Part shown: positions 1 to 26,959 of the stretch, piece after piece | How the letters are laid out: each line of letters starts with the position of its first letter | How positions within the stretch are numbered: position 1 is the stretch's first letter | Assembly (NCBI GenBank): GCA_963577165.1 | Contig: CAUYYY010000001.1 | Location: 1-26,959 of the forward strand | From: Planctomycetota bacterium | Lineage (GTDB): Bacteria; Planctomycetota; Planctomycetia; Pirellulales; CAUYYY01 | Reading direction: 5' to 3' | DNA length: 26,959 bases | Made by a program: the position numbers and the translations under genes | The notes under the pieces: model-generated | Database searches by the model: none | Told to the model about the DNA's origin: nothing | Seen by the model: the letters and a program-made list of their open reading frames with translations, nothing else

Positions 1-41
1 TTGACCTCGCTTTGAACCCCGATGCACAACGAGGTAAAAAT

Positions 42-662
42 TTGATTACCAAGATTTCCGGCAAACTGGTTTCACTGGCCGACAACACGCTGACCCTGGC
101 GATCGACCACTTGGAATACGAGATTCTGATTCCCGAGTTCACGCGCCGCCAGTTGCAGAGTCACGAGGGCGAGGAGATCAGTCTGCACACGATTCAATAC
201 CTCGAAGGGAATCCCATGCAGGGACGGCTCGTGCCGCGGCTGGTCGGATTCTTGAATCCGTTGGAGCGAGAGTTCTTCGAAATGTTTTGTTCGGTCGACG
301 GCGTCGGCGCCAAGAAGGCGCTCCGTGCGATGGTCCGGCCGGTGCAGGAAGTCGCCGCCACGATCGAGGACCAAGATGCCAAGGGACTTTCGGCCTTGCC
401 CGGCATCGGGCCGGCCACGGCCGAACGGATCATCGCCAAGCTTCGCCGCAAAGTGCCGAAATTCGCGCTGCTCGTGGCCCACGACGCACCGACAGCAGCC
501 GATGTCCCTCGCGACGTGGTGAGCGATGCCTTCGATGTTCTCCGTACGCTGGGGCACACCGAGTCGGACGCACGACGTCTGATCGACACGGCGCTCGGCG
601 AGAAACAAAAGTACAAGGATGTCGAGTCACTGCTCCACGCCGTTTACCAGGCCAGAAGCTGA
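42..662 (+). CDS. ruvA: Holliday junction branch migration protein RuvA
   Basis: N-terminal OB-fold-like segment, HhH motifs ([22 protein letters not shown]), C-terminal domain III-like segment ([11 protein letters not shown]). Start placed at TTG 42 behind GAGGT at 31-35, not the ORF-track start at 12. Confidence 0.95.
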
Positions 663-721
663 CGGGCGGGGAAACATGAGTTTCTGACCCAAGATTCTTG
701 CTGCGATTACGAATACTAAAA

Positions 722-785
722 AGCACCCCGGCTGCTAACGAAGTTGCAAGTGGTCAGTCCCCTGTGACACAGCAGCCGGGGTGCT
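722..785. repeat. Inverted-repeat element family B, copy 1 (15-bp arms AGCACCCCGGCTGCT, 34-nt spacer)
   Basis: Arms at 722-736 and 771-785 are exact reverse complements; identical arms recur at 6686-6700/6737-6751. Confidence 0.9.
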
Positions 786-796
786 GGTAGTCAACA

Positions 797-1923
797 TTGT
801 CATCATCTTTCGCCCACGGGGAACCTATCATCTTGGCGGACCTGCTTCACGTTGACCCGAACACCGACGAAGAACTTCTCGTTCCGCCGTCGGCATCTTG
901 CCCGGCGTGTGGCTGCCCGACCGACTCCGGGGATCGATTCTGTGTTGTCTGTGGCGGTAAAACAGCGCCTGACCCTGTGTCCGAGCCCACGGCAGCAACC
1001 TACGCCGCGACGCCGCAGAGACATTTTCGTTGTGAGAACTGCGGATCGGAAATCGCCACGAACCAGGATCACCGCAGCTATACTTGTCCGTTTTGCGACT
1101 CGACCTACGTCATCGAGTTCTCGCCCGACGAGACCGGGCGGCAGCGACCGGAGTTTGTCATCGGCTTTGCAGTGACACCGGACCAGGCGCAGCGGAAGTA
1201 TCGGCAGTGGATTTCCAACAACCGTTGGTTTCGGCCGGTCGATTTACATTCATCTCAGGTCGCTGAAAAGATGAAGGCGTCTACTTGCCTTTTTGGTCCT
1301 TTTCGATGCTGGCTGAAAGCCGCTGGGAAGCCTCGATCGGCGAACATTGGTACCGGACGGAGACTTACACGACGACACGGAACGGAAAAACGGTCACCAG
1401 AACCCGACGTGTGCAGGAAACCGAGTGGTGGCCGCTCGAGGGCAACCATCATCAGTACCACAGCGGCTATTTGGTTTCTGGCAGCGGTGGCCTGCCCCAA
1501 TCGCAGGCCGAGCGGATGAAGCCGTTTCGGCTCGAAGGGCTCCATCGATACCAACCTTTTTATTTGGCCGGATGGTTGTCCGAAGAGTACTCCGTCACCC
1601 GCGACGCGGCACTCCAGCAGTGTGAGCCGGAATTTCAACATCGCGAAAACAGCTCGATCGGTGTGTTTTTGCCAGGCGATACCCATCGCCAAGTGCGGGT
1701 CAACACCACGTTTAGCCACGTGAATTCTGACCTGATCTTGTTGCCGGTCTACCTGCTCAGCTACCAATATCGAGGCAAACTTTACCGCTTCATGATCAAC
1801 GGGCAAACGGGCAAATGTGCAGGCGACAAGCCAACGTCGCGCGCCAAAGTCGCCCTGGCGGTTGTTGCCGGGGTCGTTGTCGCGGCAGTCGTCGCGCTGT
1901 TCGTTTTCTTGGCATCTGGTTAA
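797..1923 (+). pseudogene. Multi-zinc-ribbon protein with C-terminal TM helix, paralog 1, frameshifted at ~1277
   Basis: Four CxxC pairs (CPAC, CVVC, CENC, CPFC) in frame 797. Similarity to paralog 2 continues in frame 1285 (VYLPFWSFS ... LPVYLLSYQYRGKLYRFMINGQTGK ... hydrophobic tail). ATG AAG GC GTC TAC TTG lacks one base. Start codon (TTG 797) uncertain. Confidence 0.8.
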
Positions 1924-1935
1924 AAGCGGCGGGTG

Positions 1936-1969
1936 GGGTGGCGGGGAAGGAGCCTCAGCGACGGCCCCG
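1936..1969 (+). repeat. REP-like family A (GGGTGGCGGGGAAGGAGCCTCAGCGACGGCCCCG), copy 1
   Basis: 34 bp identical to 3123-3156 and 4785-4818; GTGG tetranucleotide followed by an imperfect palindrome. Confidence 0.92.
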
Positions 1970-2030
1970 GTGATGTAAGCTCCAACTTCGGGGTCGTTGA
2001 GAAATCGATAGAAGTCTAACCTGATCGCCT

Positions 2031-2988
2031 ATGTCCGATCTATTGACCAAATGCACTGTTTGCGAAGGGCTGATCGACGAGGAAGACCTGTTCTGCGCCA
2101 ATTGCGGCGCCGAAGCGCCCCTTCGCCCAGGGCTTACCAAACCACAGACCCGCGAAGCGACTCACAACTTTACGTGCGACGGTTGCGGTGCGTCGATGAG
2201 CTTTGATGCGTCTGCCCGAACGATACGTTGTCCGTTTTGTGCCTCGGAGGGACTCACGAAACAAGCCGACGCCAAAGTGCTTGCCCCGGAACTTGTCGTG
2301 CCACTGCAAGTCGAGAGGCAGCAGGCGGTCTCTTCCATGCGGTCATGGCTGGGCCGAGGGTTCTGGCGACCGGGCGATCTCTCGGAAGATGCCCTGGTTG
2401 TTTCGATGACGCTGGTCTATGTGCCCTATTGGGTGTTCGAGGCGAAGACTCGCACATATTGGTCAGCCTACACCAGCGACTTGCCCCTGCTTGCGCGAGG
2501 CGACTGGCGTCCGCTTTCGGGCGAACCATCGCAACCTGCTCGTCGGAGCCAGTCATGCCCTGACCGGTCGCGAGACGGCGGCGATCTGCCCGTTCGACCT
2601 GAGCGCCGCACAGTCACTCGATGAGGTCGACCTAGATCGGGTCACGGTCGAACAGTTTCGTCTGGTCCGCAAATATGCTCGACCGCTGGCACGGCAGGGC
2701 TTGGAGCAGCTCGAAGCTCAGGCATGTACCCAGTATGTTCCCGGTCGCTGTCGCAATATGCACGTGAATCTCCGCGTTGAGGGTCTATCGAGTCGACCGG
2801 TGTTGTTGCCGGTCTGGATCATGGCCTATCGCTACCGAGACACGCTTTACCGATTTCTGGTGAACGGACAGAGCGGCCGGGCAACCGGCCAGGCCCCCAC
2901 CTCGATATGGAAAATCGCGGCAGCGGTGGGCATCGTGGCGGTCGCCGGCCTGATCGGGCTGTTTTTGCTCGGCTCACTCTCTCACTAA
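2031..2988 (+). pseudogene. Multi-zinc-ribbon protein with C-terminal TM helix, paralog 2, frameshifted at ~2526
   Basis: CTVC, CANC, CDGC, CPFC pairs and VYVPYWVF in frame 2031. Continues in frame 2419 (HRNLLVGAS ... LPVWIMAYRYRDTLYRFLVNGQSG ... hydrophobic tail), aligning with paralog 1. Confidence 0.8.
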
Positions 2989-2996
2989 AAACCTCT

Positions 2997-3051
2997 GTAG
3001 GGAACGCATTCCACTCCAGCACAATAGAATGCTGCGGAGGGCGTTCCCTAC
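2997..3051. repeat. GTAG-type palindromic element (GTAGGGAACGC ... GCGTTCCCTAC)
   Basis: 11-bp perfect arms 2997-3007/3041-3051 with a further imperfect inner stem; starts 8 bp after the paralog 2 stop. Confidence 0.8.
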
Positions 3052-3081
3052 GGTCCTCGCTTTCCGCCCGGACAACGGTTC

Positions 3082-3090
3082 TGCTATAGT
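3082..3090 (+). promoter_or_regulatory. Candidate extended -10 promoter for ruvB (TGcTATAGT)
   Basis: TGn plus TATAGT ~115 bp upstream of the ruvB ATG; -35 is weak. Confidence 0.45.
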
Positions 3091-3122
3091 ACGGGCCATT
3101 CGTCGATCTCTCGGTATCGGCT

Positions 3123-3156
3123 GGGTGGCGGGGAAGGAGCCTCAGCGACGGCCCCG
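3123..3156 (+). repeat. REP-like family A, copy 2
   Basis: Identical to 1936-1969; lies 49 bp upstream of the ruvB ATG. Confidence 0.92.
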
Positions 3157-3205
3157 AGATGTAGCCTTGTGTCGCATTCATCTTTTACTGTTCGGGCTTC
3201 CGACC

Positions 3206-4225
3206 ATGACCCGCGAACCGATCCTTACTGACCAAGCCGACCTCTCCGAGGAGGATCGCCGCCTGCGCCCAACGCGGATGCAGGACATGGTCGGGCAGGC
3301 GGCGGTCTACGAGCGGCTGATGATCGCCGTCGAAGCCGCACAGAAACGGGATGAGCCGCTCGGCCATATCCTGTTCGATGGGCCGCCCGGACTCGGCAAA
3401 ACGACGTTCGCCACCTGCATTCCACGCGAACTGGGCGTCCCTATACAAATCGCCAGTGGGGCCGCACTCGACGCGCCGAAGGACCTGCTGCCGTATCTGA
3501 CCAATGCCGAAGAACGCTCGGTCCTATTCATCGACGAGATCCACCGGCTTCCCAAGGCGGTTGAGGAGTTCATGTATCCGGCCATGGAGGACTTTCGCAT
3601 CGACATCACCTTGGGCGAAGGCATCAACGCCCGAACCGTCAACATGTCGCTACGGCCATTCACGCTCATCGGAGCGACGACCCGTACCGGACTGCTTTCA
3701 GCGCCATTGCGTGACCGTTTTCAGATGCGCGAGCACTTGGACTTCTACAGTGTCGAAGAGCTGAGCGAGATCGTCCGCCGCAACGCGAGTAAACTCGAAG
3801 TAACGATGGACGAGGAGGCCGCCGTAGAGATCGCCCGCCGCAGCCGCGGCACGCCCCGAGTGGCCAACAATCGCCTCCGCTGGGTGCGTGACTACGTGAC
3901 GGCCCGAGCCGACGGCCATATTCAAAAATCGCTCACCGAGGAGGCCCTGAAGATGCTGAGCGTCGACATCCTCGGGCTCGACGGCCAAGACCGAAAATAT
4001 CTGGAAACCATCCTGCGAGTCTTCCACGGTGGCCCGGTCGGTGTGGAAGCGGTTGCCCACACGATGAATCTTGCCGTGGATACGCTTACCGATGAAGTGG
4101 AGCCTTTCTTGTTACGCAGCGAATTGGTCGTTCGCACACCCCGTGGGCGGACGCTCACGCCGGCTGGCTTCGCACATCTCGGGGCGACGCCGCCCGACGA
4201 GTCCGAGAATCGCCAGTTGTTTTAA
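3206..4225 (+). CDS. ruvB: Holliday junction branch migration helicase RuvB
   Basis: Walker A GPPGLGKTT, Walker B LFIDEIHRL, FTLIGATTRTGLLSAPLRDRF, SRGTPR, RTPRGR. Start taken at ATG 3206 (MTREPIL). Confidence 0.97.
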   Translation: MTREPILTDQADLSEEDRRLRPTRMQDMVGQAAVYERLMIAVEAAQKRDEPLGHILFDGPPGLGKTTFATCIPRELGVPIQIASGAALDAPKDLLPYLTNAEERSVLFIDEIHRLPKAVEEFMYPAMEDFRIDITLGEGINARTVNMSLRPFTLIGATTRTGLLSAPLRDRFQMREHLDFYSVEELSEIVRRNASKLEVTMDEEAAVEIARRSRGTPRVANNRLRWVRDYVTARADGHIQKSLTEEALKMLSVDILGLDGQDRKYLETILRVFHGGPVGVEAVAHTMNLAVDTLTDEVEPFLLRSELVVRTPRGRTLTPAGFAHLGATPPDESENRQLF

Positions 4226-4234
4226 GCGGTTCCA

Positions 4235-4262
4235 AAGCCCAGGGATGGCCATCCCTGGGCTT
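4235..4262. repeat. Perfect 28-bp palindrome AAGCCCAGGGATGGCCATCCCTGGGCTT
   Basis: Exact self-reverse-complement beginning 9 bp after the ruvB stop; no U-tract. Confidence 0.85.
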
Positions 4263-4265
4263 AAA

Positions 4266-4382
4266 GCGAGCGGCAGATGAAAATTTACTCAAATACAAGC
4301 ACGACGCGCAAGCGAGTGAGCAGGTGCGGTTGCTCTGGACTTGCTTGCGCTGCGTGCTGGTAATATCTTTTCCGCCGCTCGC
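4266..4382. repeat. Nested inverted-repeat element (family C core TAC[A/C]AGCACGACGCGCAAGCGAGTGAG)
   Basis: Family C arm 4294-4320 with imperfect inverted arm 4339-4362, enclosed by GCGAGCGGC (4266-4274)/GCCGCTCGC (4374-4382). The family C arm recurs at 8442-8468. Confidence 0.8.
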
Positions 4383-4401
4383 CTAACCCAATACCATCCC
4401 A

Positions 4402-4430
4402 TTGACGCACCTTGCGGCAAAGCCTAGGAT
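4402..4430 (+). promoter_or_regulatory. Sigma70-type promoter for rpmF-fab operon
   Basis: TTGACG (4402-4407), 17 bp, TAGGAT (4425-4430). Confidence 0.65.
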
Positions 4431-4546
4431 GGCCGGCTTGGTGCCTACGTAAGTTGCGGCCCTGTCAAGTGTTCGGTGCGAGCACCGGCTGCGGCAAGAG
4501 AGTGATTCCAAGCGGCGATAGACAGAATACAGATTCGGGTGATCCC

Positions 4547-4726
4547 ATGGCTGTACCCAAACGCAAACATTCCAACTCGCGATCTGGCAAACGCCGCTCG
4601 CACAACGCTCTGAAACCGATTGAACTCCAGCATTGTCCGAAGTGCAGTACGCCTCGGCCCTCGCATGTCGTCTGTCCCAACTGTGGCCACTATATGGGCC
4701 GCGTCGTGGTGGAGGCAGAGGAGTAA
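4547..4726 (+). CDS. rpmF: 50S ribosomal protein L32 (zinc-binding form)
   Basis: MAVPKRKHSNSRSGKRRSH ... CPKC ... HVVCPNCGHY; 59 aa; typical position upstream of fab genes. Confidence 0.97.
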   Translation: MAVPKRKHSNSRSGKRRSHNALKPIELQHCPKCSTPRPSHVVCPNCGHYMGRVVVEAEE

Positions 4727-4784
4727 CTCGGCTGCTGTCTTACCCGCACGAGTCCGCAGGATCTTTTCCTCAGGAAAACTGCAT

Positions 4785-4866
4785 GGGTGGCGGGGAAGGA
4801 GCCTCAGCGACGGCCCCGATGGGAGAATGCGCATCGGGGCCGTCGCTGAGGCTCCTTCCCCGCCAC
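4785..4866. repeat. REP-like family A doublet (REPIN-like hairpin)
   Basis: Forward copy 4785-4818 and inverted copy 4835-4866 form a perfect 35-bp stem (4787-4821/4832-4866) with a 10-nt loop. Confidence 0.93.
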
Positions 4867-4976
4867 GCGTCTGTGCTCTCCCACACAAGTTTTCACCTAG
4901 GTCCGTGACGCCCATGCTTCTGAAGCTCAGCTCGCAAAAAGCCCGAATCGCACGACCACGACAAGGATCCTCCGTT

Positions 4977-5900
4977 TTGAGCAAGATCGCCTTACTTTTT
5001 CCCGGTCAGGGTGCCCAAACGGTCGGCATGGGCAAGTCGCTTTGCGACCGTCTGCCCGCGGCGCGCGACCTGTTCAATCGTGCTGCGGACATCCTTGGCT
5101 ACGACCTGGCGCAGCTCTGCTTTGAGGGGCCGGAGGAAAAACTCAATTCGACCGTCCATAGCCAGCCGGCTCTGTTCGTGACCAGCTTGGCCGCTCTGGA
5201 GCTGTTGCGTGAAGAGGCCCCGGACGTCCTCGGGGCCGTTCATGCTGTTGCCGGTCTGAGTCTGGGCGAGTATACGGCGTTGGTCTTCGCAGGCGCGATG
5301 GATTTTGATTCCGGTTTGCGGCTCGTCCAGCAGCGCGGCCAGGCGATGCAGGATGCGGCCGATGCCGTGCCGAGCGGGATGATCGGCGTTTTGGGTCTTG
5401 AGCGTGATCAAGTTGAGCAGCTCTGTGATCGGGCCGCCGAAGGCGAGACGCTGCGGATCGCCAATTTGCTCTGTCCCGGAAATATCGTGGTTTCCGGCGA
5501 AAAAGGAGCCTGCGAGCGTATCGCGAAATTAGCGGAAGAAGTCGGTGCAATGCGGACCATTCCACTTGCTGTGGCCGGTGCGTTCCATACGCCGCTCATG
5601 CAGGCAGCCGTCGAGCGACTTTCGGCCGCACTCGCTGAGGTCAAAATGGTGCCGCCCAGGGTGCCCGTGATCTCCAACGTCGATGCCCAGCCACACACCG
5701 ATCCGGAAGAAATCCGGGAATTGCTTGTACAACAAGTCGTCAAACCAGTATTGTGGGAAGACTCGATGCGACGGTTCATCGGCGAGGGAGTCGCCGGGGA
5801 CCCCATCGATCAATTCTACGAAGTCGGTCCGGGCCGCGTGTTACGCGGGCTATTAAAACGAATCCATCGCAAGGTTCCCTGTGAAAACGTAACAGGATAA
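4977..5900 (+). CDS. fabD: Malonyl-CoA:ACP transacylase
   Basis: LFPGQGAQ, GLSLGEY nucleophile elbow, AGAFHT, VSNV-like ISNVDA, EVGPG. Start TTG 4977 (MSKIALLF). Confidence 0.96.
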   Translation: MSKIALLFPGQGAQTVGMGKSLCDRLPAARDLFNRAADILGYDLAQLCFEGPEEKLNSTVHSQPALFVTSLAALELLREEAPDVLGAVHAVAGLSLGEYTALVFAGAMDFDSGLRLVQQRGQAMQDAADAVPSGMIGVLGLERDQVEQLCDRAAEGETLRIANLLCPGNIVVSGEKGACERIAKLAEEVGAMRTIPLAVAGAFHTPLMQAAVERLSAALAEVKMVPPRVPVISNVDAQPHTDPEEIRELLVQQVVKPVLWEDSMRRFIGEGVAGDPIDQFYEVGPGRVLRGLLKRIHRKVPCENVTG

Positions 5901-5903
5901 TTC

Positions 5904-6668
5904 ATGATGTCCGAATCCAATTTTACGGTTGATCTGGGCGGCCAAACTGCCATCGTGTCCGGTGCCTCGCGTGGCATCGGTCGCGGCATTGCGTTGGCTC
6001 TCGGTGCGTCCGGTGCCCGCGTGGCTTGCGTCGCACGTAACGTGGAAAAACTCAAAGAAACAGCCGATGCCATCACCTCCGCGGGTGGCACAGCGGATAT
6101 TTTCGAGTGCGACGTGACCGATGGAGCGGCGGTTGAATCGCTGTTCGAGGCCGTCACCGCCAAGTGGGAAAAGGTCGATATTCTGGTCAATAATGCCGGA
6201 ATCACTCGCGACACGCTGGTTCCGCGGATGTCCGACGAGCAGTGGGACGACGTCATCCAGACCAATTTGCGTAGCGTGTTTCTGATGACGCGAGCCGCTT
6301 CGCTTCTCATGATGCGGACACGCAGCGGCAGGATTATCAACATATCGAGCGTTTCAGGCCTGATCGGCAATCCCGGCCAAGGTAATTACTCCGCATCCAA
6401 AGCGGGAGTGATCGGTTTTACACGCACCGTGGCCAAGGAACTGGCAAGTCGAAAAGTGACCGTCAACGCCATCTGTCCTGGCTTCATCGCCACCGAGATG
6501 ACCGATGCCTTGGGACCGGCTGTTTTAGACGTAGTGAAAAAGCGGGTGCCAGCCAAGAGGTTAGGGCGGATTGAGGAGATCGCCGACGCCGTACTGTTCC
6601 TGGCCAGCAATTCCGCCGGTTATATCACCGGCCAGGTGCTGACCCTGGACGGCGGCCTCACGGCGTAA
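5904..6668 (+). CDS. fabG: 3-oxoacyl-ACP reductase
   Basis: SDR motifs SGASRGIG, NNAGITRD, NYSASKAG, PGFIATEMT; position between fabD and acpP. Confidence 0.95.
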   Translation: MMSESNFTVDLGGQTAIVSGASRGIGRGIALALGASGARVACVARNVEKLKETADAITSAGGTADIFECDVTDGAAVESLFEAVTAKWEKVDILVNNAGITRDTLVPRMSDEQWDDVIQTNLRSVFLMTRAASLLMMRTRSGRIINISSVSGLIGNPGQGNYSASKAGVIGFTRTVAKELASRKVTVNAICPGFIATEMTDALGPAVLDVVKKRVPAKRLGRIEEIADAVLFLASNSAGYITGQVLTLDGGLTA

Positions 6669-6683
6669 GACCTGAACAAAATG

Positions 6684-6751
6684 CCAGCACCCCGGCTGCT
6701 TCAAACAGACAAAGGTGCTGGAAAGTCACTCCGAAAAGCAGCCGGGGTGCT
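6684..6751. repeat. Inverted-repeat element family B, copy 2 (36-nt spacer)
   Basis: AGCACCCCGGCTGCT 6686-6700 and AGCAGCCGGGGTGCT 6737-6751, same arms as 722-785 with an unrelated spacer. Confidence 0.9.
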
Positions 6752-6794
6752 AATTCGACTCGCACTAGACACCAGGGCGAAAAACGTTTATACC

Positions 6795-6824
6795 TTGACC
6801 TCACTTGCTTAAGTGCTCTAGCCT
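6795..6824 (+). promoter_or_regulatory. Candidate internal promoter for acpP-fabF
   Basis: TTGACC (6795-6800), 18 bp, TAGCCT (6819-6824); alternative -10 TAGAAT at 6861-6866. Confidence 0.4.
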
Positions 6825-6874
6825 AGTGGGCTTAACCTCGCCAACAACGAGGGGTTTTTGTAGAATTTCAGGGC

Positions 6875-6899
6875 GGGAAACCGATGTGACCGGTTTCCC
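6875..6899. promoter_or_regulatory. Inverted repeat GGGAAACCG-N7-CGGTTTCCC upstream of acpP
   Basis: Perfect 9-bp arms, ~16 bp upstream of the AGGAGG ribosome-binding site; not seen elsewhere in the window. Confidence 0.5.
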
Positions 6900-6930
6900 C
6901 TGGCGATTGATTTACAGGAGGACCTTGGAC

Positions 6931-7170
6931 GTGGCGTCAGTTCAAGAAAGAGTGACCGACATTGTGGCTGAGCAGCTGGGCGTCGATCGAGACAAGGTAA
7001 CTGCGGATACATCCTTTGTTAACGATCTGGGTGCCGACTCGCTCGACACCGTCGAGTTGGTCATGGAGCTAGAAGAAGAATTCGATATCACGATACCCGA
7101 CGAAGCTGCCGAGAAGATTCAAACCGTCGGCCAGGCGGTTGAGCATATCGAATCCCACGTTAAGTCTTAG
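6931..7170 (+). CDS. acpP: Acyl carrier protein
   Basis: [22 protein letters not shown] phosphopantetheine motif; GTG start behind AGGAGG. Confidence 0.98.
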
Positions 7171-7181
7171 CGGACTCGCAC

Positions 7182-8435
7182 ATGAAACGACGTGTTGTCG
7201 TCACAGGCATTGGTGCGGTTACGTCGCTGAGCTTGCAAGTCGAGGACCTCTGGAAGAGAATTCTAGCGGGTGAGAGTGGCGTTCATGCTCTGCGCTTGTT
7301 CGACACGGCGGAGTACAAGGTCCGCTTTGCCGGGGATATTTACGATTGGTCCCCGTCGGACGATTATTTCTCGCCGAAAGACGCCAGACGGATCGACCGC
7401 TTCGCGCAGTTCGCGATGGTCGCCGGCATCGATGCGGTGCGCGACTCGGGCATGGACTTCTCCCGCGAGAACCCGTTCCGTTGCGGGGTCATCCTGGGGT
7501 CGGGGATCGGCGGCCTCAACGAAATTGAGACCCAGGTCGAGCGACTACTGACCAAAGGGCCTGAAAAGGTTTCGGCCTTTACGGTTCCCAAGCTCATGGT
7601 TAACTCCGCGAGCGGACACGTCTCGATCCTGTACGGCCTGCGCGGACCGAATCACGCCATCGTAACCGCTTGTGCCAGCGCCACCAACGCGATGGGCGAC
7701 GCCTTGAAGGTGATCCAGTACGATGAAGCCGATGTGATGATCACCGGAGGATCCGAGGCGGCGGTCACGCAGATGGGCCTTAGCGGCTTCGCCAATATGA
7801 AGGCGCTCTCGATGCGGAACGACAACCCGGCGGTAGCCAGCCGGCCCTTTGACGCCGATCGGGACGGCTTTGTCCTGGCCGAAGGTGCCGGGCTGCTGGT
7901 CTTTGAGGAATTAGAACACGCCAAAGCACGCGACGCTCGGATCTACGCCGAAGTTCTGGGCTTCGGTGCCAGTGCCGATGCCGGGCATATCACCAAGCCC
8001 GATGCCGAAGGGGTCGGGGCGGCCAAGGCGATAAGCAATGCATTGGCCAACGCGAAGCTCGCGCCCGAGGCGGTCGACCACATCAACGCCCACGGCACGA
8101 GTACTCCGTTGGGCGACAGAGCGGAGACGGCCGCCATGAAGACCGTTTTCGGCGAACATGCCTATCGCATCGGCATTTCGAGCACCAAGAGCCAGTTGGG
8201 GCACACCTTAGGAGCAAGCGGCGGCATCGAGATAGTGCTTACGATGCTCGCTCTGCGGGACCAAGTCTGTCCGCCCACGATCAATTACGAAACGCCCGAA
8301 CCCGGCTGCGACCTGGACTATACGCCCAATGAACCCAGAGAGCGAAAAATTGCCGTCGCCATGAGCAACAGCTTTGGCTTTGGCGGTCACAACGCCTCCA
8401 TTCTCGTCGGCCAGCTACGCGACGGCACCGCGTAA
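7182..8435 (+). CDS. fabF: 3-oxoacyl-ACP synthase II
   Basis: Intact Cys-His-His triad (TACAS, NAHGTST, LGHTLGA), ASRPFD, SNSFGFGG. Confidence 0.97.
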   Translation: MKRRVVVTGIGAVTSLSLQVEDLWKRILAGESGVHALRLFDTAEYKVRFAGDIYDWSPSDDYFSPKDARRIDRFAQFAMVAGIDAVRDSGMDFSRENPFRCGVILGSGIGGLNEIETQVERLLTKGPEKVSAFTVPKLMVNSASGHVSILYGLRGPNHAIVTACASATNAMGDALKVIQYDEADVMITGGSEAAVTQMGLSGFANMKALSMRNDNPAVASRPFDADRDGFVLAEGAGLLVFEELEHAKARDARIYAEVLGFGASADAGHITKPDAEGVGAAKAISNALANAKLAPEAVDHINAHGTSTPLGDRAETAAMKTVFGEHAYRIGISSTKSQLGHTLGASGGIEIVLTMLALRDQVCPPTINYETPEPGCDLDYTPNEPRERKIAVAMSNSFGFGGHNASILVGQLRDGTA

Positions 8436-8441
8436 GGCAAA

Positions 8442-8585
8442 TACCAGCACGACGCGCAAGCGAGTGAGTCGTAGGGTGGGCCTCGTGTTACTCGGCCCAC
8501 CCTATATAAAACCCGCGTTTATCTGTGTCCATCCGCGGTTCCATCCCTTCCGCCTTTGCCCCAGTGTCTGAACCCTGAACCCTGA
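8442..8585. repeat. Mosaic of four short repeat types after fabF
   Basis: Family C arm 8442-8468; GTAG-type hairpin GTAGGGTGGGCC...GGCCCACCCTA 8471-8504; inverted family D unit ATCTGTGTCCATCCGCGGTTC 8521-8541; heptamer tandem CTGAACC x2.5 at 8568-8585. Confidence 0.8.
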
Positions 8586-8627
8586 TTTCTGCTAGCACTG
8601 ATCGCATCACATTCGCCGGCATCGCTA

Positions 8628-8656
8628 TTGCCGCGCTGGGCCGGGCTTCCTATACT
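8628..8656 (+). promoter_or_regulatory. Sigma70-type promoter for the 415-aa hypothetical
   Basis: TTGCCG (8628-8633), 17 bp, TATACT (8651-8656); AAGGAGG precedes ATG 8704. Confidence 0.6.
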
Positions 8657-8703
8657 CCCCGCCCGCGCAAAATCAACTGTCGACTCAGCAAGGAGGCTGA
8701 CGG

Positions 8704-9951
8704 ATGTTTGTCCGTAGACTGTTCGTTTTCACCGCTTCGGTTTCGCTGTCCATGGTGCTGGTCGGATCGTCGTTTTCCCAAGAGACGAGTTCTCAAGAGA
8801 CGGGCCAATGGCGGGCACCCCATCTCACCGACGATGAAAAAACAAACGACGGCGGTGATTCCAAGATCAAGCAAGCAAGCGGTGAAGAGCCGGCCGGTTC
8901 CCCATTGAGTCCGATCAAAGCACCGGCCCGGCAGCCGATCGCTCGCGTGACCAAAGGCTCGGGCACACTGCCGAACGACCACGGCCAGGTATGGCGAGAT
9001 TATGACATCACGCCCTACACGCTTCGTGTGACTTCCACCAATCGGCCGGAGCAAGCCATCGTCGATTGGATCTTGCGCGAGACCGGTTACGAAGCGTGGC
9101 ACAGTGAACCTTTGGGCCTACTGAGCGCCAGCAAGCGTAAGCTCAGCGTTTATCACACGCCCGAGATGCAAGCGGTGGTGGCCGATATTGTCGATCGCTA
9201 CGTCGGCAGCCAGGCGGAGACGCACGCTTTCAGCCTGCGGATTGTCACGATCGGCAATCCGAATTGGCGATCGAAAGCGATGCGGCTGATGAAACCGGTT
9301 CCTGTCCAGTCGCAGGGAGTTGAGGCCTGGTTACTGGCGAAGGAGAACGCCGCGCTCTTGCGGTCGGAGCTTCAGAAACGAACCGATTATCGTGAACACA
9401 GCTCACCGCACCTTCTGATCAACAACGGCCAGTCAACAGTTGTCTCGGCGATTCGTCCTCGAAAATACGTTCGCGGCATCATCCCGCGTGCAGACGCCTG
9501 GCCCGGATTCGAATCGCTGACCGGTCAGATCGACGAAGGCTATTCGTTGCAATTCAGCCCACTCGTATCCCTCGATGGACAAACTGTCGATGCGGTGATC
9601 AAGCTACGGCTTTGTCAGGTGGAAAAAATGCTTCCCGTCATGCTTGACGTCGCCACGCAGGTGGCGCCGCGTCAGCGGACACAGGTTCAAGTGCCACAAG
9701 TGACGCAGAGCAATCTGCACGAGCGATTCCGATGGCCGGTCCACGATGTGCTGCTTCTGAGCATGGGCGTGATTGCAACGCCGGGCCCCGCACGAGGCAA
9801 TTCATTCGCGGCCAGCCTGGCGATGCCAACCGCACCACCGCGGGCCGACGCTTTGCTCTTTGTCGAATGTAAGGGACACGTTGTGGGCGGGTCGCATAGC
9901 AACGCCTCGCAGGCGGCTCGGCCAGCCGGTGACTACACCCGGCGATATTAG
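8704..9951 (+). CDS. Exported hypothetical protein (signal peptide, low-complexity linker, possible secretin N-domain-like fold)
   Basis: Strong RBS, hydrophobic N-terminus, 415-aa open frame with its own promoter. Fold guess rests on pattern only (YDITPY ... LSVYHTPEMQAVVADIVDRYV). Confidence 0.75.
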   Translation: MFVRRLFVFTASVSLSMVLVGSSFSQETSSQETGQWRAPHLTDDEKTNDGGDSKIKQASGEEPAGSPLSPIKAPARQPIARVTKGSGTLPNDHGQVWRDYDITPYTLRVTSTNRPEQAIVDWILRETGYEAWHSEPLGLLSASKRKLSVYHTPEMQAVVADIVDRYVGSQAETHAFSLRIVTIGNPNWRSKAMRLMKPVPVQSQGVEAWLLAKENAALLRSELQKRTDYREHSSPHLLINNGQSTVVSAIRPRKYVRGIIPRADAWPGFESLTGQIDEGYSLQFSPLVSLDGQTVDAVIKLRLCQVEKMLPVMLDVATQVAPRQRTQVQVPQVTQSNLHERFRWPVHDVLLLSMGVIATPGPARGNSFAASLAMPTAPPRADALLFVECKGHVVGGSHSNASQAARPAGDYTRRY

Positions 9952-9994
9952 GCCGTGTCGGTACTCGCTATCGCATCTTTCTCGATACTGCTAG

Positions 9995-10014
9995 CCGCTC
10001 GCCGCGGCGAGCGG
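9995..10014. repeat. Perfect 20-bp palindrome CCGCTCGCCGCGGCGAGCGG
   Basis: Exact self-complement; shares the CCGCTCGC/GCGAGCGG arms seen at 4266-4382. Confidence 0.75.
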
Positions 10015-10039
10015 TTTAGCCCCGTTTCAACCGGCCCTG

Positions 10040-10068
10040 TTTCATTCGGTGCTGTTTGGCGATACAAT
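10040..10068 (+). promoter_or_regulatory. Candidate promoter for the FabF-like gene
   Basis: TTTCAT (10040-10045), 17 bp, TACAAT (10063-10068). Confidence 0.45.
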
Positions 10069-10153
10069 CGATGCCCACCAAACGAATGGGCAACAGGGGT
10101 CGCCAGGCGGCTCTTGCCCCCATCTTTCCTCGACGTGCGGAGTCCGCGCACCG

Positions 10154-11470
10154 ATGAATCCCCCGGCGAAGCGGCGTGTTGTTATTACCGGAATGGGTCT
10201 GATTAGCCCGTTGGGTCATTCGCCCGAGGATTTGTATGCTGCGCTGGTCGAGGGCCGTAGCGGTGTCGGCCCGCTCGAGCGCGTTCCGTCCGACCATTTG
10301 TCCACCTCGGTCGCGGCCGAAGCCCGTGAGTTTGACGCCAGCATCGATCAGTTTGGCTCGCTCAGTAAGGATCGCAAAAAGGCCGTCCGCAAGGCGCTCA
10401 AGGTCATGTGTCGCGAGACGCAGATGGGGGTTGCCTCGGCCCAGTTGGCCGCGGCCGACGCCGGATTTGTGGACGGTGGCATGGATCCGGAGCGGACCGG
10501 CGTGTTGTTCGGCTCCGACTACATGCTCACTGAGCCGGAAGAATTTGCGGCGGGCGTCCGAAAATGTGGCAGCGATGGGAAGTTCGATTACTCACGATGG
10601 GGCAGCGAGGGGCTCGACCAGATGTCGCCGCTATGGCTGCTCAAGTACCTGCCGAACATGCCGGCCAGCCACATCGCAATTTTTAATGACCTCCGCGGTC
10701 CGAACAATTCGATTACCCATCGCGAAGCGGCAAGCAATCTGGCGATCGGCGAGGCGATGCACATCATCCAGCGAGGCAGCGCCGACCGGATGCTGGCCGG
10801 GGCTACCGGCACTCGGGTACACCCGATGAAGACCGTCCACGCCGTGCAGACCGAACATCTAGCACGTGGTAACGGCGACCCCACCCGGGCCAGCCGACCG
10901 TTCGATCGTGATCGAACGGGCATGGTTATCGGCGAGGGCGCGGCGACTGTTGTGCTCGAAGAGCTGGAAATAGCTCGTAAGCGTGGAGCCAAGATCTACG
11001 CCGAAGTCGTCAGCGTCGGGTCTCGAATCGTGCTCGATCGCAATGGTCAGGCCCATCGCGATGTGGCGATGGCCGGGGCGATGCAGTCGTGCCTGGAACG
11101 AGCAGGCATGAGCCCGGACGATGTCGGACACATTCACGCCCACGGTCTAAGCACGCCCCAAAGCGACATCGAGGAGGCTCGGGCTATTCGCCAGGTCTTG
11201 GGTGATGCGGCCGACCGCACACCGGTCGTGGCGGCCAAGGCCAACTTTGGCAACCTCGGCGCTGGTAGTGGTGTGGCGGAGCTGATTGCCAGCGTCATGG
11301 CGCTCGGCAGCGGCAAGCTCTTTCCGGTGCTCAACTACCAGACGCCCGACCCCGAATGTCCGATCGCGGCGGTCACCTCGGCCGACGTGCCGGCGGGCGG
11401 CAGCTTTTTGAATCTGAGCACGACACCACAAGCCCAAGCTGCCGTGGTGCTGGTCCGGGCAATGGAGTAG
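10154..11470 (+). CDS. FabF-like ketosynthase-fold protein lacking the catalytic Cys (Glu-His-Asn)
   Basis: RRVVITGMG, ASRPFDRDRTGMVIGEGA and HIHAHG align with the fabF in this window. TACAS becomes HREAA, LGHT becomes FGNL, GFGG is absent. Start ATG 10154. Confidence 0.9.
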   Translation: MNPPAKRRVVITGMGLISPLGHSPEDLYAALVEGRSGVGPLERVPSDHLSTSVAAEAREFDASIDQFGSLSKDRKKAVRKALKVMCRETQMGVASAQLAAADAGFVDGGMDPERTGVLFGSDYMLTEPEEFAAGVRKCGSDGKFDYSRWGSEGLDQMSPLWLLKYLPNMPASHIAIFNDLRGPNNSITHREAASNLAIGEAMHIIQRGSADRMLAGATGTRVHPMKTVHAVQTEHLARGNGDPTRASRPFDRDRTGMVIGEGAATVVLEELEIARKRGAKIYAEVVSVGSRIVLDRNGQAHRDVAMAGAMQSCLERAGMSPDDVGHIHAHGLSTPQSDIEEARAIRQVLGDAADRTPVVAAKANFGNLGAGSGVAELIASVMALGSGKLFPVLNYQTPDPECPIAAVTSADVPAGGSFLNLSTTPQAQAAVVLVRAME

Positions 11471-11502
11471 GCCCTGCAGGGAACGACGTGCCGCCGTGGC
11501 GG

Positions 11503-11573
11503 CGGGGTCGGAGCCTACCGTGGTGGTGGCTCCGACCCCGGGGCCGTCGTCTCAGGCACCTTCCCCGCCACCC
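11503..11573. repeat. 13-bp GC hairpin fused to a diverged inverted family A copy
   Basis: CGGGGTCGGAGCC (11503-11515)/GGCTCCGACCCCG (11528-11540); 11539-11573 is the reverse complement of family A with 2 substitutions and 1 insertion. Confidence 0.8.
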
Positions 11574-11618
11574 ATCTCATTTTTCCCGAATCGTTACGTC
11601 GCACGACCTTGCCGGACC

Positions 11619-11647
11619 TTGACACCCTGTGAGGGCGGGGTTATTCT
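11619..11647 (+). promoter_or_regulatory. Near-consensus sigma70 promoter for nusA-infB-rbfA
   Basis: TTGACA (11619-11624), 17 bp, TATTCT (11642-11647). Confidence 0.75.
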
Positions 11648-11683
11648 TACCTGATTGGCGAGTTCGCTAAGTTCTGTTTGGCA

Positions 11684-11752
11684 AACGAGTTTCGGACATC
11701 TGAACGAACGAGTTTCGGACATCTGAACGAACGAGTTTCGGACATCTGAACG
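11684..11752 (+). repeat. Perfect tandem repeat, 3 x 23 bp (AACGAGTTTCGGACATCTGAACG)
   Basis: Units 11684-11706, 11707-11729 and 11730-11752 are identical. Confidence 0.97.
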
Positions 11753-11923
11753 AAAGTTCGGCCCGAATCCGCTGGTCGGTGTACAGCCATGACGCGGCCT
11801 TTGATCGGTCATGGTTGGGCCGATGCGGTACGTAGCCTGACGGCGTGCGATCCCGCGCAAAACAATTCGACAATTTGAAATGCCGCTCGGTGGGCGTCCT
11901 ACGCCGGGGAAAGTGATCGGACT

Positions 11924-13471
11924 ATGAATCCCTCCGAAGTATTGCGAATCGTTGACGCGATTCATCGCGACAAAAACATTGAGAAAGAGATCGTCTTCGA
12001 GGGCATCGAAGCGGCTTTAGTGTCTGCCGCGAAAAAGCACTACGGCGAAGAGCGAGAAATCATCGTCGAGATTAACCGCGAGAATGGTTCGATCTCCGGC
12101 AGTTGTGACGGCGAGCCGCTCGATCCGGAAGAGACCGTGGGCCGCATCGGGGCACAGACGGCTAAACAGGTGATGATTCAAAAGATTCGCGAGGCCGAAC
12201 GCGACGCCTTGTATGAAGAGTACCAGGAACTGCAGGGCCAGATGGTCACCGGCGTGATCCAGCGGTATGAGGGCGGTGCGGCGACCGTGGCGCTGTCGAA
12301 TGTCGAGGCCATCTTGCCCAAAGGTGAGCAGATCCCCGGCGAAACACATCACCCGAACGAACGCGTTCGTACCACCGTGTTCGAAGTCCGCAAGTCGGGC
12401 AGCCGAGTCAAAGTGATTCTCAGTCGAACCCGGCCGCAGTTGGTCCAGCGGCTGTTTGAACAAGAGATTCCCGAGATCGTAGATGGTGTGATCGAGGTGC
12501 GGGCCATGTCGCGCGAGCCGGGTTATCGTTCGAAGGTCGCCGTGATCAGCAGCGACCAGCGGGTCGACTGCGTTGGCGCATGTGTCGGCGTACGTGGGAA
12601 CCGCATCAAAAACATTGTTGACGAGTTGGCGGGCGAGCGGATCGATATTGTTCGCTGGAACGATGATCTTGAGATATTTATCCCCAACGCTTTGCAGCCG
12701 GCCGAAGTCGAACAGGTCATTCTTTGCAAGATGCTCGGCCGAGCCATTGTGTTGGTGCGTGAGGATCAGTTGTCGCTGGCGATCGGTCGCCGCGGCCAGA
12801 ACGTGCGACTGGCCAGCAAGCTCTCTGGCTGGGACATCGAGATCATGACCGAGGATGAACTGAACGAAAACATTGACCGTGCGGTCGGTGGGTTCAGCGC
12901 CTTGGAGGGTATTGACGAGGAGTTGGCTCAGCGACTGGTGGAAGAGGGATACCTGAGCTATGACGATCTGACGATCATCGAGCCGGATGCTCTTATGGAG
13001 ATGGGTTCGCTAACCGAGCAACAGGTTGACGATATTGTTGAACAAGCTGAGGTGAAAGCTGCCGAGGCGGAAGCCTCTGCGATCGAAGAACGCAAGCGAC
13101 GTCGCGAGCAGGAACGTATCGATGCCGCCACGGCCGCCGCGGAAGCAGCAGCGGCAGAAAAAGAAGCGGCAGAGCGTGGCGAAGGTGAAGAATCCGATGC
13201 GACCACGCCGGCTGAGGCCACTGACGAAGCGGCCACCGAGGAAGCCGTTGGTGAAACGGCGGAGGAACCCACCCCTGCCGAGGATGCTAATACTGGGGAT
13301 GTCCCTGCCGAGAACGCCGGTACCGAGCGTGCTCAAGCGGCGGTGTCCGAGAACGGGGAGTCCCGAGAGGACGGAGCGACAGGTGAGGCGGAGCCGCCCG
13401 CTGCCGAACCAAGTGGCCCCGTTGCCGAATCAAGTGGCGCAGAGAACACCGACCTGGAGAGCGCCACATAA
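11924..13471 (+). CDS. nusA: Transcription termination/antitermination factor NusA with acidic low-complexity tail
   Basis: [12 protein letters not shown]1 domain, KH motifs ([31 protein letters not shown]), C-terminal HhH-like repeat. Confidence 0.97.
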
Positions 13472-13624
13472 AGGTCATCCACGGTATTCGCTCACTTGGT
13501 TGGCCGGACGTCGGTGTCTTATGTGGAGACGCATCAGGGAGATTTGATAATGACAGTTTAGCGATGACGGCGTCCGGCGCTGCGACGCAGTACGCCTCGC
13601 CGATGTAGAAACGGAGAGTGACGC

Positions 13625-16261
13625 TTGCCGGTTCGTATTTACGCACTTGCCAAAGAGCTCAAAGTTGACAGCAAAAAGCTGGTGGATTTGTGCGCTCAAG
13701 CGGGAATCCCCGACAAAGGGTCTGCGCTAGCTAGTCTCACAGACGACGAATCCTCTAGGGTAAGAGCCTTTATTAGTGGTGTCGGAAAGTCATCCGGCGC
13801 AAAGTCGTCCGGAGCGAGGGCCAAAGCTGGCTCAGCAGAGACCAAGCAGAAGCCGCCTGATACGGGGGCTGTTCGCCGTGAAGACTATGTCGGTCCGGCA
13901 GCCCCCGGTAAGATCCGCGATCTCGGCGACAAGTCGAAAACGGAACCTGCCGCCAACACCCCAAAGCCGCCAAAGAACGGTAACCGTGCCGGTCCAGCGA
14001 TCAAACTGGCACCGATGCCGGATGCAGGGCCCTTGCCAACCAACGGCCCCACGGAAGAGCCGGCGCCTCAGAAACCAGACCTCAAGCTCCCCGCCGATGC
14101 GATTCGAGCAAGTAAGGCGGGCAGTAAACCATTGGCGGCCCATCTGCGCCGACACGAAAACCGAGGACCGGAAAAACCACCGCCAAGCAAACCCAAAATG
14201 AAGGATGGCGCGGGCGGTCGCAGCAGGCCCGGTTTGCCGCTTTCTCCGCCGGAGTCTTCCAAGGATTCCGAGGCCCGTGGCCGCGGAAAGCGGAGTAAGG
14301 CAGCGCCAGAGAGTGAGTCGAAGACGGATGGCCAGAAGCGGCCTCTGCTGGGTGGCCGCGAGCAGCGTCAACTGAGGCGGAAACGGTCGCTCGACCGGTC
14401 GGCGCGAGGCGAAGAACATCGCTTTGGCCGTCGACCACGACGACCCAAACGTACCGGTGCGAACACCGCGGCTCCGCGCAAAGAAAATGTGACCGTTCAG
14501 TTACCTTGCACAGTTCGTACGCTTTCAGAAGCAGCCGGCGTGCCTGCCGCATCCATTCTGCGGATCCTATTGGGCGAGGGACTGATGGCGAACATCACGT
14601 CCGAGCTTGATCCGGAGATGACCGAATACATCACCGAGGAATTGAGTCTAAACGTCGAGTTTAAGGAGCCCATCAGTCGCGAAAATGAATTGCTTGCCAA
14701 GATTCGTCTGGACGAAGGCGATCCGTCGCAGCTCGTTGTGCGAGCGCCGGTTATCACTTTCCTAGGTCACGTCGACCATGGCAAGACGTCGTTGCTGGAC
14801 CGGATCATCGGCACCGATGTGGTTGGTGGCGAAAGCGGTGGAATTACCCAACACATCCGGGCTTATGAGATAGAAAAGAATGGGAAGCGGATTTCATTTG
14901 TCGACACGCCCGGTCATGAGGCGTTTACGGAGATGCGTGCCCGCGGGGCGAACGTGACCGATATTGCCGTCTTAGTCGTCGCTGCCGACGACGGGGTGAT
15001 GCCGCAGACGGAAGAGGCGATCAGCCACGCACGGGCGGCCGAGGTGCCGATCGTCGTGGCGCTCAACAAGACCGATTTGCCGGGCGTGGATATGAATCGT
15101 GCGATGCAACAATTGTCCGCAAACGATTTGCTGCCCAGCGAGTGGGGTGGTGACGTGGAGGTTGTCAAGACGAGCGCCATCACGGGAGACGGCATCGACG
15201 AACTGCTCGATACCCTGCTGACCGTCGCCGAACTGCACGACTTCAAGGCGAATCCGAACCGTGCGGCTTACGGGACCTGTCTCGAAGCGCAGCAAGAAGG
15301 TGGCCGGGGGGTGGTTGCCAAGTTGATCGTACAACAGGGGACACTGAGAATCGGCGATGTGATCGTATGCGGTCAGGCATTCGGGCGGATCAAAGCGATG
15401 TACGACGCCCTGCATCCCAGGGTAAAAGTTGCTGAAGCCGGACCAAGTACGCCCGTTAACGTGACAGGGTTCGACGAGGCGCCCGGTGCCGGCGAGCACT
15501 TTTACGTGCTCGATGATATTGCCGACGCCCGCGAAATCGCCGAAGACCGAGCCCATGCGGCCCGTGCAAATGTCCTGGGAGTCGGTCCACAGCATGTTAC
15601 ACTTGAAAATCTGTTTGAGCGTCTCGAAGGTGCGAGCGAAGTTCAAACGTTGAACATGATCCTGCGGGCAGATGTCCGCGGCTCGATCGAAGCCATTCAG
15701 AAGGAACTGACAAAACTGGAGCACCCCGAAGTCAAGATAAAGATACTCCAGGCGACGGTGGGCGGTGTCACCGAAGCGGACGTTCACCTGGCGGACGCAT
15801 CCGACGCGATCATCATCGGATTCAATGTCGTGCCAGGCGAAGGTGCTCGTTCCTTGGCCGAGAATCGCGGTGTGCAGATTCGCCGTTACGACGTCATTTA
15901 CAAAATAACCGATGATCTGAAAGCCGCGCTCGAAGGCATGCTCAAGCCCGAAGAACGCGAAGTCGAACTAGGACGCGCCTTAGTGCAGCTCGCCTACAAG
16001 ATCAGCCGCATTGGCACGGTGGCCGGCTGCCGTGTGCTTTCAGGCATGGTGCAGCGCAATGGCCGAGTGCGCATCATCCGCGACAACACAATCATCGGCG
16101 ACTATCCGATCGATACGCTCCGACGCGAGAAAGACGACGCCAAAGAAGTTCGCGAAGGGTTGGAGTGTGGCATCAAACTCAAGGGATTCAACGACGTGAA
16201 AGAGGCCGACATCCTAGAGGTTTATCGAATCGAGGAAGTGGGACGGAAATTTGACGATTAG
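13625..16261 (+). CDS. infB: Translation initiation factor IF-2
   Basis: RIYALAKEL N-domain, GHVDHGKT, DTPGHEAF, NKTD, GLECGI; follows nusA. Confidence 0.98.
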   Translation: MPVRIYALAKELKVDSKKLVDLCAQAGIPDKGSALASLTDDESSRVRAFISGVGKSSGAKSSGARAKAGSAETKQKPPDTGAVRREDYVGPAAPGKIRDLGDKSKTEPAANTPKPPKNGNRAGPAIKLAPMPDAGPLPTNGPTEEPAPQKPDLKLPADAIRASKAGSKPLAAHLRRHENRGPEKPPPSKPKMKDGAGGRSRPGLPLSPPESSKDSEARGRGKRSKAAPESESKTDGQKRPLLGGREQRQLRRKRSLDRSARGEEHRFGRRPRRPKRTGANTAAPRKENVTVQLPCTVRTLSEAAGVPAASILRILLGEGLMANITSELDPEMTEYITEELSLNVEFKEPISRENELLAKIRLDEGDPSQLVVRAPVITFLGHVDHGKTSLLDRIIGTDVVGGESGGITQHIRAYEIEKNGKRISFVDTPGHEAFTEMRARGANVTDIAVLVVAADDGVMPQTEEAISHARAAEVPIVVALNKTDLPGVDMNRAMQQLSANDLLPSEWGGDVEVVKTSAITGDGIDELLDTLLTVAELHDFKANPNRAAYGTCLEAQQEGGRGVVAKLIVQQGTLRIGDVIVCGQAFGRIKAMYDALHPRVKVAEAGPSTPVNVTGFDEAPGAGEHFYVLDDIADAREIAEDRAHAARANVLGVGPQHVTLENLFERLEGASEVQTLNMILRADVRGSIEAIQKELTKLEHPEVKIKILQATVGGVTEADVHLADASDAIIIGFNVVPGEGARSLAENRGVQIRRYDVIYKITDDLKAALEGMLKPEEREVELGRALVQLAYKISRIGTVAGCRVLSGMVQRNGRVRIIRDNTIIGDYPIDTLRREKDDAKEVREGLECGIKLKGFNDVKEADILEVYRIEEVGRKFDD

Positions 16262-16292
16262 ATTCGCGATAGCCGTTCACAGATCAGCAGAT

Positions 16293-16522
16293 AATAGACA
16301 GGCCCCGTTTTAAGGAGCCACGGATAAAGCACGGATTGAAGGAAGAGAACCGCAGATGAACGCGGATAAACTTAGCGTGGCCACCAGCCGCAACCAAGGG
16401 AAGAATAGCCACGAAAAGCACAAAAAGACAGCCCGCGAATTACGCGAATTGTCGCAAATGAAAGCATGATGAACATGATGAAATTGTTTTATTATTCGCG
16501 CTGATTCGCGTAATTCGCGGGC
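16293..16522. repeat. Repeat mosaic between infB and rbfA (family D unit plus 19-bp inverted repeat)
   Basis: 16293-16371 is closely similar to 24253-24334; GCCCGCGAATTACGCGAAT (16431-16449) is exactly inverted at 16504-16522. Confidence 0.88.
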
Positions 16523-16585
16523 ACTTCCTTTTTCTTTTTTGCGACTTTTCAAAAATCGTGTCAAAATAACAAGTGGTTTGTAGGC

Positions 16586-16999
16586 ATGAGTTCGCGGCGT
16601 GTTCTGAAAGCTGCCGAAGCGATCCGCGAGGTTGTGAGCATGGCGATCCTCACGGATCTCAAGGACCCGCGGATCGAAAACATCACCGTGACCTATGTGG
16701 AGGTTTCTCCCGACATGCGTCGGGCAAAGGTCCACGTTTCAGTCATGGGAGACGCGACCAAACAGCAGTTGTGCCTATATGGCCTCCAAAGTTCCGCAGG
16801 TTTTTTGCAAAAGAAGGTTTCTAAACGGATCGACACCCGGTACACCCCACGACTCCATTTCGAGTTAGACATGGGGGTGAAGAAATCGATCGAAGTGACC
16901 CGGATTCTTAACGACGTGTTGCCCATGGCTAGTTCAGAGGCCACTGCACCAGACGAAGAAGTGACACCTGAAGAGACGACCGACCACACGCCAAGCTAG
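16586..16999 (+). CDS. rbfA: Ribosome-binding factor A
   Basis: KDPRI ... VEVSPDMRRAKVHVS ... RYTPRLHFELD; downstream of infB. Confidence 0.96.
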   Translation: MSSRRVLKAAEAIREVVSMAILTDLKDPRIENITVTYVEVSPDMRRAKVHVSVMGDATKQQLCLYGLQSSAGFLQKKVSKRIDTRYTPRLHFELDMGVKKSIEVTRILNDVLPMASSEATAPDEEVTPEETTDHTPS

Positions 17000-17051
17000 T
17001 CTGGCTCTATATCCCTTTTTAACCATTCCAGATTGACTGTTTGAGTATCGT

Positions 17052-18017
17052 ATGGCCAGTTCGAATCGTAGCGCGCTGCTTATAAAATCGCACAAAGTCC
17101 TCAAGAAGCATTTCAAGCCCGTTGCGCCGCCGGCCGATCGGAATCTGCTGGAGCATCTTCTGCTGGCTTGTTGCCTGGAAAATTCTACGCACGACAGCGC
17201 CGAACAGGCCTATTCGGTCCTCACGAACCAATTCTTCGATTGGAACGAGGTTCGCGTCAGTGCCCGACGCGAACTGGCCGAGGCATTGTCCGTGTTGACC
17301 GATCCGGAAAAGGCGGCCTTGCGTTTGCGCGGCGCCTTGCAGAGCGTGTTCGAGTCGAACTACAGCTTTGACCTCGAAGCAATGAAAAAGCAGAACATTG
17401 GTCAGGCGGTTAAGACGCTTGCCAAACACGACGGGACGACGCCGTTCATTTTGGCCTATGTTACCCAAGCCGCACTGAACGGACACTCCATTCCGCTCAA
17501 CCGTGGCGCTTTGACCTCGCTCGTGGTGATTGGTGCGATCAGCCAAGTCGAAGCAAACCGATGTGTCGCCCCCGGACTAGAACGGGCGATCCTCAAAAGA
17601 AAAGGGATCGAATACGCGTCGCTGTTGCATCAATTAGCCGTGCAGCTATCCGCGAACCCCTACTCGCCCGCAGTGCGGCAGATCCTTTTGGAAATCGCAC
17701 CCGATTGTAAAGACCGCTTGCCGAAGCGTCCCACCAAGAAGAAGCCGGTCAAGAAAACGGAAGAAACGAAGAAGAAGAAGAAGAAGAAGGAGGAGTCGGC
17801 CACCACAAAACGGCCCACGACGAAAACTAAAACGGTCGGTAAAGATGCAGCCACCAAGAAAAAAGTTGCTCCGAAGAAGAAGCCCACCGAAAAGGAACAA
17901 TCGGTTACCCAAAAGAAAGTTGACCGATCAGACGCGACCAAAAAGAAGGCCGTCAAGAAGGCCAACGTCAAGAAAAAAACGTCGGCCAATCGCTTATCGA
18001 AACGAAAACCACGCTGA
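17052..18017 (+). CDS. HhH-GPD/endonuclease III-like fold protein with Lys-rich C-terminal tail
   Basis: FFDWNEVRVS and helical pattern recalls Nth-like proteins; canonical HhH Lys and GPD Asp are not seen; 36 Lys in the last 99 aa. Confidence 0.6.
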   Translation: MASSNRSALLIKSHKVLKKHFKPVAPPADRNLLEHLLLACCLENSTHDSAEQAYSVLTNQFFDWNEVRVSARRELAEALSVLTDPEKAALRLRGALQSVFESNYSFDLEAMKKQNIGQAVKTLAKHDGTTPFILAYVTQAALNGHSIPLNRGALTSLVVIGAISQVEANRCVAPGLERAILKRKGIEYASLLHQLAVQLSANPYSPAVRQILLEIAPDCKDRLPKRPTKKKPVKKTEETKKKKKKKEESATTKRPTTKTKTVGKDAATKKKVAPKKKPTEKEQSVTQKKVDRSDATKKKAVKKANVKKKTSANRLSKRKPR

Positions 18018-18035
18018 TTGTTAGGCATTTAGGCT

Positions 18036-18776
18036 ATGGCAGGCCATTCCCACTGGGCAGGAATCAAACACAAGAAAGCGCTCGTCGATAACAAACGGGG
18101 CATCCTTTGGAGCAAGCTTTCTAAAGCGATCATTGTCGCCGCAAAAATCGGCGGCGGCGATACGGATACCAACCTTCGACTGCGCTACGCGATCAACGAC
18201 GCCAAAGCAGTCAGCATGCCCAAGGACAACATCGCTAGGGCCATAAAAAAAGGCACGGGCGAACTCGCCGGCGGAAATCTCGATGAAGTGATCTACGAAG
18301 GGTACGGGCCCAACGGAGTGGCCGTGCTCTGCGAAATACTGACTGACAATCGCAACCGGACCGCTCCAGAGATTCGGAAGATTTTTGAAATCTGCGACGG
18401 CAAACTGGGCGCGACCGGCTGCGTTGCTTGGATGTTCGACCGCAAGGGGCTCTTCCTCGTTGCGCAGGATCAAATCGACGAAGATGCCCTGATGGAATTG
18501 GCACTCGAAGCCGGCGCCGACGATGTTCAGGCCTCGGGCGCAAGTTTCGAGATCACTTGCGAGGTCGACATGTTTGGCGCGGTTTCTAAGGCCCTCGAGG
18601 AGGCGAACATCGAGACCGAATTGCGCGAGATCACGCGCATTCCGAAGGAGACGGTCGACCTCGATGCCGACACCGGCCGCAAAGTGCTCAAGCTCATGGA
18701 GCGGTTCGATGACCATGATGACGTGCAGAGCGTCTCGGCCAATTTTAATATCCCGGAAGGCGTGTTGGACGATTAG
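18036..18776 (+). CDS. yebC: YebC/PmpR family DNA-binding protein
   Basis: MAGHSHWAGIKHKK, MPKDNI, YEGYGPNGVA, TDNRNRT, DDHDDVQSV. Confidence 0.96.
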   Translation: MAGHSHWAGIKHKKALVDNKRGILWSKLSKAIIVAAKIGGGDTDTNLRLRYAINDAKAVSMPKDNIARAIKKGTGELAGGNLDEVIYEGYGPNGVAVLCEILTDNRNRTAPEIRKIFEICDGKLGATGCVAWMFDRKGLFLVAQDQIDEDALMELALEAGADDVQASGASFEITCEVDMFGAVSKALEEANIETELREITRIPKETVDLDADTGRKVLKLMERFDDHDDVQSVSANFNIPEGVLDD

Positions 18777-18801
18777 CCGTTTTCCGACTTCTGCTCTCCG
18801 C

Positions 18802-20442
18802 TCATTCTTTGCCGATGTGTCGCACGTCGGGCCAATACTTCGCGAAGTCAAAATCGGGACTGTTGTCCATGTCATGACACTGCATACACATCGTTGAGAC
18901 ACGGCCGACGACTCCGTCCGGAAGCTTGCCCTCGGCTTCTCCCTCGACGAGGCGAATTCGCATGGCGTTACGACGTCGCTCGAGCCCTTCATCGTCCACA
19001 TCGGTGTCGCCCTCTTCGGCGGCGACGTGCCGCGAGCCCGGACCGTGACAGTTCTCGCAACCATTGGCCCGCAAATGGGCCGTTGTTTCCATGCCGCGGA
19101 AACCCGATTTGAACGGAAAATACTTTTGCGGTTCCCAGCCGGTCGCATGACAACTGAGACATTCCGGATCGAATTGACGCGGCGGGTCGAGCTTGACAAG
19201 AGTCGCCGTCGCGTGCGCGTGGGGCGTCTTCTTGAACACGGCCGCCGCCTCCGTATGACATTCGCCACAGGCTGCTGAACCGACGAACGAGCGACCGCTC
19301 GGATGGGGCGAGCCCGCGAGGCCCAGCGAATCGAAACCGATCGTTTCCAGTTCCTTTTGATACCGCACCATCATCTGCTGCATCTCCGCCGAGTCGTCAA
19401 AACGATGATCGAGCGGCACTCGCTGATACCGCCACGGTGTCTCCTTGTCGTCGTACAACCCGATCACGGCCACATACATGCCTTTGTGTCCCACCTCGAC
19501 CAGCAGCGTCTCTCCTGCATTGATCTTCTCCGGCATGTTGGGCGGCTCGTCCGCGCCGCCTGCTGTCACGATGATATCAAATTCCGGAAACTGTCTGGCG
19601 AGCTTACGTGACTCGCGCGGGTCGGCGTGCGAGAGCAGAATCATCACGTCCGATTTCTCGTCGAGCGCCGGGACGACCTTGCGCAGCGCTTCGGCCGGAT
19701 CCGTGATTTCCAAGTCTTGGTTGTTAATTTTCGCTTTTTCGGCGGCCCCCAGCACACAGGTGATCCCAATGCGGCGTCCGCCCACCGTGACCACGCGCGT
19801 CGGCTCGACAAATCCGCTGTCGAGGCTAAACAGCCCCACGTTGGCCGATACGTACAGGCTGCGTCCGTCCGGCAGATTCACCGCCACACCGACCAATTCG
19901 TCGGTCGGCAGACGCAAGTCCTGTGGCCCGAACCCCACCGCGTGGTAGCCGATCTCACTGAGCGCACCGATGGCCGTGCGAAACTTGATGACCGCCTGCG
20001 GTCCGTACCGGCGAACTTGGCCGCCCAAGTCGACCAGCGCCAGCGGCCAGCCTCGATCGCCAAGTTGTTTTACCAGCGTGTGACGCCGTTGCAGGCCGCC
20101 TTTCTGATTGTCGAGTCCCGCGCAGCCGCACGGTTCTAGATACCCGAGCTGCTCTCCCGAGATCAATAGCGCGGCTTGAGGCCGTGGCCAATCGACAAAG
20201 ATCGGTCCATTCCGCTCGATCGGATCTATGAGTTTCTTTTCAGCGGGCTTCTTCTTCGTTGCGTCGTCGTACGGTCCGTCCGCGGCAAGGTCTTCCGCCA
20301 GGACAACCGATTCGGTGGTCTCGGTCCCTGGATGAAAGGTCGCGGCGACCAGTGCCGACCCGATCAGTCCGACCGTCCACGCGATGCGACTCCGGGTCAA
20401 TCTTCCAAGCATCCCTCTTCTAAACGCCCTTCTTCTACGCAT
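18802..20442 (-). CDS. Exported fusion: 5'-nucleotidase-like domain plus tetraheme c554-like cytochrome
   Basis: N-terminal hydrophobic segment; GYLEPCGC...KGGLQRR motif; four CxxCH (CGECH, CLSCH, CENCH, CMQCH). Start could be ATG 20412. Confidence 0.85.
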   Translation of the reverse strand: MRRRRAFRRGMLGRLTRSRIAWTVGLIGSALVAATFHPGTETTESVVLAEDLAADGPYDDATKKKPAEKKLIDPIERNGPIFVDWPRPQAALLISGEQLGYLEPCGCAGLDNQKGGLQRRHTLVKQLGDRGWPLALVDLGGQVRRYGPQAVIKFRTAIGALSEIGYHAVGFGPQDLRLPTDELVGVAVNLPDGRSLYVSANVGLFSLDSGFVEPTRVVTVGGRRIGITCVLGAAEKAKINNQDLEITDPAEALRKVVPALDEKSDVMILLSHADPRESRKLARQFPEFDIIVTAGGADEPPNMPEKINAGETLLVEVGHKGMYVAVIGLYDDKETPWRYQRVPLDHRFDDSAEMQQMMVRYQKELETIGFDSLGLAGSPHPSGRSFVGSAACGECHTEAAAVFKKTPHAHATATLVKLDPPRQFDPECLSCHATGWEPQKYFPFKSGFRGMETTAHLRANGCENCHGPGSRHVAAEEGDTDVDDEGLERRRNAMRIRLVEGEAEGKLPDGVVGRVSTMCMQCHDMDNSPDFDFAKYWPDVRHIGKE

Positions 20443-20489
20443 TATGGTTTCTTCTCTTTTTCACAACTTGGCCCTTTCACAACTTCGGC

Positions 20490-21761
20490 TCATGTGCCGA
20501 CTGCAAATCGGACCCTGATACGCAAATCGTGGGTTTGCGGATGGTTTGTCTTTAGAATGATTTCGCCCAGGCCACCCTTTTCCAGGCCACCCTGTTGAGA
20601 TCCCATATGAATCATCGGAGGTGTTCCCCGCGGAATCTCAATGGTGAGCGGTACTCGGACGACCCGGCCACCTTTGATCTCTTTGTGCTCGCCCAGCGTT
20701 ACTTGCAGCGTGGGTGGCCATACCTTACCGATCGTGATCTCAATTCCACGGGCGTGCTCGCCTCGCACATAAACCGCCAGCTGCGCCCGTTTTCCCTGAT
20801 CGGAGTCAACCGTGCCCAGCGACAAAATCCCCCGGTCCCTGCTCCAGCCCGATCCGACAATCGACAGCTCGCCCAAGATCCGACCACGAATCGGAATTAC
20901 GTAGGCGTCCTTGTCAACCACATTGGTCGTGAATTCCAATTCTTGCTCGAAGCTACCAATCGGCAGCCCGGGCTTGACCGTCAGCCGCAGCAGTTTGCCT
21001 GCTTTTGCCTGGAACGCCTGCAACTCATCGCTCGGAATGTTCTGCTCAGAAATCTCAAAGAACTTAGCCGTGTCGGCGCGCAGAAAACGGTGATTGAGGA
21101 TATGAAAATCGTCCTGGGTGAACGATAGCAATCGCACCTCCGCCGTCTTTTCGGTCCCGGCCAGGATACTGCTGTACACGAAATCCATCGGTTCGATACG
21201 CATCGCATTAACAATCCAACCGGTCACGGTCAATTGGACACGAGGAGACACAGGATCATTTGTCAGAATAGTCGCCGTCTGTCGGAAATCGATCCCCTGG
21301 GCCTTGGCCATCCATTCCAACGTGACCATCGCCAACCCGCCTGGCGGAATTTCATCCTCCGCCAATTTGCTCAGAGTACATTTACAGGTCGTATCGCCCG
21401 CCACGAGCTTCAGCGGCGCATCGCCTTCGTTCGTAAAAACGAATTCGTGGGTCTTCTTCGTTCCACGGTCCATGCTGCCAAAATCGTATTCCGGCCGATC
21501 GACCACAGTGCGTGGCTGCGGGGCGCCGGCCGGAGCGAGGTCGGGTTGGCGAGCATCTCGGCTCACCGAGAGCAATTGCTCAATGTTCTGCGAACTGCCA
21601 AACCAACCAAGCTCGACTGCGCTGCTGCCAAAGCCGATGGTTGCACCCACGAGTATCGAGCTGAAAACGACAGCACTAGTCTTCATAACCGCTTGTCCTA
21701 TATTATTTTGTCGAACGTCTGCATGCTCTTGATTGTATCGCGACAGCACGTCAGTGGTCAA
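20490..21761 (-). CDS. DUF1573-like membrane-anchored protein with tandem Ig-like domains
   Basis: YDFGSM ... FVFTNEGDAPL ... TCKCT ... IPPGG ... LTNDP pattern; N-terminal hydrophobic segment. Start TTG 21761 or ATG 21686. Confidence 0.8.
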   Translation of the reverse strand: MTTDVLSRYNQEHADVRQNNIGQAVMKTSAVVFSSILVGATIGFGSSAVELGWFGSSQNIEQLLSVSRDARQPDLAPAGAPQPRTVVDRPEYDFGSMDRGTKKTHEFVFTNEGDAPLKLVAGDTTCKCTLSKLAEDEIPPGGLAMVTLEWMAKAQGIDFRQTATILTNDPVSPRVQLTVTGWIVNAMRIEPMDFVYSSILAGTEKTAEVRLLSFTQDDFHILNHRFLRADTAKFFEISEQNIPSDELQAFQAKAGKLLRLTVKPGLPIGSFEQELEFTTNVVDKDAYVIPIRGRILGELSIVGSGWSRDRGILSLGTVDSDQGKRAQLAVYVRGEHARGIEITIGKVWPPTLQVTLGEHKEIKGGRVVRVPLTIEIPRGTPPMIHMGSQQGGLEKGGLGEIILKTNHPQTHDLRIRVRFAVGT

Positions 21762-21946
21762 ATCTCCGTGTCACTCTCCGGCTGCGAAATAATACGCTGC
21801 ACCTGACGCCGCTGTTCGTCCGGCAGCAGCTTGTCCGCGTGTCCGGCCTGCTGCGTGATCTTATCTTGGGTTCGTGCCGCCCTCACAACGATCAGTCCGG
21901 GAAGCGTCGCACCGATCAGAAACAACACGATCGTCGAGAGGTTCAC
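21758..21946 (-). CDS. Candidate 62-aa single-pass membrane protein
   Basis: GTG start overlaps the DUF4416 stop (GTGA); its stop overlaps the next TTG (TTGA); hydrophobic LSTIVLFLIGATLPGLIVV. Confidence 0.5.
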   Translation of the reverse strand: MNLSTIVLFLIGATLPGLIVVRAARTQDKITQQAGHADKLLPDEQRRQVQRIISQPESDTEI

Positions 21947-22518
21947 GTCGGCCCGCCTTTTCGTCGTCTGCGCAGATAGTCACGGCACTCGGTAAAGAAG
22001 GCATGATAGTCATCGCGCCGATAATCGGGGAACGTCCAATCGCGATGTCTCCACTTGCGGTTCTGAAAGTGCAACGTTACCTCCGCGTAAATGCCGCTGG
22101 CGAGATAAATACGATGCGCATGGTCCTTGGTCGAAGCCAGCACCACCTTCGCCTCGGTGATGTAACCGGGATCGAGGTTCAATGGACGCTGGACGTTCTG
22201 TTCGGATCCGCCCTGCCCTGCCCTGCCTTGCGATCCTATTTTAGCATAGACCGCCTCCCACTCGTTCGTTTGCCGTTTGATCTGTGGCAGGTCGCCCGGG
22301 CCGACCAAGCGTTCGAACGCCAGAAACTGTTTCTTGAGTTTCGCGCCCATGGTCGGCTGGTAGTAATCGGTCTCTGTGAAATCGAACACATCGCTCGATA
22401 GGGCGACAGGTCCCCAGGCGTCCGTCGCGGTCGCCCGACCCCAATCCATCGCGGCCGGATCACCGCTGAACGAGGCCAATATCAACAACACCGGTTGCGG
22501 TTGGTGGATCTCACCCAT
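21943..22518 (-). CDS. DUF4416 family protein
   Basis: FDFTETDYY ... MG ... RPLNLDPGY ... LASTKDHAHRIYL ... GIYAEVTL ... WTFPDYR. ATG 22518 lies 5 bp after the proS stop. Confidence 0.85.
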   Translation of the reverse strand: MGEIHQPQPVLLILASFSGDPAAMDWGRATATDAWGPVALSSDVFDFTETDYYQPTMGAKLKKQFLAFERLVGPGDLPQIKRQTNEWEAVYAKIGSQGRAGQGGSEQNVQRPLNLDPGYITEAKVVLASTKDHAHRIYLASGIYAEVTLHFQNRKWRHRDWTFPDYRRDDYHAFFTECRDYLRRRRKGGPT

Positions 22519-22523
22519 GCGTG

Positions 22524-24053
22524 TCAGTATGCCTTGGCAAACACGCCACGCCGTTTGCTGGCCTGGCCAGAGAAGAGACACTTGCCCGGCTCGTCGCTGC
22601 TATGCGTATCGCCAGCGATCGGAACACAGCGAACGGTCACTTTCAGTTTCTTGAGTGTCGCTTCCATCTCCTCGCAGTCGACAAAATGGCATAACGCCAG
22701 CCCGCCATGAATCTCGGGCTTTTCGCTGCTCTCGGGCGTAAAGAACGCTTCAAACTCGGCCAGGTCATCAATCTTTCGTGTGGCTTCTTCTCGCTGCGAC
22801 AACGCACGCTGAAAAAGGTTTTCCTGGATTTCGTCCAACGTATCGGCAAGCGTGGCGACAAACTGCTTGCGCCCAATCGGCTGGCCCTTGCCCGCCACAT
22901 CGCGTCGTCCGACAAAAACATTTCCTTCCTTGACGTCCCGTGGCCCGACTTCGACCCGTAGCGGAACACCCCGCTTGACCCATTGCCACTTTTTCTCTCC
23001 GCCACGCAGATCGCGATCGTCAAGCCGCACCCGCAACGGAGACCCGTCATAACATTGCTCGGCAAGTTCCTGCTGCAATGTCTCGCAATAGGCCAATACC
23101 GCTTGCCGCTCGTCGTCATTGCGATAGATCGGCAGAATCACTATATGCGCCGGCGCCAGTTTCGGCGGCACGATCAGTCCATCGTCGTCGCTGTGCGTCA
23201 TAATCAGGCAGCCGATCAGCCGCGTGGAGACTCCCCACGAGGTCGTCCAGGCGTATACCTCCTGACCGTTTTGATCCTGGAACTTAATCTCCTGTGCCTT
23301 GGAAAAGTTCTGACCGAGAAAGTGTGAGGTGCCCGCCTGCAATGCCTTGCGGTCCTGCATCATGGCCTCGATGCTGTAAGTATCGACCGCGCCCGGAAAC
23401 CGCTCACCGGTCGTTTTCACTCCTCGGATGACCGGCATCGCCATCGTGTTCTCTGCAAAGTCGGCATACACGTCGAGCATCCGCAACGTCTCCTCGACGG
23501 CTTCCTCTCGTGTGGCATGGACCGTGTGGCCTTCTTGCCAGAGAAACTCGGTAGTCCGCAAAAACATGCGTGTGCGCAGCTCCCAGCGGACGACGTTGGC
23601 CCATTGATTGATCAGGATCGGCAGGTCGCGATAAGACTGGACCCAGCGAGAAAACGTCGAGCCGATAATGGTCTCGCTCGTCGGTCGCACGATCAGCGGC
23701 TCGTCGAGCTTCCCGGCCGGTTGCAGTCCGCCGCCGGGCGCTGGCTCCAGCCGATGGTGCGTCACGACGGCACATTCCTTCGCGAATCCCTCGATATGTT
23801 GGGCTTCCTTTTCCAAAAAGCTCATCGGGATGAACAACGGAAAATAGGCATTCTCGTGACCGGTCGCCTTAAACATTCCGTCGAGCACGCTTTGAATATT
23901 TTCCCACAGCGCATAGCCCCACGGCTTGATCACCATGCAGCCCCGCACGTCCGAGTTCTCGGCCAGGTCCGCTGCTTTGACGACCTGCTGATACCATTCG
24001 GGATAATCTTCGGCCCTCGTCGGGCTGATCGCGTTCTGAGCTTTCTTTGCCAT
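22524..24053 (-). CDS. proS: Proline--tRNA ligase, archaeal/eukaryote-like type
   Basis: YPEWYQQVV, RPTSETII, QWANVVRWE, FLRTTEFLWQEGHT, LQAGTSHFLGQNF, SWGVSTRLIG, C-terminal FAKAY. Confidence 0.97.
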   Translation of the reverse strand: MAKKAQNAISPTRAEDYPEWYQQVVKAADLAENSDVRGCMVIKPWGYALWENIQSVLDGMFKATGHENAYFPLFIPMSFLEKEAQHIEGFAKECAVVTHHRLEPAPGGGLQPAGKLDEPLIVRPTSETIIGSTFSRWVQSYRDLPILINQWANVVRWELRTRMFLRTTEFLWQEGHTVHATREEAVEETLRMLDVYADFAENTMAMPVIRGVKTTGERFPGAVDTYSIEAMMQDRKALQAGTSHFLGQNFSKAQEIKFQDQNGQEVYAWTTSWGVSTRLIGCLIMTHSDDDGLIVPPKLAPAHIVILPIYRNDDERQAVLAYCETLQQELAEQCYDGSPLRVRLDDRDLRGGEKKWQWVKRGVPLRVEVGPRDVKEGNVFVGRRDVAGKGQPIGRKQFVATLADTLDEIQENLFQRALSQREEATRKIDDLAEFEAFFTPESSEKPEIHGGLALCHFVDCEEMEATLKKLKVTVRCVPIAGDTHSSDEPGKCLFSGQASKRRGVFAKAY

Positions 24054-24105
24054 CGTCGCCTTTTTTGTTATGTCCGTAACATTCCTGCGCGGATCTTAAG
24101 ACAGC

Positions 24106-24135
24106 ATTCTAGGTTATGCGACCCACGCCGGGCAA
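24106..24135 (-). promoter_or_regulatory. Candidate promoter for proS operon
   Basis: Minus strand TTGCCC (24135-24130), 18 bp, TAGAAT (24111-24106). Confidence 0.45.
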
Positions 24136-24252
24136 TGACGATTCGTGTCGTGCGAGCCGCTACCACCACCGTCTGCCGGTTGTGGGAAGCGTGGAGGTCG
24201 CCTAGAATCGTGGTCGCCGTATCGCTCATAGCCATTCACGACTCATCAGACA

Positions 24253-24475
24253 AATAGACAGGCCTTGTATTTAAGGAGCCACACAGATTAAACACGGATT
24301 GAAAGAATAGAACCGCAGATGAACGCGGATAAACGCAGATTTCCTGGTTCCCAAGCAGGGCTTGGGCACGAGTCAAGAATTGACAGCAAGCGTAGTAGTA
24401 CGATCGGTAATAGATCGCTCCAACCTTGATCTGCGTCCATCTGCGGTTCCCCTTTTTCCCTTCTGATCCGTGGCT
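24253..24475. repeat. MITE-like nested element (family D) between proS and yhaM-like gene
   Basis: 24253-24334 matches 16293-16371. GAACCGCAGATGAACGCGGAT is inverted at 24429-24449, AGCCAC...GAT is inverted near 24462-24475, and an internal CCCAAGC-AGG-GCTTGGG hairpin is present. Confidence 0.8.
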
Positions 24476-24569
24476 AGGAAATTCTCGTTAACGGTTACCT
24501 TCGCCCCTGTTTTTTCATATTTCTCACACCGCTTCGACTGATGCCCTACGCGTAGAAAGACCGTCTCGC

Positions 24570-25553
24570 ATGTCCTCTCGTCAATTTGCCAGTCAGCTTC
24601 GCCATCAAGATTCGGTCAACGAAGTCTATCTTGCTTCCGACAAGCAGTTGCGGCCGAATCGTAACGGCAACTTCTTTCTTCAGCTCGATCTGTCCGACCG
24701 CAGCGGATCGATCGCCGCGCGACTTTGGAACGCCAGCGAGAAGGATTTTGCGAGTTTCGAAAACGGTGACTACGTTCGCGTGGAAGGGGCCGCCCAACTT
24801 TTTCAAGGCAGCATGCAGATGATCACCACCTCGATTCTCAAGGTGCCGCACGCCGAAGTGAATGACGAAGACTTCGTTGTGCTCGGCTCTCAAGAGATCG
24901 ACCGCATGGCGACACGGCTCGGCGAGATACTTCGCGACATCCAATCGCCCCCTCTGCGGAACTTGGCCGAATGCTACCTGATGGACGAGACGTTCATGAG
25001 CCGCTTCACTCGGGCACCGGCCGGCGTGAAGAACCACCATGCCTATCAAGGTGGATTGGTCGAGCATGTTACGAACCTGATGGAGTTGATTCTGCGGATC
25101 GCCGATCGTTATCCCGAGTTGGATGCCGATCTGCTACTGGTCGGGGCGCTGGTACATGATTCCGGCAAGGTCGACGAGCTGAGCTACGAGCGAGATCTGG
25201 CCTACACCGACCAGGGACAATTGCTCGGACACATCGTGTTGGGCATGGGCATGCTCGAGGAAAAAATCCGCGAGGCAGAGCAACTTTCCGGCGAACCGAT
25301 TCCCGAAGATCTTATGCTGCAATTGAAACACTTGATCGTCAGCCATCATGGCGATCGCGAATTTGGCAGTCCGACGGTCCCGATGACGCTCGAAGCGGTC
25401 GCGTTGCATCACCTTGACAATCTCGACGCGAAGCTGCACCAGTTCAGCCAGTTGCTCCGTGACGACGTGAACACCGAGGGCTCCTGGACACGCTACCATC
25501 CGAACCTCGGACGGAAGCTGTACAAGAAGTCGAACTTACCGAACACCGCATGA
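24570..25553 (+). CDS. OB-fold/HD-domain 3'-5' exoribonuclease, YhaM family
   Basis: N-terminal OB fold (LDLSDRSGSIAARLW), APAGVKNHHAY.GGL.EH, LVHDSGK, HH..REFGSP..P, LDNLDAK. Confidence 0.9.
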   Translation: MSSRQFASQLRHQDSVNEVYLASDKQLRPNRNGNFFLQLDLSDRSGSIAARLWNASEKDFASFENGDYVRVEGAAQLFQGSMQMITTSILKVPHAEVNDEDFVVLGSQEIDRMATRLGEILRDIQSPPLRNLAECYLMDETFMSRFTRAPAGVKNHHAYQGGLVEHVTNLMELILRIADRYPELDADLLLVGALVHDSGKVDELSYERDLAYTDQGQLLGHIVLGMGMLEEKIREAEQLSGEPIPEDLMLQLKHLIVSHHGDREFGSPTVPMTLEAVALHHLDNLDAKLHQFSQLLRDDVNTEGSWTRYHPNLGRKLYKKSNLPNTA

Positions 25554-26959
25554 CGCACTCCGACCTGGAACAAAGCATACTGGAACATGTCGGCGCGGCC
25601 GGTTACAAGCCGGTCAAGCCCCGCGTGATCGCCAAAAATCTTGGCCTTTGCGACGATGCGGCGCGCAATCTGAAAAAGGCGGTCAAACGGCTCGTCCGAC
25701 AAGGCAAGCTCGCGTACGGCCAAAACCATCTGGTCGGGCTGCCGGCCGCCAGTGATTTGAAAACTACTTCGAACACTACTTCGAACACTGCTTCCGGCGC
25801 CAATTCAAACCGCGTCACCGGCGTGTTTCGTCGCCGTCAGGCAGGCTACGGATTCGTGCGGCCCAGCCACGCCCGGCCGAGCGATGGACGTAGCCAGGAC
25901 ATTTACGTCGCTACCAAGAACGCTCGCGATGCGTCCAGCGGCGACGTCGTCCTGGTGCGACTGCACAAACAGCGACCCCACCAGCGCGAACGGCCCGGTC
26001 CGAGTGGCGAGATCATCGAAATCATCGAGCGCGAGACGCATCGGTTCGTGGGCACCTATTTCGAGCGAGCCGGCTTGGCGCTCGTGCAAATCGACGGCGA
26101 AGTTTTTTCCCGAGCGATTCTGGTCGGCGATCCGACCGCCAGCGATGCTCAGATCAACGACAAAGTCGTTATCGAAATGGTCCGCTTCCCATCGCATGTT
26201 CACGATGGCGAAGCTGTGGTTATCGACGTACTCGGCCCGCGAGGTGACCCGGGCGTCGATACGATGACGATCATTCACGAGTTCAATCTGCCTGGCGAGT
26301 TTGACGAGGAGGTGCTCGACGCCGCTCGCCAACAGGCCGAGACGTTCGACGAATCGATACCTGAGGACCGTCTCGACCTGACCGGTGAAACGGTGATCAC
26401 CATCGATCCGGCCGACGCCCGCGATTTTGACGACGCGATTTCACTCACGAAAACAGCCGCCGGTCATTGGCTGCTCGGGGTCCACATCGCCGACGTATCG
26501 CACTTCGTACAGCCGCGAACGCCGCTCGATCAAGATGCCCGCGACCGCGCAACGAGCGTCTATCTGCCCGATCAAGTCATCCCCATGCTGCCCGAAATTA
26601 TCTCCAACAATCTCGCCAGTCTGCAACCCGATCGCCAGCGGTATACCCTCACCGCACAGATCGAGTTCACGGACAGCGGCACCCGCGTCGCCACCGACGT
26701 TCATGTCGCGGCGATCAAGAGCGCGCGGCGATTCACCTACGAGGAGGTCGACCAATACCTGGCCGATCGGTCGGCTTGGCGGAAAAAAATCAAGCCAGAA
26801 GTTCACTCTCTGCTGGGCAACATGCACTCTTTGGCAATGATTCTTCGGCGACTCCGCAGAGAGCGTGGCTCGTTGGAACTCACGATGCCCGAACTAAAAA
26901 TCGATCTGGATAAGCAAGGCCGGGTCGCTGGGGCTCACGTCGTCGAGAATACCATAAGC
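25550..26959 (+). CDS. rnr: Ribonuclease R, 3'-truncated by the window end
   Basis: Not in the ORF track (no stop). Manual translation from ATG 25550 is open to the end: N-terminal HTH-like segment, cold-shock domain (GYGFVRP), RNB motifs TIDPADARDFDDAISL, VHIADVSHFV, TSVYLPDQVIPMLP. Confidence 0.93.
   Translation, partial: MTHSDLEQSILEHVGAAGYKPVKPRVIAKNLGLCDDAARNLKKAVKRLVRQGKLAYGQNHLVGLPAASDLKTTSNTTSNTASGANSNRVTGVFRRRQAGYGFVRPSHARPSDGRSQDIYVATKNARDASSGDVVLVRLHKQRPHQRERPGPSGEIIEIIERETHRFVGTYFERAGLALVQIDGEVFSRAILVGDPTASDAQINDKVVIEMVRFPSHVHDGEAVVIDVLGPRGDPGVDTMTIIHEFNLPGEFDEEVLDAARQQAETFDESIPEDRLDLTGETVITIDPADARDFDDAISLTKTAAGHWLLGVHIADVSHFVQPRTPLDQDARDRATSVYLPDQVIPMLPEIISNNLASLQPDRQRYTLTAQIEFTDSGTRVATDVHVAAIKSARRFTYEEVDQYLADRSAWRKKIKPEVHSLLGNMHSLAMILRRLRRERGSLELTMPELKIDLDKQGRVAGAHVVENTIS

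Follow-up and report, generated by a model that had tools for sequence, protein, structure and literature searches.

What does a ketosynthase without its catalytic cysteine do beside a housekeeping cluster for fatty-acid synthesis, and with which enzyme, if any, does it work? These questions are raised by a gene in the window, which here means the whole 26,959-nucleotide stretch of Planctomycetota DNA that was analysed. A sequence-only reading of the locus had suggested either that the protein stands in for FabH by producing acetyl-ACP as a primer, or that it pairs with the adjacent FabF and sets the chain length of an unusual lipid. The features that bear on these proposals are collected in Table 1.

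Table 1. Features of the window that bear on the function of the Cys-less ketosynthase paralog.
Feature	Position	Strand	Basis
Canonical housekeeping fabF (Cys-His-Lys-His, GFGG)	7182..8435	+	TIGR03150, 600.9 bits
Conserved secreted protein, function unassigned; upstream of the paralog in several genomes	8704..9951	+	Neighbourhood comparison
Cys-less ketosynthase paralog, 438 aa; planctomycete Asp/Glu 'KS-prime' clade, subclade A	10154..11470	+	Pfam/NCBIfam, alignment, trees, AF2
Basic segment, residues 70-92; ~8-residue insertion relative to FabF	10361..10429	+	Alignment, model
Helix-loop-helix dimerisation/tunnel motif, residues 120-170; ~14-residue insertion	10511..10663	+	Alignment, model
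Glu191 (GAA), aligned with FabF catalytic Cys164 (TGT 7671)	10724..10726	+	Alignment, codon verified
Helix, residues 222-233; net positive in subclade A	10817..10852	+	Sequence, model, bioRxiv 10.64898/2026.05.19.726425
His330 (CAC), first catalytic His, kept	11141..11143	+	Alignment, codon verified
Lys362 (AAG), counterpart of the conserved KAS I/II active-site Lys, kept	11237..11239	+	Codon verified
Asn367 (AAC), aligned with FabF second catalytic His	11252..11254	+	Alignment, codon verified
C-terminal segment; Phe-Gly-Phe-Gly-Gly gating loop of FabF replaced by a Thr/Pro/Gln stretch	11402..11443	+	Alignment

The reading frame of the paralog is open from its ATG to its stop codon, with no frameshifts and no internal stops, and the product matches both ketosynthase families of Pfam (ketoacyl-synt, 1.2e-36; Ketoacyl-synt_C, 2.5e-22). 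In a pairwise alignment it is 35% identical to the FabF of the window. The AlphaFold2 model has a mean pLDDT of 91.5 and matches FabF structures with TM-scores of 0.82-0.88 (Foldseek) over the full two-lobed thiolase (KAS) fold, from which we conclude that the fold is intact. Accordingly, the structural part of the sequence-only reading was confirmed: the fold is conserved and the frame unbroken, and its description of the active site (Cys changed to Glu, first His kept, second His changed to Asn, GFGG absent) is exact by alignment and codon check. Assignment of the paralog as a FabF (KAS II) equivalog was considered and rejected, since it scores 282.5 bits against TIGR03150, below the curated cut-off of 493.75 bits, and lacks both the Cys-His-His triad and the GFGG loop.

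The paralog follows a fab cluster with the order rpmF-fabD-fabG-acpP-fabF. A promoter and terminator scan of positions 8300-12000 gave a few consensus matches, near the level expected by chance. Fragments identical to the gene (100%) are present in seawater metatranscriptome libraries, and the assembled contigs hold pieces of acpP/fabF, of the secreted-protein gene and of the paralog, at low depth and with none spanning two genes. These fragments are compatible with expression of the paralog rather than proof of it, and carry-over of DNA is possible. In an ortholog of the secreted protein, a Secretin match was found below threshold (E=0.13), and the structural model of the secreted protein is of low confidence (pLDDT 48).

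How constant the altered active site is depends on the distance over which it is compared. In the set of 121 close homologues (identity of 60% or more), His and Lys have no exceptions and Glu and Asn occur in 120 of the sequences, a level of conservation that is reached by 93 of the 438 columns in the same alignment. The strict retention of Glu-His-Lys-Asn in these close relatives would likewise suit a catalytic role, a point against the non-condensing role proposed below. Across the wider clade of Cys-less proteins with Asp or Glu, the Cys is replaced by an acidic residue in nearly all members, but the other positions change: the counterpart of His330 is Gln, Tyr, Cys or Glu in divergent members of subclade A, and both this position and that of Asn367 vary widely in proteins encoded in tandem with an active ketosynthase, giving combinations such as D-H-T-Y, D-C-R-Y, E-F-K-N and E-A-K-H. 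The most frequent combination clade-wide is E/D-H-K-N, which tandem proteins of families f105 and f109 already have. The expectation that Glu, His and Asn would be conserved was therefore borne out among close homologues and, apart from the acidic residue, not among divergent relatives, and this drift weakens the earlier interpretation of His and Asn as a decarboxylating catalytic dyad.

The closest catalytic relative of the paralog in its own genome is not the adjacent FabF (174 bits) but a ketosynthase encoded on contig C115 (G000:C115:3284-4576; 240 bits), which carries an acidic dimer-interface motif. Enzymes of this C115 type belong to a second acyl-chain system, consisting of a FabA-like hotdog protein, a dedicated ACP, another FabA-like hotdog protein and the ketosynthase (KS), joined by a KR in many relatives, and the cluster contains neither an enoyl reductase nor a KAS III gene. 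In part of the phylum Planctomycetota, the order of this cluster is hotdog-(KR)-ACP-hotdog-KS'-KS, where KS' is a Cys-less ketosynthase directly upstream of the C115-type KS; we found this tandem at 10 loci in other families of the phylum and at 7 loci in families f105-f109 of the window's own class. The cluster is reduced to hotdog-ACP-hotdog-KS, with no KS' gene, in the window genome and in G190, G070, G173 and G270. Each of the latter four genomes has two Cys-less paralogs outside the cluster, and one was found in the window genome, which is 72% complete.

Phylogenetic trees placed all Asp/Glu Cys-less proteins, including that of the window, in one clade (SH-aLRT 99), and the C115-type KSs in a separate clade. 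Within the Cys-less clade, the window protein belongs to a dispersed subclade that is nested in a grade of tandem proteins (support 93-94). The ancestor of the paralog was the Cys-less, upstream gene of such a tandem KS pair, and in the lineage of the window the KS' gene left the cluster and was duplicated, while the catalytic KS stayed. Synteny and phylogeny both show this origin, and on the phylogenetic side it is drawn only from IQ-TREE runs and unrooted groupings; a large FastTree rooted on the long KS_C30 branch was discarded, because it nested the catalytic KSs within the Cys-less ones, which is implausible. Three long proteins from the representative matches (P0147, P0197 and P0256) that were considered as KS'-KS fusions consist of a KS followed by a degenerate KS, belong to another family and are uninformative here. 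The two kinds of gene also occur together. In the phylum sample, a gene of the Cys-less clade accompanies the C115-type KS in all 40 genomes that encode one (in fragmented form in one genome), and ∼250 genomes have neither; in the class sample of 81 genomes, the Cys-less family is present in every one and the C115-type KS in 80.

Segments linked to dimerisation carry features of the clade. In the basic segment, Lys80, Lys83 and Met85 are invariant throughout the clade and Arg87 is nearly so, and residues 81 and 84 fall in the interface predicted by a model of the complex (see below). The helix-loop-helix insertion is common to the paralog and the C115-type KS and absent from FabF, and the segment closes with an invariant Pro-Leu-Trp-Leu-Leu..Pro-Asn-Met motif. 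The paralog thus has the acidic residue and the common insertions, with the invariant Lys80, Lys83 and Pro-Leu-Trp-Leu-Leu, by which the clade is recognised. In KAS dimers, the helix corresponding to residues 222-233 packs on the helix-loop-helix of the partner (bioRxiv 10.64898/2026.05.19.726425). Taking sequence as a proxy for surface charge, the net charge of the helix-loop-helix is -5 to -6 in C115-type KSs, 0 in FabF and -3 in the paralog, and that of the opposing helix is +1.2 in subclade A and +1.7 in the tandem partners. An acidic KS motif facing a positive helix is the logic behind the obligate amxFabF2/amxFabFmut heterodimer of anammox bacteria (bioRxiv 10.64898/2026.05.19.726425), but complementarity is only partial in the present case, since the helix-loop-helix of the paralog is itself at -3.

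We propose, giving it roughly an even chance of being correct, that the paralog is a non-condensing subunit of full-length KAS II fold that acts in the manner of a chain-length factor, with the C115-type KS as its likeliest partner. This KS is a likelier partner than FabF because of its higher similarity to the paralog, the insertion common to both proteins, their co-occurrence and the acidic interface motif. The extended helix-loop-helix motifs would mediate pairing of the Cys-less subunit with the KS, and the subunit would help to form the acyl tunnel and the ACP docking surface of the KS. Since the C115-type cluster has no FabH-type starter enzyme, the putative heterodimer may also prime itself by decarboxylating malonyl-ACP. 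Ancestry, co-occurrence, the lost nucleophile and gate and the preserved fold are observed, whereas pairing, the choice of partner and any part in decarboxylation are inferred. A model of the paralog in complex with the C115 KS gave an ipSAE of 0.96, compared with 0.00 for the best control. Among solved complexes, 51 of 78 attain the mark used for this score; among mismatched pairs, 2 of 108 do. On the KS side the predicted interface takes in the acidic helix, and on the paralog side the basic insert. However, FabF or a homodimer would probably pass as well, so the model is not specific to one partner and supports the pairing weakly. Two observations count against the C115-type KS as partner: genomes of this lineage carry two dispersed Cys-less paralogs, of which one or both may serve it, and the housekeeping fab operon is next to the gene in the window, in L002 and in four genomes of family f3. 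The suggestion of a chain-length factor thus finds support in kind, given the descent from a tandem Cys-less KS, but the adjacent FabF is the less likely partner.

The position of the gene may suggest a connection with primary fatty-acid synthesis, and pairing with the housekeeping FabF, or modulation of primary FAS II as a chain-length or regulatory factor, is an alternative that we consider unlikely. In its favor, the order fabD-fabG-acpP-fabF-(unknown)-paralog-nusA is shared by the window and L002, fabD-acpP-fabF-paralog is found in G070, G173 and G361, and fabF also adjoins the paralog in G095; the last four belong to f3, so that the adjacency is seen in two families, at ∼44% identity. The adjacency is absent, however, from six genomes of the same order (G190, G306, G316, G343, G352 and G355), and the intergenic gaps in the window measure 268, 202 and 453 bp. 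FabF itself is canonical, and its helix-loop-helix is neutral and without the insertion, which makes its dimerisation motif a mismatch for the extended one of the paralog. Ancestry also favors the C115-type KS over FabF.

A role in initiation has a different set of difficulties. The window cluster lacks fabH and plsX, as the sequence-only reading had said of fabH, but the genome does not lack fabH, since a bona fide copy lies on contig C332 (345.7 bits; cut-off 292.1). Nor do carriers of the paralog family tend to lack the gene: in the class sample, fabH scores exceed the cut-off in 76 of the 81 genomes, and the gene is detected at E<=1e-40 in 80. This phyletic pattern contradicts the idea that the paralog takes over from FabH in starting housekeeping fatty-acid synthesis, and we judge that idea very improbable. 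MadA/MadB (YiiD-type) resemble the rejected idea in that they initiate synthesis independently of FabH through malonyl-ACP decarboxylation; their fold is unrelated (hotdog/GNAT), and they bear on the FabH bypass only. A catalytic malonyl-ACP decarboxylase, working as a homodimer or in a heterodimer and supplying the second ACP system with acetyl-ACP, would have His330 and Asn367 polarise the thioester with Glu191 as the acid. We consider this possibility unlikely. The near-strict active site of the close homologues, the predominance of E/D-H-K-N, which extends to tandem members, the lack of a KAS III gene in the second cluster and the decarboxylation of malonyl-ACP by the anammox heterodimer all speak for it, and Cys-to-Gln KS domains are known decarboxylases. 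It is opposed by the changes at His and Asn in divergent and tandem members, by the loss of the Phe-containing GFGG loop, which promotes decarboxylation in KAS I/II, and by the presence of a carboxylate next to the malonyl carboxylate, where known KS decarboxylases have Gln or Ser. The missing nucleophile might instead mark a decaying duplicate without function, but this is scarcely credible for a gene with an intact frame and a confident model, whose family occurs in all 81 sampled genomes of the class, whose orthologs are retained down to ∼44% identity, and whose clade has 32 invariant columns across 32 aligned members.

The proposed subunit has counterparts in several known systems. In anammox bacteria, amxFabFmut and amxFabF2 form an obligate KS/CLF-like heterodimer that decarboxylates malonyl-ACP, and the active KS carries an acidic helix-loop-helix motif (bioRxiv 10.64898/2026.05.19.726425); the structure of the heterodimer is probably PDB 9s5h. 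Like the paralog, amxFabFmut is a Cys-less FabF paralog from the same phylum, and, as for the KS' of the tandem clusters, its gene neighbours include those for an active KS, a dedicated ACP and a hotdog dehydratase. In contrast, its active-site residues are Val-Asn-Lys-Glu rather than Glu-His-Lys-Asn, its gene order is reversed (KS first, where KS' comes first in the tandems described here), and it is linked to its partner, whereas the window gene is apart from its presumed one. The paralog is less similar to the chains of 9s5h than to ordinary FabF. Orthology with amxFabFmut was rejected, given the reversed gene order and an AU test against a single clade with the Asp/Glu proteins (p=0.004), a rejection that is not absolute because the branches are long. 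Two FabF paralogues of R. baltica, RB4527 (Glu) and RB3714 (Asp), were listed earlier with an acidic residue in place of the active-site Cys and grouped with the anammox paralogs, as table entries that were never characterised (Rattray et al. 2009, PMC2649909). The AU test does not support that grouping, and the two proteins probably represent the two dispersed subclades.

Type II PKS chain-length factors, such as that of actinorhodin KS/CLF (PDB 1tqy), are inactive KS homologs that heterodimerise with an active KS, whose tunnel they line, and the two genes normally stand in tandem. This adjacency to an active KS is seen in relatives of the paralog but not in the window genome, heterodimer formation is predicted by a model that is not partner-specific, and the sequence of the paralog is nearer to FabF than to PKS CLFs. 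CLFs of aromatic PKSs have a conserved Gln at the Cys position, where the paralog has Glu and its clade Glu or Asp. The gene set of the second system (ACP, KR, two hotdog proteins, no enoyl reductase) resembles that of the highly reducing type II PKSs (Iga11/Iga12, ApeO/ApeC), although ApeC is half-size and the paralog full-length. KSQ loading domains and the Cys-to-Ser KSs of beta-branching cassettes, which are proposed to convert malonyl-ACP to acetyl-ACP, also have a KAS fold with the nucleophile replaced, but they contain Gln or Ser and retain both His residues and the gating loop. With Glu, an Asn for the second His and no loop, the paralog was not assigned to either type.

From PKSs it is well known that a catalytically dead ketosynthase paralog can steer an active partner, and a ladderane-linked case has recently been added from anammox bacteria. 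Our analysis shows that the acidic-residue Cys-less proteins are a lineage separate from the anammox one, found in all 81 class genomes and in part of the remaining phylum, and that they are part of a second system of ACP, dehydratase and ketosynthase. Because such genes can become unlinked from the gene of their partner, annotation pipelines label them simply 'beta-ketoacyl-ACP synthase', and, as a caution, the absence of fabH beside fabF in a draft genome is uninformative about initiation. Should Glu-His-Lys-Asn be a working carboxylate-for-thiol site acting on malonyl- or acyl-ACP, or the paralog a subunit of housekeeping FabF, both of which we doubt, it would reveal a novel way of controlling lipid synthesis in bacteria, conserved throughout one class of Planctomycetota. 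The lipids of planctomycetes are unusual and little understood, and the KS'/KS pair is an obvious entry point to a lipid or polyene pathway still to be characterised.

The window is part of the draft genome of a marine planctomycete (2.25 Mb in 386 contigs; 72% complete). Scored with the fabF equivalog model, the Cys-less FabF paralog reached 282.5 bits versus 600.9 for the adjacent fabF (cut-off 493.75), and alignment of the two proteins bore out exactly the residues named in the sequence-only reading: Glu in place of the catalytic Cys, the first His kept, Asn in place of the second His, and the GFGG gating loop replaced. As modelled by AlphaFold2 (pLDDT 91.5; TM 0.82-0.88 to FabF structures), the paralog keeps the KAS II fold intact, while its active site is remodelled. 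The 415-aa protein encoded between fabF and the paralog is a conserved upstream neighbor of the latter (window, locus L002, genomes G190, G343 and G352); it has no match in Pfam or NCBIfam, an ortholog has a sub-threshold Secretin match (E=0.13), and its AF2 model is poor (pLDDT 48), showing small alpha/beta domains and, after them, long beta-hairpins. The short stretch past the fabF stop lies inside many otherwise unrelated marine metatranscriptome and metagenome contigs, with a depth of 112 in one run and loose ends on both sides, which points to a short repeat, perhaps one of the REP-like repeats already described at other places in the window.

Features of the window, and ketosynthase (KS) loci on other contigs (G000, the window's own genome; G241, another genome)
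Feature	Location	Strand	Remarks
ruvA, ruvB, rpmF, fabD, fabG, acpP, fabF (in order)	fabF 7182-8435	+	
rpmF (ribosomal protein L32)	4547-4726	+	immediately 5' of fabD
Short stretch (~32 bp)	8437-8470		just past fabF stop
Secreted protein without known function	8704-9951	+	415 aa; signal-peptide-like N-terminus
Cys-less paralog	10154-11470	+	438 residues; both ketoacyl-synthase Pfam domains
Glu191	GAA 10724		aligns with FabF Cys164 (TGT 7671)
His330	CAC 11141		first His, retained
Lys362	AAG 11237		retained
Asn367	AAC 11252		at second His position
nusA, infB, rbfA	after paralog	+	
Multihaem cytochrome c554/c7-like protein	18802-20442	-	downstream of rbfA; unrelated to paralog
DUF1573 Ig-like protein	20490-21761	-	downstream of rbfA; unrelated to paralog
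C115 KS	G000:C115:3284-4576		431 aa; intact Cys-His-Lys-His and GFGG
Locus L012, with a KS paralog	G000, C30, ~5300-9750		KS of 436 aa; intact triad
Open frame >1,669 aa	G000, C75, 3005-8011		two or more KS domains (PKS- or Pfa-like); truncated at contig end
Split Cys-less gene (L114)	G241:C118, 3476-4799		three frames, upstream of C115-type KS

Conservation of the active site was evaluated in 121 sequences, the window's own protein and its best 120 database homologs (60-93% identity), which are from Pirellulales or Planctomycetia where named. Glu and Asn were each present in 120 of these, and His and Lys in all 121; conservation was equally high in 21% of all alignment columns. Among the wider Cys-less relatives, drawn from 1.8 billion cluster representatives, the Cys position was Glu or Asp in nearly all, the first His was replaced in many by Gln, Cys, Tyr, Glu, Asn, Ala or Thr (also in about seven divergent members of the window protein's own subclade A), and the last position was mostly, not always, Asn. 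Because Glu/Asp is near-constant while the His and Asn positions drift, the acidic residue is, judged from these alignments, the hallmark of the family, and the His/Asn pair is not essential to it.

Further ketosynthases were found in the window's genome. The one on contig C115 is the paralog's closest catalytic relative there (240 bits vs. 174 for the adjacent FabF), and an insertion of ~14 residues within the helix-loop-helix dimerisation motif is common to both. Directly upstream of the C115 KS are a FabA-like hotdog gene, a divergent ACP gene and a second hotdog gene. A fuller cluster (hotdog, (KR), ACP, hotdog, Cys-less KS, C115-type KS) occurs at ten loci in other families of the phylum, in several of which (e.g., L031, L040, L053) little beyond a stop codon separates the two KS frames. 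The tandem form is also kept in families f105-f109 of the window's class, and the tandem Cys-less members of f105 and f109 are already Glu/Asp-His-Lys-Asn. In family f53 (L032-L034, L038, L039), both tandem KSs keep Cys-His-Lys-His; the upstream one falls in a Cys-retaining sister group of the Cys-less clade and may thus represent the stage that preceded loss of the nucleophile. Families f105-f109 have an additional dispersed Cys-containing KS of this sister group. The gene split at L114 is a pseudogene or results from assembly errors (its genome is 69% complete). The C30 KS paralog is flanked by an OleD-like 2-alkyl-3-oxoalkanoate reductase homolog and a phytoene-desaturase-like gene, and recalls clusters discussed for polyunsaturated hydrocarbon synthesis.

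IQ-TREE trees unite all Asp/Glu Cys-less proteins in a single clade (SH-aLRT 99) and place the C115-type KSs in a different one (support 93 for the C115-type rows themselves, and 99 when the clade is widened to include the divergent f53 downstream KSs), with housekeeping FabFs as a third group. The window's protein belongs to a dispersed subclade nested within a grade of tandem proteins (support 93-94). This dispersed subclade splits into A, with the window's protein and almost always Glu-His-Lys-Asn, and the more variable B. Between hotdog and KS, the cluster lacks a Cys-less gene in the window's genome, G190, G070, G173 and G270; the last four carry two Cys-less paralogs each, located elsewhere, and one was found in the window's incomplete genome. 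The simplest account is relocation of the gene for the upstream subunit out of the cluster in an ancestor of this lineage, followed by its duplication. Independent unlinking is seen in genome G001 and family f43.

When profiles of both clades were run on a sample of 301 genomes from across the phylum, the C115-type KS (at least 589 bits) was found in 40, all of which carried a Cys-less clade gene (in pieces in one 69%-complete genome), and about 250 gave just FabF-level hits to both profiles. Among 81 genomes of the window's class, the Cys-less family was present in every one and the C115-type KS in 80, the single miss being an assembly in 1,360 contigs that is 85% complete. Since the sampled genomes are related to one another, we read this co-occurrence as a pattern and not as a statistic.

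According to a 2026 preprint, the anammox proteins amxFabF2 and Cys-less amxFabFmut form a KS/CLF-like heterodimer; malonyl-ACP is decarboxylated by the heterodimer only, which also makes acetoacetyl-ACP; its tunnel is lined by dead-subunit residues, and heterodimerisation is ascribed to a helix-loop-helix that is acidic on the KS and basic on the dead subunit (bioRxiv 10.64898/2026.05.19.726425). We located this pair in two f34 genomes as ACP, hotdog, KS (Cys-His-Lys-His) and KS (Val-Asn-Lys-Glu), in agreement with the preprint; the KS comes first and the dead subunit second, whereas the tandem cluster described here has the reverse order. Because of this reversal, and because the AU test rejects anammox dead subunits joining the Asp/Glu clade (p=0.004), the two kinds of Cys-less protein are analogous solutions, probably with separate origins; caution is warranted on account of long branches.

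Applying the preprint's charge argument at the sequence level, we obtained helix-loop-helix net charges of -5 to -6 for C115-type KSs, also where the partner gene is unlinked, and 0 for housekeeping FabFs, the opposing helix being informative in neither. The value was -3 in all Cys-less groups, with opposing helices of +1.7 in tandem partners, +1.2 in subclade A and -1.4 in subclade B, and the Cys-less clade has a basic inserted segment in which Lys80 and Lys83 are invariant. When the paralog was modelled in complex with the C115 KS, the ipSAE was 0.96 versus 0.00 for the best control (of solved complexes 51 of 78 reach the mark, of mismatched pairs 2 of 108), with the acidic KS helix (residues 147-159) and paralog residues 81, 84, 157-169 and 224-233 at the modelled interface; this lends weak support, because solved structures include many KAS dimers and the test cannot tell one family member from another.

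The likeliest reading, at roughly even odds, is that the paralog is a chain-length-factor-like subunit pairing with the C115-type KS in a second acyl-chain system, one without an enoyl reductase. Since the C115 cluster has no KAS III, the paralog might also add to decarboxylative self-priming of that system. Synteny in two families would fit a protein that pairs with, or modulates, the adjacent housekeeping FabF, but fabF adjacency is absent in six genomes of the same order and the adjacent FabF has canonical features, making this role rather improbable. We consider it similarly unlikely that the paralog is a truly catalytic Glu/His/Asn decarboxylase, despite strict conservation among close relatives, given that His and Asn drift in other relatives and the gating loop is lost.

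The suggestion that the paralog replaces FabH had started from a fabH-less fab cluster. plsX and fabH, usual between rpmF and fabD, are indeed absent from this locus, but fabH is present elsewhere in the same genome (345.7 bits; cut-off 292.1), on contig C332, where it adjoins pepF. It also scores above the cut-off in 76 of the 81 class genomes (80 at E<=1e-40), all of which have the Cys-less family. On these findings the idea of FabH substitution fails, and we leave it a very slight probability. A functionless relic is scarcely credible.

Two R. baltica FabF paralogues with Cys replaced by Asp or Glu were listed by Rattray et al. 2009 (PMC2649909), and our literature search found no later literature on them. 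What is new is the link of the dispersed Cys-less proteins to a tandem cluster of Cys-less and catalytic KS genes, the relocation and duplication of the Cys-less gene, the class-wide distribution of the family, its separation from the anammox lineage, and the generality of the acidic residue only, rather than of the His/Asn pair.
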